Shown: positions 1-64,000, counted from the stretch's first letter. The stretch is 64,000 nt of DNA from an uncultured delta proteobacterium (GCA_963847445.1 CAWJZV010000022.1:1-64000), one strand, 5' to 3'. Notes: generated by a model from the sequence alone, not told the origin. Numbers and translations: made by a program.

Positions 1-1
1 G

Positions 2-55
2 GTAATCGAGCTATTCAAGAAACTCGTCGGCGCCGGACCGCTGCCGGCGCGGTGA
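2..55 (+). CDS. 3' end of a CDS running in from outside the window
   Basis: Open frame VIELFKKLVGAGPLPAR* ending in TGA at 53-55. Confidence 0.5.
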   Translation, partial: VIELFKKLVGAGPLPAR

Positions 56-127
56 CACCCGGGTAATTTTGACGGGCTAAGGACAGACTTGCCTTCTAAA
101 CAAGTCGAGCCAATTTACAATGTGTCA

Positions 128-292
128 ATGCCTGTCCCTCGTACCCCTCCTAACATCGTTCCGGTGAACGCGGGAACCCAGGTGAGGACACTATCCGTCA
201 TACCGTTGGAGAACGGTATCCAGGTGACGACCATGGGGATGCGCCATCCATCCGAAAAAGACGCGCACTCTTTGGGAGTGCGCGTCTTTTTT
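128..292 (+). ncRNA. candidate small RNA (family not recognised)
   Basis: TACAAT -10 at 116-121; two hairpins each followed by CCAGGTGA; CU-rich CCCCTCCT; ends at a strong terminator; no credible ORF. Confidence 0.35.
255..292. terminator. bidirectional intrinsic terminator
   Basis: AAAAAGACGCGCACTC-TTTGG-GAGTGCGCGTCTTTTTT. Confidence 0.85.
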
Positions 293-312
293 ATTGCGCT
301 GCTTCGGCTTGA

Positions 313-1126
313 TTACTTAGCTGCGCGCGTCGCGGTTAGCTTGGCACCGCCGCCATTGACTTCCATGCTGTTGCCCTGAACATGCCCGGTGTATTGGACG
401 CCGGCGCCGCTGAAGCTGATTTCTTCACCGTTCAGCTTGCCGTTGATCGGCGTGCTGACATTGCCGTTCTTGATCGTGCCGGTGATCGTCTGAAATGTTT
501 GTTTGAGGGCTATCTCGCCCTCGGCGGTTTTCCAGGTGCCCTGGACTTTGGCGGGGACGATCCACAGGTGAGCGGTGCACCAGTTGGTGCAGCCTTCGAC
601 CCGTTCGGTCTGATCCGGCTTCCAATCTTCCATGTCGAAAGAGTTCGACACGATGCGCGTGCCGGGTTTCAGGTCGAGGATTTTCGGCCGCAGCTTCAAT
701 TGATGCTTGGCAGCAGGAACATGGTGATGACTTGCGCCTGGGAAAAGTCGCTCTCGAATATATCGGCTTTGGCGAACGTGGCTTTGTCGCTGACGCCTTC
801 TTTCGCGGCGGTTTTCTTGAGATCTCAACCATGTCGGGGTTGTATTCGATGCCCAGCGCATTCGAGCCCTTCTTCGCCGCGGTGATGACGGTGCGGCCGT
901 CGCCGGAGCCGAGATCGATGACGTAGTCTTTCGGCGTGACCTTCGCCATTTCCAACATCTTCTCGACCAGCGCCTGCGGCGTCGGCACCCAGACGACATC
1001 CTTGCCGGCCTGGCCGACCTCCGGCTGAAATTCCTTCGCCGGTTGGGCGAAGCTGACGTTGCCGGCGACGTTGGTGACCAGCGCGGCGCTGACGAACACA
1101 CTAGCGGTTAATTTCTTTAGATCCAT
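313..1126 (-). CDS. class I SAM-dependent methyltransferase with N-terminal signal-like segment (frameshifted)
   Basis: DVVWVPTP and VIDLGSGDGR motif in ORF 425-1126; C-terminus LKLRPKILDLKPGTRIVSNSFDM in ORF 313-1101; paralog of 1282-2085. Confidence 0.85.
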
Positions 1127-1207
1127 TGCGATCCTCCTTAGCGGGAAAATATAGCAGTCGAAATTAGAATAGTGGAGAGGCCGATGAATTATTTCGTTGA
1201 GAAAATA

Positions 1208-1240
1208 GCGAGGCCCGAGCCGGGATGACTCGGGCCTCGC
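1208..1240. terminator. GC-rich hairpin between the tandem methyltransferase genes
   Basis: GCGAGGCCCGAG...CTCGGGCCTCGC inverted repeat. Confidence 0.55.
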
Positions 1241-1281
1241 CGCGCTTCGCGATCATCCGACGATAGTCGTAGGCTGAATCA

Positions 1282-2085
1282 CTAGCGGCGTGTCGCCGTC
1301 CACTTGGCGCCGTTTTTTACCATGCCTTCGATGGCATTGCCTGCGACCCGGCCGCTGTATTCGGTGGTGCCGGCGGTGAACGCAATCTGCTCGCCGTTCA
1401 ATTTCCCGTTCACCGGGGTTTCAACGCTGCCAGACTTGAGTGTGCCGGTAATGTTCTGAAAGGTCTGTTTCAAGGTTAATTCGCCTTGGGCTAATGTCCA
1501 GGTTCCCGCCACTTTTGCCGGCACGATCCACAGATGGGCGGTACACCAGGAGTTGCAGCCCGGCAAACTGGCGGTCTCGTCCGGTTTCCAATCGCCCATG
1601 TCGAAGGTGTTCGAGGCGATGCGCGTGCCCGGTTTGAGATCGAGAATCTTCGGCCGCAGCTTCAAATTTATGCTGGAGAGCAGGAACATGGTGATCACCT
1701 GAGCCTGGGAAAAATCGCTCTCGAAAAGATCGGCTTTGACGAAACTCGCCTTATCGCTGACGCCTTCCTTGGCCGCCGCCTTTTTCGACAGTTCCACCAT
1801 ATCGGGGTTGTATTCGATGCCCAGAGCCTTGGAACCGCGCTTGGCCGCGGTGATGACAGTGCGGCCGTCGCCGGAGCCGAGATCGATGACGTAATCCTTG
1901 GGTGTGACTTTGGCCATGTCAAGCATCTTGTCGACTAGACCTTGCGGCGTCGGCACCCGAATGACGTCCTTGCCGTCTTGGCCGACCTGCGGCTGAAACT
2001 CTTCCGCGGCGCGCGCAGATTGTCCCGCGCTGAAACCTAGACAAAGTATTAACGTTATTAACCGCACTGAAGTATTCGCTGACAT
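1282..2085 (-). CDS. class I SAM-dependent methyltransferase with signal peptide
   Basis: VIDLGSGDGRTVI motif I; GAGGAG RBS before ATG 2085; hydrophobic N-terminus ending ARA-AEE. Confidence 0.9.
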   Translation of the reverse strand: MSANTSVRLITLILCLGFSAGQSARAAEEFQPQVGQDGKDVIRVPTPQGLVDKMLDMAKVTPKDYVIDLGSGDGRTVITAAKRGSKALGIEYNPDMVELSKKAAAKEGVSDKASFVKADLFESDFSQAQVITMFLLSSINLKLRPKILDLKPGTRIASNTFDMGDWKPDETASLPGCNSWCTAHLWIVPAKVAGTWTLAQGELTLKQTFQNITGTLKSGSVETPVNGKLNGEQIAFTAGTTEYSGRVAGNAIEGMVKNGAKWTATRR

Positions 2086-2216
2086 GGCATCTCCTCGTAC
2101 ACTAGCTCGTTTTGCTACGGTCCAACTCAATACTCCAAGCAAACAAGAATGTCCAGGAAACCTCGGACGCTGTCCGACTATTTGAACGTTTTGAACGACC
2201 CGACCGGCTCAGAGTT

Positions 2217-3503
2217 CTAAGATTCTAGTTGTCGGATCACCGGGATGCGCCATGCGACCAGGGCGGTGAGGACGATGACGATGGCGCCCATGATCGCGAC
2301 CGTAGTTGGCGCGCCGATAAAGTGAGCGGAGGTGCCGGCGAACAACGCGCCCAGCGGCATGAAGCCGCGGTCGAGCATGTATAGACTGAGCACACGGCCG
2401 CGCAGCTCGTCAGGCACGATCATTTGCAGCATGGTGGCGGTACTGGCGAGAAAAAACATCTGAAATATACCGACGATCACCAACATTACCAAGGCCAGCG
2501 GAAACCAGGTGATCTGCGAGAATAAGATAATCGCGGCGCCGAGGACGAAAATGCTGCCGACCAAGAAGCGCCCCTGGCGCTTGATGCGGTTGCCCATCGA
2601 GGCCAAGGTCAAAATTGCTATCACGGCGCCGATACCGGGGGCGGCCATGAGCAGTCCCAATCCTTCCGGACCGATCTTGAGCACGTCCTTTTGAAACACC
2701 GGCATGAGCGTCTGGTAGGGCACGGCGAATATCCGCGGCACGTAAGCGAGCGCCATGAGGGCGAACACCGCCGGCGTCGACCAGACGTAAGCGAAACCCT
2801 CTTTGAGATTGGCCAGAGCTGAAGTGTGTCTGGCTTCGGCCCTCTGGGGCGGGACATTCATTCTATAAATCATCCACAGCACGCCGGCATAGGCCACAGC
2901 TTGGACGAAAAAATTCTCCGCCGCGCCAACCCAGGCGATCAGCGCTCCACCCAACGCCGGGCCTAGCACTTTCATCATATTGAAGCCGCCGGAATTGATC
3001 GCCACGGCGTTGGCGAGTTCGTCTTTGGGCACCGCACTGGGAATCAAACCCATGCGCACCGGCTCGGTGATGGTCCAAGCGACGCCGGTGATCAGGGTAA
3101 AAACAAAAATATGCCAGACATGTAGGTAAGGCGACCAGACCAAGCCGCCGAAGATGACGGCGGTGGCGATCAGCACCCATTGAGTGCCGAGCAAGAGTTT
3201 TCTCCGGTCCATGCGATCTGCGGCAACCCCCGCCATCGGTCCGGTGACTAGGAACGGCAGCGCGCGCAGACCGTTGAGCGCGCCGAGAAGCACCGAATTG
3301 CCAGTGAGATCGTAGAGCAGCCAGCCCAACGTGACTTGCTGCACCCACTGGCCGGCGCTCATCATGACCGTGCCGGTCCAGAGATAACGAAAGTCGGCGT
3401 GGCGCAGCGACGAAAAGGTGCGGAAGCGAGCGCGCGCTGGTGTGGCGGTGGTTGCGGTGTCGAGCGGCGCTGTTAGTTCATCGTCCAAGTGTCTAGTTTC
3501 CAA
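2217..3503 (-). CDS. MFS transporter (MFS_3 / H+ antiporter-like)
   Basis: 428 aa, about 12 hydrophobic segments, GVAADRMDRRK motif A. Confidence 0.9.
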   Translation of the reverse strand: METRHLDDELTAPLDTATTATPARARFRTFSSLRHADFRYLWTGTVMMSAGQWVQQVTLGWLLYDLTGNSVLLGALNGLRALPFLVTGPMAGVAADRMDRRKLLLGTQWVLIATAVIFGGLVWSPYLHVWHIFVFTLITGVAWTITEPVRMGLIPSAVPKDELANAVAINSGGFNMMKVLGPALGGALIAWVGAAENFFVQAVAYAGVLWMIYRMNVPPQRAEARHTSALANLKEGFAYVWSTPAVFALMALAYVPRIFAVPYQTLMPVFQKDVLKIGPEGLGLLMAAPGIGAVIAILTLASMGNRIKRQGRFLVGSIFVLGAAIILFSQITWFPLALVMLVIVGIFQMFFLASTATMLQMIVPDELRGRVLSLYMLDRGFMPLGALFAGTSAHFIGAPTTVAIMGAIVIVLTALVAWRIPVIRQLES

Positions 3504-3689
3504 AACCGTATAATATCATGAATTTTAATAAGTTCACTTCGTTCGAGAAAATCTTCTGTGCTTTCCCGACCTTTAAGGCCTCGGCATCGCTCGGCCTGTG
3601 CCAGATACATCGGGTTCGGAAGCACTCGCGGTTCGCACTTGCGGCGATGCCGCTGCACTGGGTTCCGTATCGCCTTGACGGCGATTATT

Positions 3690-4730
3690 TCATGGCAGCG
3701 TGTAGAACCGTTTGGCGTTTTCGCTGAGGATTTTGCGCTTGGCCTGCTCGGATAAATCCCGGCGCTGCCAGAACTCGGGGATATCGACGGCGAACTCGCC
3801 CGCTTGGCGTTCGTGGGGAAAATCCGTCGGGTACATCACATGATCTTCGCCGAGCTCGCGGACGACGGCGTCGAGAGTCTTTTCGTCGGTCTCGCAGGTG
3901 ACGTAGATGTTGCCGCGTTTGAAGTATTCGCTCGGTTTGATGCTCAATGGGAAATGTTTGCGCTTGCGGTCGATGTGAAATTTATCATCCATGCGGTCCA
4001 TCATGTAGGGAACCCAGCCGGCGCCGGCCTCGAGAAAGCCGATTCTCAGCTTGGGAAATAAATCGAACACGCCGTCCAAGACCACGCTGGTAAGTTGGAT
4101 CATCTGCGCCAGCGGATGTTCGAGGGTGTGGATCATCGACATGGTCTGGAGAAAGTCGAACCCCAAGCCGCGGCTGACGGCGCCGTGCACGGTCAGCGGC
4201 ACGTTGAGCGCTTCGGCTTCCTTGTAAATCGGGTGAAAGTCTTGGTGGCCGTAACCTTTGTTGAGCATCGTCACCGCCGGCAGCAGGCCGGCGACCATGC
4301 CGAGTTCACTGACAGCGCGGCGAAGCTCGCTCGCCGCTTCCCGCGGGTTGTGCACCGGCAGCATGGCGACGCCTTTCAGGCGCGGATCGACTTTGCAGTA
4401 GCGATCGGCCAGCCAGTTGTTGTACATGCGCGCGACCACGCAGGCCCAGTCGGGATCCTGGATAAGACCGAGGGAGAGGCCGGCGGTGGGATAGAGCACG
4501 GCGGCGCTGATCTGCGAACCATCGATGAAGTCGATCCACTCCTTGGCGGAAACGCGCGTGACTTTATTTAAACCCCGGACGAAGCCGCGCGGCCAACCGT
4601 CGAGTGAGGGAAAGATCGAAAAAACTCCCGAGCGCCGGTGGCCGGAGTAGTCGCCATCGAAGTATTCTTCCAACTCCGCGTCGGTCTCTAAAACGTGACC
4701 GTCGGCGTCTATGACTTGAACTCCATCCAT
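3690..4730 (-). CDS. amidohydrolase_2 family protein
   Basis: IDADGHVLE, VHG, FLEAGAGW and YPTDFPH motifs. Confidence 0.9.
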   Translation of the reverse strand: MDGVQVIDADGHVLETDAELEEYFDGDYSGHRRSGVFSIFPSLDGWPRGFVRGLNKVTRVSAKEWIDFIDGSQISAAVLYPTAGLSLGLIQDPDWACVVARMYNNWLADRYCKVDPRLKGVAMLPVHNPREAASELRRAVSELGMVAGLLPAVTMLNKGYGHQDFHPIYKEAEALNVPLTVHGAVSRGLGFDFLQTMSMIHTLEHPLAQMIQLTSVVLDGVFDLFPKLRIGFLEAGAGWVPYMMDRMDDKFHIDRKRKHFPLSIKPSEYFKRGNIYVTCETDEKTLDAVVRELGEDHVMYPTDFPHERQAGEFAVDIPEFWQRRDLSEQAKRKILSENAKRFYTLP

Positions 4731-4937
4731 GACGAGTCTTCTCCAGCCAAACAAATCGAACAATTATCGTTGGCTTAACACCCCGGCGCGATTTGTGTCA
4801 ACGCCGTGACGGGAACGGATGAGATCTGTCATTTCCCTCATGGATTAATGTTTTCACCACGAAGTGTCATGAGCTTGCGCACGCCTACAGAGAATGAAAA
4901 TTGTTCGCAGTCCCAGAATCTATCCCTTCCTCAATTC

Positions 4938-5012
4938 GTCATTCCCGCGCACGCGGTATCCAGGTTTGGTCTGCGCCCAATTAACCTGGATTTCCGCCTT
5001 CGCGGGTATGAC
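4938..5012. repeat. GTCATTCCCG...CGGGTATGAC palindromic intergenic element
   Basis: Terminal inverted repeats with internal hairpins; related element at 53968-54053. Confidence 0.65.
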
Positions 5013-5091
5013 GGAGCCCCGCAGGCTCTGTGCACATCATACCCTCATCTGTATTTTCCAAGGAGGAGACGAAGAGCACGAAGACAGAAGG

Positions 5092-6084
5092 TTAGTAGCC
5101 GCTCGAGTGGATTCTCTGAATCAAAGTCGCGTCGAGGATCGATTCAGGTTTTAAGGATCGGAGCTTGGCATTGGTTCGGGTCAGAATGGAGTAGATCTTT
5201 TGCAGGCCTTCAGGTTTAGGCCTCAAATCGCTGCTGTAGGCCGCGACCATCGCGTGGTAGCCGGTTTCAGCGTCTTCGACGCGGTTGAGCCTGAGATGCT
5301 TTGCCATGGTCTTGAGCACGACCGATTTGTTTTCCGGTTTTTGAAAGAACCGCAGCGAATCGATAGTACCCTTGAGCAACGCTTCGTAGGTTCTCGGCTC
5401 CTGATGCGCGATGCTCTTCTTGACCACCAAAGACGAGCCAACGTAGGGGATCGGCGCGCGGCTTAAGTCGACCAGCAGCGTGTAGCCCTTTTTCTTGAGC
5501 GGCGCGCTGAAGGTCGAGCCCATCCATGAGGCCTGGGCACGGCCGGTTTCGAGTGCTTGGATGCGCGACGGCTGATCGCCGAGCACGATGAAACGGATGT
5601 TGTCGCGGTCGGGATCGAGGCCGAGGTAATCCAACGCCAGGATATTGTTCGCCCAACCGCCGCCGCCGATGCTTTGGATCGCAACCAATTTGCCCTTGAG
5701 ATCCTCCGGTCTCTTGAACTCGGGGCGCGCCATGAAGTCGCCCTCGGGGCGTTGGAACAGTGAGCCGATGATCACGACATCCAACCCTCCGGCGGCGAGA
5801 TTCAACACGGCGTTGGAGCTGGTCAGAACCGCATTCACATCGCCGGACGCCAATGCCGATGCGGCGAGCGATCCAACGCGCATGTAGATGACTTCAACGT
5901 TCAAGCCGTGCTTGCGGTAAAAACCTAGCTCGACGCCGACCCAGAGCACCGCGGGATTTTCGCCGCTGGTGCCGTTGGCGATGCGGAAGGTGGTGAGCGG
6001 TTGGGCGTTGGTCGTGGTCGTCGGGAAAATCGTGATAGCGATCGTGACGAGAAGTAGAGATATGATCGCGCGCGTATTATTCAC
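5092..6084 (-). CDS. ABC substrate-binding protein, SsuA/THI5 (NMT1)-like
   Basis: Signal peptide; GFYRKHGLNVEVI and DLKGKLVA motifs. Confidence 0.85.
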   Translation of the reverse strand: MNNTRAIISLLLVTIAITIFPTTTTNAQPLTTFRIANGTSGENPAVLWVGVELGFYRKHGLNVEVIYMRVGSLAASALASGDVNAVLTSSNAVLNLAAGGLDVVIIGSLFQRPEGDFMARPEFKRPEDLKGKLVAIQSIGGGGWANNILALDYLGLDPDRDNIRFIVLGDQPSRIQALETGRAQASWMGSTFSAPLKKKGYTLLVDLSRAPIPYVGSSLVVKKSIAHQEPRTYEALLKGTIDSLRFFQKPENKSVVLKTMAKHLRLNRVEDAETGYHAMVAAYSSDLRPKPEGLQKIYSILTRTNAKLRSLKPESILDATLIQRIHSSGY

Positions 6085-6242
6085 AAATAATCGTTCCTAA
6101 AGTTATAACCCTCGCCCATTCCGATGGAGAGGAGGGTGTGGTGCTCAGGGCATGTGTTGCGGTTAGTCATCCGATGGCGAATCTTTCCCGTCGACGTTTT
6201 GAATCGTTTTGAACGATTTGCGAACTGTGCGGCCAATTCGTC

Positions 6243-7335
6243 TTAGTTCGTCGGCAGGCCGTAGAAGCGCTCGGCGTTGCGGTAGCGCACGCCGTCTTTG
6301 TCTTCTTTCGTCAGCCGCGGGTTTTCGTCGAGTTCGTCCAGTTCTTCCTTGCAGGTTTGGTTATTGACCTCGTGCGGGAAGTCGGAGGAGAAGACAAACG
6401 GTTTGTTGCCGACCACGCTGACGGCGAACGGCAAGGTCAGCTCGTCGCCTTCGACACCGACGAAGATGCGGTCTTCGTCGACATGGCGCTTGATATAGTC
6501 GGTAATCGATCTCTTTGTCTCGCAGTTTCAAGAACCGGCCGCGCGGGTCATATTGCACATGGCTGTTCCAGGCGCGCTCGAGCCGCTCGATACAGTTGAC
6601 GAACCAGCCGGCGCCGGCTTCCATGAAACCGAAGCGGACTTTGGGATACTTGTCGAACACGCCATTGAAGAGAATTCCTGAAAAATTGACCATCTGGCCG
6701 AAGGGATGGCCCAGGGCGTTGACCGGCGCATAGGGCGTCATGTCGTCGAGTCCCATATTATCGTGGACGCCGCCGTGGATGCCGATGCAGCAGCCGAGAC
6801 GATTGGCCTCTTCATAGATCGGCCAATACTTTTCATCGCCGAGATGATTCTGCGCGCCGGCGACGCCGGTGCTGGGCAGCATGGCGCCGCAGAAGCCCAG
6901 TTCTTTTACGCTACGGCGCAGCTCTTTCACCGCTTCCGGCGGTTCCTGCAGCGGGATCAGGCTCAAGGCCTGAAAGCGCGAGCTTTTGCTCAAATATTCG
7001 TCGTGCATCCAGTCGTTGTAGGCGTGCGCCAGCTCGATCGCCCAGTCGAGACTGACGACGCGGCCGAAGGACAAACCGTTGGTCGGGTAGAGCACGGTGC
7101 TGGTCAGGCCGACATCTTCCATGAAGTCGATCCAGCCTTCGCGGCCGACTTTAGCGAAGGCGCCGGGAGGTAACGTGTGGGCGTTGGCCGAGTGCAAGTG
7201 GTCGTTGGGCGGATAGGGGCTGCGGCTCGAGCCGAAGCGGTCGCGATAGATTTCCGGCATGCGGCCGGCGATGGCGGAATGATCTTCCACCACATGGCCG
7301 TCGCCGTCGATGATTTTGTGCTTCTTGTTGCTCAT
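6243..7335 (-). CDS. amidohydrolase_2 family protein (frameshift near 6510)
   Basis: IIDGDGHVVED, GIHGG, MEAGAGW; C-terminal FSSDFPHE in ORF 6243-6434. Confidence 0.88.
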
Positions 7336-7371
7336 GGCTTTCTCTCCTAAAGGCTAGCTCTTTGCAAGATC

Positions 7372-7443
7372 GTCATTCTGAGGAGCGAGCGACGAAGAAT
7401 CTCGTGTTATCGGTCGAGATCCTTCGCTGGCGCTCAGGATGAC
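7372..7443. repeat. GTCATTCTGAG...CTCAGGATGAC palindromic REP-like element
   Basis: Inverted ends plus CGAAGAATCTC/GAGATCCTTCG inner stem; half copy at 22266-22292. Confidence 0.75.
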
Positions 7444-7461
7444 CCGCACGCGGCGAGCGGG

Positions 7462-8551
7462 TCAATTCGCCAACTGATAAAACCTCTTCGAGTTGCCGAA
7501 CAGGATCGCATCCTTGTCCGCCTGCTTGAGATTCGGATTCTCGCGCAACTCTTCGAGCTCGTGCTTGCAGGTCTCGGCATCGACTTCATGGGGATAGTCG
7601 GTGGAGAAAAGATAGGGCTTGTTGCCGGTGATGCGCACCGCTTCGCTGATGCTCAGCTCTTCGCCTTCGCAGCCGACGAAGATGCGGCCGTCGTCGATGT
7701 GACGGTTGATATAGTCGATGATCTTTTCGCCTTTCTTCAACTGCAAGAAACGGCCGCGCGGATCATGCTGCACATGGCTCGCCCAGGAGCCGTTGAAGCG
7801 TTCCATGCAGGTGAGCAGCCAGGCACAGCCGGCTTCCATGAAACCGATGCGCAGGCCGGGGAATTTGTCGAAGATGCCGTTGAAGATGATGCCGGCGAAG
7901 GCGATCATCTGGCTCATCGGATGGCCGAGCGCGTTGGGCACCGCGTAGGGGCTCATGTCGTCCATTAGCAAATTTTCATGGGCGCCGCCGTGGATGGCGA
8001 TGGCGCAGCCCAGTCTTTCCGCCTCGCCGTAAATCGGCCAATATTTCTGCGAGCCCAGGTGCGGCATGTTGACGCCCATGGAGGGCAGCATGGCGCCGCG
8101 AAAACCCGAGATCGCGGACAATCCGGCGCAGCTCGATCACCGCCTCCGCCGGATCTTGCAGAGGGATCAAGCCCATCGCCTTGAAGCGCGGGCTCTTCGA
8201 GAGATAGGTGTCGTGCAGCCAATTGTTATAGGCGCGCGCCAGCTCGATGGCCCAGTCGCGGCTGACGATCTTGCCGAAGGCGAGACCGGCGCTGGTGTAG
8301 AGCACCGTGGTGCCGATGCCGACATCTTCAAGAAACAGCTCCCAGCCCTCGCGGCCGACGTTGGCGAAGGCGCCCGGCGGCGTGATGTGGCGGTTCGCCG
8401 AATGGAGATGGTCGATGGGCGGAAACGGGTTCTTGCCGCGCGCTTCGGAAAAACTTCTGGCGACATACTCCTGCGGCATGTACTTGACGATCGACGCGAT
8501 GTCCTCGACCACATGGCCGTCGCCGTCGATAATTTTTTGTCCGGTGCTCAT
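7462..8551 (-). CDS. amidohydrolase_2 family protein (frameshift near 8105), paralog of 6243-7335
   Basis: IIDGDGHVVED...PPGAFANVGREGW; AIHGG; FSTDYPHE. Confidence 0.88.
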
Positions 8552-8739
8552 GATTTCTCCCTTTAAGTGGGTTTCTTGCGATGGTCTTCTTTTATAACGA
8601 AACGGGGGCTTAGGTCCAGATGGGAATGGGATTAGGAAATTGGCCGCAAAGAACGCAAAGTACTCAAAGGGGCGCAGAATACTGCGCCCTCGGAATCACG
8701 ATTGAGCTCAAAACTTAACCTGTGTATTGATTATCGGTT

Positions 8740-8778
8740 GAAAAAAAGAAGCCCCGCAGTGTTAACCGAGGGGCTTCG
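8740..8778 (-). terminator. intrinsic terminator of the aldolase gene
   Basis: GAAGCCCC...GGGGCTTC stem with an A-run on the + strand (U-tract on the - strand). Confidence 0.6.
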
Positions 8779-8854
8779 AGTCCGACCTTGAACTTGCTTC
8801 GAAAACTCGGCCCTGAGCTCGCCGAGGGAACCCTTGAACCTTGAACGAAAGAGC

Positions 8855-9830
8855 CTACGCGCTCTTGCGCGCAGGCTCTTTGACCAGCGGGTATTTCGCA
8901 CAGAGCGTCTTCCAGTACGCCGCGATCTTCTTGCTATTGTCTTTGACTTCGTCGGGGACGATGCGCCAGGGCGCGCGCAGCGGTCCGGCGGTGCAGTAGT
9001 CGGCTTCGTTGACGGCCAGTTTGAAAACGTTTTCGCGCCAGACGAGATTGCCGATGTTGGGGCCGACGCGGTTGACGCCTTCGAGATCGAGACAAATCTG
9101 CTTGGCGAGTTCCCAGTTCTGCGCCACAGCAAGCATCGCGCAGGGTCATCACCGGTGACGGTCCCATCCAGACATTGAAGGACCAGCAGCCCGCCGCGCC
9201 CATCTGGTAGTACGGATACATCTGCGTCTGGTTGACGAAGAGGCTCATCTTGCCCTTGGTGATGTTGGTCAGCTCGACGAATTGCAGCGGCGTGCGGTGG
9301 CTATCCTTCATGGCGACGATGTTGGGCTTCTCGGTGAGCTTTTTAAACGCGCTCACCGGGATCGTCACGCGATGATGGGTCGGGTTGTGGTAAATCATCA
9401 CGCCCATCTTCGGCAGCGCGTCGGCGACGTCGTGGTAAAACTGCACCGCGTTGTCGACGCTCGCTTGATAATAGAAGGGCACGCCGAGCAGCACGCCGTC
9501 AGCCCCGGCGTCTTGAGCGAACTTCGCCTGGCGGATCGCCTCGCGCGGATTCAAATTCGTGCAGCCGATAAACAACGGCACGCGCTTCTTGTTCGCCGCT
9601 ACGGTGGCCTCGATCAGCTTCTTATGCTCGTCCCACAGCAGCGTATGAAACTCGCCGAAGCTGCCGGTCGTCGTCAGTACGTTGCAACCGCCGTCGCTGA
9701 TAATTTTATCGACGGTGCGCGTCAGTTCGTCGGTATCGACCGTATCCGTCGCGTCGATGCGATCGCCATCCTTCTTGGTAAACGCCGGCATCATGGTCAT
9801 GATGCCCTTGAGATCGTTGGAAGTAATCAT
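8855..9830 (-). CDS. DHDPS/NAL-superfamily aldolase, NahE/PhdJ-like hydratase-aldolase subgroup (frameshift near 9130)
   Basis: TTGSFGEFHTL (GxxGE), GADGVLLGVPFY, AVQFYHDVADA, Schiff-base K in AMKDS, C-terminal GPLRAPW. Confidence 0.8.
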
Positions 9831-9985
9831 GCAAGTCTCCTTGAGTGGATTTTGCCGGATTCTCTAATAGGTGGGGGAGGGTGTCAAGGCGCGAATGGAT
9901 TTGTCGCGGACGTATATTGGCGCCGCCGGTTCCCTTGGCTGAAATATCGCGAGGATTGTTATTATTTTTATTTTGCGCTGGGCAG

Positions 9986-10014
9986 TTGACTTCACCCGGA
10001 GTAACCCGTACCTT
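9986..10014 (+). promoter_or_regulatory. sigma70-type promoter for the RRM gene (about 195-nt leader)
   Basis: TTGACT-17 nt-TACCTT. Confidence 0.45.
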
Positions 10015-10215
10015 CACTTATCTTCTTCAGTCAATGGCCTTCTGAGAGGACAGCAAAATATGAAGGCCTCTTTCCGTCTCTATCCTCTGATAGCAATTTC
10101 TAAATGACAATCCGACCAGAGCGGGGTTTTAGTTTTTTACGAGCCCAGGTTCTGCCCCTTTAGCAGTTAGATTCTCAGGATCAAAGACTTCAACACTGTC
10201 TCATAGGAGGACAAC

Positions 10216-10537
10216 ATGGGTAGTAAATTATATGTCGGTGGTTTGCCTTATTCAGTTACTGAAGGGCGTTTATCGGAACTTTTCGCGGCACATGGCACGG
10301 TGGATTCCGCCAATGTGATCTCGGATAAGTTTACCGGGCAATCGCGCGGTTTCGGCTTTGTCGAAATGTCGTCGAGCAACGAGGCGCAAGCCGCCATCCA
10401 GGCGCTCAACGGCACGCAATTCGAAGGACGCAGCCTGACGGTCAATGAAGCCAAGCCGATGGCCAAGCGCGATAACTTCGGCGGTGGCGGAGGCGGGCCG
10501 TGGCGGTGATCGCGACGGCGGCCGCAATCGCTGGTAG
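10216..10537 (+). CDS. RNA-binding protein (single RRM with Gly-rich tail)
   Basis: RNP2 LYVGGL and RNP1 RGFGFVEM; AGGAGG RBS; a 1-nt indel near 10497 hides the tail GRGGDRDGGRNRW* ending 10537. Confidence 0.92.
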
Positions 10538-10565
10538 TTTTCTCGTTACATAAGTAATTGGGAGT

Positions 10566-10602
10566 GGGGGAGGCATCTGGTCGGGATGCCTCCCTCTTTT
10601 TT
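10566..10602 (+). terminator. intrinsic terminator
   Basis: GGGAGGCATC...GATGCCTCCC followed by a T7 run. Confidence 0.85.
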
Positions 10603-10988
10603 TGAATATGGAATGCGTCGGTAGCTTCGCCAAACCGCCGCGTGAGATCACGAAAACGCGCCAGTGGAATTTAGTTCGCCGTACGGCCTTTCCTCGGCTC
10701 AAGCAAGTAAACGACTTCAGCCATCACGATGCAGATTCTATCCGGAATAATGTTTTTGCACGTATTTGGAACGATTGGATCGCGTGTTACATTGTTAGTG
10801 ACGGCCATGCCCCACTATGTTTGTCTCATATTGAACAGAAGTCCGCTTCGACCTCAGCCTATAATACACGGTTAGGAAATTGTCTTGATCGATCTGAAAG
10901 TATTTCAAAGGCGATGTCACGCTTCACGGGCCGGGATACCGTTTATTGTCGGTGCCATCTTGGAATAGAACAAGCAGGAGGAAGTAAA

Positions 10989-11246
10989 ATGGATATCGAA
11001 AAAGCCAAATTCAATCCCGCAGCCGGATTTAAGAACCCTCAAGAAGTCGCTTCATGCCAAGAGCTATCGCGCGAACAAAAAATTGAAATCCTGCAGCGAT
11101 GGGAACAGGACGCGACGGCGATGGAAGTGGCGGAGGAAGAAGGCATGCCGGGGCCGCAAGCCAAATTGCTTCAACCGATTCGCGACGCTCTGCACTCCCT
11201 CGACTATTGGCCGGATACTGAGCACTCGGGTCCGAGCAAAGCCTAA
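10989..11246 (+). CDS. conserved small hypothetical protein
   Basis: AGGAGG RBS; MDIEKAKFNP...LSREQKIEILQRWEQDA...AEEEGM. Confidence 0.75.
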   Translation: MDIEKAKFNPAAGFKNPQEVASCQELSREQKIEILQRWEQDATAMEVAEEEGMPGPQAKLLQPIRDALHSLDYWPDTEHSGPSKA

Positions 11247-11384
11247 CACCCGGACTGCAGTATGTGCCACAGAGAATCGAGGGTTGGCGATACTGGAAAA
11301 ATTAAGCGCAACGATTCATTGTCAGATGAATGGATCATGATGATGCACAAGTTTCAACCGCGACGGCCAACAGGAGTTTATCGA

Positions 11385-12650
11385 ATGCGCTTTCATTTCG
11401 CACTGGCGGCACTGACGACGTTGGGGCTGTTGACCCATACCATCGAAGCTGCGGATTATAAGTATCCCTATCGGGACCCGTACTTAGCGACTGCGACCAC
11501 CGCTATTTTGAGCGACGAGGGCGCCACGGCGAGCGTCACGTCGACCATCATCCGTGTGCCTGGGCTGCCCGGCAGAAATAATTTGCCCGATCTCGAAGGA
11601 CGCGGCGACGTGAGCCTTGCTCTGTATCGCCAAAACCGTGCGGCGCCGTTGCTTTTCATCCTCGCCGGCCTTGGCTCCAACCCGTACTTCGGGGTCGGCC
11701 CCTATTTAGCGAGCCTGTTCTATAAACAAGGCTCCCATGTGGTCATTTTGCCCTCGCCGATGAGCTGGAATTTTGCGTTATCGGCCAACCGCAGGGGCGC
11801 GCCGGGTTACGCGCCGGACGACGCCCGGGACTTATATGCGGTCATGCAAAAAACTCTGACGGTCTTAAGAGATCGGCATGACATGACAATCACAACGATC
11901 AATTTCATGGCGGTCAGTCTGGGCGGGCTAGAAGGCGCTTATCTAAGCGTCATCGATGCCGACGAGGGCAAGATCGGCATCGACAAGTATCTTCTCGTAA
12001 ACCCGCCCGTCGATCTCGCTTACGCCGTCAAAAAAATCGATGAATGGAACGCGTTGGCAAGTAAATTCGGCCGGGCGAAATCCCATCAAATCGTGGCGAG
12101 GGCGGTTGCCATCGTCGATTCCTTTGCCGACGTCAGGCGCGACAACCCCGCGGTCTTCGACCGATTGGCAAAGCAGTTCGCCGGCTTCACCACGGAAGAG
12201 CTCCAATTCCTCATCGCCGAGAATTTGCAAAGCCAGCTTCCCGAGCTCGTCTACGTGACCCAGGTCATTCACGATCAGAAGGTACTTAGAGCGCTGAAAC
12301 ACGACAAGAGAAAACGGCTGGAGGAAGCTAAAGATTTCACGTTTACGGATTATACCGAAAAAATCGCTGTGCCCTTGTGGAAAAAACAAGCAGGGAGCAG
12401 CGATGCCGATCGGGAAAAGTACATCCAAGGAGGCTCCTTAGAGCGCATCCTTGCCCGGCTGCGCGGCAATCCTAAAGTGCAGATCATCCACAACGCCGAC
12501 GATTTCATGGTCGAGAGGAAATCCATCGAAGCGCTCAAAGAAGCCTTGGGCGACCAAGTGAAGCTTTATCCATACGGCGGCCATCTCGGCAACCTCTGGT
12601 ACCCGGAAAATAAAGAATATGCTCTGAGATACTTTCGCCCGCGCCCTTGA
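11385..12650 (+). CDS. secreted alpha/beta-hydrolase-fold protein
   Basis: Signal peptide; nucleophile elbow AVSLGG; HNADD; YPYGGHLGN. Confidence 0.8.
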   Translation: MRFHFALAALTTLGLLTHTIEAADYKYPYRDPYLATATTAILSDEGATASVTSTIIRVPGLPGRNNLPDLEGRGDVSLALYRQNRAAPLLFILAGLGSNPYFGVGPYLASLFYKQGSHVVILPSPMSWNFALSANRRGAPGYAPDDARDLYAVMQKTLTVLRDRHDMTITTINFMAVSLGGLEGAYLSVIDADEGKIGIDKYLLVNPPVDLAYAVKKIDEWNALASKFGRAKSHQIVARAVAIVDSFADVRRDNPAVFDRLAKQFAGFTTEELQFLIAENLQSQLPELVYVTQVIHDQKVLRALKHDKRKRLEEAKDFTFTDYTEKIAVPLWKKQAGSSDADREKYIQGGSLERILARLRGNPKVQIIHNADDFMVERKSIEALKEALGDQVKLYPYGGHLGNLWYPENKEYALRYFRPRP

Positions 12651-12755
12651 ATAGGGCGTTGCCGCAAAAACACCTGTCGACTTTGAGGTCATCAGGGCCG
12701 GTCCGACACCCATAAAATTCACGCGCTGTTTTTCTTAGCGGAGGTCAGGATCGCC

Positions 12756-13064
12756 ATGTATTGCGAGGGACCGATCGGAATCAAGGCCGCCGTGCGCCAG
12801 AAGATGGGCGTCGGCGTTGCCCTCGCCGACTCTATCAAGTCGGAGGTCGCATCCGGCGAGTTTAAGATCCTAAAAGTGCCCGGACTAGAGCTAGTGGGAC
12901 AGAGCTATGTCGTTTACTCGAAGAAGCGGCCGCTTTCCTCGATCACGCAAGAGTTTCTTGAAATGTTGCGGAACGAACGGGCGAAGGTAAACGCAACAAA
13001 GCCACGTTCAAAGGTTCAAGGTTCAAAAGTTCAACGTCAGATTTCAGAGAATTCAAATAGTTGA
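12756..13064 (+). pseudogene. C-terminal fragment of a LysR substrate-binding domain
   Basis: IKAAVRQKMGVGV...KRPLSSITQEFLEML without HTH; the tail is translated repeat. Confidence 0.65.
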
Positions 13065-13263
13065 GTCTCCTTGGCAGTAATTTTTCGCGCCTCGTCTTAA
13101 TGTGATTCATTCATCAATCGAGATAGTTTTGTTTGAACTTCGATGAATAAATCGCATCAATTTATGTCCAACCTCGAACCTCGAACCTCGAACCTCGAAC
13201 CTCGAACCTTGAACCTTGAACCTCAAACCTGAACCTCGAACCTTGAACCTTGAACCTTGAACC
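13005..13263. repeat. heptamer-array inverted-repeat element (GGTTCAA arm and (AACCTYG)13 arm)
   Basis: 13005-13036 GTTCAAAGGTTCAAGGTTCAAAAGTTCAACG; 13170-13263 thirteen AACCTYG-type units. Confidence 0.85.
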
Positions 13264-13267
13264 CACG

Positions 13268-14239
13268 CTATGGTTTCCACCCTTGTTTATTCAGCTGGGC
13301 TTCGGCTTGGCGGGCAAAGGTGAAGTCGTAGGCTCGGTTGTTGGGCACGACTTCGTTGACTTCGGCGACCAGCTTGACGATGGCCAGATCGTTTTTCTGA
13401 GTTTCCTCATCGACATGGCCGGCGCTAGTGAACGACTTCGCCATGTCGTCGTACATGCGGCTGACCAGGGCGCGGTCGGATTCGGTGAATTTGACCGCGG
13501 CGGCGATGGCGCCATCACGCTCATTGCGAAAATAACGTAATGCTTTGATGACGGCTCGGGCGAAGCCCAACATTTGCTTGGGCTGCTCTTTGATGAAGCG
13601 GTCGGAGGTCGCGATGGTTCCCCAGGAATTTTTTAACTCCTTGCCCAAATACATGAAGTCTTTCATGCCTTGCTCGACCGCCTGATACCGTTCTTCGGCG
13701 CTGACAATCGCGGCATCGGCGGCGCCGGACATGAGCGATGGCAAGCGGTTGAGCGGTCCCGGGTCGATGAAGATTATGTCTTTGCCGTCGACGCCGTACT
13801 TGGTCGCGAGAATTTGCCGCAACATGAAAGTGCCGAGGGAAGCGATACCGGCGGACGCGACTTTTTTGCCTTTCAGATCGCCAGGGCCGGCGACATTGGG
13901 CCGGGCAACTACCCATTGTAAAACTTGATCGTTGAGCGCGAGTACGGTCTTAATCGGCGCGTTGCCTTTGGAAATACCTACCAACGCGCTGCTGCCGGCG
14001 CCGGAAAACTGCGCGCTGCCGGCCATCACCGCCTGTAAGCTCGGGCCGGACTGCATGTAGGTGAGCTTCATGTCGAGCCCTTCTTCCTTCATGTAGCCGC
14101 GTTCCTGCGCTACCGGCAGAATCGTGTATTGAAAAGCTTTCGCCGTCAGCGCGACGGTGATGGTGTCGGCGCCGAAGACAGTTGAGGAAGGAAACACGGT
14201 CGCGAAAATGAGGCTCAAGACAAATCTGGACTTGCTCAT
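13268..14239 (-). CDS. ABC substrate-binding protein, SsuA/THI5-like
   Basis: Signal peptide; GYMKEEGLD and DLKGKKVA. Confidence 0.88.
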   Translation of the reverse strand: MSKSRFVLSLIFATVFPSSTVFGADTITVALTAKAFQYTILPVAQERGYMKEEGLDMKLTYMQSGPSLQAVMAGSAQFSGAGSSALVGISKGNAPIKTVLALNDQVLQWVVARPNVAGPGDLKGKKVASAGIASLGTFMLRQILATKYGVDGKDIIFIDPGPLNRLPSLMSGAADAAIVSAEERYQAVEQGMKDFMYLGKELKNSWGTIATSDRFIKEQPKQMLGFARAVIKALRYFRNERDGAIAAAVKFTESDRALVSRMYDDMAKSFTSAGHVDEETQKNDLAIVKLVAEVNEVVPNNRAYDFTFARQAEAQLNKQGWKP

Positions 14240-14619
14240 GGGTAAACTCCTTTGCTAATCGAAACTATCCGTCTTTTAGCGCGGCTGCTTAGTTGTTGGC
14301 AAGGCGTTACGCGGGAGGCATTCAAGCGATGGGTATCGCTGCGCTTCATTCATCCTTCGAATTTGTCTAGGCGTATCTCCCGCAAAAGCGCCAAGGCGCA
14401 AAGGTAACAGACCGATGCTCGTCATCCCGTGGGAGGACGAGGAATCAAAGAGAGATTTCTCTCATAGGTCGAAAGGTGCCGGCCCAATCGTCTTACTTGC
14501 GCGTTGAAAGGGCTCGTCCAGTTCACTAAAAACTTTGGGACTGAGAACATGAGGCAGCTGCCCGGCCATCGTCAAAAATAAACTTCAGCCGTTTGGGCCG
14601 ATGTGGTATTCTTAGCGGC

Positions 14620-15252
14620 ATGAAACTAAGCATTGCATTGCTGTTTGCCGTAGCCGGGTTAGCTGGATGTTCCACGCCGAATATTAGCCGGAGCGGTACA
14701 TTACTCTCCGGACTGACCCAGTATCACGCTGATATGCAGTCCCTGAACGGCGTTTCACGCTGGCCGGAACGGCAGCGTGCCGTGGGCTCGTTGAAGACTA
14801 TCATCACTGGCACGGTGGGCGCGTCCCCGGAGTTTTACCGCCTGGTCGATCTCGATCTGCGCAAGCGCGAATTCACCGTGACGATACGCGATACCAATCT
14901 CCGTCCCGACCGGTTGCGCGAGATGCAGGACGAGCTGGTCGCCATGGATGAAGAAATCGCCGCGCTCAAGCCGGTGGTGAAGACGCAACTTTCGGCGGTG
15001 GCGAATTACGAGCAAGGCGACCGCATCGAGAACGCCGCGTCTCTGGGGCTACTTGGTTTGGCCGTCGACAATTTTTCCGCCGCCGCAGCTTCCCGCGGCG
15101 CCCAGGCACCGTCAACCCGAGTCGGTCCATATCTCGTCACCGATTTGGGTGCGTTTTCGACCGTGCGCACGTCCGAGGGACAATCCTATCGCTGCGATGT
15201 ATTCAGTGTGCCCGAAGAGGGCGGTGGGATTAGGTGTGAGCCGGTTAAATAA
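14620..15252 (+). CDS. hypothetical lipoprotein
   Basis: Lipobox LAGC after a hydrophobic N-terminus. Confidence 0.75.
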   Translation: MKLSIALLFAVAGLAGCSTPNISRSGTLLSGLTQYHADMQSLNGVSRWPERQRAVGSLKTIITGTVGASPEFYRLVDLDLRKREFTVTIRDTNLRPDRLREMQDELVAMDEEIAALKPVVKTQLSAVANYEQGDRIENAASLGLLGLAVDNFSAAAASRGAQAPSTRVGPYLVTDLGAFSTVRTSEGQSYRCDVFSVPEEGGGIRCEPVK

Positions 15253-15488
15253 TTAAGAATTGATTCAGTTGTCGGCGCATAATTCGCGATAAACATCCAG
15301 TGATGGGATCTCTTGCACGAGTTTGGACTCTGACATTTCGCTGACTTTCCACCAGCCTTCCAGAAGCTGCGCCGTTTTCTCCTTGCCGTAAACCGGTTTC
15401 CCTGTTTACAAGAATTTGTTTCTGACCTTATCCGCGAGCGCAACCAACATCCCACGCCACGGCGGGAAAATAATGGTTGCGGTGGTCG

Positions 15489-16595
15489 TCATTTCAGCAG
15501 TTCATTAGCCAGTTTGATCGCCTTGGGCCAGAGCTGGGTGAGCACTTCTTCGCTGGAGTTTTCCCGTTTTTGATTATCCTCGAAGCTCAAGAAATCTTTC
15601 GACGCCCGGGTGCCGTATTCCGCCAGCCATTTGGTGTCGACGTCGAGCCGGCGCGTCGCTTGGCCCATCGCCTTGCCATAGGTTTCTTGGCCTTCCTTGC
15701 TGAGCAGCCAATTGACGAAGACTTTGGTGGCGTTGGGGTGGCTTGAGTTTTTCACCACCGATAAGGCGCCGCTGCCGCTGCTGGTGTAGCTGCCTTCCTT
15801 GGCTTCGGGCAGCGGTTTGATCGGCAGGTTGGCTTTGATGAACGGCGCCAGCGTGTAATAGCTGAGGCCGATGGTGATTGCAAAGCGCCCCTTGGCGAGA
15901 CTTTCGCCGAGCAGCCGCTGCTCGCGCGACAGCGTCAGTTCCTGCGCCGCTAGTTTGCGCAGAAATTCCTCGCCCTTGATTTTATAAAAGAACGCCCAGC
16001 TCGAGGTGCCGCCGCCGGCGGAGCGGGGATCGAGGATGCCGATCTTGCCTTTCCATTTCGGATTGAGCAGGTCGTCGAAGCCGCGGTATTCGTCCGCTTT
16101 CACCAGCTGCGTGTTGTGCCAAAAGTTCTCCGACTGGTAGGCCTGAAACGAGTAGAGATATTTCTTGGCGTTGTCCGCCCAGACATGGCCGCCGTACCAG
16201 CGCTTCGGATCTTTTACTTCCGGCAGGATCAGCAACGGTTCGATGGGATCGAGAATGCCGGCGTTCAGCAAATTCAACGGCGTCAACGAGCCGCTGATGA
16301 GTAGGTCGAAGTAGCGCACGCCGGCGGCATGTTCGGCGGCGATCTTGCTGGCGTTGGCCGGGCCGCGACCGGTGGCGAGCTCGATGTCGATGTCGGGATA
16401 GCGCTTGCTAAATGTCTCGTCCAACGCTTTGCGCAGTTCCGCGCTGGCCGGAATCCCGGCGACGACTTTGCCTTCTTTCTTGGCCGCCTCGACGGTCTTG
16501 TCCCAATCGGACTGGGCGCGCGCGGCGCGCGGCGCGCTCATTATAAACGTCAATATGCTGCACAGCCCTGCGATCGTTAGATAGGTTTTGAGCAT
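15489..16595 (-). CDS. ABC substrate-binding protein, AfuA/Fe3+-thiamine (SBP_bac_6)-like
   Basis: WDKTVEAAKKEGKVV, DLLNPKWKGKI, HPNATKVFVNWLLS. Confidence 0.88.
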   Translation of the reverse strand: MLKTYLTIAGLCSILTFIMSAPRAARAQSDWDKTVEAAKKEGKVVAGIPASAELRKALDETFSKRYPDIDIELATGRGPANASKIAAEHAAGVRYFDLLISGSLTPLNLLNAGILDPIEPLLILPEVKDPKRWYGGHVWADNAKKYLYSFQAYQSENFWHNTQLVKADEYRGFDDLLNPKWKGKIGILDPRSAGGGTSSWAFFYKIKGEEFLRKLAAQELTLSREQRLLGESLAKGRFAITIGLSYYTLAPFIKANLPIKPLPEAKEGSYTSSGSGALSVVKNSSHPNATKVFVNWLLSKEGQETYGKAMGQATRRLDVDTKWLAEYGTRASKDFLSFEDNQKRENSSEEVLTQLWPKAIKLANELLK

Positions 16596-16618
16596 TTGTG
16601 TCTCATATGCGCGCGCCT

Positions 16619-16702
16619 GTTCAAGGTTCAAGGGTTCAAAAGTTCAATGTCAGAAGGGGAGGGCGATGTTTGAACCTTGTACCACTCTTGAACTTTTGAA
16701 CG
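16619..16702. repeat. GTTCAA/TTGAAC heptamer inverted-repeat element
   Basis: Same motif family as 13005-13263 and 8786-8847. Confidence 0.7.
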
Positions 16703-16723
16703 GTCTTCAAATAAAGCGAAGCG

Positions 16724-17843
16724 TTATTTGAAGACATCTTCGGCAATCTTCGTCGCAGCCGCCCAATATTTGCCGACGGTTTCTTCGCCGTAGTTTTCCA
16801 AGCGGTTATTTTCTTCGACGGTGAGATAGTCCTTCGACGCGCGCACGCCGTGGGCGGCCATCCATTTGGTGTCGACGTCGAGGCGGCGGGTGGCTTGGCC
16901 CATCGCCTTGCCGTAGATTTCCTGGCCTTCTCTGCTGAACAGCCAGTTGACGAATACTTTGGTCGCGTTGGGATGGGGCGAGTTTTTCACGATCGAGGTG
17001 GCGCTGCTGCCGCAGCTGGTATAGGTGCCTTCTTTCATGTCGGGCAGCGGTTTGACCGGCAGGCCGGCCTTCAAGAAGGGTGAGAACGTGTAGTAGGTGA
17101 GGCCGATGGTGACGGCGATCTTGCCCTTGGCCAGGTTGTCGGCGAGCAAGCGCTGATCGCGCGAGAGAAACATGTCCTGCGCCGCGAGTTTGCGGAGAAA
17201 TTCTTCGCCTTTAGTTTTCAGGAAGAAGGCCCAGGTCGCCGTACCGGCGCCGGGGCTGCGCGGATCGAGGATGCCGATCTTGCCTTTGAATTTCGGCAAG
17301 CAGCAGGTCGTCGTAGGAGCGCGCCTCTTCGGGCTTCATCATCGACGCGTTATGCCAGATGTTCTCCGACTGGTAGACCTGAAAGGCGTAGATATACTTC
17401 TTGGCGTGGTCGAGCCAAACATGGCCGCCGTACCAGCGCGCCGGGTCGCGAACTTCCGGCAGCATAAGCAGTGGTTCTATGGGTTCGAGGATCCCCGCTT
17501 TTAGCAAATTGAACGGCGTCGATGTGCCGCTGATCAATAGATCGAAGTAACGCACGCCGGCAGCATGTTCGGCGGAGATCTTGCCGGCATTGCTAGGGCC
17601 GCGCGACGCGCTCAGGTCGAGCTCGATGCCGGGATAGCGCTTGGGAAATACTTCGGTGATCGCCCTGCGCAACTCGGCGCTGGCGGGAATCGCCGCGACT
17701 ACCTTGCCTTCCCTTCTGGCGGCTTCGAGGGTTTTGTCCCACTCCAGTGTGGAGGAGGGTTTTACTTCACCGGCAAATCCCATCATGGGCGCAAGCGCGA
17801 CGATGAACAGATAGCGAATTAACTGTGGGCAAAAAAATTTCAT
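16724..17843 (-). CDS. ABC substrate-binding protein, AfuA-like, paralog of 15489-16595 (frameshift near 17300)
   Basis: GGAGG RBS; EHAAGVRYFDLLISG shared with the neighbour; two overlapping ORFs. Confidence 0.85.
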
Positions 17844-17969
17844 CCGAACCTCCTTGATGCGAGCTGCGATGTTGCAGACGAAGGTCGCTGCAGAATGACC
17901 CAATCTGACCTGGACGGCTGGTGCTGTCAAGAAATCCCATTGACCTAAGCGGCGCGAGCCAATCGAGGG

Positions 17970-18370
17970 TCATTTAGCGGGGGAGTGGATTGCTATCTCG
18001 ATCGCGGAAGCGAGCAGATGCGTCCCAGGAGAAAATGCAAGTGAGCCCGCCAAGATATTGACGATTATCGATAGGTTCGATGCGATGACGCTGAGACCGA
18101 TGAGCCTTAATCGAAAGATGAACGAAAAAAACACTGTGACTAGGCTGACGATAAGATTGACGACCACCGCGGGAAGCGTCGCGTAGCCAGAGACCGTTAT
18201 CAACAGGGGAAGCCGGAATTCTGCGCCGCCCATCCCGATCAATCCGCCCAGCATGCCGACCGTGGCTCCGGTCGCAAAGGATGGGAATGGCGTTCGTGAA
18301 CTTTCAGCGTTTGGCGACAACTTTTCCTCGGATGCGTTGATCGAAAAGCGGCGAGATGCGGCCCCGTCAT
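17970..18370 (-). pseudogene. truncated TauE/SafE (TSUP) family transporter
   Basis: GMLGGLIGMGGAEFRLPLL N-terminal signature; resemblance ends after NILAGSL, about one-third of normal length. Confidence 0.7.
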
Positions 18371-19467
18371 GAGTGGCGCGGAACAAGGCGTACCGCAGGA
18401 GCTTTGATAACCGCTACGATTTTCTCTTGCAGTTTCAACCCAAGCTCATCCACTGCTTGCCGCGTGACCGAGGAAATGAGTGGAAATCCTACGTCGACTT
18501 TGATTTGCGTCAATGGCCCTGACGGCACGATCTCCAGGATGACTCCCGCAAGGCGGTTGCGCGCGCTGCCGGCGGCGTCACGAAGCTTTTCAAGGAGGAC
18601 ATCTTCGGCGCGAATGCAAACATAGACATCGCTCAAGCTGGGCTCATTTGAGAGGGCGGACAGAGTAACTTCACCGACTCGCACGCTTGCCAGATCGTCG
18701 CCATTGGCGATTACCTTGCCAGAGACGATTGTTTCCACGCCCAGCGAATGAGCTACTTCGATGTCCTCCGGCGCGCTGAACACCTGCTGTGGGTGGCCGA
18801 TCTGGCGCACTTTCCCCCCGACCATGACGACCAACTGATCGCCGAGTGAGAGGGCTTCAGTCCAATCGTGGGTGACGAGGACGGTGGGTATGGCCAGGTC
18901 GTGCAACAATTTGGCGAACTCGCCGCGCACGTGCTTGCGCGTAGGAAGATCCAGGGCCGACATGGGTTCGTCGAGCAGGAGCAGGCGCGGCTCTCGAACC
19001 AATGCGCGAGCGAGCGCCACCCGTTGTTGCTGGCCGCCGGAAAGCTCCCTTGGTTTTCGATTTTCAAGACCGTCGAGTTGCACCAGTTGAAGAATCTTCT
19101 GGAGCTTACTTGCGCGCAGTTCGCGCGCTACTTCCTTCAGCCCGTAGGCAACATTTTGATTGACCGTCAAATGGGGGAAGAGCGCGTAGTCTTGAAACAC
19201 GTAGCCGATGAAGCGTTTCTGCGGCGGTATCATGACGCCGGCTTGGGCGTCGAACCACGCTTCTGCGCCGAAACTGATGCGCCCGGTATTGGGACGCTCC
19301 AATCCGGCCAAGGACCTGAGGATCGTCGTCTTGCCGGCGCCGGAGGGGCCAAAAAGCACGGTCACATGATGACGATCTGCCGGGAACGAAAGCGCAGCCG
19401 TGATGGTTCTTCCGCCGGGAAAAACCTTTTCGACGTCAACGATGACCTGCGAAGTTTGGTTATTCAC
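18367..19467 (-). CDS. modC: molybdate ABC transporter ATP-binding protein with TOBE domains
   Basis: GPSGAGKTT, LSGGQQQR, LLLDEP, C-terminal SARN/TOBE. Confidence 0.9.
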   Translation of the reverse strand: MNNQTSQVIVDVEKVFPGGRTITAALSFPADRHHVTVLFGPSGAGKTTILRSLAGLERPNTGRISFGAEAWFDAQAGVMIPPQKRFIGYVFQDYALFPHLTVNQNVAYGLKEVARELRASKLQKILQLVQLDGLENRKPRELSGGQQQRVALARALVREPRLLLLDEPMSALDLPTRKHVRGEFAKLLHDLAIPTVLVTHDWTEALSLGDQLVVMVGGKVRQIGHPQQVFSAPEDIEVAHSLGVETIVSGKVIANGDDLASVRVGEVTLSALSNEPSLSDVYVCIRAEDVLLEKLRDAAGSARNRLAGVILEIVPSGPLTQIKVDVGFPLISSVTRQAVDELGLKLQEKIVAVIKAPAVRLVPRHS

Positions 19468-19475
19468 GTGTCCAC

Positions 19476-20150
19476 CTAAGGTTTCGGGAACACGCGCCAC
19501 ATCTGATTGTGAATCGAGTAGAGCAATGTCAAAACCGCGAAGGAAAAAATCAGCAACACCAGGCTAGTTTGCCCAGCGGACGCGTAGTCCAATGACTGCA
19601 CGTGATCGTAAATTTCGATTGACATGGTTCGCGTGACGCCCTGGATATTGCCGCCGACCATGACCACGACGCCGAATTCGCCGATGGTGTGGGCGAAGCT
19701 CAACACCAGGGCGGTAATCACGCCGGGAACGGACATGGGTAAAATCACGCGAAAAAAGGTGCCGAGCTTGGAGATGCCCAAGGTCCACGAAGCTTCGATC
19801 AACCGGCGATCGACCGCTTGAAAACCCGCCATCAGCGGCTGGACCGCAAACGGCAGACTGTAGAGTACGGACGCAAACAAGAGCCCGCCGAACGTAAAGG
19901 GCAACCTGCTGCCGAAGACGGTCTCGTAAAGTCGGCCCAGCGGACTCCACGGGCCGATCGCCACCAGCACGTAGAACCCCAGAACCGTCGGCGGCAGCAC
20001 CAAGGGCAAGGCGACCACCGCTTCCGCCAGGAATTTCCACTTTTTCTGCGTGTAAACCAGCCAATAGGCGATCGGCAGGCTGAGCGGCAGCAGGATCAGC
20101 GTTGTCATTAAAGCGAGCTTGAGAGTGATTGCCACGGTGTCCCAGTTCAT
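19476..20150 (-). CDS. modB: molybdate ABC transporter permease
   Basis: LPLVLPPTVLGFY; FAHTIGEFG. Confidence 0.93.
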   Translation of the reverse strand: MNWDTVAITLKLALMTTLILLPLSLPIAYWLVYTQKKWKFLAEAVVALPLVLPPTVLGFYVLVAIGPWSPLGRLYETVFGSRLPFTFGGLLFASVLYSLPFAVQPLMAGFQAVDRRLIEASWTLGISKLGTFFRVILPMSVPGVITALVLSFAHTIGEFGVVVMVGGNIQGVTRTMSIEIYDHVQSLDYASAGQTSLVLLIFSFAVLTLLYSIHNQMWRVFPKP

Positions 20151-20158
20151 AAACCTTC

Positions 20159-20953
20159 CTAGTTGCGCGTTGGCCCTTTGGGGAGAAAGAAGCCGTATTT
20201 CTTAAGTATGGCTTGGCTCGACGGGGACTTGATCCACTCGTAGAACTGGCGGGTGGCGGCAAGGTTGCCCTTGTCGCGGGCCGCCTTCAATATCGCCGCG
20301 CCCTGAGTCATGCGCGGAAAAGTTTCGAGCGGAATCTCCCAGTACTTTCCCCTCACCTTGACGCTTGGCGCCACGGCGATGGCGAGCGCGATGATGCCGA
20401 TATCTGCGGCCCCGGTGTCGATGAACTGAGCGGTCTGGGAAATGTTTTCGCCGAGGACGAATTTGTCCTTGAGCGTGTCGTAGATACCGTAATGCTGGAG
20501 CGCCGACGCGGCCGCCCGCCCATACGGCGCATGCTCCGGGTTGGCGATGGCGATCTTTTTGATCGAGTAATGAAAGAATGCCTTCGACTGGAGTTTCTCG
20601 ACGTCGATGGGAGATTTTACCGGCACCCACGCGACGATCCGGCCGATGGCGTAAGTAAATAGCGTGCCAGGTTCGGTCAGCCCGGCCTTTTCCAACTCCG
20701 CCGGGTACATGATGTCGGCGGAAAAATAGACGTCGAAGGGCGCGCCATTTTTGATCTGCGAGTGAAAGTTGCCGGAGGAGCCAATCGTCAGCTTGACCTT
20801 GTGCGGCGATTGCTTCTCGAACTCGGCGACGATGTCCTTGATCGCAAAGTTTAAATCGGCGGCTGCCGCCACGAGGATTTCAGCGGCCAAGCCCCGACCG
20901 GATGTCCACAAAATCGAGAAAAATAGTACCACGGTGATAAAGAGTTTTCGCAT
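20159..20953 (-). CDS. modA: molybdate ABC transporter substrate-binding protein
   Basis: VAAAADL, GSSG, GAPFDVYFSAD, IANPEHAPYG, LGENISQ. Confidence 0.93.
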   Translation of the reverse strand: MRKLFITVVLFFSILWTSGRGLAAEILVAAAADLNFAIKDIVAEFEKQSPHKVKLTIGSSGNFHSQIKNGAPFDVYFSADIMYPAELEKAGLTEPGTLFTYAIGRIVAWVPVKSPIDVEKLQSKAFFHYSIKKIAIANPEHAPYGRAAASALQHYGIYDTLKDKFVLGENISQTAQFIDTGAADIGIIALAIAVAPSVKVRGKYWEIPLETFPRMTQGAAILKAARDKGNLAATRQFYEWIKSPSSQAILKKYGFFLPKGPTRN

Positions 20954-20980
20954 TTGTTACGCTGGTTGTTAGCTTTTGTT

Positions 20981-22153
20981 TCAAGAATTGACGACGATTT
21001 TTCCGGTTTCACGGGTGTCATAACCGCCGAGGGCTTCGAGCTCGTCGCGGAACGGTTTGCTGGTGATGATGTCGAGGAGCATTCGGAGGCCACCGACTGA
21101 TTCGTAGTAAGCTTTAGGGATGATGAGGTCGTAGCGCTCGCGCTGCAGTGGGACGAAATCCAAGCCGCAGATAGACGCGACGGAGCGCACGCTGATGCCG
21201 GTGTCGGCGAGGCCGGCTTTAACTCGTGAGGCGATGTCGAGGTGGGAAAAGACTTCGTCGCGATAACCCCTGACGCGTTTGGGGTTGATGGCATTGGCGA
21301 GCATCTGTTTGTCGAGTAGACGCCGCGCCCCCGATCCCGTCTCGCGGTTGACGATTTTTACCGTTGGCTTTGCGATATCGGCGATGCCGCGGAGTTTTTT
21401 GGGATTGCCCTGGCGCACGATAAAGCCTTCTTCCCAATGGGCGAAGGTGACGACGATCAAATCCATGTCGCCGACGAACTTCCTCAAATCGGGAAGCCTC
21501 CAGGCGCCCGAGACCTCTTCAGCGAGATGAATGCCGGCGGCATGAACTTCGCCGCGCTTGAGCGCCGCGAGGGCGAGGCTGCTGCCCATCAGGCAAGGCA
21601 CCACGTTGTCCCTCGTCGTGTTTGCGCACGTGTTCGCCGGCCAGAAACATCGACGGATCGCAGCCGCCGACAACGATCTTGCGGTGCACCTCCTCTCGGT
21701 CCTTGAGGAGCTTGACCTTGACGCGGCGACTCATCGGGGCTCGACTCGACGATCAAGACCGTCCGCCGTGACGCTCAGACTGGCCAGCTCCCCCAGTCCC
21801 TGAAGCGGACGCACCAGCACGCGGTGGCCGATTTGCGTCACCTGCGCGCGCGTCGGGCCTTCGGTGTTGGAGAGAGAGCCGATCAGTTCCCCCTCGATGA
21901 TTTCCCCGCCCTGTTTGATGCTGAACAAATCTTCGACGCGGCATTGGAGCGCCCGCGCAAGCTGGAGCGCGACTGAGGTTGCCGGGGAGTATTGATTCGT
22001 TTCCACGGCGGCAACTGACTGGCGTGTGATGCCGGCCATGTCGGCGAGTTGTTTTTGCGACAAACCCGCGGCCTGGCGCTTTTCGCGCAGGCGGTTTTCG
22101 AGCGCCGGTTGATGCGGTGAATAGGTTTCAGGTGATTCTATGATACCAGACAT
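20981..22153 (-). CDS. XRE-HTH plus periplasmic-binding-protein-like (PBP) domain regulator (frameshifts near 21600 and 21735)
   Basis: N-terminal NRLREKR...LSQKQLADMAGITRQ HTH; C-terminal NRETGSGAR and GLDFVPLQRERYDL. Confidence 0.85.
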
Positions 22154-22188
22154 AATGTTAGGTATCATGTCACAAAGAAATCTGTCAA
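22140..22188 (-). promoter_or_regulatory. palindromic operator over the regulator start, plus a TTGACA -35 box
   Basis: ATGATACC-AGACATAATGTTA-GGTATCAT (22140-22168); TTGACA on the - strand at 22188-22183. Confidence 0.6.
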
Positions 22189-22370
22189 GCGCTCCGAATT
22201 TTGGTGGCGATTCGGTTTGAAAGCACATCCATCACTTCGTTCAGGATGAAAGCTGCAATCCGGGGTGTCATTCTGAGGGCAGCGAAGAATCTGATTCGAT
22301 GCGAATATTGCTTTAAATTATGCGGGCGGGTCAAACCGAGTGGATACGGAATCCTTTTCCGCGCTAGGAT

Positions 22371-22583
22371 TCAGCCGGACTTGCGGAAGTCACACTTCTG
22401 AATCGAGGGACACGGAACGTCGCCGTAGGAGCAGAAGACGTAGCAGTGCCCCGGCTTCGTTTTGAGCAAAGTGCGGCAACCCGGTCATTCGTAAAAGAAC
22501 TGGCAAGGATCGGCGGGCATTTGCAAAAGTTCAGCGTGACTGCGGTGAGGACATGTCCATGTGCTTTCAAGGACCGTCTCCCT
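22371..22583 (-). pseudogene. GDCCVxC-family small Cys-rich (seleno)protein, decayed
   Basis: Hand translation ETVLESTWTCPHRSHAELLQMPADPCQFFYE*PGCRTLLKTKPGHCYVFCSYGDVPCPSIQ; start codon position reads AGG; TGA at 22487-22485. Confidence 0.75.
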
Positions 22584-22595
22584 GATCCAAGCTGT

Positions 22596-23062
22596 TTATT
22601 TGAGAAATTTTTCGATCTTTTTACGCAGGGCCTCTTCGCCCTGCGGTCCGGCGTAGCGGTCGACGATCATTCCGTCTTTTGAGACGATGACGCTGTGCGG
22701 GGTGCCGACGAAACCATAGGGAGCGGCGATCGTCACACCGTCGTCACGACCGAAAGGGAAGGTCCAGCCGTAGGTTTTGACAAACTGCCGGACGGCGGCG
22801 TCGGTGTCGCGAACGAAAATCCCGATGAACTGTACGTCTCGGTCCTTGAACTCGCGCTGCAACTTTTCGACGGCGGAAGCCTCCCGCCTGCAGGCCGGTC
22901 AGTAAGAGGCGACGAATTTCAGAACTTGCAATTTTCCTTTCAGCTCGGAAGTGCGGAGGTGCCACCGTCTAAAAGATTAAGGGCAAACGCCGGCGCGGCG
23001 ACATTTTTGTTTTGAGCGTTAAGCTCATGACGCGGAGATTGAAGAAAATACAGCCCCAAGCC
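22596..23062 (-). CDS. TlpA/thioredoxin-like selenoprotein (UxxC), 5' end truncated
   Basis: APAFALNLLDGG/..SELKGKLQVLKFVASY-TGA-PACRREASAVEKLQREFKDRDVQFIGI...GTPHSVIV; TGA 22901-22899 is in frame with ORF 22596-22862. Confidence 0.8.
22872..22888 (-). promoter_or_regulatory. putative bacterial SECIS hairpin
   Basis: GGCGGGA-GGC-TTCCGCC begins 10 nt after the UGA. Confidence 0.6.
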
Positions 23063-23063
23063 C

Positions 23064-23219
23064 CGCAACTCGTTCGTTGTCCTGCCGCTCGCGCTCGCGC
23101 TTCCGGCTTCGTACGAGCTGGCTGTGGTGGTTATTGTTTTTCAGTCCCTGGTAGAGCTGTTCGGCATGTTGGCCTATCTCCGGTGGGTGCCGGCTAAGCT
23201 TTTTCCAACGGCGTTGTGA
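23064..23219 (+). pseudogene. 3' fragment of an ACR3/arsenic-resistance (bile acid:Na+ symporter-like) gene
   Basis: RNSFVVLPLALALPASYELAVVVIVFQSLVELFGMLAYLRWVP...*. Confidence 0.7.
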
Positions 23220-23271
23220 ATCTGGAGGGAATCTAAAATCGTCAAACACGCTTTTGGCGTTATCGGTGAGG

Positions 23272-23539
23272 TTAACTTGACCCCGTCGCGTTGACCCCGC
23301 CGGGCTTTTTGAACCGGCGCGAGTGGCGGCTCCAGTCGCAGCCGCAGGCGTTGCAGTACCACTCGCTCATGCCTTCCCATTCTTCGCGGTCGGCGGCGAT
23401 GGCTCAGGCCCTGTTTGATCCTCTCAGCCTGCGCGGCGGTTGGAATGCCGTGAATTACGGCAACGACCGATGATGCGCCGCATTCCGGGCAGACCGGCGT
23501 CGGTTTGACGGATTTCGTTTTCGCCGATCGACCTGCCAT
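23272..23539 (-). CDS. small Zn-ribbon-like protein (frameshift near 23405)
   Basis: CPECG N-terminal pair and WYCNACGCDW C-terminal pair in the shifted frame. Confidence 0.65.
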
Positions 23540-23581
23540 CGGGATTTATCGCTCGCAATTAGTCGGTAATTCCACGAACGG

Positions 23582-24595
23582 TTAGAGAGTTTTTCTCACT
23601 TCGTTCGCGACGTCGACCAAGAGTTTAGCCTTGGCATCGGCCAGCTCCCGGGTGATCGTCATGAGGCCGCAGTCTGGGGCGAGCCAGAGATTTTTCGGCT
23701 CGATGTATTTGAGCGCCTGGCGCACGCGATCGGCTACTGTCGCGACCGAGGGCACGGGGGCATCGCTGGGATCGACGCAGCCAAACATAACGATGCGCCC
23801 TTTGGCGATCGATAGCACTGCGGGATCGTAGCCGCTACGGGCGAACTCGACGCCGAAGCCGCCGATCTTGGTTTTCATTAATTCTTCGAGCAGTTCGGGA
23901 TATTCATACTCATGCTGCCGGCCACCGCCGCCGGGATAGCCGTAGCAGAGATGGACCACCGTCGGCACGGTGATGCCTTCGAGACAGCGGTCGAGCGCCT
24001 TGGCGCCGTAGGCGAAGACTTTTTCGTGATAGCGGGTCATCGCCGGCTCGTCGATCTCCAGGACGTCGCAGCCGGCGGCTTGCAGGTCGCGCAGCTCTTG
24101 GTTGATCGCCGCCGCGACATCCATCGCCATGGCGGCCTCGTCGCCTTTGTAATACTCGTCGAGCGTGCTGTCGACCACGGTCATCGGTCCGGGCACGTCC
24201 ATCTTGATCGGTTTGTCGGTTTGCGCCTTGGCGAATTTGAGATCCTCGACGATCGCCTGTTTGCGCCGCTTGATCTTGCCGACGATGCGCGGCACCGGCC
24301 GCGGCTGCTCGCGCCGGCGATAGATGGTCTTGACCGCTTCATGTTCGAGGTCGATGCCGTCGAAGGACGCGAGCACATGATTGATAAAGCCGGTGCGCCG
24401 CTGCTCGCCGTCGGACAACAGATCGAGGCCGATGCGTTCTTGATTGTGAATGCTCAGCGCCGTGGCGTCGTCCTGCGCCTGCTTGAGTTCCGCGCCCTCA
24501 AGTCGAAACACGGCGCGGCTGCGCTCGTTCTGCGCCAGCCAACTGGGCCGGGGAAAACTGCCGATGGTGGTGGCGGCGATGGGTGGAAGTTGCAT
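23582..24595 (-). CDS. cobalamin-independent methionine synthase II family protein
   Basis: TTIGSFPRP, DGEQRR, IDEP, HLCYG, PDCGL zinc ligands. Confidence 0.9.
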   Translation of the reverse strand: MQLPPIAATTIGSFPRPSWLAQNERSRAVFRLEGAELKQAQDDATALSIHNQERIGLDLLSDGEQRRTGFINHVLASFDGIDLEHEAVKTIYRRREQPRPVPRIVGKIKRRKQAIVEDLKFAKAQTDKPIKMDVPGPMTVVDSTLDEYYKGDEAAMAMDVAAAINQELRDLQAAGCDVLEIDEPAMTRYHEKVFAYGAKALDRCLEGITVPTVVHLCYGYPGGGGRQHEYEYPELLEELMKTKIGGFGVEFARSGYDPAVLSIAKGRIVMFGCVDPSDAPVPSVATVADRVRQALKYIEPKNLWLAPDCGLMTITRELADAKAKLLVDVANEVRKTL

Positions 24596-24598
24596 GGT

Positions 24599-25474
24599 TC
24601 ACCTCGATGGGGAGATTTGTCTCTGGCTATATATGCGCTGCTGGTGAAACACAAGATGATTTTGAATGGATAATGGAGAATTGAGAATGGATAATGAGAT
24701 GAGGGGGAACTCGAACTCAGGCGGAACCGGCTTAGATGGGGATGCGCGATCGTGGTGGCGGCGGATTCGGTGCCGGATCCAGTGGCCTACGAGCGTGTTG
24801 AAAAACACTGGTATTTCCGTCGTAAACATCAGCGGCTCGCCGCTGAAGGGGTGTTTGAAGGAAATCGAGCGGGCATGCAGCGCTAGACGTTGGTAACGTT
24901 TATGTTCTTTGCCATAGCGTTCGTCACCGACCACCGGGTGGCCGATGCCGGCGAGGTGCACGCGGATTTGGTGCTTCCGGCCGGTTAAAAGATCGACTTC
25001 GAGCAGCGAAAAGTCTTTGGTCTCTTTCAGAACTTTGTATGCCGTGTGCGAAAGCTTTCCCTTGCGCGTGTCGGTGGTTGTGTAGACGCCGTGCGCTTGG
25101 TTTTCCGCCAGATAGGTCGTGATCGTGTCCGTGCGCTTCTCGCAACGGCCGTGGACGACGGCGAGATATTGCTTCTGGGTATCTTGCCACTGGCTTTGCA
25201 AGCGAAACTTCGCCTGTTCGTTCTTGGCGAATATGAGTATCCCTGAGGTCTCGCGATCGAGCCGGTGCACGATGAAGATACGATTCCGAGATTTCGCTAT
25301 TCCCTTGCGAACGTAGTCGGTGAGAATGAAGTAGGCCGTGCGCGATTTTTCTCGCTCCGTGCTGATCGTCAACAGGCCCGCCGGTTTGTCGACGACGATG
25401 ATGTCGCGGTCTTCGTGGAGAATTTCGATGCCACCCAAGTGATGTTTGCCACTCGGACCAGGGTGTCTACGCAT
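24599..25474 (-). CDS. RluA-family pseudouridine synthase (true stop probably nearer 24750)
   Basis: VDKPAGL, HRLDRETSG, TGRKHQIRVH, GHPVVGD; the ORF tail runs into repeat DNA. Confidence 0.88.
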   Translation of the reverse strand: MRRHPGPSGKHHLGGIEILHEDRDIIVVDKPAGLLTISTEREKSRTAYFILTDYVRKGIAKSRNRIFIVHRLDRETSGILIFAKNEQAKFRLQSQWQDTQKQYLAVVHGRCEKRTDTITTYLAENQAHGVYTTTDTRKGKLSHTAYKVLKETKDFSLLEVDLLTGRKHQIRVHLAGIGHPVVGDERYGKEHKRYQRLALHARSISFKHPFSGEPLMFTTEIPVFFNTLVGHWIRHRIRRHHDRASPSKPVPPEFEFPLISLSILNSPLSIQNHLVFHQQRIYSQRQISPSR

Positions 25475-25516
25475 CGTCAGTCTTGGTCTGCGGCTCGATG
25501 GAACGGGTTAATCCCA

Positions 25517-25822
25517 TCATAATGCTCTGCGGGAGCGCCGCATGACGTACTCGCGCAGCACACGATCCATGCGGGACTGCCACCCTTCGCCGGTGGACTT
25601 GAAGTACGCCAAGACCTCCCGGCTATAACGCACAGATACGAGTTGCTTCGCTCTCCCGGACTTGGGACGGCCGCGCAGCGCTCTCATGGGCACCATGGTC
25701 TTCAATTGCTTGAGTGTGAGCGGCTGCGGGCATCGGGATCAGCCTTAGCCGCGGCCGTGATGGCCTTATCTTCTCGCACCGTAGGCATGACGACGGACGG
25801 GCGTCTAGTTGTTTTCGGACAT
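25517..25822 (-). CDS. brnA: BrnA-family antitoxin (frameshifted)
   Basis: RGRPKS...VSVRYSREVLAYFKSTGEGWQSRMDRVL; start overlaps the end of the toxin gene. Confidence 0.85.
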
Positions 25823-26076
25823 AGTATTTTACCTCTCGCCGATTGGCTTGATGTAGGCTGATGAACCTTCGCGCCTCACCTCGATCGACAAATGCCACGT
25901 AGTAAAGGCATCTCGGTTTGCGGCGCGAGGGCAATCATCCGCGGCTCGTCGTAGGTGAAGCGGTCGTCGATCCAAACCAACGCCGCTTCCCAATCAAGTT
26001 CACCCGCCAAGGCCAGCGAGACGCCATGCTTGGCTCTATTCGCCACGTCCTTGGCGCGATCGAACTCGATTCGCAT
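25805..26076 (-). CDS. brnT: BrnT-family toxin (frameshifted)
   Basis: MRIEFDRAKDVANRAKHGVSL...YDEPRMIA...RFISLHQANRRE. Confidence 0.88.
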
Positions 26077-26215
26077 GAATAGTTAAAATGTAGCTACAGT
26101 AAAGAGGCATGTCAAACGGCGCGCGGATTACTGTCCTGCGCGCTTCGTGGCTAATTTTATGATTCCGAATTTTCTTAAATCGATTTGAACGACTGGACAT
26201 CCGGCTTTCTTCTCG

Positions 26216-27502
26216 TTACTCTTTTCTCCCCAACAATCGATAGAACAGCGCCGTCGTTATGATCAACGACACGGCGGCAGTCAGCGCGATGCCGAGCGAT
26301 GCGCCGAAGAGTGTCGCCGCGGCGCCTAATACGATGGAACCGACGGAGCGCATGCCTTGGTCGAGGTTGAATACGCTCATCACCCGGCCCATGAGAGTGC
26401 GCGGGGCTTCGATCTGGATGATCACCCGGCTGATCGTGCGAAAGCATACTTGGCCGGCGCCGACCAGGGCCAAGAGTGCTACCGAAAGCCAGAAGATCGG
26501 TGAGAAGCAGAATAGAATGAGAAAGATCGGCGTCGTCGTGGTCATGACCCAGAGCAGCATGGCGCGGTTCCAGCGTTCGCCGACCGAGGCGAGGAAACTG
26601 AGCGATGCGATGCCGCCCAATCCCGGCGCCGCTAACAATATGCCGAGCCCTCTCGGGCCGACCTGCAAGACATCCTTGGCGAAGACCGGCAGAAAACTCT
26701 GGTAGGTGACGATAAACACGGCGAAGGTGTAGGCGGCGATGACGCTGCTCAAGATCAGCGGCTCGTGCCAGACATAGTTAAAGCCTTCCTTGAACTCGCG
26801 CAGGAAGTTGTCTTCGCGCTTTATCGGTGGTTCTTTATTGGTGCGAATAAACAGCATGCCAATGCCAGCGAGTATCAGAGTTACGCCGAACACCGCGTAA
26901 CAGCCGTCGATGCCGATCAGGAGAATCAAGACGCCGCCGATGGAGGGTCCCGCTGTCCGAGCGATGTTGAAGCCGACGGTGTAGAGCGAGACGGCGTTCA
27001 TGACATGTTCCCGTGGCACTAGTTCGGCGAGGATCGATTGGGCAGCGGATGGATTGATCGCGCGAATCGAGCCGGAGAGGATTTCCAGCACCAGCAGGTG
27101 CCAGAACGCCAGCGTGCCGAAAGCATGGATCACTAAAAAAATCGCTATCGGGACGACCGAGACGAGATTCACCAGGATCAACATCAGCTTGCGATCGTAG
27201 CGGTCGACGTAGACGCCGCTCAAGGCGCCAAAAATCAAACGGGGCAACGCGCTGCACAGGCCCAAAATACCCAACGACATCGCCGAGCCGGTGATCTCGT
27301 AGGTGATCCAGTATAACGCGACCTCCTGAACGAAATGGCCGAGGGAGCCCAACAAATCCGTCGACCAGAAGATGGCGTAGTCACGGTAGCGCAGAGAGTG
27401 AAAGATGCGAATGGTGTCGTGCTCCTTAGTAATGTCGGTTTGAGACTCTCGGATTCGGATATGTCTCACGCAAAGGCGCGAAGACGCTAAGTTCGAGATC
27501 AA
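26216..27502 (-). CDS. MFS transporter (start uncertain, probably nearer 27430)
   Basis: SLRYRDYAIFW; GVYVDRYDRK motif A; about 12 TM segments. Confidence 0.88.
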   Translation of the reverse strand: MISNLASSRLCVRHIRIRESQTDITKEHDTIRIFHSLRYRDYAIFWSTDLLGSLGHFVQEVALYWITYEITGSAMSLGILGLCSALPRLIFGALSGVYVDRYDRKLMLILVNLVSVVPIAIFLVIHAFGTLAFWHLLVLEILSGSIRAINPSAAQSILAELVPREHVMNAVSLYTVGFNIARTAGPSIGGVLILLIGIDGCYAVFGVTLILAGIGMLFIRTNKEPPIKREDNFLREFKEGFNYVWHEPLILSSVIAAYTFAVFIVTYQSFLPVFAKDVLQVGPRGLGILLAAPGLGGIASLSFLASVGERWNRAMLLWVMTTTTPIFLILFCFSPIFWLSVALLALVGAGQVCFRTISRVIIQIEAPRTLMGRVMSVFNLDQGMRSVGSIVLGAAATLFGASLGIALTAAVSLIITTALFYRLLGRKE

Positions 27503-27745
27503 AGATCATTTTAAGCCCGAAACTTCGCGACTTTGCGCCTTCGTGAGAGATATCCGATTCTAGTGTTTATAGCCTTTCCGGTACATCTCGGAAAGGAAGC
27601 TGAAGCAAGATTCGAGTTGTGTATGCGGTGCCCGATGTCCGACGGTAATCCAAAATCGAAAATCCAAAATGGTCATGCTGGTTGACAGCGCGCAAGTTTC
27701 GGAATACTTCGGTGTCATCAACTTCGCTGAAGGAGAAAAACGATT

Positions 27746-28738
27746 GTGGCTTACGATGATCGCAGCGTGAAACCGATGAGCGCGAGTCTGATGCGGGCGC
27801 GGGTGGCGACGAAAATTCTCGCCGGGCTTTACGAAGAGGCGCCGACGATGTTGACCAGCGCGATTCGCTTGATGGTCGAATTGCCTGGCGGCAAGAAGGG
27901 GCGCAAGGGGCCGCCTTATCCATTTACCATCGGTGTCAGCCCGGCGTGGTGCAGCGGCTTGAATGGCGCCAAGCTGGTGGCCAACGGCAAGCTCGATCTC
28001 GTCTGGTTGAATCCGTCGATCATTCCGTCGATGGCGGTGCGCGGCGTCGGGCCGTTTACGAAAAGGAGCCCGCTGCGCGCGCTGGCAGTGTTTCCGTCCT
28101 GGGACCGCTTGGTGATCGCCGTGTCGCCGCGCTTGGGCGTGAATAGCATGGAAGAATTGATCGCCAAGAAACCGAAAATGCGCGTGTCCATCGCGGTCAA
28201 CGACTGCGTCGATTTCGCCATCAAATTCTTGCTCAAGGCCCATGGCATCACGCAAAATCATTTCGTCAGATGGGGCGGCAAGGTCGACGAAGTCGTGCGC
28301 CCGAGTAATCCGCACCGGCGCGAGGGGATTATCTCCGGCAAACTCGACATGGTGATCGACGAAGGCATGGACTCCTGGGGCGATGTCGCGGTCGAGCACG
28401 GCATGAAGTTTTTATCCTATTCCGAGCCGGTGCTGAAAAAATTAGAACAGTACGGCTTCCAGCGCGCGCGTTTGGATCATGGACGGATCGACGGCATCAA
28501 TGATCCGACCACGGTGGTGGATTTCAGCGGCTGGCCCATCGTCGTGCACAAAAATTTCCCCGACGACTTGGCCTACCACATCGCCGGCGTGCTGGAAAAA
28601 ATCCGCGAGGAGATTCCCTACGACGCGACGGAAACGCCGTCGATGAAGCAGTTATGTTCCAACAGCGAATCGGGTCCGCTGGATTTTCCACTGCACCCGG
28701 GGGCGGAGAAGTATTATCGGGAGAAGGGTTATCTGTAA
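27746..28738 (+). CDS. TAXI-family TRAP solute-binding protein-like
   Basis: AAGGAG RBS with GTG start; LRALAVFP; PDDLAYHI; FPLHPGAEKYYREKGYL C-terminus. Confidence 0.8.
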   Translation: MAYDDRSVKPMSASLMRARVATKILAGLYEEAPTMLTSAIRLMVELPGGKKGRKGPPYPFTIGVSPAWCSGLNGAKLVANGKLDLVWLNPSIIPSMAVRGVGPFTKRSPLRALAVFPSWDRLVIAVSPRLGVNSMEELIAKKPKMRVSIAVNDCVDFAIKFLLKAHGITQNHFVRWGGKVDEVVRPSNPHRREGIISGKLDMVIDEGMDSWGDVAVEHGMKFLSYSEPVLKKLEQYGFQRARLDHGRIDGINDPTTVVDFSGWPIVVHKNFPDDLAYHIAGVLEKIREEIPYDATETPSMKQLCSNSESGPLDFPLHPGAEKYYREKGYL

Positions 28739-28834
28739 GCCTTCGGTCTGAGTCCTGCGTTTGCGGTTATCGGTGGACCGATTCAGCCAGAGCGACGGTC
28801 GTGACCCACCGGGCCTTCGTCAGCGCCGCGGCGT

Positions 28835-29854
28835 CTATCTGGCGATGCCGTAGGTTTTTACGATCTGGTCGATGAAGCCGCTGTCGTCGAGTTTTTTCAC
28901 CAGGCGGGAGTCGACGAGGTTTTCCAGGTTGATGTTTGCCACCTGCGGGTTCTGTGTTTTCATGAAGCGCTGCATGTTGCGCATGCCCTCCATGGACGGA
29001 TACGGTTTCAAGTCGGTGGCTTTGGTCACGCCATCGTAGCCCTCTTCTGCGTCGGCCGGGTCGCTGAGCTTGAGCCGTTTCATGATCGTCCGAACCACCA
29101 GCGGTTTGTTCTCAGGCGCAAGGGTAAACGCCGCTCCTTCGATCAATGCTTTCAAGAGATTCTCCAAAATTTGCGGTTGGGACTGCAAGAACGAATTGAG
29201 CACCACCACGGTGGAGCTGACGGTGCGGCTGTTGGTCTTGTTGAGTTCCACCAGAATCGGAAAGCCCTTTTTCTTGAGCTTCTGGCTGAATGCGGTATCG
29301 AGGGGCGCGGCATCGATGACGCCGGTCTCCAAGGCTTGGGCGAGCACGGTTTGGTCGCCGATGGTGAGGACGCGGATATCGTCGCGCGTCGGATCGATTT
29401 TGAGCTGTTCGAGCGCCAGCATCGCGGTGATCCACAGACTACCGCCAACGACCTGAACGCCCACTCGTTTACCGCGCAGATCTTTCGCCGAGTTGATGCC
29501 GGGCCGGGCGACCAGGTCGTGGGTGAGTTTGCTGGTGAACGCTGCGACGATCTTGAGATCCGGCCCTTTGTCGCCAACCCCGAGAACCGAGATGCCGCCG
29601 GCTTGGCTGATGTCGATACTTTTTGAGTAAAGCGCGGCGATCGAGAGCGCGCTGTTGCGGATGAAAATGACTTCCGCCTTGATGCCGTACTTGGCGAAAA
29701 AGCCTTGCTCGTCGGTGATCCAAAGGGGCGCGACCCGCGGGTTATTAGCGGCGTGGGCGATGATCAGTTTTACCGGCGCCGATGCGCTAACGGCTGCACG
29801 AACGTTGCTCAACGGAATGAGCAACCCGAGAGCAACAATCAGGAGCTTGATCAT
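28835..29854 (-). CDS. ABC substrate-binding protein, SsuA/THI5-like
   Basis: AGGAGG RBS; signal peptide; GFFAKYGI; DLRGKRVG. Confidence 0.88.
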   Translation of the reverse strand: MIKLLIVALGLLIPLSNVRAAVSASAPVKLIIAHAANNPRVAPLWITDEQGFFAKYGIKAEVIFIRNSALSIAALYSKSIDISQAGGISVLGVGDKGPDLKIVAAFTSKLTHDLVARPGINSAKDLRGKRVGVQVVGGSLWITAMLALEQLKIDPTRDDIRVLTIGDQTVLAQALETGVIDAAPLDTAFSQKLKKKGFPILVELNKTNSRTVSSTVVVLNSFLQSQPQILENLLKALIEGAAFTLAPENKPLVVRTIMKRLKLSDPADAEEGYDGVTKATDLKPYPSMEGMRNMQRFMKTQNPQVANINLENLVDSRLVKKLDDSGFIDQIVKTYGIAR

Positions 29855-29916
29855 TGCCTGGCCTCCTGCGCTCGGTATCCGGAATAGGTCCGGGCTAAAA
29901 TCGATAACGTAAATTC

Positions 29917-30964
29917 TCATGCCATGCCGAACAAGCGCATGGCGTTGGCGCCTAGGATCTTTTCTTTGTCGCCGTCTGAAACTCCCTCCATCTCTTTGAT
30001 CATGTGCACGGTGCCCTGTTTCGAGTTCCAGGTCGCCGATGGATCGCCGTGCGGATAATCGCTGCCGACGGTGAGATTGTGGCCCTTCCAATAGTCGCAG
30101 GCGTATTTTAAAGAGTTTTCCGCGGCGAACGCCGAAACCCAGATTTGATCGAAAAACTCCCTGGGATTCTTACCGAGTTTTTTCTTTGCCGCCGGGTCCA
30201 TGTCCAAGCGGTCCATCAGCCAGGGCACGAATGCCGCCGAACCCTTCGACAAAGCAGACCCGCAGTTTGGGAAATTCTTTCAGCGCGCCGCGCAGAATCA
30301 AACTGCCGATGTCGACGATGTAGCGAAACGGGAAAGCGAGCAGGAAGGGCAGAGCGTTGTTGTCGACTTCCAGATAAAGCTGCTCGATGCCGACCAGCGC
30401 CGGATTGGGATGGCCGTCGCGGTCCGATGCAGTATCGTGCACGAGGATCGGTACGTTGAGATCGCAGCACTTCTGGTAGAACGGCCAGAGCTTTTCCGCG
30501 CCGAGATTGGCGTCGGCGAAGCCGCCCATGAATTTTACAGCTTTGAGACCGAGCGTCTTCACCGAACGCTCAAGCTCGCGGCAGGACTCTTCAACGTCGG
30601 GAAGGAAAACCCAGGAGACGCCGTAATATTTCTCCGGGTGGGCGCACTCTTTGAGATCCTGCGCCACCGCGTCATTGTAGCGGCGCGCTAGCTCGCCGCC
30701 CAGCTCGCGATCCCAGGTGTAGAGCAGCTCGCGATTTTCCGGGATGAGCACGTGGATGTCGAAACCTTCCCAGTCCACATGCTGGTCGCGAGTGTCGAGA
30801 TGCCAGCGTCCTTTGGGCGCTTGATTTTTGATTAACGTGCCATCCGGCAACACCGATCGCACGTCGTCGCCATTTCTGACGACCCGAGGCGAGTTCGGGA
30901 ATTTGGCGCACACCCCTTCCAAAAATTTCACCGGGAAGTAATGGGAATCGCAATCGATGTACAT
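29917..30964 (-). CDS. amidohydrolase_2 family protein (frameshift near 30245)
   Basis: IDCDSH, ILVH, FVEG, GSDYPHGD, ILGANAMRLF. Confidence 0.87.
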
Positions 30965-31124
30965 GGCTTGGTCCTCCTAGATGAATGAATCTGCCGTGTC
31001 AGGCGCAAATAATCACACGCAGTCGTCCGGCTCTTGCTTGATTGTTCCGAGCATACGTCCGCTCAGGTTTTAACGTCAAGGCAAAAACGTTACGAGGCAA
31101 ATACCGGATTCAGGCCGAGAGGGA

Positions 31125-32108
31125 TTACTCCGCAAGTCCCAAAAGTCCGAGCATCCGGGTTACTCGCGCGTCCAGCTCATTTGCGTCACGCAGTTCCGTG
31201 ACCCAGATTGTCGGGATATTGGCGAAGCCAAACTTGGCGCCCAGTATGGCGCCGACCACGGCGGCATTGGTATCCGCGTCGCCGCCTTCATGAATCACCT
31301 GTAAAACCCCGTCGCGATAGGATTGAGCATTTTTGAGCGCCCAAAACCCAGCGCCCATCGCTTTGAGGGTATAGCCGATCGAGCCAAGTTCAGTGGCTGT
31401 CAATCCTTCGTCAAGATCAAAGTCGTCAAGAGTACCGGTCGCCGCCATTTCTAGATATTTGTCGAGCTCAGGCGAATATCCTGCACTCTCGCGCGAGACG
31501 ATGTCCAGTATCTCTGAGAATTCTTCTTTGCCCTGAAGCATCAGGGCGATCGCCGTGCTGACGGCGACGCACGAACCGACACAGCGCGGGTCGTAGTGCG
31601 TGATGCGGCAAACCTTTGCAGCATTCGTTTTGACTTCCGCAAGGGAGTCATATTTCCACACGCCGAGAATTGACGTGCGCATGACCCCGCCGTTGGATGC
31701 GACGTGCCGTCCGGATGATTCCCAAACGTACTGGGCGGCTAAATGGGGCGCGGAGAGAAAATATCTCGACTGGAGCACCGACCAAACCGTATTGCCGATA
31801 CCCATGCCATCCTCAGCCACCCATGTACGGATGCGTTTGGCTATGTCGAGGATGCTGACATCTTGTCCTTCGAGAATGCTGTCAAAAATGCACAGCATCT
31901 GGTCTGTATCGTCGGTCCAATCGCCGATGGCCCAGCGTCTGCGATGAGGATCCTGAATTATTTGTGAATACCTGTCGAGGCCATGGGGGTAATTGGCGAT
32001 TACTGTCGCTTTCGGCATGAATTCGGCGCCCAGCCCCAAGGCGTCGCCGATGGCATGGCCGAAGATTGCTCCTCTGCACCGGTCCGCGACTTGATTCATG
32101 GTCACCAA
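31125..32108 (-). CDS. ADP-ribosylglycohydrolase (DraG/ARH family)
   Basis: GHAIGDALG, WTDDTDQ, SNGGVMR, THYD, GGDADTNAAV. Confidence 0.92.
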   Translation of the reverse strand: MVTMNQVADRCRGAIFGHAIGDALGLGAEFMPKATVIANYPHGLDRYSQIIQDPHRRRWAIGDWTDDTDQMLCIFDSILEGQDVSILDIAKRIRTWVAEDGMGIGNTVWSVLQSRYFLSAPHLAAQYVWESSGRHVASNGGVMRTSILGVWKYDSLAEVKTNAAKVCRITHYDPRCVGSCVAVSTAIALMLQGKEEFSEILDIVSRESAGYSPELDKYLEMAATGTLDDFDLDEGLTATELGSIGYTLKAMGAGFWALKNAQSYRDGVLQVIHEGGDADTNAAVVGAILGAKFGFANIPTIWVTELRDANELDARVTRMLGLLGLAE

Positions 32109-32207
32109 GTGGATGTTGTGGTTACGCGAGGAAAAATTGACCAGCTGTGGCAGAAAACCGCGCCGGCGATTTTGCAGGACGATGAATCGCCAGCTCCGGT
32201 CATCAAT

Positions 32208-34487
32208 TCACGCCTTCTTCTGCATCGCCGCCAACACGCGCGCTGGTGTAAATGGCGCTTCGCGCAGGCGCGCGCCGATGGCGTCGAAGATGGCGTTGCC
32301 AATCGCCGCGGCGATCGGTGCGCTAGAGGGCTCGCCGCCGCCGAGGGCAGGCATTTCCGGGCGATTGATCAACACCAGTTCGATCTCCGGCACGTCGGGA
32401 AAGCGGATCACCGGATAGCTGACCCAGTCCAGCGTCGTGACGCCCGAGGCGTCGAACTTGACCTCTTCCAGGAGCGAGCGGCTGACGCCCTGAATGATGT
32501 TGCCCTCGATTTGGTTCTTCAGTCCGTCGGGATTGATGATCAGGCCGCAGTCATGAGCCAAGACAAATCGCGTGACCCGGACATTGCCGTTGGATTTGTC
32601 GACTTCCACTTCGGCGACGGCCCCGCATATCGCGTTAGCGCGGTTCGAGATCGACACGCCGCGTCCGTTTGCTGTGTTTCCCGTGGTCGCGGGAGCGGGC
32701 GAGGGACGCTCTTGCCAACGCGCTTGTTTGACGACCGCGTTCAAAGCGTCGATACCGCGTTTGTTGTCGGCAAGATAACGCAGGCGAAATTGCACCGGGT
32801 CGACCTTCTGATCGGTGGCGATCTCATCGATGAAGCATTCGCTACCGAAGCAACGCGCGATGTCGCCCGGTGCGCGCAAGTAACCAGTGCGCAGTGGCGT
32901 TTCTTCGGCTGGCAATATCCACGGCACCAACGGGGCGCTGCCTTTTTGATTCTCGAAGGTATACATGTCACCGACACCTTGACTACCGTTGGAGTTACCC
33001 GTGCCGGTGGCCTTCATGCCGATCTGGCGCGAAGCGAGCAGACGCAAGCCGCGGCCGGAAGCGGCCGTGAGCGGAAAGCCACGATCGGCGTAGTCCCAAG
33101 CGATTACTTTGCCCTGAGCGTCAACTCCGGCGCGTGCTAGACCCAGCTGCGCCGGGCCCTTGGGATCCCAAGCATGTTCGTCGTCGCGCATCCATTGCAC
33201 ACGCACCGGTTTGCCGACCGCACGCGACAGCAGCGCGGCGTCTTCGGCGCCATCGTCCGCACCCAGGCGGCCGTAGCTGCCGGCTGCTTCGCGCCAGAGG
33301 ACACGGACATTTTTTTCCGGGATGCCGAGTAATTGCGCCACCGCTTCGCGGGTCTCGAAGGAACCTTGAGTGCCGGTGTAGAGTGTTACTTGATCGCCGT
33401 TGACGTCAGCCACAGCGCAGGATGGACCCATCATGCCGTGCAACTGAAACGGCCAACGGTAGGTGGCTTCGTAGGTTTTGCTCGCCTGTTTCAGTGCTTG
33501 CTCGGGATTGCCGCGATTGACCCGGACCTGATCGTTATATGCTTTGGTGTTTTTGATATAGCCGAAGAGTTCATCATAGTTGGCCGGCATCTTCGTCGCC
33601 GGTTGCGACCATGTGACTTTAAGCGCTTTCGCCGCCTTGACCGCAGCCCATTCTGTCGTGCAGACGACGCCGACAAAACTTCCTTCTTGCACGACTTTCA
33701 CCAAACCTGGGATGTTCTTTACGGCACTTTCATCGATGTTCGCCGGCTTGGAAGTTATCGTGGGCGGCCGCACCACGCGGCCGTGCAACATGCCAGGGAT
33801 GCGGACATCGTGGGCGTAGACAAAGTCACCGGTCAGCTTCGGCGGTAGGTCGAGCCGTTTCTGCGAAGTGCCGACTATTTTATAATCTTTGACGTTTTTT
33901 GCGCGCACCTCGGGCGCGACTTTCATGTTCCAGCCGGTGCCTTCGGCGGTGATTTTTAGGTTGAACTTCTTGCCGCCGATGAGCTGGCCATAGGATACGG
34001 ATGTTTTTCCATCGCTGACAATACCGTCCGTGACCGTGAGCTTTTCCACAATCGTGTTAAGCCGGGCGGCGGCTAGTTTCAACAACTCCTGGCGCGCCGC
34101 GGCGGCGGCCTGGCGCAGCTGCGGGCCGCCGCGTTCGATGGTTCGGCTGCCGGCGGTGATGCCCTGGTCGATGGTTTTCGCCGTGTCCAATTCGATCATA
34201 TGGATGCGGTTGAACGGCACGTCCAATTCTTCGGCGACGATTTGCGCCAGCGCGGTTGTCACGCCGGTGCCGAGATCGACTTTACCGGAATAGACCGTCA
34301 CCGTACCGTCGGGCGCGATGGCGAGCCAGGAATCGAGTTGTGTCGGATCGGCGTCAAAGCGCGGCTCCACATTCGACTGGGCGCACACGCCCGACGCTGG
34401 AAACAAGTTGAAACTGACGACCAGCGCGCCCGAGGATTTGAGAAATTCTCGGCGAGTAAGAGTCGAAATTTTCTTCGATTTCATCAT
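32208..34487 (-). CDS. xanthine-dehydrogenase-family molybdopterin subunit (IorB/NicB-like), Tat-exported
   Basis: LTRREFLK Tat motif; GKVDLGTG; LRAPG; DCGLIINPDG; GGGEP. Confidence 0.9.
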   Translation of the reverse strand: MMKSKKISTLTRREFLKSSGALVVSFNLFPASGVCAQSNVEPRFDADPTQLDSWLAIAPDGTVTVYSGKVDLGTGVTTALAQIVAEELDVPFNRIHMIELDTAKTIDQGITAGSRTIERGGPQLRQAAAAARQELLKLAAARLNTIVEKLTVTDGIVSDGKTSVSYGQLIGGKKFNLKITAEGTGWNMKVAPEVRAKNVKDYKIVGTSQKRLDLPPKLTGDFVYAHDVRIPGMLHGRVVRPPTITSKPANIDESAVKNIPGLVKVVQEGSFVGVVCTTEWAAVKAAKALKVTWSQPATKMPANYDELFGYIKNTKAYNDQVRVNRGNPEQALKQASKTYEATYRWPFQLHGMMGPSCAVADVNGDQVTLYTGTQGSFETREAVAQLLGIPEKNVRVLWREAAGSYGRLGADDGAEDAALLSRAVGKPVRVQWMRDDEHAWDPKGPAQLGLARAGVDAQGKVIAWDYADRGFPLTAASGRGLRLLASRQIGMKATGTGNSNGSQGVGDMYTFENQKGSAPLVPWILPAEETPLRTGYLRAPGDIARCFGSECFIDEIATDQKVDPVQFRLRYLADNKRGIDALNAVVKQARWQERPSPAPATTGNTANGRGVSISNRANAICGAVAEVEVDKSNGNVRVTRFVLAHDCGLIINPDGLKNQIEGNIIQGVSRSLLEEVKFDASGVTTLDWVSYPVIRFPDVPEIELVLINRPEMPALGGGEPSSAPIAAAIGNAIFDAIGARLREAPFTPARVLAAMQKKA

Positions 34488-34494
34488 CGGCTCC

Positions 34495-34959
34495 TTAAGC
34501 TAGTTGCCCCGACGCGCGTTTGACCGCGCGCAGGATTCTTACATGGGTGCCGCAGCGGCAGAGATTGCCCGCCAGAGCTTCCTTGATCTGCGCATCCGTC
34601 GGCTTCGGATTCTTATCGAGCAGGGCTTTGCTGGTCATGATCATGCCGTTGATGCAGTAGCCGCATTGCACCGCTTGCTCGTCGACGAAAGCCTGCTGGA
34701 TCTTGTGCATCTTCTTGGTGTTGCCCAAGCCTTCGAGCGTGGTCACCGCTTTGTTTTGCACCGTGCCAACCGGCGTAACGCAAGAGCGGATGGCGACCCC
34801 GTCCATGATCACCGTGCATGCGCCGCACTGTGCTAGGCCGCAGCCAAACTTGGGGCCATTTAACTGTAAATCGTTGCGCAGCGCATAGAGTAGCGGCATT
34901 TCCGGCTCAGCGTCGACGATTTGCGACTTGCCATTTACACGGAGTGAGAGTTTGGCCAT
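34495..34959 (-). CDS. (2Fe-2S)-binding small subunit (IorA/CoxS-like)
   Basis: GCGLAQCGACTV; QCGYCING; NLCRCG. Confidence 0.95.
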   Translation of the reverse strand: MAKLSLRVNGKSQIVDAEPEMPLLYALRNDLQLNGPKFGCGLAQCGACTVIMDGVAIRSCVTPVGTVQNKAVTTLEGLGNTKKMHKIQQAFVDEQAVQCGYCINGMIMTSKALLDKNPKPTDAQIKEALAGNLCRCGTHVRILRAVKRASGQLA

Positions 34960-35132
34960 GGGAGGCTCCTCCTATTTGGTTTCGGGCTAGAGTCTCGGGT
35001 GAGGTACTGAATTCGTTTGTCTACCTATGGGGCGCATTAAAGATGAAACTTGGTCCCCAAGTCAAGTTGAAATTAGACGCTGCCTGTCTGTGCCGTCGTG
35101 CAGACGAGGCGCCAGACTCTAGACGGTTTACG

Positions 35133-36107
35133 CTATTTCGCGCTGTTCAATTGCCGCACGAAACGGTCGTCGAAGAATTGCCCCGGCGTAGCCTTCCTGG
35201 CTTCTGGAACGGTTTCCGACATAAAGTCCAAGATGCCTTGCATCCCCGGTTCGGAAATCATCAGCTCACGCTTGAAGCCGGCTTTGCGGTAAAATTCATA
35301 GGTGCGCTCGATGATATCGGGATCGCTGTCCTTGGTGTATTTCGGTATGACTCTCATGGTGAACGGCTTGTCGTTGTAGTAGCGATCAATGCCGCTGCGC
35401 ACGGCGCGCAAGAGCGGAACCAGGCGCGGCGCTAGTTCTTCCATGCGGCTTTTCCGAACCACAAGCCCGACGTTTTGATAAGGCTGATCCATCGTGGTCG
35501 CCAGGGAGCGAAAGCCGGCGCGCTCAATTTGAAAACTTACCGGTGGGCCCAGCGCCCCTGCGACAATCTGGTTGGTTTGCAGCGAAGCCGCGATCTGGAT
35601 CGTGCCGCCCATGATGCGCAGCTGCACATCCTTGGGCGTTAGGCCCAACTTACGCAGCGCAACCAATGTGCCGTAAGCCACGGGCGTGCCTGGCCGTTCG
35701 GTGCCGACGATTTTCCCGCGCAAATGCTCGGCAGTTTTGATTTCGGGCCGAGCGTATAAATCCCAGACCATGGTGTTGAGCATGCCGGAAATAAACACCA
35801 CATCGAAGCCGCGCAGCGAAGCCGTAATCACCGGCACTGCGGAAACTTGAATGACGTCGACTTCGTTGGCGATCAAGGCGGGTAGGGCTAGGACCGAGGA
35901 CATGGAAATCATCTCAACGTCCAGGCCCTCTTTAGCGAAGCCGCCGCTCTCTTTGGCCATCCACAGCGATGCCATGGTTCCCGACGTGAATAGGTAGGCG
36001 ATGCGTAATGGGCGGGGAGTGCCGGCGTGGGCTTCTTGAGCTGTGCCAACGGCGAGCGCCAGGAGGATCATCAGCGCGACGATCAACTTGTTATGGAAAA
36101 CCCCCAT
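35133..36107 (-). CDS. ABC substrate-binding protein, SsuA/THI5-like
   Basis: Signal peptide AHA; GFAKEGLDVE; LRGKIVG. Confidence 0.87.
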   Translation of the reverse strand: MGVFHNKLIVALMILLALAVGTAQEAHAGTPRPLRIAYLFTSGTMASLWMAKESGGFAKEGLDVEMISMSSVLALPALIANEVDVIQVSAVPVITASLRGFDVVFISGMLNTMVWDLYARPEIKTAEHLRGKIVGTERPGTPVAYGTLVALRKLGLTPKDVQLRIMGGTIQIAASLQTNQIVAGALGPPVSFQIERAGFRSLATTMDQPYQNVGLVVRKSRMEELAPRLVPLLRAVRSGIDRYYNDKPFTMRVIPKYTKDSDPDIIERTYEFYRKAGFKRELMISEPGMQGILDFMSETVPEARKATPGQFFDDRFVRQLNSAK

Positions 36108-36324
36108 GAGCGCTTTGTAGTATGGTCCGGCGTCGGTTCGCAAGGATGAATAGATTGGCGTTTGTCGCAAAAGGTGGCAATTGTGGACTGTCAAGCGAAT
36201 CGTCTCGAAGCTGAAACGCGGCGCAAAAATTAATGAGGGCGCAAATTAACTGTCCGCTCGGAACCGGCAGGTCACTTTTATGCGATTGGCGATTATCGTT
36301 GCGGGTCCGGGAAAACAAAACGAT

Positions 36325-36697
36325 TCAAACATAATGGCGAATAAATTCGTAATATCCTCTCTTTCCATACTCAGAGTGCCTTACGACCGAGCGCCTGATT
36401 TTTTCTATTCGCGCCAGGTATTCGACAAGGGTCAGATTATTTATTTTTCCGATGCGTTCAGCGCCAATGACGACACACCAATCGACAATACCCTTGGCGA
36501 GCGGGTGGTTGGTAACCTTTTCGTGCTTGGCGAATCCGCATTGCTTGCGAACGGCTATTTTGGCGTTTTCCAAGGCGAAGATGCAGAGTGAATCGGTAAG
36601 ATCGGCGTGCAGCTCATACTCCCGCTTGAGACCGGCTTCGATATTCTGACATACGTCGAGGTGTGGGTCGTTGTTAAAATCTTTCTTGGTCGTTGCC
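36325..36697 (-). pseudogene. conserved hypothetical protein lacking a start codon
   Basis: Frame extends upstream of the listed ORF: DPHLDVCQNIEAGLKREY...RSVVRHSEYGKRGYYEFIRHYV*; stop codon immediately upstream. Confidence 0.5.
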
Positions 36698-36884
36698 GCT
36701 CAGGTTAACTGGACACGATCCGAAAAAGCATTCAAAAAATCACCGTCACACTGTAGTTGCTTTTGCCGGTCTGCTAAATCTCACCTGTCCTTAACGTCAT
36801 TGCGCCTTTGCGGCAGTAATCTGCCAACCCCAATCCAATCAGTTATCTCTACGCCAGCGTCTCGGCGGTGAAATTCCGATTCTT

Positions 36885-38159
36885 TTATCCCGCTTGCGCC
36901 GGCCTGGGCTCTTCATTGACGAACCAGAGCAGCAGCATGCCGGCGATGTAGGTGGCGGCGGCGATGTAGAAGGCCGGGGTGAAGCCGTAGTTTTGCATGA
37001 CGTAGCCGATGATCAAGGTCCAGATCGGTCCTGAGATAAAACCGACGAAGTAGTAGATCGAGAAGGCCGCGTCGGTGAGCTCGGGCGTGGCGAAATCGCC
37101 GATCATGGTTTGGGTCAGCGAGCCGCGCGCCTGGACGAAGGCGCCATAAAGAATCAGATTGACATAGAAGAGAATGCTCAGGGATGGATGTTGCACCAGC
37201 CATACGGTGGTCACCGCCGATAGCAATAAAGTGAGCTGCGTGATGCCGCGCCGCTTGCCGGAGCGGTCGGAGAACCAGGCGATCAAGAGTGGGCCGACCA
37301 AGCCGGCGCCTTGCATCAGCGTTAATATCAAACCGCCGCCCGAGGCGGTGACGCCAAATTTGTTGCATGAAGAACGGCACCAGATAGGTCATGTTGACAC
37401 CGGTGCCGCGTCCCGCCGCGCCGACCATCAGGACTAACGAGGTCAGGACGATGTTGCGGTTCTTCAAACACTGGAGATAGGCAGTCGAATCCAGCTTTGG
37501 CTTTCGCCTTGCCGCCGAGTTGTTCACTGGCGCCACCGGCGTGATCCTTGACGAGAAATAGCGTCAGCCCCATGACCAGACTGAAGGCGCCGAAGATCAC
37601 GAAGGCGGTCTGCCAGGTAAAATATAGCAACGCCAACGACGCGGCCGCTGGGCCGATAAACGAGCCGAGGTTTCCCGCCGAGTGATGAAAGGTCAGCGCC
37701 CAGCCGCGCGACTGCGGATAATAGCGCGACAGGATGCTCGATCCCAACGGATGCTGCGGGCTAGAGCCGGCGTCGATGGCGACGCGGGCGGCGACCAGTT
37801 GGGGAAAACTGCTGACGAAGAACTGCGACATCGCGGTGATGCCGACGACGCAGTTGCCGATGGCGAGCATGGTGCTGCGTTTGAAAAAATTCGACAAGAA
37901 GCCGTAGATCACTTGCAGCCCCTGGCCGACGAAGCTCGACAACGCCGAGATGAATCCCAAGCCGACTAGATCCGAACCCCAACTCGGTCATCATCACCGG
38001 AAATATCACCGAGGTGATGCTGTATTGGAGATGATTCAAGACATGGCAGCCGCTGATGAGGCTGAGCGCCAGGCGCTTTTGTTGCAGCGTCACTTCGAGC
38101 GTCGGCGTTTCGCTGCCGGTGTTGGCGGCGGCATCGGCTGTGGTGGAGTGATCGGCCAT
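36885..38159 (-). CDS. MFS transporter (frameshifted in several places)
   Basis: Hydrophobic ORF pieces 37761-38159, 37328-37960, 36913-37536 and 36885-37331; WFSDRSGKRR. Confidence 0.82.
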
Positions 38160-38256
38160 GGCTCTAAATTCCTTGGAGTAATGGAGTGTTGAATAATCTA
38201 GTACTGCGTTTGGTTTATAGCGCCGCAGTGGTTGCTGTCAAACTCATGGTTTCGAG

Positions 38257-39846
38257 TTACGGGTTTCGAGTTTTGGGCCAGCGCGTAACTCGTAACTCTA
38301 AACCCGAGACGGTTTCCCCGCCCCGCGGCGTATTCGCCGGCGTGTAGTTGGCCATGAAAAAACTTATCGCGAGACCGAGCAGCATCAGCACGAAACCGGT
38401 CAAAAATGCATACCAGAGCGCGTCGCCGAGGCTGGCGATTAACTTAGGCAGCATATCGGCGGGAATCTGTGCGCGGGTGAGCGGCTCCAAAAGATTTTGC
38501 GGGTTGGCGAGTTTGGACCAGACAGTGGCGTCAACGGTGGGATTGGCGGCGCGCAATTGGCCGAGAGAGTTTTGCATTTGACTGAGCATCACCGTGCCCA
38601 TGACGCTGACGGCAAACGCCGCGCCGAAGGTGCGGAACAACATGACCGTCGATGTCGCCACGCCGATGCGCTGTGGGCGCGACCGAGCTTTGGGCCGCGA
38701 CCAGGGTGGTGAGATTGGCCATGCCCATGCCGACGCCGATGGCGCCGGCGCTAAATGCGACGGCGACGATGCTGGCGCTAAACTGCGGCGCGACGAAAAT
38801 GGCGTAGCCGATCGCGAGCAAACTCATGCCGGTAACCGCGGCGAAGCGATAGCCGAACCGGTTGATCCAGCGGCCGGCGAGCAAACTGCCGGCGGTCCAG
38901 CCCATGCTCAGAATCAAAATAACCAGACCGGTGGCCGTGGCGGTCAGGCCGATCACGCCCTGGAGGAACAGCGGCATGTAGCTGATCGCGCCGAACACGC
39001 CCATGGCCGAGATCGTGGCGACGGCGGCGGCCGAGTTATACAAGCCGATGTGAAACAGATCGACGGGCAAGATCGGCTCGGCGGCGCGCCGCTCGATGAA
39101 ATAGAAAACGATTAAAATCACCAAACCGGCGCCGATGTAGCTCAAGGTTTCGGCGTTTAGCGGGTGGCGCGCGTGAGCGCTTTGCGCCAGAGCGTAGAAT
39201 AATAACAGCAAGCCAACGAGCAAGCGTGAATGCGCCGGCGAGATCGAGTCGAGCGGCCCGGCGCGTGCCTGCTTCTTCTTTCAAGCCGACGACGATCAGT
39301 GTCGTGGCGATGGCGATCAGCGGCAGGTTGATGAAGAAGATCCAGCGCCAACTCCAATTCTCGACAATGACGCCGCCGGCCAGGGGGCCGAGGATGGAGG
39401 CGAGGCCCCAGATGCCGCTGATGATGCCTTGCATCTTGGCGCGCTGCTCAGCGGGAAAGATCACCCCGATGACGATAAACGACAGCGCATAGATGGCGCC
39501 GCCGCCCAGCCCTTGGACGGCGCGAAAGGCGATCATCGCTTCCATGCTTTGGGCCAGCGCCGCATAGCGTCGAGCCGAGCAGAAAGATCGCGATGCCGAT
39601 CAGCATCAGCCGGCGCTTGCTGAACAGGTCGGCGAGCTTGCCGAAGATCGGCGTGGTCAGCGCCGAGGTCAGCATGTAAATCGTAAACACCCAGCTATAG
39701 AGTTCCAGGCCGCCCAATTTGGCGACGATGGTCGGCATCGACGTGCTGACGACGGTCGCGTCGATGGCGAAAAGAAAGATCACCATCATGACGCCGATGG
39801 CGGCGAGATTGCGCTTGGCGGCGGGCGCGCTTCGGTTGGCATTCAT
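38257..39846 (-). CDS. MDR-type (DHA2, 14-TM) MFS transporter (frameshifted)
   Basis: DATVVSTSMPTI; GKLADLFSKRR; FRAVQGLGGG; WRWIFFINLP. Confidence 0.87.
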
Positions 39847-39985
39847 GATGGCGGCGATAGACGATGTCGGTCCTCTTGAGTTGTCTTAGATTGGCTTGGG
39901 AGTCAAGCCGCAGCAAAAATTGCGCATTGCGTTGACGCGCGCTGCCGGCAGCGCTAAAAAAGCAGCTATCTTACGGAGGCACCTG

Positions 39986-40990
39986 ATGTTGCAAAAATTT
40001 ACGCTACTCACTCTCGTCACGATCAGTTATTTCTTTGTCCCGCGCATGGCCGCGGCGCAGATCACGGCTGAATTGATCGACGCCGCCAAAAAAGAAGGCG
40101 AGGTGATGCTCTACGGCGCTATCACCGTTAACTCGTCGAAAGCGGTCGGCGATGCCTTCGAGAAGAAGTACGGCATCAAGCTGCGCCACTGGCGCGGCGA
40201 CGCGACCGAACTGATCAATCGCAGTCTGGCTGAAGCGCGGGCGGGGAAGCCGGCGTTCGACGTCACGCTGGGCAACGAAGTGGTGATGGCCGCGCTCGAC
40301 GAGAAGAGCCTGTTCGCCGTCTTCGAACCGCCGGCGGCGAAGGCCTTTCCGAAGCAGTTTCTCGACCCGGACAAAAAGATGACGCCCTGGCGTGTGTTGC
40401 CCTACGGCATCAATTACAATCACCAACTCTTGAAGGCTGAAGAAGCGCCTAAAAATTGGGAGGAACTGTTGCAGCCGAAGTGGAAAGGTAAGTTCGGTGT
40501 CGCCAATCCGGGCATTCACGTGACGACGCTGCAGTTCGTTTTGAATCTTGACAAGTTGTTGGGGCCCAAGTGGCTCAAGGTGGTCGAGGGATGGGCGCAG
40601 CAGGAGCCGCGGGTAGGGCGCAGCCTAGCGGACAATATCCAGCCGTTAACCTCGGGCGAGATCCAGGTCGCCGTCGGCTACATCAAAGATAAGTTTCAGT
40701 ATCCCGGTCCCATCGAGTATGTGCGCATGAATAAATATTTGGCGTCCTTGAGTTTCATCGCGATCAATCGCCAGGCGCCGCACGCCAACGCGGCGCGCCT
40801 GTTCGCCGATTTCTTCGTCGGGCCTGAAGCCCAGCGCATCTTCGGCAACTTCGGCGAATATGTGTTTCATCCCGAAGCCGATCACAAGTTCAAAAAGGAT
40901 GTGAAGGACGACCAGATCCTAGTCATGCGGCTGCCAAACAACGAGGAGCTGACAAATTGGAGCAAGAAGTTTCGGGAAATGTTTCGGTAA
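39986..40990 (+). CDS. ABC substrate-binding protein, AfuA-like
   Basis: GGAGG RBS; AAKKEGEV; PKWKGK; APHANAARLF. Confidence 0.88.
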   Translation: MLQKFTLLTLVTISYFFVPRMAAAQITAELIDAAKKEGEVMLYGAITVNSSKAVGDAFEKKYGIKLRHWRGDATELINRSLAEARAGKPAFDVTLGNEVVMAALDEKSLFAVFEPPAAKAFPKQFLDPDKKMTPWRVLPYGINYNHQLLKAEEAPKNWEELLQPKWKGKFGVANPGIHVTTLQFVLNLDKLLGPKWLKVVEGWAQQEPRVGRSLADNIQPLTSGEIQVAVGYIKDKFQYPGPIEYVRMNKYLASLSFIAINRQAPHANAARLFADFFVGPEAQRIFGNFGEYVFHPEADHKFKKDVKDDQILVMRLPNNEELTNWSKKFREMFR

Positions 40991-41090
40991 CGCAGCAGTA
41001 AAGTATTGAAATAATGGAGTATTGGAGTATTCGGCTATTCGGTCGATTACTCCATGACTCCAATCTTCCAGTTGGGCTTCGAGGCTACAG

Positions 41091-41882
41091 ATGCTTGAAT
41101 TAGACAAGATCCCTTTTCCTGAAGTGAAGCGGTTGGCCGATGGCGGCCGGGCGCTGACGATTCTCCCGGTCGGTGTCGTCGAGGAGCATGGCGCGCATCT
41201 GCCGTTGGGAGTCGATTCCTTTGCGGCGGAGATTTACGCAGCTTCGGCGGCGCCGCATTTGGAAGGCGCGGGCTATGAAGTCGTCGTCGCGCCGACGATC
41301 AACTACGGTGTGGCGCGGGCGGCCATCGATTTCCCCGGTACTTTGTCGTTGGAACCGGAGACCTTACGCTCGATGGTAGTCGAGATCGGCAAATCGCTGG
41401 CGCGCCATGGACTCAACCGTCTCGTGGTACTCAACGGCCATCGCGATCTGCACCATATGAAAGCGCTCGATGATGCGCGGGCGATTCTCGTCTCGGAAAA
41501 AGCCGCGCAGGTTCTGGTTGTTGGCTTTGCTCACGATCCGGAAATGACCGCCGCCTGTTATCGCGAAGGCGTGAAACAATTCTACCAGAGCCCGCGTCCC
41601 GATCGTGAAGGACATGGCGGCGAATCGGAGACTTCGGTGGCGCTGCATAGCTTTCCCGAGTTGGTGAAGCGCGAGATTATCGGCGAGCTGACGCCGAACT
41701 TCGACTACGATGTCGAGGCGTTTCGCAATGAAACCAAAGACTACTGGAGCATTACCGACGGCCGTGGTTACTTCGGCTCGCCGCAAGCGGCGACGGCGGA
41801 GACGGGCGCGAAATTAGTGGCGATCCGCGGCGGCAATATCGCTAATGTGATCTTGAAGGCGTGGGGTAAGCCGTCGACGTGA
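41091..41882 (+). CDS. creatininase / creatinine amidohydrolase family protein
   Basis: PVGVVEEHGAHLPLGVD; FPGTLSL; LNGH; HGGESETS. Confidence 0.92.
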   Translation: MLELDKIPFPEVKRLADGGRALTILPVGVVEEHGAHLPLGVDSFAAEIYAASAAPHLEGAGYEVVVAPTINYGVARAAIDFPGTLSLEPETLRSMVVEIGKSLARHGLNRLVVLNGHRDLHHMKALDDARAILVSEKAAQVLVVGFAHDPEMTAACYREGVKQFYQSPRPDREGHGGESETSVALHSFPELVKREIIGELTPNFDYDVEAFRNETKDYWSITDGRGYFGSPQAATAETGAKLVAIRGGNIANVILKAWGKPST

Positions 41883-41926
41883 TCGTGCTCGTGGTTCGTG
41901 TTCGTTCGCCGAGCTGATCGCGCTGT

Positions 41927-42790
41927 CTATTCCACCCGGGAGATTACGATTACTCCCGCGACCACCAGAATCGTTCCGACAATCGTTGCAAGATTGATTC
42001 GCTCGACTTCTCTGAGAAAGACAGCGCCGATCATCATCGTCCAGATTGGCACGGTCGCCGAAATTGGCGACACGATATAGACCGGTCCCGAGGCAAAGGC
42101 TATCAGCATGAAAAGCACGGCGAGGGTTTCGAATATTCCTGAAAGGACCAGCGGCCAAAAGGCCCGGCGATCCCAGACCAGTTTGTCCGTGCATGCCGGC
42201 GACGCGTAAAACGCGGCGAAGGATAACAGCGCGATCGGACCGACTAGAGCCGCCAGCAGCAGCGGCTCGTGTGACTGGATGAGCGCGTAGCGCCGCAGCG
42301 GATGGACGATGGTGGTCAGCAGCACGGTGGCGATGGGATAGAACAGATAAACCCAGCGGAACGAGGGCAAGTTGCGGTCCATGCGCCAGGAAGTCAGGAC
42401 GATGCCGCCGACGACGAGCAGAGTCCCGGCCATGCCCAGTAGCGTCAGCGGCTCGCCGAGAAACACGATGCCGGCAATCACCGTGAGAAATGGATAGGAG
42501 TTGCGCAACGTCACCGCCCGCGAAGTGCCGATCTTATGGATGCCGGTGTAGTGGAAATGGCGAATGCCCGGCTGGAGCAGGCCGGTGATGGCGATGGCGA
42601 CAATTGCGCCGGTTGCGACCGGTGGAATCCCGCCAGTCACGAACACCGCGATCCAAAGTACGACGCTGTGGATCGCCAGCGACACGAAAGTCGCGGTAAG
42701 CGGCGTCGTAAAGCTGAAGCCACGTTTAACCGCAACATTGGAAGCGGCGAACGCGAGGGCGGTGAGGAGGGCGAAAATCTGCGCTTTCAT
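41927..42790 (-). CDS. DMT/EamA family transporter
   Basis: About 10 TM in two repeats; FLGEPLT and FLREVER. Confidence 0.88.
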   Translation of the reverse strand: MKAQIFALLTALAFAASNVAVKRGFSFTTPLTATFVSLAIHSVVLWIAVFVTGGIPPVATGAIVAIAITGLLQPGIRHFHYTGIHKIGTSRAVTLRNSYPFLTVIAGIVFLGEPLTLLGMAGTLLVVGGIVLTSWRMDRNLPSFRWVYLFYPIATVLLTTIVHPLRRYALIQSHEPLLLAALVGPIALLSFAAFYASPACTDKLVWDRRAFWPLVLSGIFETLAVLFMLIAFASGPVYIVSPISATVPIWTMMIGAVFLREVERINLATIVGTILVVAGVIVISRVE

Positions 42791-42936
42791 GGGAGTGCTT
42801 TACGTCGATGTTGCGCTAATCTATAGCAGATCGAACTGCCGTGAAACTAGCGGATCGATCATGCGCGGCGATTGCAATGAGCGGTACAGCCGGAGTAAGA
42901 GTTGGCGCATCTGACGTTAGCCCACAGGAGGTTCCC

Positions 42937-43305
42937 ATGGCTTTTCGAATCAATCATCTGCATCTCAAAACCCCCGATCCGAAGAAGACCGCGGATTTCT
43001 ACGTCGAGTACACCGGCGCGAAGATCGCCAAGGAGTCCACTCGCCCGGATGGCAGCAAGAATTATCGGCTCGATCTGCACGGCGTCGAACTCAACGTGAC
43101 GCAGTTCCTCGACGAGCAAAAGCTCGATCAGTTCATGGGGCTTGAACATGTCGCCATCGATACCAACAACTTCGACGGCGAAGTGAACAAGATCAAAGCG
43201 GCGGGAATCAAGATTCTCGAAGAACGCGTGCTGCCGGACGGTAGGAGAGTTTGCTTTTTCGAAGGGCCGCAGGGGGTGCGGTTGGAATTTCTCGAATGGC
43301 GGTGA
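42937..43305 (+). CDS. VOC/glyoxalase family protein
   Basis: INHLHL; GLEHVAI; FFEGPQGVRLEF. Confidence 0.9.
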   Translation: MAFRINHLHLKTPDPKKTADFYVEYTGAKIAKESTRPDGSKNYRLDLHGVELNVTQFLDEQKLDQFMGLEHVAIDTNNFDGEVNKIKAAGIKILEERVLPDGRRVCFFEGPQGVRLEFLEWR

Positions 43306-43315
43306 GGAAGACAAG

Positions 43316-43391
43316 GAGTGATGGAGTAATGGAGTGTTGGGTTTCCGAATCCGGACGCAATACTCCAGGACTCCACTACTCCAGCACTCCA
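43316..43391. repeat. GGAGTRRT/AYTCCA octamer inverted-repeat element
   Basis: GGAGTGATGGAGTAATGGAGTGTTGG...TACTCCAGGACTCCACTACTCCAGCACTCCA; relatives near 41013-41063 and 38175-38190. Confidence 0.7.
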
Positions 43392-43395
43392 ATTC

Positions 43396-44514
43396 TCATC
43401 TATCCTTCAGCGCTCTCTCCAGCGGCCCATTCTCCCTGAACGGTTCGGGCCAGCCGATGTATTCTTTAAAGTCGGGGCGGGCTTTGACCAGGTCGAGGAT
43501 GACGTTTTGGATGCCTTTGTCGGGGACGATGGGGTTGGACTTGAATAGCTTGGCGTAGGCTTGCACCGTGCGTTTGGTGATCGCGGCGTCTTTTTCGCGC
43601 ATCCATTTGGCGAAGGATTTCTCAGCGAAGCGTTGATCTTTCTTGATCAGTTGAATTCCCGCGACGTAGGCGCGCAAAAAGTCTTCTGTCAGCTTGGGTT
43701 CGGCGCGGATAAAGGCGCGGCTGCTGGTAACGCAGGACGATGGATAGACCAGGTCGGTGTTGCTCAAGTCGACGAGCACGGGCCAACCTTTCTGCAAGAA
43801 CGGCATGGCATAGCGCGTGGTCAGCGCGGCGGCGGCGATGACGCCGCGTTCCAACGCCAGCGCCATCTCTGGGCCTGCGCCCATTTGTAAAACTGTCATG
43901 TCTTTTTCGGGATTCAGACCGACGTGTTTGAGCGCGGCGCGCAGATAGAAGTGCGTCGTCGAGCCGTAGCGGGTGACGGCGCTGGACAAGCCTTTGAGTT
44001 CTTGGGGCGACTTAATTTCCGGCCGGGTGATCAAATAGACAGGATCGGTGTCGACCGGACAAGCGAGCAGGATCACGTCGCCGCCGGCGGCCCGCGCGGC
44101 AACCACGGATTCCGCGCCAACTCCCGAGAACGGCAGGTCGCCGGTGATGATCGCAAGCGCGATGAGCGAGCCGCCGCGAATCTGCACCGGCTCGACGTTC
44201 ATCCCCGCTTTCTCGAACAAGCCGGCATCCTTAGTGACCCAAATGGGCAGGTGGGCTGGCGACGCGGTGGTGCCGTAGAGGATGCGGCGGAGCTCCTGGG
44301 ATTGGGCGGGCGACGGATTCAGCACGGCACTGAGTAGCGCGAGCCATAACCAGAGCGAACGGCGTGCGTGAAATTTTCTTTTTTCGGAACCCTCACCGAA
44401 AGAGCCCTCACCCTGGCCCCTTCGACTTCGCTCAGGACAGGCTTCTCCCGGAGGTCGCGGGGATCGGAGACGAGCGGCGAGGGCCAATCGAATTTTGCGT
44501 CTGCGAGCCAACAT
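43396..44514 (-). CDS. ABC substrate-binding protein, SsuA/THI5-like, with a repeat-encoded N-terminal insert
   Basis: ATG overlaps the upstream TAA; QELRRILYGTT, paralogous to 44514-45494. Confidence 0.85.
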   Translation of the reverse strand: MLARRRKIRLALAARLRSPRPPGEACPERSRRGQGEGSFGEGSEKRKFHARRSLWLWLALLSAVLNPSPAQSQELRRILYGTTASPAHLPIWVTKDAGLFEKAGMNVEPVQIRGGSLIALAIITGDLPFSGVGAESVVAARAAGGDVILLACPVDTDPVYLITRPEIKSPQELKGLSSAVTRYGSTTHFYLRAALKHVGLNPEKDMTVLQMGAGPEMALALERGVIAAAALTTRYAMPFLQKGWPVLVDLSNTDLVYPSSCVTSSRAFIRAEPKLTEDFLRAYVAGIQLIKKDQRFAEKSFAKWMREKDAAITKRTVQAYAKLFKSNPIVPDKGIQNVILDLVKARPDFKEYIGWPEPFRENGPLERALKDR

Positions 44515-45494
44515 TATTTTCCTAAGGCACGCTCCAGTGGTCCGTGGTCGCGGAATAGTTCATAGCGGCCGACAAATTCCTTGGGCACGTTACGCCGACC
44601 TTGCAGATCTTTGATGACGTTTTCCAGCCCTTTGTCGGGGACGTTGGGCACCGGCTTGAATAATTTGGCGTAGGCTTCGACGGTCTTGCGCACCAGCACC
44701 AGATCTCTTTCGCGCAGCCATTTGGCCAAGGATTTTTCTGCGAAGGCAGAATCGCTGCGAATCAGTTGGATGCCGGCGACATAGGCGCGCAGAAAATTTT
44801 CGACGAGCTTGGGTTCGGACTTGACATAGCTTCTACTGCTCGCAACACAAGACGACGGGTAGACCAGATCGGTGGTGCTCAGGTCGACGAGCAGCGGCCA
44901 GCCCTTCTGCAAGAAGGGCAAGGCGTAGCGGTGAGTGATCGCCGCTGCCGCGATGCGGCCATTCTCCAGCGCCGACACGGTTTCGCTGCCGGTGCCCAGT
45001 TGCAAAATCGTCATGTCCTTTTCCGGGTCGAGACCGACATGACGCGCGGCCGCGCGCATGTAGAAATGGGTCGTCGAGCCCAAGCGCGTCACCGCCGTGG
45101 CTTTGCCTTTTAATTCAGCGACCGATTTTATCTCCGGCCGAGTGATGAAATAGACCGGATCGGAGTCCACCGGGCAGGCGAGCAGGACAACATCGCCGCC
45201 TTCGATGCGCGCGGCGACTATCGATTCCGCGCCGGCGCCGGAGAACTGCAACTGCCCACTCATGATGCCCATCGTAATCAGCGCGCCGCCGCGGATCTGC
45301 ACCGGCTCGACATTCAATCCCTGCTTGGCAAAAAAGCCAGCGTCCTTGGCCACCCAGATCGGCAGGTGCGCGGTGGATGCGGTGGTGCCGTAGTGGATGC
45401 GGCGCAGCTCTTGAGCTGGCGATGATTCGGAGAATAGGACCGATCCGACGGATAGGACGAACAGGACCAACGCTCCATGAATACCGACTGGCAT
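44514..45494 (-). CDS. ABC substrate-binding protein, SsuA/THI5-like
   Basis: Signal peptide SPA-QE; GFFAKQGLNVE; ELKGK. Confidence 0.88.
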   Translation of the reverse strand: MPVGIHGALVLFVLSVGSVLFSESSPAQELRRIHYGTTASTAHLPIWVAKDAGFFAKQGLNVEPVQIRGGALITMGIMSGQLQFSGAGAESIVAARIEGGDVVLLACPVDSDPVYFITRPEIKSVAELKGKATAVTRLGSTTHFYMRAAARHVGLDPEKDMTILQLGTGSETVSALENGRIAAAAITHRYALPFLQKGWPLLVDLSTTDLVYPSSCVASSRSYVKSEPKLVENFLRAYVAGIQLIRSDSAFAEKSLAKWLRERDLVLVRKTVEAYAKLFKPVPNVPDKGLENVIKDLQGRRNVPKEFVGRYELFRDHGPLERALGK

Positions 45495-45516
45495 GTTTCG
45501 ACCTCTTTGCTCGGCT

Positions 45517-45987
45517 TTACTTGCCAAAGCACTTCGCTTCGGCGCCTTCTTGATCGAAGGGTACGAACTGGTTGATACCGGGGCCGCGGATTGCGGGTTT
45601 TTCGCCGTCGTCGAACAACGCATTAGCATTGTCGCCGGCGCGGCCGCCGATGAGGCCGGGCGCGTGGGCTTCGGCCACCGTGGCGTCTTTGTCCGAGCGA
45701 TTGAACGCCCAGTGCACGGTGTTGGCGGGGATGCGGTGAAAATCGCCCTTTTTACAGAGATAACCGTGGTCTTTGACGAAGAACCAGATCTCGCCGTCCA
45801 TGACGTAATTGATCTGTTCCGACTCATGCTGATGCGGCTTGGTATGATAGCCAGGGCGGCGCGTGGCGATCATCAGGCTGCACTCGTTGCCGTAACCCTT
45901 GCGCACGACCATCTGGCCGGTGCCGGCCTCACCGCTTTGATCCCGTTGGTATTCCTGCATCTCGCTAGCTTTGACATGTAACGGCAT
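45517..45987 (-). CDS. cupin domain protein
   Basis: PHQHESEQINYV and IPANTVH cupin motifs; GGAGG RBS. Confidence 0.9.
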   Translation of the reverse strand: MPLHVKASEMQEYQRDQSGEAGTGQMVVRKGYGNECSLMIATRRPGYHTKPHQHESEQINYVMDGEIWFFVKDHGYLCKKGDFHRIPANTVHWAFNRSDKDATVAEAHAPGLIGGRAGDNANALFDDGEKPAIRGPGINQFVPFDQEGAEAKCFGK

Positions 45988-46124
45988 GGTTGCCTCCTTA
46001 GATATTCAAGATGGTGAATTGGTACGCCAAGTCCGGGGGAGCGTCAAGCGCTCTGCGTTGGTATGGCTGAAAGTTTGGGTTACTCGCGCAAATTGTCGGG
46101 GCGAATATTCGCGGATTCGGATAG

Positions 46125-46270
46125 TCCTCCCGCAAAGGCGCCAAGGCGCCAAGTGACAGGCCAGAGGCTGTCCTCCGAAGTGACTGCGAGGGATCTAGGA
46201 AAGATTTCTCTCGTCCGTTCGAAATGACAACGCCTATCCTCATACGTCCTGGCGCCTTTGCGGGAGATAT
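46125..46270. repeat. composite palindromic element (CGCAAAGGCGCCAAG arms around a GTC...GAAATGAC core)
   Basis: Same architecture at 52660-52826 and 14375-14505; arms alone at 27465-27555. Confidence 0.65.
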
Positions 46271-46363
46271 TCCGGTTCCGAATCGTGTCGGTTGCGGCTA
46301 TGCCGCGCCAGGTAAAATCATCGCCATTGACATGCCGCGACGACGGCAGTAAATCCAAAGGCT

Positions 46364-47338
46364 ATGACGGCGCAATTAATCATCGCAGCGGTTTTGCTCT
46401 TAACCTTGCCGCGGTTCTCGTCGGCGCAGAAACTGCTCTTGGCTCATGTGGCGATCAATCCGGGGCAAAGCATGTTTCATGTCGCCAAGGACTCGGGGAT
46501 TCTCGCCAAATACGGCTTTTCGGCGGATGTAGTGCTGATCCCGGGGACGCCGCGGACAATCCAAGCCCTGATCGCCGGCGACCTGGATTACGTCCTCGCC
46601 GGCGCCCCGGCCTCGCTCCGCGCCCGCGCTCAGGGCGCCGACGTTACGATTCTTTCGACTCTGTCGAGTTATTCTTCGCAGCGCGTGTTCGTCAGGCCGG
46701 ATTCGAAGTTGACGAGCTTTAATGAATTGAAAGGCAAAATTATCGGCGTCACGCAGTATGGTTCGGGCGGCGATACTTTTCTGCGCGCGGCGCTGCGCAA
46801 ATCCGGCATTAAAGAACCTGAAGTGACGATTCTTCAGATGGGCGGGACGCCGGGTGTGGCTCAAGGCTTGGAGTCGGGACGAATCGAGGTCGGCGTGCTC
46901 GGCGACTCAGGCTTGCTACTGGTGTTTCGCGGCAGGGCCAAACCCTTGAAAGGCGCGAGCGCGCGGGAAATGGGCTTCCGCGGCACCGACGCTCCGCTGA
47001 CGACGACCGATCGAAAGATCAAGAGCGATCGCGCCGGCGTCGTCCGCTTCATGCAGGCTTATCTTGAAACGATACACTATTTCCAAACCAACAAGGCTGG
47101 GACGGCGCGCATCTTGAAAAAATACATGGGCGGCACCAGCGAGGAAGATATCTCGCTGTGGTGCGACGATCTGCGCGGAATCCTCAAACCGGTGCCCTAT
47201 GCCGACGAGGAGGCGCTGCGCGCTGAGCTGGAGATGATGAACATACCGGGAAACCAAATCCCCGCCGGCTATATCAACAATAGTATTCTCGACGAGTTAA
47301 AAAAGAGTGGGTTCATAGACAAACTGTGGAAAAACTAA
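46364..47338 (+). CDS. ABC substrate-binding protein, SsuA/THI5-like
   Basis: Signal peptide; GILAKYG; ELKGKIIG. Confidence 0.88.
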   Translation: MTAQLIIAAVLLLTLPRFSSAQKLLLAHVAINPGQSMFHVAKDSGILAKYGFSADVVLIPGTPRTIQALIAGDLDYVLAGAPASLRARAQGADVTILSTLSSYSSQRVFVRPDSKLTSFNELKGKIIGVTQYGSGGDTFLRAALRKSGIKEPEVTILQMGGTPGVAQGLESGRIEVGVLGDSGLLLVFRGRAKPLKGASAREMGFRGTDAPLTTTDRKIKSDRAGVVRFMQAYLETIHYFQTNKAGTARILKKYMGGTSEEDISLWCDDLRGILKPVPYADEEALRAELEMMNIPGNQIPAGYINNSILDELKKSGFIDKLWKN

Positions 47339-47355
47339 AAAGGAGGATTAGGACC

Positions 47356-47721
47356 ATGGGAAAGATCAGACATATCGCGATCAAGGTGGAGGATCAGGAG
47401 AAGGCGGCCAATTTTTATAAGCAGACCTTCGGCATGACTGAAGCCTGGCGCGGCCCGGTGCGCGACGACGGCAATCGGGCGATTTACTTGACCGACGGTT
47501 ACATCAACATGGCGGTGCTGCCGGCGCGCGGCGGCCGCGAAGGCATCGATCATTTCGGTTTCCAGGTGGAAGACTTGGATGGGACGCTAAAAAGCGCTCA
47601 AGCCTCCGGCGCGAAAGCCGACGCAGAGGTGAAGCCAAAAGACGGCCGCTTCGCCGAGATGGGCGTGCATGATCCGGTGGGACAGTTGGTCGATGTCACG
47701 GTGCATGGCTGGAAGTCATAG
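47356..47721 (+). CDS. VOC/glyoxalase family protein
   Basis: IRHIAI; GIDHFGFQVED; DPVG; AGGAGG RBS. Confidence 0.9.
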   Translation: MGKIRHIAIKVEDQEKAANFYKQTFGMTEAWRGPVRDDGNRAIYLTDGYINMAVLPARGGREGIDHFGFQVEDLDGTLKSAQASGAKADAEVKPKDGRFAEMGVHDPVGQLVDVTVHGWKS

Positions 47722-47947
47722 CGAAAACGCAGCAGGCAACAGGCAAGAGTAGGCGCAGAGCAAGCGTGAGTGAAAATTTTTTCACTGGCGCTGTGTTCTA
47801 GCTCTGAACTTTGCCACCGGGGCGCAGCCGATCAAGTTCGAGTTCATTAAGAATTTGCCAGCGGCCAAACAGATCGTCAGACGATACTGCTGAATGTGTT
47901 GGTGCGGGCGGGTAGGGTGATCAGATCAGGAAGGCGACAGGTAATGG

Positions 47948-48004
47948 TAGGGTGGACTTATGTGTCCGCTCGTTCGGAGGGCCGACACGCAGGTCGGCCC
48001 CTAC
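47948..48004. repeat. GTAG-type REP doublet (REPIN-like)
   Basis: GTAGGGTGGAC...GTCCGC and GGCCGAC...GTCGGCCCCTAC in inverted orientation. Confidence 0.65.
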
Positions 48005-48133
48005 ACTGATCAGCCTCCGGCTGAAACAGCATGAGAAACCGTAGGCATGGACGTTACGGCGAGGTGATGAGGTGATTGTGGATTACGTGGAAGGTTTTGT
48101 CGTGAAGAGTTTGAGCCAGATAAAAAGTCACGC

Positions 48134-49117
48134 TTGGTTACCATCGTTGCCGGGCTCCTCTGTTTGGTCAGCAGCCAAGCCAGCGCGGCCGAGCCGACGA
48201 AAGTGTTGATCGCCCATGGCGCGATCAGCAATAACGTCGAGCCGCTGTGGATCGCCAAGGAGCAGGGGATTTTTCGGAAATACGGCATTGATGCAGAGCT
48301 GGTGTTCATCATCGCCGGGCGGGCGATGCAGGCGATGTTGGCCGGACAGGTTCCCGTCGGACTGGTCGGCGGCACCCATGTCGTCAACGCCAATACCGGC
48401 GGCGGCGATTTCTCGATGGTTCTCGGCTTGGAGAACCAGCTTGATTATTGGTTTATCGCGAAATCAACCATCAAGAGCGGCGAAGATCTTAAAGGTAAGA
48501 AAGTCGGCATCGGCACGCCAGCAGGTTCGGCGTCGTTAGCGGCCTATGTTTCTATGGATTATCTTGGCCTGGTGCCGCGGCGCGACAACATTGTGCTGCT
48601 CGGCGTCGGCGGCGTTCCCGAGCGCATGAGTGCATTACGTTCCGGCAGTGTCGACGCGACCACTTTATCTCCAGAGATTGGCCAACAGGTGTTGGGCGAC
48701 GGCTATCGTGTGTTGGTCGATTTGGGAAAAGAAAACGTGCAGTTCCAATCCTCGGGACTGGTCTTTTCGCGCAGCTGGATGAAGAACAATCCACAATTGG
48801 TCGAAAACATTACCAAGGCGACGGTTGAAGGCACGGCGTTTGTTCACAAACCCGCCAATAAAGAGGTCGTGCTCAAAAGCCTCGGGCGTAATTTGCGCTT
48901 GACCAAGCCCGATCAGATGGAGAAGGCGTACCAGGGTTTGATCGGCGCATTGCCGAAACGGCCTTGTCCATCCATCGAGGGCATGAACGCGGTGGTAAAG
49001 CTGATGGTGCAGCATGGCATCAACACCAAAGCGGCGCAGCTGAAAGCCGAGGAGCAGTTGGATATGAGCTTTTGCAAAAGATTCGAGGACAGCGGGTTTT
49101 TCAAAAGTTTGTATTAA
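48134..49117 (+). CDS. ABC substrate-binding protein, SsuA/THI5-like (start uncertain)
   Basis: ASA-AEP signal cleavage site; GIFRKYGIDAE; DLKGKKVG. Confidence 0.88.
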   Translation: MVTIVAGLLCLVSSQASAAEPTKVLIAHGAISNNVEPLWIAKEQGIFRKYGIDAELVFIIAGRAMQAMLAGQVPVGLVGGTHVVNANTGGGDFSMVLGLENQLDYWFIAKSTIKSGEDLKGKKVGIGTPAGSASLAAYVSMDYLGLVPRRDNIVLLGVGGVPERMSALRSGSVDATTLSPEIGQQVLGDGYRVLVDLGKENVQFQSSGLVFSRSWMKNNPQLVENITKATVEGTAFVHKPANKEVVLKSLGRNLRLTKPDQMEKAYQGLIGALPKRPCPSIEGMNAVVKLMVQHGINTKAAQLKAEEQLDMSFCKRFEDSGFFKSLY

Positions 49118-49149
49118 ACGCGGGCTATTATTAGTGTAGTGGAGTCATA

Positions 49150-49325
49150 CATCATCGCCTACCAATCGCCGACGGAAGAACCGTTGGGAGCGCGATCGAA
49201 AAGATAGCATCGAAGATTGCCGAGTTTCGCGACAGAGACTCGCCGACGTTGTCGATAAATCCATCCTCAGCGAGCGCGACCGCGAGGGATTTTTTACCCA
49301 ACTCGCCAGCAAGTACGGCAAATAA
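49150..49325 (+). pseudogene. orphan 3' end of an SsuA/THI5-like SBP gene
   Basis: LADVVDKSILSERDREGFFTQLASKYGK* resembles the C-termini of neighbouring SBPs (e.g. LVDSRLVKKLDDSGFI). Confidence 0.55.
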
Positions 49326-49478
49326 TAGTAAGGAGCAAAAAAGTAAGGAGTTAGGGGTTCCGAACCGGAACTCCTTACTCCCTGATGCTCACTCCTTACT
49401 CTCTCACCTTATTGACCTGCCGGGATCGATCGGATATTCCATTCAGATTGTTTGATTACAAGAGGAGAGTTTTACCGT

Positions 49479-51089
49479 ATGCCGTATTTCGATTTACATC
49501 AGCATCTGAAGAATCTCGAAGAGCATGGACTGCTCCGGCGCATCACGCGCTTGATCAACAAGGACACGGAACTCCATCCCTTGGTTCGTTGGCAGTACCG
49601 TGGCTTGGCGGAAGAAGATCGCCGAGCCTGGCTCTTTGAGAACGTCACCGATGCCAAAGGACGCAAGTACGACATGCCCGTCGTCGTCGGCGCTTTGGCG
49701 GGAAAGCCGGAGATCTATTATCTCGGCATGGGCTGCAACAGCGGCGAAGAGATGGACGCGATGTGGAAAAAAGCTCTGGCCGAGCCGATCAATCCCATCG
49801 CCGTGACCAACGCCAAGTGCCAGGAAGTCGTCATCCAAGGCAATGAGCTCGACAAAGAAGGCAACGGTCTCGACCGCTTCCCGGTGCCGATCTCGACGCC
49901 GGGTTTCGACAACGGACCCTACACGACTTGCTCGCACTGGATCACCGCGGATCTCGACACCGGGATTCAAAACATCGGCAACTACCGCGGCGAGATCAAA
50001 GCCGGCAAGCGCGTCGGTGTGTTTCCGTCGGGCTTGGGCCAGGATATTTATCTGCATTGGCAGAAGGCGGTGCAGAAGGGCGTTCATTTACCCGCTGCGC
50101 TGGTGATCGGCGCGCCGCCGATCGTGTCCTATGTCTCGGTGCAAAAGATTCCCTACGGCGTCGATGAGATGGGCGTGGCCGGCGGTCTGGCCGGCGAGCC
50201 GATCCCGATGGTCAAATGTAAAACCCACGACATCATGGTGCCGGCGGATGCCGAGATCGTCATCGAGGGTTATTTGAACACGGAGTTCATCGAGCCCGAA
50301 GGGCCGTTCGGCGAATCTCACGGCTACATGCATCCGCGCCAGTTGAATCCGTTCATGGACGTGACCGCGATCACTTATCGTAAGGACGCGATCTACACTT
50401 CGTGGCTGAGTCAATTGACGCCGAGCGAATCCTCGGTCATCCGCAAAATCGGCTACGACCGCTTGATGCTGGTGCATCTGCGCGACGAGTGCCGCATTAC
50501 TTCGGTTTTGCGGGTCGAAATGCACGAGCCGCTGACCAACACGTACAAGCTGGTGATCATTCAAATGCGCAAGCCCAATGAAGCGGAAGTGTGGCGCGCG
50601 TTGCACGCCGCCTGCTCGTTTCATCCCGGCGTCGGCAAGATCGTCGTCGCGGTGGACGAAGATATCGACCCGTCCAACGAAGCCGCGGTTTTCTGGGCGA
50701 TGTGCTATCGCATGAAACCGCACAAGGATGTGCACATCGTCCCTGGCATGGAAAAGGGCCACGCGCCACCGTTTCTGTACGAGCATGAGGTCAAGGGCAC
50801 CGACGTGGTGTCGTACCATTTGCCGGCGGATGAGTCGGCGATGCTGTGCAACGCAATCTTGAAGGAACCGTTTCCTCCGGTGTCGCTGCCCAAGCGCGAG
50901 TATATGGAGAACGCGCGCAAGATCTGGGAAGAGCTGGAACTGCCCAAGCTGCGTCCACAGATGCCATGGTTCGGCTACTCGCTCGGCCAGTGGAGCGATG
51001 AGCTCGATAAAGAAGCGCAGCTGGCCGTCGAAGGCCGCCACTTTGAAACCGGCGAGAAGTTGAAACAGCTCCGGGTCAAGGTTCGATAA
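49479..51089 (+). CDS. UbiD-family prFMN-dependent (de)carboxylase
   Basis: NIGNYR; VPADAEIVIEG; EGPFGESHGY; VAVDEDIDP. Confidence 0.93.
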   Translation: MPYFDLHQHLKNLEEHGLLRRITRLINKDTELHPLVRWQYRGLAEEDRRAWLFENVTDAKGRKYDMPVVVGALAGKPEIYYLGMGCNSGEEMDAMWKKALAEPINPIAVTNAKCQEVVIQGNELDKEGNGLDRFPVPISTPGFDNGPYTTCSHWITADLDTGIQNIGNYRGEIKAGKRVGVFPSGLGQDIYLHWQKAVQKGVHLPAALVIGAPPIVSYVSVQKIPYGVDEMGVAGGLAGEPIPMVKCKTHDIMVPADAEIVIEGYLNTEFIEPEGPFGESHGYMHPRQLNPFMDVTAITYRKDAIYTSWLSQLTPSESSVIRKIGYDRLMLVHLRDECRITSVLRVEMHEPLTNTYKLVIIQMRKPNEAEVWRALHAACSFHPGVGKIVVAVDEDIDPSNEAAVFWAMCYRMKPHKDVHIVPGMEKGHAPPFLYEHEVKGTDVVSYHLPADESAMLCNAILKEPFPPVSLPKREYMENARKIWEELELPKLRPQMPWFGYSLGQWSDELDKEAQLAVEGRHFETGEKLKQLRVKVR

Positions 51090-51109
51090 GATAGTTGACA
51101 GTTGTCGGC

Positions 51110-51149
51110 AAAACCCGCCGTGGCTCAAACGAGCCCGGCGGGTTTTTTT
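51110..51149 (+). terminator. intrinsic terminator
   Basis: AAAACCCGCCG...CGGCGGGTTTTTTT. Confidence 0.8.
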
Positions 51150-51224
51150 GTCGGGGGGGAATGGCCGCAGAGAACGCAAAGGGCGCAAAAAATATTCTGT
51201 ATCCGAAGAAGCGAAGATTGTGTT

Positions 51225-51303
51225 CACCACGAAGGACACGAAGATCACGAAGTTCGGAAAATTGGTTCTCTGAAACCTTCGTGTCCTTCGTGCCTTCGTG
51301 GTG
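51225..51303. repeat. CACGAAG nonamer inverted-repeat element
   Basis: CACCACGAAGGACACGAAGATCACGAAG...CTTCGTGTCCTTCGTGCCTTCGTGGTG; analogous CGCAGAG element at 51968-52048. Confidence 0.7.
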
Positions 51304-51350
51304 GGAAAGTCTTTTTGTTTATAGACGAGAAAACGTATGACCTGCGTATT

Positions 51351-51945
51351 TCAGCCGGTGATCTCGTAGGGCACGTTGGTCGGCCCTTCGAGTCGGCGGT
51401 AGGCGCCGGTTTCAAAATTGTAATTGCCCTGCAAGACTTTGCCGGCGACGCGCTCGGAGCGCAGGATCAGGCCGTAGGACTTTGCCGGGCCGCCTTGCTC
51501 GGCGTGGATGTCGAAGGGCGGCACCAAGTCGACTTTGCCGGGCGTGCCTTGGGTGATGCTTTCGATTTCTAGTTTGGCGTAGCCTTCTTTGCTGCCGTCG
51601 TCGACGCGGCGGTAGCGCTCCAAGCGTTTCCGTGCCTTCGAGCAGTCCGTAGGCGGTCCAGGAGTGGGCGTGATCGTGGATGCTGCCTTTGCGATCGGCG
51701 CCGTGGACCACGCCGTTGATGGCAAAGCCATAGTCGGGGTCTTCGTAGAAAAGCAGATTGCGCCGGCCGCCGTCGGTGTCGGGCCAAGTTTTGCAGCTCT
51801 GCCGCATGGACTCGTCCTTGACCAGTGCTTCAAGCAAGTCGCGACCTCTTTTCATGCGCGCTTCGGTATCGGGAAGCGCCGCCCAGGCTGCCCGTAATTC
51901 TTGAATGAACTTTTCAAAAGCTGGGAGTCTCTTCGCGGTCGACAT
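51351..51945 (-). CDS. cysteine-dioxygenase-like cupin (3-His) (frameshifted)
   Basis: GSIHDHAHSW...YGLLEG...VPPFDIHAE. Confidence 0.75.
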
Positions 51946-52059
51946 CGACCTCGCGATAGGGAAGATTCACCGCAGAGAATACAGAGTTCGCAGAGTTCGG
52001 AAAACCATTCAAGAAATCTTACTCTGCGTCCTCAGCGTCTCTGCGGTGCAACTCCGATC

Positions 52060-52644
52060 CTATTTGATCTCGTAAGGAATGTTGGTCGGTCCTTCGATTT
52101 GCCGGTACAGGTTGCCTTCCATGCTGTAGCTGCCCTGCAAGCACTTTGCCGGCCACCCGCTCGGAGCGCAGGATCACGGCCACCGAGCGCGTCGGGCCGC
52201 CTTGCTCGGCATGGATGTCGAAGGGCGGCACGAGGTCGACTTTGCCAGCGTTGCCTTCGGTGACGCTTTCCAGTTCCAGCTTGGCGTAGCCTGCTTTCGA
52301 GCGGTCGTCGACCCGGCGAAAGCGCTCCAGGCTCTCCGTGCCGTCGAGGACGCCGTAGGCGGTCCAGGCGTGGGCATGATCGTGGATGCTGCCTTTGCGC
52401 CCTGGATTACGCGACGACACCGTTGATGGCGAAGCCGCATTCCTCGTCTTCGTGAAACAGCAGATTCTTCCTGCCTTCGGTGGACGGCCATGACTTCGAT
52501 GCTTGGCGCAAGCGAATCGTCTTTGACCAATCCTTCGAGCAGCTTCTGGCCTCTCTTCATGCGCGCTTCGGTGTCGGGCAGTTCTTTCCAGGCCGCGCGC
52601 AAATCTTCGATGAACTTTTCAAAAGCCGGTATGTGTTTACTCAT
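52060..52644 (-). CDS. cysteine-dioxygenase-like cupin (3-His), tandem paralog (frameshifted)
   Basis: GSIHDHAHAW...VPPFDIHAEQGGP; highly similar to 51351-51945. Confidence 0.75.
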
Positions 52645-52912
52645 GGTCTCCCCCTCATCGGAAATATCTCTCGCCAAGGCGCAAAGGCGCCAAGTTCGAA
52701 ATCGTTGTCATTTCGACCCCTCGAACAGGGTAGACGGAGAATCTCTCTTAGATCCCTCGCCTTCGCTCGGGATGACGGGCCTTGGCCCGTCACCTTTGCG
52801 GTCGTAGCGTCTTTGCGGGACAAATACCGAGTCTTGATTGCAGCCACGCCGGCTGTTTCTTGTGTGGTGTATCTTCCTTCATGCCAGAAACCAATAAGTC
52901 GTAAACTTGGCG

Positions 52913-53885
52913 CTATTTAATCATCTCTCGCCGGACTTCTTCAAGCGGTCGGAAGTCGACGATCTTGTTAATCGGAATATCGCCGATGGTTTTGTCGGCG
53001 CGTTGAAACTGGCTCGATATGGACTTTCAATCCGGCGTTGCTGGCAGCGCCGTCTTTACTGAACGACTTCGCCAGCGATGCGTAGGACTCCCTGGCGGTG
53101 GCGCTATCGACACGCCATTCCCGTTCGAGGATCTGGATCGTGTCGTCGCCACGTTCGCGGGCGAAGGTGAGACCGCGGTAGAGCGCGCGCAGCAAGCGCT
53201 TGGTCAGATCGCGCTTGTCGTTCAACTGGCGCTCGGTGGTGGAGAAGCCGTTGCTCGGAAATTCGATGGCATCGCCGAGGAAAAGCAGCTCGCGAAAACC
53301 TTTCTGTTTCAGCAGCACGTTGTCCGGCGGCACGACGACGGTGGCGTCGACCGAGCCGGCGCTGAGCGCGGCAACCCGCGTGCCGGGAAGTCCGATCATG
53401 ATCAGAACGGCGTCGCGCTGGGCGTCCATGGCTTCGCGATTAAACGCGATCTTGGTGGCCAATTCGATGGTGTCGCCGAAGCGGACGATGCCGATGTATT
53501 TGCCGCGCAGTTCTTGAATCGATTTGAACTGCGGCTTGGCCATCAAGAAATAATTGGGCCGCGATGCGCCAAAAAAGATCGTCTTGATCGGCGCGCCTCT
53601 GGCGGCCAGGCGCAGCGCCGAGTCGGCGACGCCGTGATAGTCGACTTCGCCGGAAAGCAGCGCATTATGCGCCAGTTGCGGCAGCATCATCGGCGTCTCG
53701 ATCTCGATGTTCTCGTCTTTGAAGAAACCGCGATGGCTGGCGACGAAGAGCGGCAGATAGCCCATCGACTTCGCCGGCAGCGCGAGTTTGACGCGGTCAG
53801 CGGCGATGAGTGAAGAACTCCAGCTGGCGGCGAATAGGATGAGAGCCAAGCTGATAGTTGGCGCTAGCAATTTTAATTTACTCAC
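52913..53885 (-). CDS. ABC substrate-binding protein, SsuA/THI5-like (frameshift near the 3' end)
   Basis: GFFKDENIE; ELRGKYIG; tail IVDFRPLEEVRREMIK* in the shifted frame. Confidence 0.86.
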
Positions 53886-54171
53886 TGTCGATAGTCCTCG
53901 AACCCGTCATCCATCGGATTAAACTGAGGCGTTGCAAAAACATCGGCTCGAAGTCGACTCCCATTCCGTCATTCCGGCGTTATCGTCACGCCGGTGAAAA
54001 CCGGGGTCCATCCCCATCCCCTTAACCTGGATACCGTTTTCCAACGGTATGACGGACGCTGTCCGTCACCTGGATACCCCGGAGTTTTCCTGAGCCAAGT
54101 CGCAGCGCGGGCATGACGGACTTTCACCTCGGCCTGAATCGCAAGGGATTTTAATCATTCCGACAGAAGCG

Positions 54172-54607
54172 TTACGATTCTTGCCGCGCCCGCGCTTTCT
54201 TCTCTTCCGGCGCTTTGATCTTGTCAAGTTGTCTTGCGCAAAGTCACCATGGCCGACTTCTCTGTCGGTCATGCTGAAGCGCGGATTGCCGGCCGGCTCG
54301 GCGCGGGCGCCGAGGAGGATCATGTATTCGTCGCCGGTGTTGTCGAGCTGATAGAGCTGGCCGGCGGGAATCGTCACCAGCATCCCCGGATTGAGCGCAC
54401 GCGACGGCCGTCGGGAAAATGAAATGTGCACTGGCCTTGGACGCAGTAAAACTGCTGGTCGGCGGTGTGCTTGTGCATCGGCCCCTTGGTGCCCGGATAG
54501 TCGCCATGCACCCAGGTGTGAAATTGGTCCGAGGTGAACAGCACCTTTTTGCTGTGACCGATCTCCAGTTCGGGTTCCTTCATTATATCGATGAATTCAG
54601 CAGCCAT
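54172..54607 (-). CDS. cupin domain protein (frameshifted)
   Basis: MHKHTADQQFYCVQG and LNPGMLVTIPAG. Confidence 0.8.
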
Positions 54608-54644
54608 ATTCCTTCTCCTTTGCTGGTTTTTTTGACGCTATCTC

Positions 54645-55226
54645 TTAACGCATTGATTCAGACTTTTTGCCTTGGCGAAACTTCTCCCACGCGGCGATGC
54701 CGGCTTTGACCGCGCGGACGTCGCCGTCGCCGCGGTGGCCGGCGCTGCCGACGGCGCCGACGATGACGTTGTCGACGATCAGCGGAAAGCCGCCGGGGAT
54801 TAAAATGATCTGTCCTTCCATCAGGCTGAGCGCGCTGTGGAAACGTTGCGGATTGGTTTTGATCTGATCGCCGGATTCAGCGGTGGACTGTTGCAGCGTG
54901 ACGGCGCCCAGCGCTTTGCCGATGGCGAACTTGACCCAAAAGCCCGAGGTGCCGTCCATGGAGTCGAGCGAAACCAGGTTGCCGTTGAAGTCGACCACGG
55001 CGATGGCGGCGCGGCCGTTTTCGGCTTTCACCACGGCTTTCGCCGCTTCGACGATGACGCGCGCTTCGTCCAACGGCAGCGCGGTGGGCACGCGGATCAG
55101 CGGGCGCGCCGCGCGATCGGTTGCCGGCGCCGGCTCGCTTTTTCTTGGGCGTGAACGACTAGACCATGACACTGGCGATTAACGCCGATCCACAAGGGCG
55201 GCGATTAAGATTGCTGAGCGTTTCAT
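54645..55226 (-). CDS. GlcG/HbpS-family heme-binding protein, secreted (frameshift at the 5' end)
   Basis: AIAVVDFNGNL; AIGKA; PGGFPL...VGAVGSAG. Confidence 0.85.
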
Positions 55227-55244
55227 GATTCTCGTCCTTCGTAA

Positions 55245-56795
55245 TCATTTCGCCGCTTGCGCGGCGGCGCGCGCAGCTGCAATCGATCGCACTGTCGCCG
55301 TGGATGCCGACGATGGTGCACGACGTCAAGATTCAACTTGTCGAGGGCCGGGACAAATTCTTTAACTGCCGCGCGCCGGTCGCACTTCGCCGTTGCGCGG
55401 GCTGATGTGATCGGCCTCGATAATAATTTTCTCAGCCGGTAAGTAAATGACGACCAGGTCTTCGGCGTGCGGCAAGGGCAGGGGATGGACCTCGACGCGG
55501 CGCTGGCCGTCGGTGAGGATGCGCGGGCCGCCGCCGAAGGCTTCGATGACGACGCCGGTGGGCTGCTTCGCCAAGCTGTCCGGTTTGCGCGTATGCGGCG
55601 CTATGGCGACGCGGCGATAAAACTCTTTGGCGGCGAAGGGAACGACGAGGGTCGCGCCGGTGGCCATGAAGGCGCGGATGCCGCCGGCATGGTCGAGGTG
55701 GTGATGGGTCGGGATCACGTAGCGAATCGGCTTGTTGGGAAATTTGTCTTTGATCGATTGCACCACGGGCGCGGTGCGTTGGTCGTAGAGCGGTCCCTCG
55801 ATGGCGATCAGATGATCGCCCATCTCGACCACGATGGTAGCGTGGCCGACGCCTTGGATTTTGTGAACGCCATCGGCCAGGCGATGCCATTCAACCGACG
55901 GTGGCCGGCCGAAATCCAAGTAGCTGACGTTGCCGGCGATGCGGCGCAGTATCCATTGGGAAGCGAGCGGTTTGGCGTCGGTCTTTTCATTACGGGCTTC
56001 TGGCGCGATGGCAAATGGGTCGGCAGCGAAGGTGACGATTATGCTGGATGGATTTGATCTGTTCCTCTTGCAGAGGCTTTGCCGTTGAGTTCGGTGCGCA
56101 GACTGAACGGCAGCATCACCGCGCCGCTCTTGCGCCAATCGCCGTAGCGCAAAACATAGCTGCTGTCGCCTTCGAGCGGATCGTCTTCGAGTATGTCGAC
56201 CTGGGTGGGCAAATGGGTCTTGGCGTCGATGTAAAGATGAAACTCGTCGTGATTGTCGATGAAACTCAAAACATAGTTGCGTTGGCCATTCACCTCCGCG
56301 TCGGCGCGTCGGCGCAGTGAGCTGTGGCTTGCCGCCGTAAGCAATATTTTTACCGGTGCGCGCTTTTCCTCGCGCAGGCGGGTGGCCAAGCCTGCCGGGG
56401 TGCAGGCGAGTGGTCTTGGCCGGGTCCGCCGCGCCTTCGCGCAGCGATCCGATGCCGCCGTCGATGACTTCGACGAAGCGGATACTCTGATTGCGCGCAG
56501 CGTTGCCGCCGTCCCATTCCAGGCGCAGACGCGGCTGGGTCAGGTCGCGGGTGAGAGTGTAGCGGAAGGTGCTGATCTGCCGGGTCGGGCCGAGCGGTTG
56601 CGGTGTCGACGACGAGTCGAATTGCTTGCCTTCGCTCTCGATGACTTCATTCTTCAGCGCGCGCAGAGCGTTTATGCCGCCCATCGCTTTGGCGGCCTGG
56701 TCGACGATCGCTTTGGCCGATTGGGCTTGAACGGCGGTTGCTGGAATGGTGAGAGCGACCAATGTCCAGCCGACGCTTAACATTTTGCCGATCAT
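55245..56795 (-). CDS. secreted MBL-fold metallo-hydrolase (frameshifted)
   Basis: Signal peptide; THHHLDHAGG; PHAEDLVVIYLP. Confidence 0.87.
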
Positions 56796-56803
56796 GGTCT
56801 CTC

Positions 56804-57687
56804 CTAACGCAGCTGGTCGAATTTCCGCTGCGATACCTCTTCGCTGCCAAGATCGTTGCGAAAATCGTAAAGCGACGCTTCCCAAGAACCGTACATCGGA
56901 TTGGGCAGCATGAACCACTTGGTGCCCCATGTGTTGTGTTTAACCGCTGCGGCAGTACGTTGCGCCGGCGGGGTGCGGTACTCGGAGATGAAATCGGCCA
57001 GGTCGTCACCAAATAGCATGAGCACCCGGTAGGACTGGGCGATGTAGCGGCGCCGGCTCTCCTTGTCGCTGCCCCAGTCCGCCCGCTCGTCCGCGGCAAA
57101 GCACGGTGTCTAAATCGCTCGGTAGTTTGACTCCGATGGTGGCGAGATTGACGCCGGGTGGCCGCCTCGGTGGGATGATCGCGATTGGTGACGAAAAATA
57201 TCGTCACGCCGCGCGCTTGCGCAGCGGCAATGAATTCAAGCGCACCGGGAACCGCCGCGGGTTGGTTGCGCGTTTGCCATTCGCGCCAGGGGCGGCTCGA
57301 AAAGCGCGCGTTGCTGCGCGCCAACTGACTTTGGAAGGCGCCGGTGTCGATCACGGTTTCGTCGATATCCATGATTACCGCCGGGGGCAGCTTTTGATAA
57401 TTATCCTTCTGCGCCGACAGGGCGGTCCAGTTGGGATCGGCGAGGGCGCGCTCCAAGTGCGTCTGGGCGGTGGCGTAAATCATTTGAGCAAGCACGCGAT
57501 ATTCGGCTGAAGTGGTTTGCCATAGGATCGCGTCGAGCCGGTTGTCGGCTCGGCTTGGCGTTTCATTCTGCCGCGAGTTAGACGATGTCGCCGTACAGCC
57601 CGCGACAGTACTCAGGATCACCAACAGATATAGCAGAGGCCTGGCGGCGGAGTGATGACCTGTTCGTGAGGCCGATGGCATCATCAT
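56804..57687 (-). CDS. 5'-nucleotidase / class C acid phosphatase, lipoprotein e(P4) family (frameshifted)
   Basis: Lipobox VAGC; MDIDETV; VTNR; FGDDLADF; LPNPMYGSWE. Confidence 0.9.
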
Positions 57688-57698
57688 GGGCGAGCTTT

Positions 57699-58769
57699 CT
57701 AATAAGACGCCGAGCGCCGTTCGATTACGGGAATGATTTCCTGGCAGATCAAATCGATGGCTTCGTCCCAGTTCGGTCCCAACGGCGAAGCCATGTCAAC
57801 GATATCGAAGCCGTGCGGTTTGGCGGCGCGCAGCATTTCATCGATGCCATCGATGCATTCGGCCGGGGTGCCGGCGATCACCGTGCCGACCTGTGTCAGG
57901 AGATCGTCGCTGATCAACTCCATCATCTCGTCCACCGCCTTGCCCGAACGATGAGCGGCGGCGACCGCGTCGGCGGTTGCTGCAGGGACGGGTAGCTTCA
58001 GCATGCGCTGCTTGAGCATATGGCCTTGGATGAGCGCGCCGGCAGCCATGCGTTTGGCGTGACGTTTTGCCGCTGGGCCATCGCGGGACACAGAGATATG
58101 CAGGTGCAAAACCTTGGTGAACTTTCGCCCGTCGTTACGGGCGCGCCGGGCTTTTTCCAACTCCGCCATCGCCAGGTCGATGGCGCCCTGACGAACCAGC
58201 GCGGTTGGGAAAGAAAGATTGCTGACGATCAATCCGTCGCCGATGTCCCAGGCCATCTTGAGCATCTGCGGTCCGGCAGCGGCGACGAAAATCTCCGGCA
58301 CCCGAACCGGCGGTAGCCGGAGAAACCCTTCGGCATTGGAATCGAGGCGGAAGAACTCGGCGAGACGGGCAAAAGCGCCGAGCTTGACTGTCTTGCCGGC
58401 AAACATTTCGCGCAAGAACAAGATCGTTTCCCGCGCCATGGCGACGCGCTTGGTCTTGCGGATCATGTTCGACGACGGCGAACCGGCGCCGATGCCGACG
58501 GTGATGCCGCGATCGCCGGCGAGGTGCGCCAGCGCGGCGAAGCTCGAAGCGAGATCCACCGGCGTGCGCGCCCAAGGATGGGTTACCGAAGTGCCGACGT
58601 GAGCATTGGTTTGACCGATGATCGCCGCCAGGATGACGAAGACGTTTTCGTAAGTCAGGTGATCGGGCACCCAAATTTTATCGAAATCGTACAGGTCCAT
58701 GGCTTTCTTGGCGTAGGCCGCCATTTCCGGGGCAATGCAAGGAGGATAGAGTTGGATACCGAAGCGCAT
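57699..58769 (-). CDS. LLM-class flavin-dependent oxidoreductase (Mer-like)
   Basis: MRFGIQL; IWVPDH; GTSVTHPWAR; AAAGPQML; IAGTPAEC. Confidence 0.9.
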   Translation of the reverse strand: MRFGIQLYPPCIAPEMAAYAKKAMDLYDFDKIWVPDHLTYENVFVILAAIIGQTNAHVGTSVTHPWARTPVDLASSFAALAHLAGDRGITVGIGAGSPSSNMIRKTKRVAMARETILFLREMFAGKTVKLGAFARLAEFFRLDSNAEGFLRLPPVRVPEIFVAAAGPQMLKMAWDIGDGLIVSNLSFPTALVRQGAIDLAMAELEKARRARNDGRKFTKVLHLHISVSRDGPAAKRHAKRMAAGALIQGHMLKQRMLKLPVPAATADAVAAAHRSGKAVDEMMELISDDLLTQVGTVIAGTPAECIDGIDEMLRAAKPHGFDIVDMASPLGPNWDEAIDLICQEIIPVIERRSASY

Positions 58770-59304
58770 GGTGGTTTGGCCCGAGGCCGTAGGTAACTCT
58801 GTAGCATAAAATTAGGGCTGGGTACTAACTCTTAGCATTCCCAACGACTGCGTCCGATTGCCTGTGCGACAAAAACTTTCCGACGGCGCAAATGATGACG
58901 TCGAAACTGGGAAATTGCCTTAGGCGCCATCCTGGGTGAAGCGATCATGAATCGTTCCCCGGCACTATTCTGACAGGGCGAAGCCATGCGGCGACTTGAT
59001 GAAGCGTCGGACCGTGGACCTGCCTGCCCGATTTAACGATCCGGTGGTGCCGTTGCCTATGCGGAAAATTTCGTCAAAAAAATTCGCATAAATTTTACTC
59101 TGGCTGTCAGCGCAACGCCGCCGTGCTCACAGTGAAGGCCGTGGATTTATGCCCCAACAGGCCAGCTCTCAAATGAGATCGTTGCAGAGGGGACACGTTT
59201 GCCCGTGAAACGCGTGTGGAAATTCTGCTCCATTTGATTCCCGCAATAGACAACTCGGACCCGATTGCGACCTGAAATCCCATCGTTCTTGCCCGGAATG
59301 CCGC

Positions 59305-59320
59305 TGGCATCATTGCTGCT
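59305..59320 (+). promoter_or_regulatory. sigma54 (-24/-12) promoter
   Basis: TGGCATCATTGCTGCT = GG-N10-GC; predicted start near 59331, at the riboswitch 5' end. Confidence 0.65.
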
Positions 59321-59332
59321 CTAACACCAATC

Positions 59333-59409
59333 GAAGTTGACGCTGTGATCTGAAGTCCCCGACGTGGTCACCATGGGGCTCAGGGAGCGAGTGGTGAAAC
59401 CGGCAACTC
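59333..59409 (+). ncRNA. c-di-GMP-II-type riboswitch aptamer, copy 1
   Basis: P1 AGTTG/CAACT; CGC-TGTGA...GGA-GCG kink-turn; CTGA..CCCC/GGGG..TCAG stem; loop GGTCACC pseudoknots with GGTG-AA-ACC. Confidence 0.85.
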
Positions 59410-59428
59410 AAGGTTGCCGGTTTTTTTT
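59397..59428 (+). terminator. riboswitch expression-platform terminator 1
   Basis: AAACCGGCAACT-CAA-GGTTGCCGG-T8, overlapping the aptamer 3' strand. Confidence 0.88.
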
Positions 59429-59466
59429 GTTCGGTTTCGGAAATTGTCGAAGGGAGAGTCGAAACG

Positions 59467-59922
59467 ATGTTGCACCACTTGAAGGAAAACAAAGGCCAGA
59501 GCGCAGTGGAGTTCACCTTAGGATTTTTACTTCTCTATACCGTTATCATGGCTGTCGTCGAGTTCTCGCACATGTTTTATACCAAGACCACTCTACAGCA
59601 CGCGATCGCCGAGGCCGGCCGCTACATGATCACCGGCCAAGGGATCGACCATACGGGAACCAACCCCAACGCTCGTCTGCAAAAGGTCCAAGACAAATTC
59701 TGCAATAATCTGATCGCTACGGGTCTTTCCTGCGCAAATGTTTCCTCCCATCTTACGCTGACCTGTGTCGGTGGTTGCGCGCAGCCGGCCGGCGGTCCAG
59801 GTCAGACCGTAACTCTCACCGCGACGTATTCGAGAGGGTGGTTTACCGGGATGTTCAATCATCTACTGCCCACCATAACTCTTGTCGCCAACACGACCTG
59901 GAAAAACGAAGTCTACATGTAA
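59467..59922 (+). CDS. TadE/TadG-family minor pilin (pseudopilin)
   Basis: Prepilin site KG/QSAVEF with Glu5; hydrophobic helix; LQHAIAEAGR. Confidence 0.9.
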   Translation: MLHHLKENKGQSAVEFTLGFLLLYTVIMAVVEFSHMFYTKTTLQHAIAEAGRYMITGQGIDHTGTNPNARLQKVQDKFCNNLIATGLSCANVSSHLTLTCVGGCAQPAGGPGQTVTLTATYSRGWFTGMFNHLLPTITLVANTTWKNEVYM

Positions 59923-59940
59923 CCGACCCAGGAGATCATT

Positions 59941-60603
59941 ATGAGATTCTTACGCAAATACTTGAGTTCAAGAAAAGGTCAAAGCCTGGTCGAGATGACA
60001 TTTGGCATCCCGATGTTGATAGGTCTGGGTTTCGGGGTCATCGAGATCGGCAACATGATTAACTCTTATCTGGTGTTAACCCATTTGACCCGTGAAGCCA
60101 CTAACATTGTCTCTCGTCAGCCCGGAGCGAAGGGCTCGACGCAATGGGCGACGAGCGTCAACGCGGATTTGAATGCGGTTATCAGCAAGGCAAGCCCAGT
60201 CATTAACCCAACCGCCAGCGGAGCAAGAGGGCCGAATCAGTATAAGATTTACTATTCCCAGGTCGAGTGGAATCCCACCCCAGGTGTTTGCGGCGGTGAT
60301 CCCATAGCCAATGGCCAGCCGGATAACTACCGGATTCGCCGCAGCAACACGGGTTGGGCCGGCAATGTCACCTGGGAATATGGTTCCCTGAGCCATAATA
60401 GCAATTTGGGTAATGATGGAGATTGCGCCTACCTGCTTTTGCCTGAGGTCAAAAATCTATCCACACAGGGACTCGTGCTTCATGTCGTTGAAGTTTTCTT
60501 TGATTACGCCCCGAGTAAGTTAACGCCGGTGGAAGCTTTCATCGGTGCTCTCGCACCCGGAATTTTTTATCGCAGAACGGTTTTCATGGATGTTGTCGGC
60601 TAA
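59941..60603 (+). CDS. TadE/TadF-family minor pilin
   Basis: RKG/QSLVEM...P; LTHLTREA; VVEVFFDY. Confidence 0.9.
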   Translation: MRFLRKYLSSRKGQSLVEMTFGIPMLIGLGFGVIEIGNMINSYLVLTHLTREATNIVSRQPGAKGSTQWATSVNADLNAVISKASPVINPTASGARGPNQYKIYYSQVEWNPTPGVCGGDPIANGQPDNYRIRRSNTGWAGNVTWEYGSLSHNSNLGNDGDCAYLLLPEVKNLSTQGLVLHVVEVFFDYAPSKLTPVEAFIGALAPGIFYRRTVFMDVVG

Positions 60604-60647
60604 CCTGGCAGGTCGTGATGTCACGGAGATATGACGAGGAACAAATT

Positions 60648-61868
60648 ATGAAACAGAAAAATGAAAAGGGCCAAGCGCTGGTATTTATCTTGTTATTGTT
60701 CGCCATACTGCTGTTTATGGTTGGTTTGGCCAGCGACGGCGGGCGGGCGTACTTGGTTAGAGCCTCGATGGCACGAGTCGTCGATGCCGCGGCGATCGCA
60801 GCGGCTGCAAAGATCAATAGCGGCGGACTAACCGCGGCTCAAACCGCTGCCTGCGACTCGGCGCGGATGAACGGTGTCACTAACTGCGCGATTCTTGATG
60901 TCACCCAGGTGACTACCAACGACGCCGCGGGCAATCCCAAAAGCGGCGTCAAAGTCACGGCCAACGTTGCGACGCCGACTATTTTCGTCGCCGCTGGGAA
61001 ACTGCTCGGTTGCACCACTTGCAGTGTAATCAATGTCTCGGTTAGCGCAGTGGCGGCGGGGGGCGGGACTATCGATCTGGCCATGAACCTGGACAATACT
61101 GGTTCCATGTCGGGCTCCAAAATAGCCAATGCTAAGATTGGGGCGAACGCTTTAGTCACGGCATTGATGCCCAGCGGAACTTCATCCACCGCGCTGGTCA
61201 GCATGGTGCCTTTTCAGGGATGCTACAGAAGCAATACCACCGGCGGCTGCGTGGACATGGACGAGTATCCAACTAGCGGCGGCATGACTGTCTCGCTGAC
61301 GAGTGATGCCAGCCGGTTACATAGCGGCATCAACGCTCTTAGCGCGCCAGGCGGTTCCGGAACCAACGTTTGCACTGGGTTAAAAAAAGCGCGGGAGAGA
61401 TTGTTCCAGTCTGGGGTCGCGCGGCCTAATAGCCTTAGATATCTAATAATACTCACGGATGCCGAGAATAATTTTATGACAGGTCTCCCAACTGGCAGCG
61501 TAGATTCGGCATGTGTACCCTCTCCTGCAACGCAAACCAATGCAGCTAACCTAAACCTTGGGGTCAAAACCAACGCGCTAGCCACGCAAATTAAAGATCC
61601 TACCTCCACTGCCGACGGACAAACAGTTGGGCAAATAGTGAAAATTTTCGTAATTATGTACGGTCCCAACGCAACTGGAACCGTTCCGGCCAATTGTAAT
61701 GTTACTGGGTTAAGTAGTGGCACGGTGACAAGCCAAAGTTATACAAAGAACCTCGCGCGCTGCATCGCGTCCTCATCCGGCGATGTTTACTTGGCGCCCA
61801 ATGACACGGATATCAGCGCTGCCTTTCAGCAAATCATCAACCGATTACCGGTGGTCTTGGTTAACTAA
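60648..61868 (+). CDS. TadG-like pilin with a vWA domain (putative tip adhesin)
   Basis: EKG/QALV; DGGRAY...DAAAIAAA; MIDAS DNTGSM; GSGTN; ILTDAEN. Confidence 0.9.
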   Translation: MKQKNEKGQALVFILLLFAILLFMVGLASDGGRAYLVRASMARVVDAAAIAAAAKINSGGLTAAQTAACDSARMNGVTNCAILDVTQVTTNDAAGNPKSGVKVTANVATPTIFVAAGKLLGCTTCSVINVSVSAVAAGGGTIDLAMNLDNTGSMSGSKIANAKIGANALVTALMPSGTSSTALVSMVPFQGCYRSNTTGGCVDMDEYPTSGGMTVSLTSDASRLHSGINALSAPGGSGTNVCTGLKKARERLFQSGVARPNSLRYLIILTDAENNFMTGLPTGSVDSACVPSPATQTNAANLNLGVKTNALATQIKDPTSTADGQTVGQIVKIFVIMYGPNATGTVPANCNVTGLSSGTVTSQSYTKNLARCIASSSGDVYLAPNDTDISAAFQQIINRLPVVLVN

Positions 61869-61890
61869 GGATTACTGTAATATCCGATGT

Positions 61891-61965
61891 AGTTGACGCT
61901 GTGATCTGAAATCCCCGACGTGGTCACCAAGGGGTTCAGGGAGCGAGTGGTGAAACCGGCAACTC
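61891..61965 (+). ncRNA. c-di-GMP-II-type riboswitch aptamer, copy 2 (inside the operon)
   Basis: Matches copy 1 except 4 substitutions across aptamer plus terminator, including a compensatory G-C to A-U pair. Confidence 0.85.
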
Positions 61966-61985
61966 AAAGTTGCCGGTTTTTTTTT
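61953..61985 (+). terminator. riboswitch expression-platform terminator 2
   Basis: AAACCGGCAACT-CAA-AGTTGCCGG-T9. Confidence 0.88.
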
Positions 61986-62021
61986 GACAGACCGGCATGA
62001 CAACCGAAAGGAGATTTTGTC

Positions 62022-62570
62022 ATGATGACCGGTCGTATCAGCAATTCAAAAGGTCGAGCGCTGGTTTTGTTGGCAGTGGCAGTTCCGATGATGCTCCTGT
62101 TGGCACTCGGCGCCATGGAAGTCTCGCGCGCCATCAGCGTCAACAGCACTCTGGTACAGTTCACCCGTGAAGCGGGGAACTTGACTTCCGGTGGCACCGA
62201 GGTGAACCGCTCTCTGAAAGCGGCTATCGCCGCCACGTCATCGACTTTGCACGACAACAATAAGCAGCAGTGGAAGGTGATTTACTCCCAGCTCCGCAAA
62301 CAATCAGGCGACGCCTGTTCGGCGAAAACCTGTTTGTATCAGGTCGAAAGCCAAGTCGAGCTGGGGGATCTCAAAGGACAAAGCCATATCGGCGCGGCAA
62401 GAAAGCCGGTGATCATCGCCGGCATGGACGAGATCGAGCCCAACCGGATTTTTCACTCAATCGAAGTTTTTTACGATTATCGTCCGGAGTTTTTCAGCCT
62501 GCTTAGTAAGCTGATCGATCTAAAGTTCTACGAAAAAACCGTTTACACCGATCTCGCTGCGCTTCGCTGA
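62022..62570 (+). CDS. TadE-family minor pilin, divergent paralog of 59941-60603
   Basis: SKG/RALVLL; LVQFTREAGN; WKVIYSQL; SIEVFYDY; AAGGAG RBS. Confidence 0.85.
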   Translation: MMTGRISNSKGRALVLLAVAVPMMLLLALGAMEVSRAISVNSTLVQFTREAGNLTSGGTEVNRSLKAAIAATSSTLHDNNKQQWKVIYSQLRKQSGDACSAKTCLYQVESQVELGDLKGQSHIGAARKPVIIAGMDEIEPNRIFHSIEVFYDYRPEFFSLLSKLIDLKFYEKTVYTDLAALR

Positions 62571-62632
62571 CAAGGAGCGGGGGATGTCAGATGTCCTCAC
62601 AGCGCTCTTATTGGCATTAGAAAGTTTCAATG

Positions 62633-62667
62633 AAAAAGGGAGTCGGATTATTAATCCGACTCCCTTT
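62633..62667. terminator. terminator between convergent genes
   Basis: AAAAAGGGAGTCGGATT-ATT-AATCCGACTCCCTTT. Confidence 0.85.
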
Positions 62668-62701
62668 GACTTCCGCGTAGCGACCTGGCTAACGATCGCG
62701 C

Positions 62702-63046
62702 CTAATATTCAGTCTGGCGCGGCCGCTGGATCTGTTGGTTATTGCGATTGATCGTCTGCTGGTTCTGTTGAATCTGCTGCTGGTTCGCCTCGTACTGTTG
62801 CTGTTGTTCTTGCCCCTGCATGCGATCGCCGATCAAAGCACCGGCGCCCAAACCGACGGCACCGCCGATGGCCGCGCCGGTACCGGGCCGGCCCACCGCA
62901 GCGCCAATTAACCCGCCCGCCGCGGCGCCACCCAGCGCGCCGATACCCGCGCCTTTTTCACGAGTCGTCAGTGAACCGCCGGAACAACCGGCGAAGATCA
63001 TCCCAGCCACTCCAAGCGCCATCCATCGTTGGGTCATCACTTTCAT
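62702..63046 (-). CDS. glycine-zipper lipoprotein with a Gln-rich tail
   Basis: Lipobox FAGC; GAGIGALGGAAAGGLIG; AGGAGG RBS. Confidence 0.9.
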   Translation of the reverse strand: MKVMTQRWMALGVAGMIFAGCSGGSLTTREKGAGIGALGGAAAGGLIGAAVGRPGTGAAIGGAVGLGAGALIGDRMQGQEQQQQYEANQQQIQQNQQTINRNNQQIQRPRQTEY

Positions 63047-63095
63047 ATAGCCTCCTGTGAATCTGATGTGACTCAAAAACCTCAGTCTCTTTGAG

Positions 63096-63111
63096 AGCAA
63101 TGTCATTGCCA
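63096..63111 (-). promoter_or_regulatory. sigma54 promoter for the glycine-zipper gene
   Basis: - strand TGGCAATGACATTGCT (GG-N10-GC, TTGCT). Confidence 0.6.
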
Positions 63112-63221
63112 AACCGTTTAGCTCAATTTGAATGTAACTTGGTCATAATCGGGGAAGGATTGGATGTAATTTTAGCTGAATTTTTGGCCACTTTAGCGTG
63201 CCGTTTGGCTCAGGTCCGCGG

Positions 63222-63542
63222 TTATTTTCCCCGCGCCATGGCTTCGATATCGGCGATGGTCGGTGTAGCCAAGCGAAAAGCGCGGTGGGCGCGCCACTCC
63301 AAAACTTCCATCTCGCGGATACCGCGCTGGTGGTGCGGGTCGGTGGCGGCGAGGTTTTTTGCCTCTTCTAGATTCGCTGCCAGCATGACGTAGACGCCGT
63401 AGCGGCCGTCGGTGGTTGGGCCGGAAAACATTAATCGCCCGGCCTTATGCTGATCGTCGAGCCACTGGCGATGATCCTCGTAATTGCGTTGCTTGTCTTC
63501 TTCCCGTTCCGGCAACGAGCGCGACATGACGAGATACCACAT
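63222..63542 (-). CDS. YciI family protein
   Basis: HRQWL...GRLMFSGP...AATDP. Confidence 0.88.
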   Translation of the reverse strand: MWYLVMSRSLPEREEDKQRNYEDHRQWLDDQHKAGRLMFSGPTTDGRYGVYVMLAANLEEAKNLAATDPHHQRGIREMEVLEWRAHRAFRLATPTIADIEAMARGK

Positions 63543-63668
63543 GGTGACTTCTCCTTTTTTCCCTAATTCAGTTCCTGCGCTTCATCTTAACCGGCGCTAA
63601 CAGTGATTTCTACTTGCTTCGTCGATTCGCCGAGGATAATAGATGGGTAAATTGATGGAGGACCGGCA

Positions 63669-64000
63669 ATGATCATCGATGTCCATGGACATGTATCGGC
63701 GCCCACCGAGTTGTGGGCCTACAAGGCGAATATCTTATCGGCGCGCGGTTCCCATGGCCGCGGCGGCGTCAATGTTACCGACGACGAGATTCGCGCGGCG
63801 GCGAATCGCAAAGAAAACTGGGCTAAAGGCCATCTCGACTATCTCAAAGACCACGGCACGGACCTGCAATTGATCTCGCCCCGGCCGTTTCAGCTCATGC
63901 AATCGGAGAAGCCGGCGAAACTGGTGCACTGGTTCGCCGAGGAGTGCAACAACATCATCGCCCGGCAGATGAAGCTGTTCCCTGGGACGTTTCTCGGTGT
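63669..64000 (+). CDS. amidohydrolase_2 family protein (LigJ-like N-terminus), runs off the window
   Basis: GGAGG RBS; MIIDVHGHVSAP...HLDYLKDHGTDLQLISPRP. Confidence 0.82.
   Translation, partial: MIIDVHGHVSAPTELWAYKANILSARGSHGRGGVNVTDDEIRAAANRKENWAKGHLDYLKDHGTDLQLISPRPFQLMQSEKPAKLVHWFAEECNNIIARQMKLFPGTFLG

Follow-up and report, generated by a model that had tools for sequence, protein, structure and literature searches.

Does a c-di-GMP-sensing RNA element that occurs twice in one minor-pilin cassette gate the last gene of that cassette twice? This question was raised by an earlier note on a 64,000-nt stretch from an uncultured delta proteobacterium (GCA_963847445.1, CAWJZV010000022.1:1-64000; here called the window). 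The features of the locus are collected in Table 1. The reading favoured here, with fair confidence, is that an orphan tip operon, tadE1-tadE2-tadG(vWA)-tadE4, has a sigma-54-type promoter and is gated twice by a c-di-GMP-II transcriptional ON riboswitch. For the fourth gene the signal probably has to be stronger than for its three predecessors.

Table 1. Features of the cassette and its 3' neighbour (window positions)
Feature	Position	Strand	Evidence
Sigma-54-type promoter core (predicted), TGGCAT-N5-CTGC (GG-N10-GC)	59305..59319	+	motif match
c-di-GMP-II aptamer, copy 1	59329..59414	+	RF01786 53.9 bits, E 4e-9 for the window
Intrinsic terminator, copy 1; 13-pair stem (59396-59424) and T8	59396..59428	+	terminator scan, 6 G-C
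tadE1, TadE-type minor pilin, 151 aa, motif KG/QSAVEF	59467..59922	+	PF07811 46.2 bits, E 4.9e-12
tadE2, TadF-type (second-position) minor pilin, 220 aa, motif KG/QSLVEM	59941..60603	+	PF07811 31.1 bits, E 2.6e-7
tadG, large minor pilin of TadG type, 407 aa, von Willebrand A domain at the C terminus	60645..61868	+	PF13400 31.8 bits, E 1.8e-7; VWA_2/VWA over residues 149-279
c-di-GMP-II aptamer, copy 2, intercistronic	61885..61969	+	RF01786 53.4 bits; RF03169 54.5 bits
Intrinsic terminator, copy 2; 13-pair stem (61952-61980) and T9	61952..61985	+	terminator scan
tadE4, extra TadF-type paralogue, 182 aa	62022..62570	+	PF07811 24.9 bits, model positions 7-41 only
Operon-ending hairpin, between tadE4 and convergent glycine-zipper gene	62635..62668	.	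perfect 13-bp stem
Glycine-zipper gene, convergent with tadE4	62702-63112	minus	

Two copies of one switch

The element of ~94 nt had been described as present twice, with four differences and a 22-nt gap after the stop of the vWA gene, and alignment of 59300-59470 with 61856-62026 bore this out in full. Positions 59335-59428 and 61891-61985 are the same 94-nt element, differing at four sites (copy 1/copy 2: 59355 G/61911 A, 59374 T/61930 A, 59379 C/61935 T, 59412 G/61968 A). The T-run of copy 2 is one T longer, and the sequences flanking the two copies are unrelated. The repeat of copy 2 begins 22 nt downstream of the tadG stop codon (61866-61868). The copies lie 2,556 nt apart and are separated by three genes and 2.4 kb; they do not share a leader or intergenic region. 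They are the only RF01786 matches in the genome (7.19 Mb); one class I switch was found elsewhere, on another contig. An assembly duplication was ruled out, because the independently assembled sister species G003 carries both copies (spaced by 2,528 nt and enclosing the same genes), as does G022.

Rfam cmscan (gathering cut-offs 53.5 bits for RF01786 and 40 bits for RF03169) placed copy 1 above the RF01786 cut-off and copy 2 0.1 bit under it. Copy 2 is thus marginal by score alone (E 3.5e-10 for a 3.9-kb stretch), and at gathering thresholds it was listed under the clan member RF03169 instead of RF01786. In copy 1 the fold comprises P1 (59335-59339/59404-59408, 5 bp only), P2, a k-turn, P3 and a pseudoknot in which UCACC (59368-59372) pairs with GGUGA (59393-59397); the same pseudoknot is present in copy 2, and the k-turn letters UGA / GGA were found in both. 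Among 28 related elements from 20 genomes, 94.8% of pair cells were paired, against 31-51% in slid controls. Changes on both sides occurred at seven pairs (one in P1, one in P2, five in P3), and the covariation score was reached by none of 500 shuffles; the structure string was drawn by the analyst, and of its 23 pairs one (columns 10-63) is invariant and of doubtful reality. The five pseudoknot pairs do not vary in any of the 28 elements and hence show no covariation in this set. Two of the four copy differences amount to a G-C to A-U exchange in P3; copy 1 of a third species, G014, has an A.C mismatch at this pair, so the exchanged pair is not strictly required. The aptamer alone folded no better than shuffled sequence (z -0.16 and 0.05), as expected of a fold that is pseudoknotted and ligand-stabilised; the z scores still lend no support.

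For the ligand pocket, contacts were placed by spacing onto the consensus AACCG, following the 3Q3Z contact description in the available text of PMC13715770. The equivalents of A61, A69, A70 and G73 fall at 59390, 59398, 59399 and 59402 in copy 1 and at 61946, 61954, 61955 and 61958 in copy 2. Both copies read A...GGUGA-AACCG, and none of the four differences touches a contact equivalent. Across the aligned set of 28 elements, no variation occurs at the positions matching A69 and G73, and the position matching A70 holds A in 26. Both copies are accordingly read as c-di-GMP-II-class aptamers, and c-di-GMP binding is predicted from their sequence.

That the aptamers sense another cyclic dinucleotide, as a specificity variant of the class, appears very improbable. 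The RF03169 listing of copy 2 would fit such a variant, and small scaffold changes can move specificity towards cGAMP isomers, according to the part of PMC13715770 available. However, by our own reading of the two consensus lines, RF03169 and RF01786 differ at the A69 equivalent: the variant has G there, and both copies have A. The higher RF03169 score of copy 2 stems from the adjoining pseudoknot base, for which the loop compensates (in the last pair, U-A replaces the G-C of the Rfam consensus), and every pocket position is identical between the copies. The c-di-GMP-II-GAG variant (RF03169) was rejected for both: the consensus CGAGACC stands against UGCAACC, and both copies read UGAAACC. Where the GAG variant was met by name in the literature, in two papers, it was no more than a list entry.

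The claim that each copy joins a c-di-GMP-II fold to a terminator using the 3' strand of the aptamer was upheld by cmscan and the terminator scan. The copy 1 terminator shares the binding-site strand and the 3' strand of P1, and in both copies the minimum-energy fold consists of the terminator with P2/P3 (-41.6 kcal/mol for 59329-59432 in copy 1; -38.8 kcal/mol in copy 2). The ON architecture that had been proposed likewise held: terminator and aptamer overlap as in the class II switches of Clostridioides difficile, which a review describes as transcriptional ON switches ahead of a type IV pilus cluster and adhesin genes (PMC11477304, in the part available). In each copy the terminator consumes the 3' half of the aptamer, which makes each an ON switch by design; in vivo the direction would be the same.

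Promoters and proposed serial gating

Sigma-54 promoters follow the consensus TGGCAC-N5-TTGC at about -24/-12. The pattern TGGCAY-N5-YTGC was matched once in the window; 0.72 matches were expected, so the match is not significant alone. A loose core, GGYAY-N7-GC, has a single + strand match within 59000-62800, at 59306-59319. The predicted start, ~59330, is the first aptamer base, copy 1 lying ~12 nt downstream of the motif. Of 26 leader riboswitches in relatives, 21 have the GG-N10-GC motif class ahead of them, at -28 to -36 or -50 to -55 (background 0.022 per 60 nt); none of the three copy-2 elements has it. The genome encodes rpoN and has 27 activator-domain hits. A sigma-54-type promoter is thus predicted ahead of copy 1, from the motif and from kin that are not independent of one another. 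A sigma-70 scan gave no + strand site ahead of either switch (4 sites, 3.2 expected). Its lone + strand site (61997-62026) was rejected for tadE4, which it cannot serve because it overlaps the tadE4 start codon.

The earlier note had seen no promoter in the gap before copy 2, and the comparison of leaders with copy-2 elements favours that claim. If copy 2 nevertheless had its own promoter, tadE4 would be a separate c-di-GMP-gated unit, and the switches would act in parallel with no squared response. This we regard as unlikely. A -10-like TAATAT does lie at 61873-61878, 7 nt ahead of the aptamer start in this genome, with TTGGTT 15 nt upstream of it, but it was not called by the sigma-70 scan and is not conserved (TCTAAC in G003, TCTAAG in G022). 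Ahead of copy 2 in G003 and G022 a remnant of the -12 box persists (TTTGCT), yet its GG..GC spacing is one base over, the tadG stop codon fills the -24 position, and the sigma-54 motif of the 21 leaders is absent from all three copy-2 elements. A promoter may also lie within tadG, with which the sequence is compatible.

A single transcript across both switches is inferred because the promoter motif is missing before copy 2, and serial gating of gene 4 is further supported by copy 2 being a leader duplicate without the -24 box (see below). Serial gating would proceed as follows. With c-di-GMP absent, the 13-bp terminator would take the P1/binding-pocket strand and transcripts would stop at ~59428. 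Binding of c-di-GMP would let P1 and the pseudoknot retain this strand, and RNA polymerase would enter tadE1, tadE2 and tadG. At 22 nt past tadG it would reach copy 2, and transcripts would stop at ~61985 unless c-di-GMP bound again. Expression of genes 1-3 would then scale with the probability of read-through, f, and that of tadE4 with roughly the square of f. By our own arithmetic, two equal and independent switches would reduce leak, widen the dynamic range and raise the half-maximal point about 2.4-fold. If serial gating holds, duplicating a leader is all it takes for genes within one operon to differ in threshold and leak level towards the same signal, with no protein regulator.

The fourth gene and the origin of copy 2

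The genome has four TadE-TadE-TadG cassettes and one Tad machine locus. The only cassette beside ATPase, platform and secretin genes is on another contig; the window cassette is an orphan, outside any Tad machine locus. One of four tip cassettes appears to have been placed under c-di-GMP control in this lineage. Genes 1, 2 and 4 all exceed the PF07811 cut-off (22.9 bits).

In type IV prepilins the prepilin peptidase site has Gly before the cut and Glu at +5. Genes 1 and 2 retain this motif (G/QSAVEF and G/QSLVEM). It is absent from tadE4, where the window has KGRALVLL and G003 has ASRKVALL; all 8 aligned relatives of tadE4 carry KGQ[ST]-[LI]-[IV]-EL. The nearest relatives of tadE4 are the second genes of three-gene cassettes in other genera (36-40% identity). 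The earlier note had called the fourth gene the last pilin: its kinship as a TadF-type paralogue stood, and the label pilin became doubtful with the loss of the processing motif. The proposed change in pilus tip composition is weakened by the same loss and becomes only one among several outcomes.

Prediction of a complex of tadG and tadE1 with tadE4 as the partner scored 0.56 (best of three controls 0.00), with at least 76% of contacts shared between runs and a partner pLDDT of at least 69. Of 80 solved complexes, 58 reached the mark for this score, as did 2 of 110 mismatched pairs; these counts hold only roughly here, since the prediction used our own alignments. Scores of at most 0.60 comprise only 7 of those 80 complexes, and both mismatches that passed. 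The model weakly suggests that tadE4 may join tadG and tadE1, and it was given little weight.

The synteny check that had been proposed showed that the two-switch layout recurs in two sister species: it was found in 3 of 31 genomes of the genus, namely this one, G003 and G022, the last with a degenerate copy 1. In G014 a syntenic three-gene operon has copy 1 only, ends in an ordinary hairpin and lacks copy 2 and tadE4. Two more distant orthologous cassettes have no switch. The relatives form a stepwise series, from no switch to one and then to two with an extra gene, and offer a natural set of constructs for comparison. Under stricter filters, no paired copies were found in a sample of 150 other genomes of the phylum, of which five had single weak hits. 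Window positions 59313-59428 match copy 2 of G003 plus its 18 upstream nt (91%); judged from this match, copy 2 arose from the leader by duplication, the duplicated part starting inside the -12 box and leaving out the -24 box.

Between the window and G003, tadE4 evolves faster than its neighbours: dN/dS is 0.26 (dS 0.67) and amino-acid identity 71%, against 0.05-0.09 and 95-97% for the neighbours (tadE1 0.05 and 97%, tadE2 0.09). In tadG, the vWA half is 37-41% identical between sister species and the N-terminal part 86-91%. The hairpin beyond tadE4 is 97% conserved in G003; its stem also turned up in chance Rfam alignments.

These rates, the lost processing motif and the ordinary hairpin that closes the G014 operon would suit another account, to which we give rather little credence: copy 2 would serve mainly as the terminator of the three-gene operon, a by-product of recent leader duplication, with tadE4 decaying or re-purposed and no tuned serial function. 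Against it, the tadE4 reading frame is intact in both species, with dN/dS below 1. The conservation of copy 2 extends beyond the terminator into the aptamer part (91 of 95 positions match the G003 orthologue, beside a gene with dS 0.67), copy 2 holds the compensated pair, and an intact binding pocket is unneeded by a plain terminator.

Under serial gating, a fuller scheme can be drawn, improbable in its entirety. A sigma-54 activator would open the operon, moderate c-di-GMP would yield the tadE1/tadE2/tadG vWA tip, and only high c-di-GMP would add tadE4, an F-type paralogue that the peptidase cannot cleave and that would compete with tadE2 and hold the tip complex at the membrane, or otherwise alter Tad pilus priming. 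Were this true, the second messenger would set both whether the tip is made and in which form, a natural case of dose-coding within an operon by a repeated riboswitch.

Comparison with known systems

The absence of an earlier description for Tad pili, as claimed, agreed with what was found: at the level of abstracts, the literature on c-di-GMP-II or other riboswitches with Tad pili or sigma-54 contained no account of this layout. New here are the predicted sigma-54-type promoter ahead of copy 1 and its pattern across leaders versus copy-2 elements. The class II switches of C. difficile share with the window the Rfam family, transcriptional ON control by competition of terminator and aptamer, and an association with pilus or adhesion genes (PMC11477304, in the part available). 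In that Firmicute, a single switch sits in the 5' leader of a pilus cluster that is type IVa-like. By contrast, the window cassette is an orphan, encodes Tad (type IVc) minor pilins, comes from an uncultured lineage, and combines a predicted sigma-54-type promoter with a further switch copy within its operon.

Adjacent tandem c-di-GMP-II switches have been described as pseudo-cooperative (59 doublets and 9 triplets; PMC9481103, in the part available), most of them lying ahead of COG4932 surface-anchor genes in Paraclostridium. The tandems and the window are alike in having two complete switches of the same class with a terminator apiece, presumably on a single transcript, from which a sharper response is expected. 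In the known tandems, however, the copies are direct neighbours within a single leader and both control one gene; here they are parted by three genes and 2.4 kb, so one operon would give two different dose-responses. Tandem surveys define arrangements within one intergenic region, to judge from the available parts of PMC9481103 and PMC12452182, and a second copy inside an operon therefore escapes them.

The locus would also link sigma-54 control and c-di-GMP sensing by RNA with the recent idea of interchangeable Tad tip complexes, three subjects that are mostly treated separately. In the Kil pilus of Myxococcus xanthus, Tip complexes of KilL/KilM/KilN (TadF/TadE/TadG-like) are described as interchangeable (PMC12075869, in the part available). 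The Kil pilus and this genome are alike in having several paralogous clusters, each of a small, a medium and a large modular minor pilin, for one Tad-type machine. Unlike the Kil account, which mentions no riboswitch in the text available, the window cassette has riboswitches, a fourth, motif-less F-type gene and a vWA tip domain.

Duplicated c-di-GMP-II element and its RNA class

Four genes, all in the same orientation, were found in 59305-62670 (see table), with a divergent luciferase-like gene upstream and a hairpin and a convergent glycine-zipper gene as 3' boundary. Copy 1 (leader) and copy 2 (between tadG and tadE4) of the repeated element were aligned and differed at four positions, with one additional T in copy 2 and unrelated flanks, which bears out the duplication claimed in an earlier note.

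Features of the cassette and of associated sites in the window, in the rest of the genome and in relatives
Feature	Position	Description
overlapping long ORFs	55362-57687, minus strand	522 and 346 aa
sigma-54-type motif	59305-59319	TGGCAT-N5-CTGC
copy 1	59335-59428	Rfam match 59329-59414
tadE1	59467-59922	TadE-like, 151 aa (Pfam)
tadE2	59941-60603	TadE-like, 220 aa (Pfam)
tadG	60645-61868	407 aa; TadG-type N-terminus and von Willebrand A (vWA) domain (Pfam)
tadG vWA half	61100-61868; L045 3388-4008; L053 135-770	window and sister-species loci
TAATAT	61873-61878	possible -10 box
copy 2	61891-61985	Rfam match 61885-61969
tadE4	62022-62570	TadE-like, 182 aa; weak Pfam match (24.9 bits, cut-off 22.9, model positions 7-41 only)
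hairpin	62635-62668	3' boundary
core Tad machine locus with own tip cassette (L080)	C48:296-306 kb	
orphan cassette (L081)	C30:~226 kb	
orphan cassette (L082)	C15:~11 kb	
class I c-di-GMP riboswitch	G000:C15:72013-72108	54.4 bits; the only one of the genome
degenerate copy 1 of G022	L053 2439-2521	32 bits
GG-N10-GC motif	L078 4884-4897	GGCCCTGGTTTTGC

For class assignment, both copies were compared with Rfam. Copy 1 matched RF01786 (c-di-GMP-II) with 53.9 bits, above the cut-off of 53.5; copy 2 reached 53.4 bits, 0.1 bit under this cut-off, and 54.5 bits with the GAG variant RF03169 (cut-off 40). Both were hereby placed in the c-di-GMP-II clan, as expected from the fold described earlier. With the Rfam gathering thresholds, elements differing at 4/94 bases are assigned to separate families, and because the scores split the copies, automatic annotation would name near-identical elements differently.

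The distinguishing triplet in the consensus lines is GCA in RF01786 and GAG in RF03169; both copies carry GAA. Its middle base takes part in the pseudoknot, and the P3 loop carries the compensating change (U-A here against G-C in the consensus). Its third base is equivalent to A69 (numbering of structure 3Q3Z) and is A in both copies, which are therefore canonical by the variant-separating feature. According to the accessible part of PMC13715770, one guanine of c-di-GMP is recognised by A69 in 3Q3Z, G73 and A70 are further contacts, and A61 stacks above. Classification of copy 2 as an RF03169 variant was rejected, since the variant-separating base is the canonical A and the RF03169 cut-off is low. 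None of the inter-copy differences was located at the A61, A69, A70 or G73 equivalents: two together exchange a P3 G-C pair for A-U, a third falls in the P3 loop and the fourth in the loop of the terminator.

For analysis of the fold, 28 related elements of the same family from 20 genomes were aligned. Three of 31 places were excluded (one from the unpublished G005, a G033 match without locus, and the degenerate G022 copy 1). With the structure string applied, 94.8% of cells were paired (31-51% in slid controls) and 7 pairs had changes on both sides; the pair at columns 10-63, included in the string, is probably not real. The covariation score was equalled by 0/500 shuffles, a count that is no probability because the aligned sequences are kin. 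The pseudoknot was invariant across all 28 elements.

Predicted switch direction and promoters

In each copy the terminator is a stem of 13 pairs with T8 or T9 behind it. The 5' arm of this stem, GAAACCGGCAACU, holds the A69, A70 and G73 equivalents and the complete 3' strand of the 5-bp P1. Each full element folded into the terminator together with P2/P3 (-41.6 kcal/mol for copy 1 and -38.8 kcal/mol for copy 2; z -3.1 and -2.7), and aptamers folded alone showed no gain over shuffles. Since the 5' terminator arm combines binding site and P1 strand, ligand-bound aptamer and terminator would be mutually exclusive, with termination as the unliganded default. This makes each element a predicted ON switch; terminator scan and folding agree with the overlap and ON architecture that had been proposed.

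Directly 5' of copy 1, a motif with the spacing of a sigma-54 promoter was found, whose predicted start (~59330) coincides with where the Rfam match begins. The window contained 1 match where 0.72 were expected by chance; with about one match expected per window, the motif means little alone and takes its weight from the comparative pattern. For this comparison, GG[CT]A[CT]-N7-GC was counted from -70 to -10 of P1 for 29 riboswitch instances in 20 genomes. It preceded 21 of them (background 0.022 per 60 nt), all leader switches (21/26 leaders), 15 at -28 to -36 and 6 at -50 to -55. Leaders without the motif were L050, L027, L055, L059 and L016.

Before copy 2, the sigma-54-type motif was present in 0/3 cases (window and sister species G003 and G022), the loose sigma-54 core was not found again on the + strand of 59320-62800, and a sigma-70 scan yielded nothing usable. 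In G003 and G022, homology between the regions 5' of the two copies begins at the -12 box; before copy 2, tadG ends where the -24 box would lie, and GG and GC are one base too far apart. Homology that starts at the -12 box and lacks the -24 box indicates that copy 2 is a leader duplicate with only half of the promoter retained. The vestige has diverged in the window, where it includes TAATAT; this sequence is not conserved and is the sole feature 5' of copy 2 that could be a -10 box. The claim that copy 2 lacks a promoter thus stood as far as the sigma-54 motif and the sigma-70 scan are concerned, and is qualified by TAATAT. Co-transcription through copy 2 is moderately favoured as the more likely reading. 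Overall, the observation of the earlier note was confirmed, and its interpretation was supported in part only.

Pairing of c-di-GMP-II elements with GG-N10-GC motifs would imply two inputs, with initiation depending on an enhancer-binding activator and elongation on c-di-GMP. RpoN is encoded in the genome, with 27 activator-domain matches genome-wide and 0 on the window's contig. The riboswitch loci compared in genus and family were L042-L060, L016, L019, L027, L031, L032, L035 and the window. No description of c-di-GMP-II switches regularly paired with sigma-54-type promoters was found in targeted literature searches, supplementary gene tables aside.

In relatives, the same riboswitch class was also seen before putative Flp-type pilin genes (Flp-like, L044, L051), before putative small secreted proteins resembling spore-coat-U-type fimbrial subunits (no terminator; a ribosome-binding site follows the stem), before a protein of at least 864 aa, and before putative small Lys/Gly-rich secreted proteins and putative lipoproteins. 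Other loci of such varied gene kinds were L042, L043, L048; L050, L027, L032; L047, L052, L035, L056; L054 and L058.

Cassette genes and evolution of the layout

The tadE4 product was 36-40% identical to F-type (TadF-like) genes of other genera, 34% to the C30 paralogue and 24% to its own tadE2; by sequence, tadE4 is an additional gene of F type. The earlier description of tadE4 as a pilin is weakened by loss of the Gly/Glu processing motif, which is kept in 8/8 aligned relatives. With dN/dS of 0.26 (tadE1 0.05, tadE2 0.09), tadE4 is judged to be under relaxed, still purifying selection. Complex prediction with TadG and tadE1 (score 0.56, best control 0.00) weakly suggests an association; tadE4 may join the tip complex, take the place of tadE2 or restrain the complex.

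Four TadE-TadE-TadG cassettes were identified in the genome, on contigs C22, C30, C48 and C15. Only the C48 cassette adjoins secretin, CpaE-like, CpaF-type ATPase, TadB and TadC genes; this core locus extends past the contig end, and the part seen is without flp or prepilin peptidase. Among the three orphan cassettes and the core locus, riboswitches were present only in the window's cassette. The order E-, F-, G-type was found in 10/11 published related loci (unpublished G035 and G065 left out); the eleventh is cut short.

Between sister species, the TadG vWA half was 37-41% identical, and the N-terminal half and neighbouring genes 86-97%. In G003 and G022 the vWA half is in another frame than the N-terminal part (in G022 two ORFs, 173 and 206 aa, overlap; in G003 there are fragments). 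This reflects either module exchange at an exposed tip domain or assembly indel errors. The two long ORFs at the minus-strand site (55362-57687), with a plausible protein at the start and then Arg/Ser/Pro-rich sequence, look like frameshifted genes or assembly indels.

The orthologous cassettes L077 and L078, whose tadE1 is 71-75% identical, consist of three genes; neither nhmmer nor cmscan (E up to 0.1) detected a riboswitch there. Sister species G014 has copy 1 and three genes; an ordinary hairpin comes next, and the glycine-zipper gene that follows is the same as in the window. The synteny check proposed earlier recovered the full layout of the window (copy 1, three genes, copy 2, tadE4) in G003, and both copies in G022, where the contig stops at copy 2. 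In G022, copy 1 no longer has the 5' strand of P1 or the T-run, and tadE1 of this species gave two overlapping tblastn segments, suggesting a frameshift; G022 copy 2 retains copy-1-type bases and copy-1-type sequence beyond the T-run.

The A-U pair and loop A are common to the copy-2 orthologues of the window and G003, which dates the duplication before their split. Both orthologues match at 91/95 positions beside a tadE4 dS of 0.67, which points to selection on the whole copy-2 element, beyond the terminator alone. Within the genus, 19/31 genomes had a match (own genome and unpublished G005 counted). In the phylum sample, few genomes from outside the family carry the class (5/150, each with a weak single match). 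The motif of L078 lies ~100 nt 5' of the first gene of a riboswitch-less cassette; the sigma-54 promoter may therefore predate the riboswitch. The double-switch arrangement is limited to a small number of sister species, all uncultured.

Comparison with known systems

Riboswitch class, ON logic before pilus or adhesin genes, adjacent tandem copies and multiple Tad tip cassettes are already known. In the accessible text of two riboswitch surveys, tandem means within one intergenic region (PMC9481103, PMC12452182), and adjacent copies (59 doublets, 9 triplets) are associated with a sharper response (PMC9481103). Here, in contrast, the second copy is placed between operon genes. No description of the same switch repeated between operon genes was found in the accessible text of tandem surveys or in targeted full-text literature, supplementary gene tables aside. 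With such a layout, operon genes would share the signal, not the threshold. The predicted ON logic resembles that of C. difficile class II switches, which, in the accessible part of PMC11477304, are ON switches controlling a type IV pilus cluster and adhesins. Four cassettes with one machine locus match the picture of interchangeable tip complexes, in which, as far as the available text of PMC12075869 describes, TadE-, TadF- and TadG-like minor pilins from several paralogous clusters serve one Tad-type machine.
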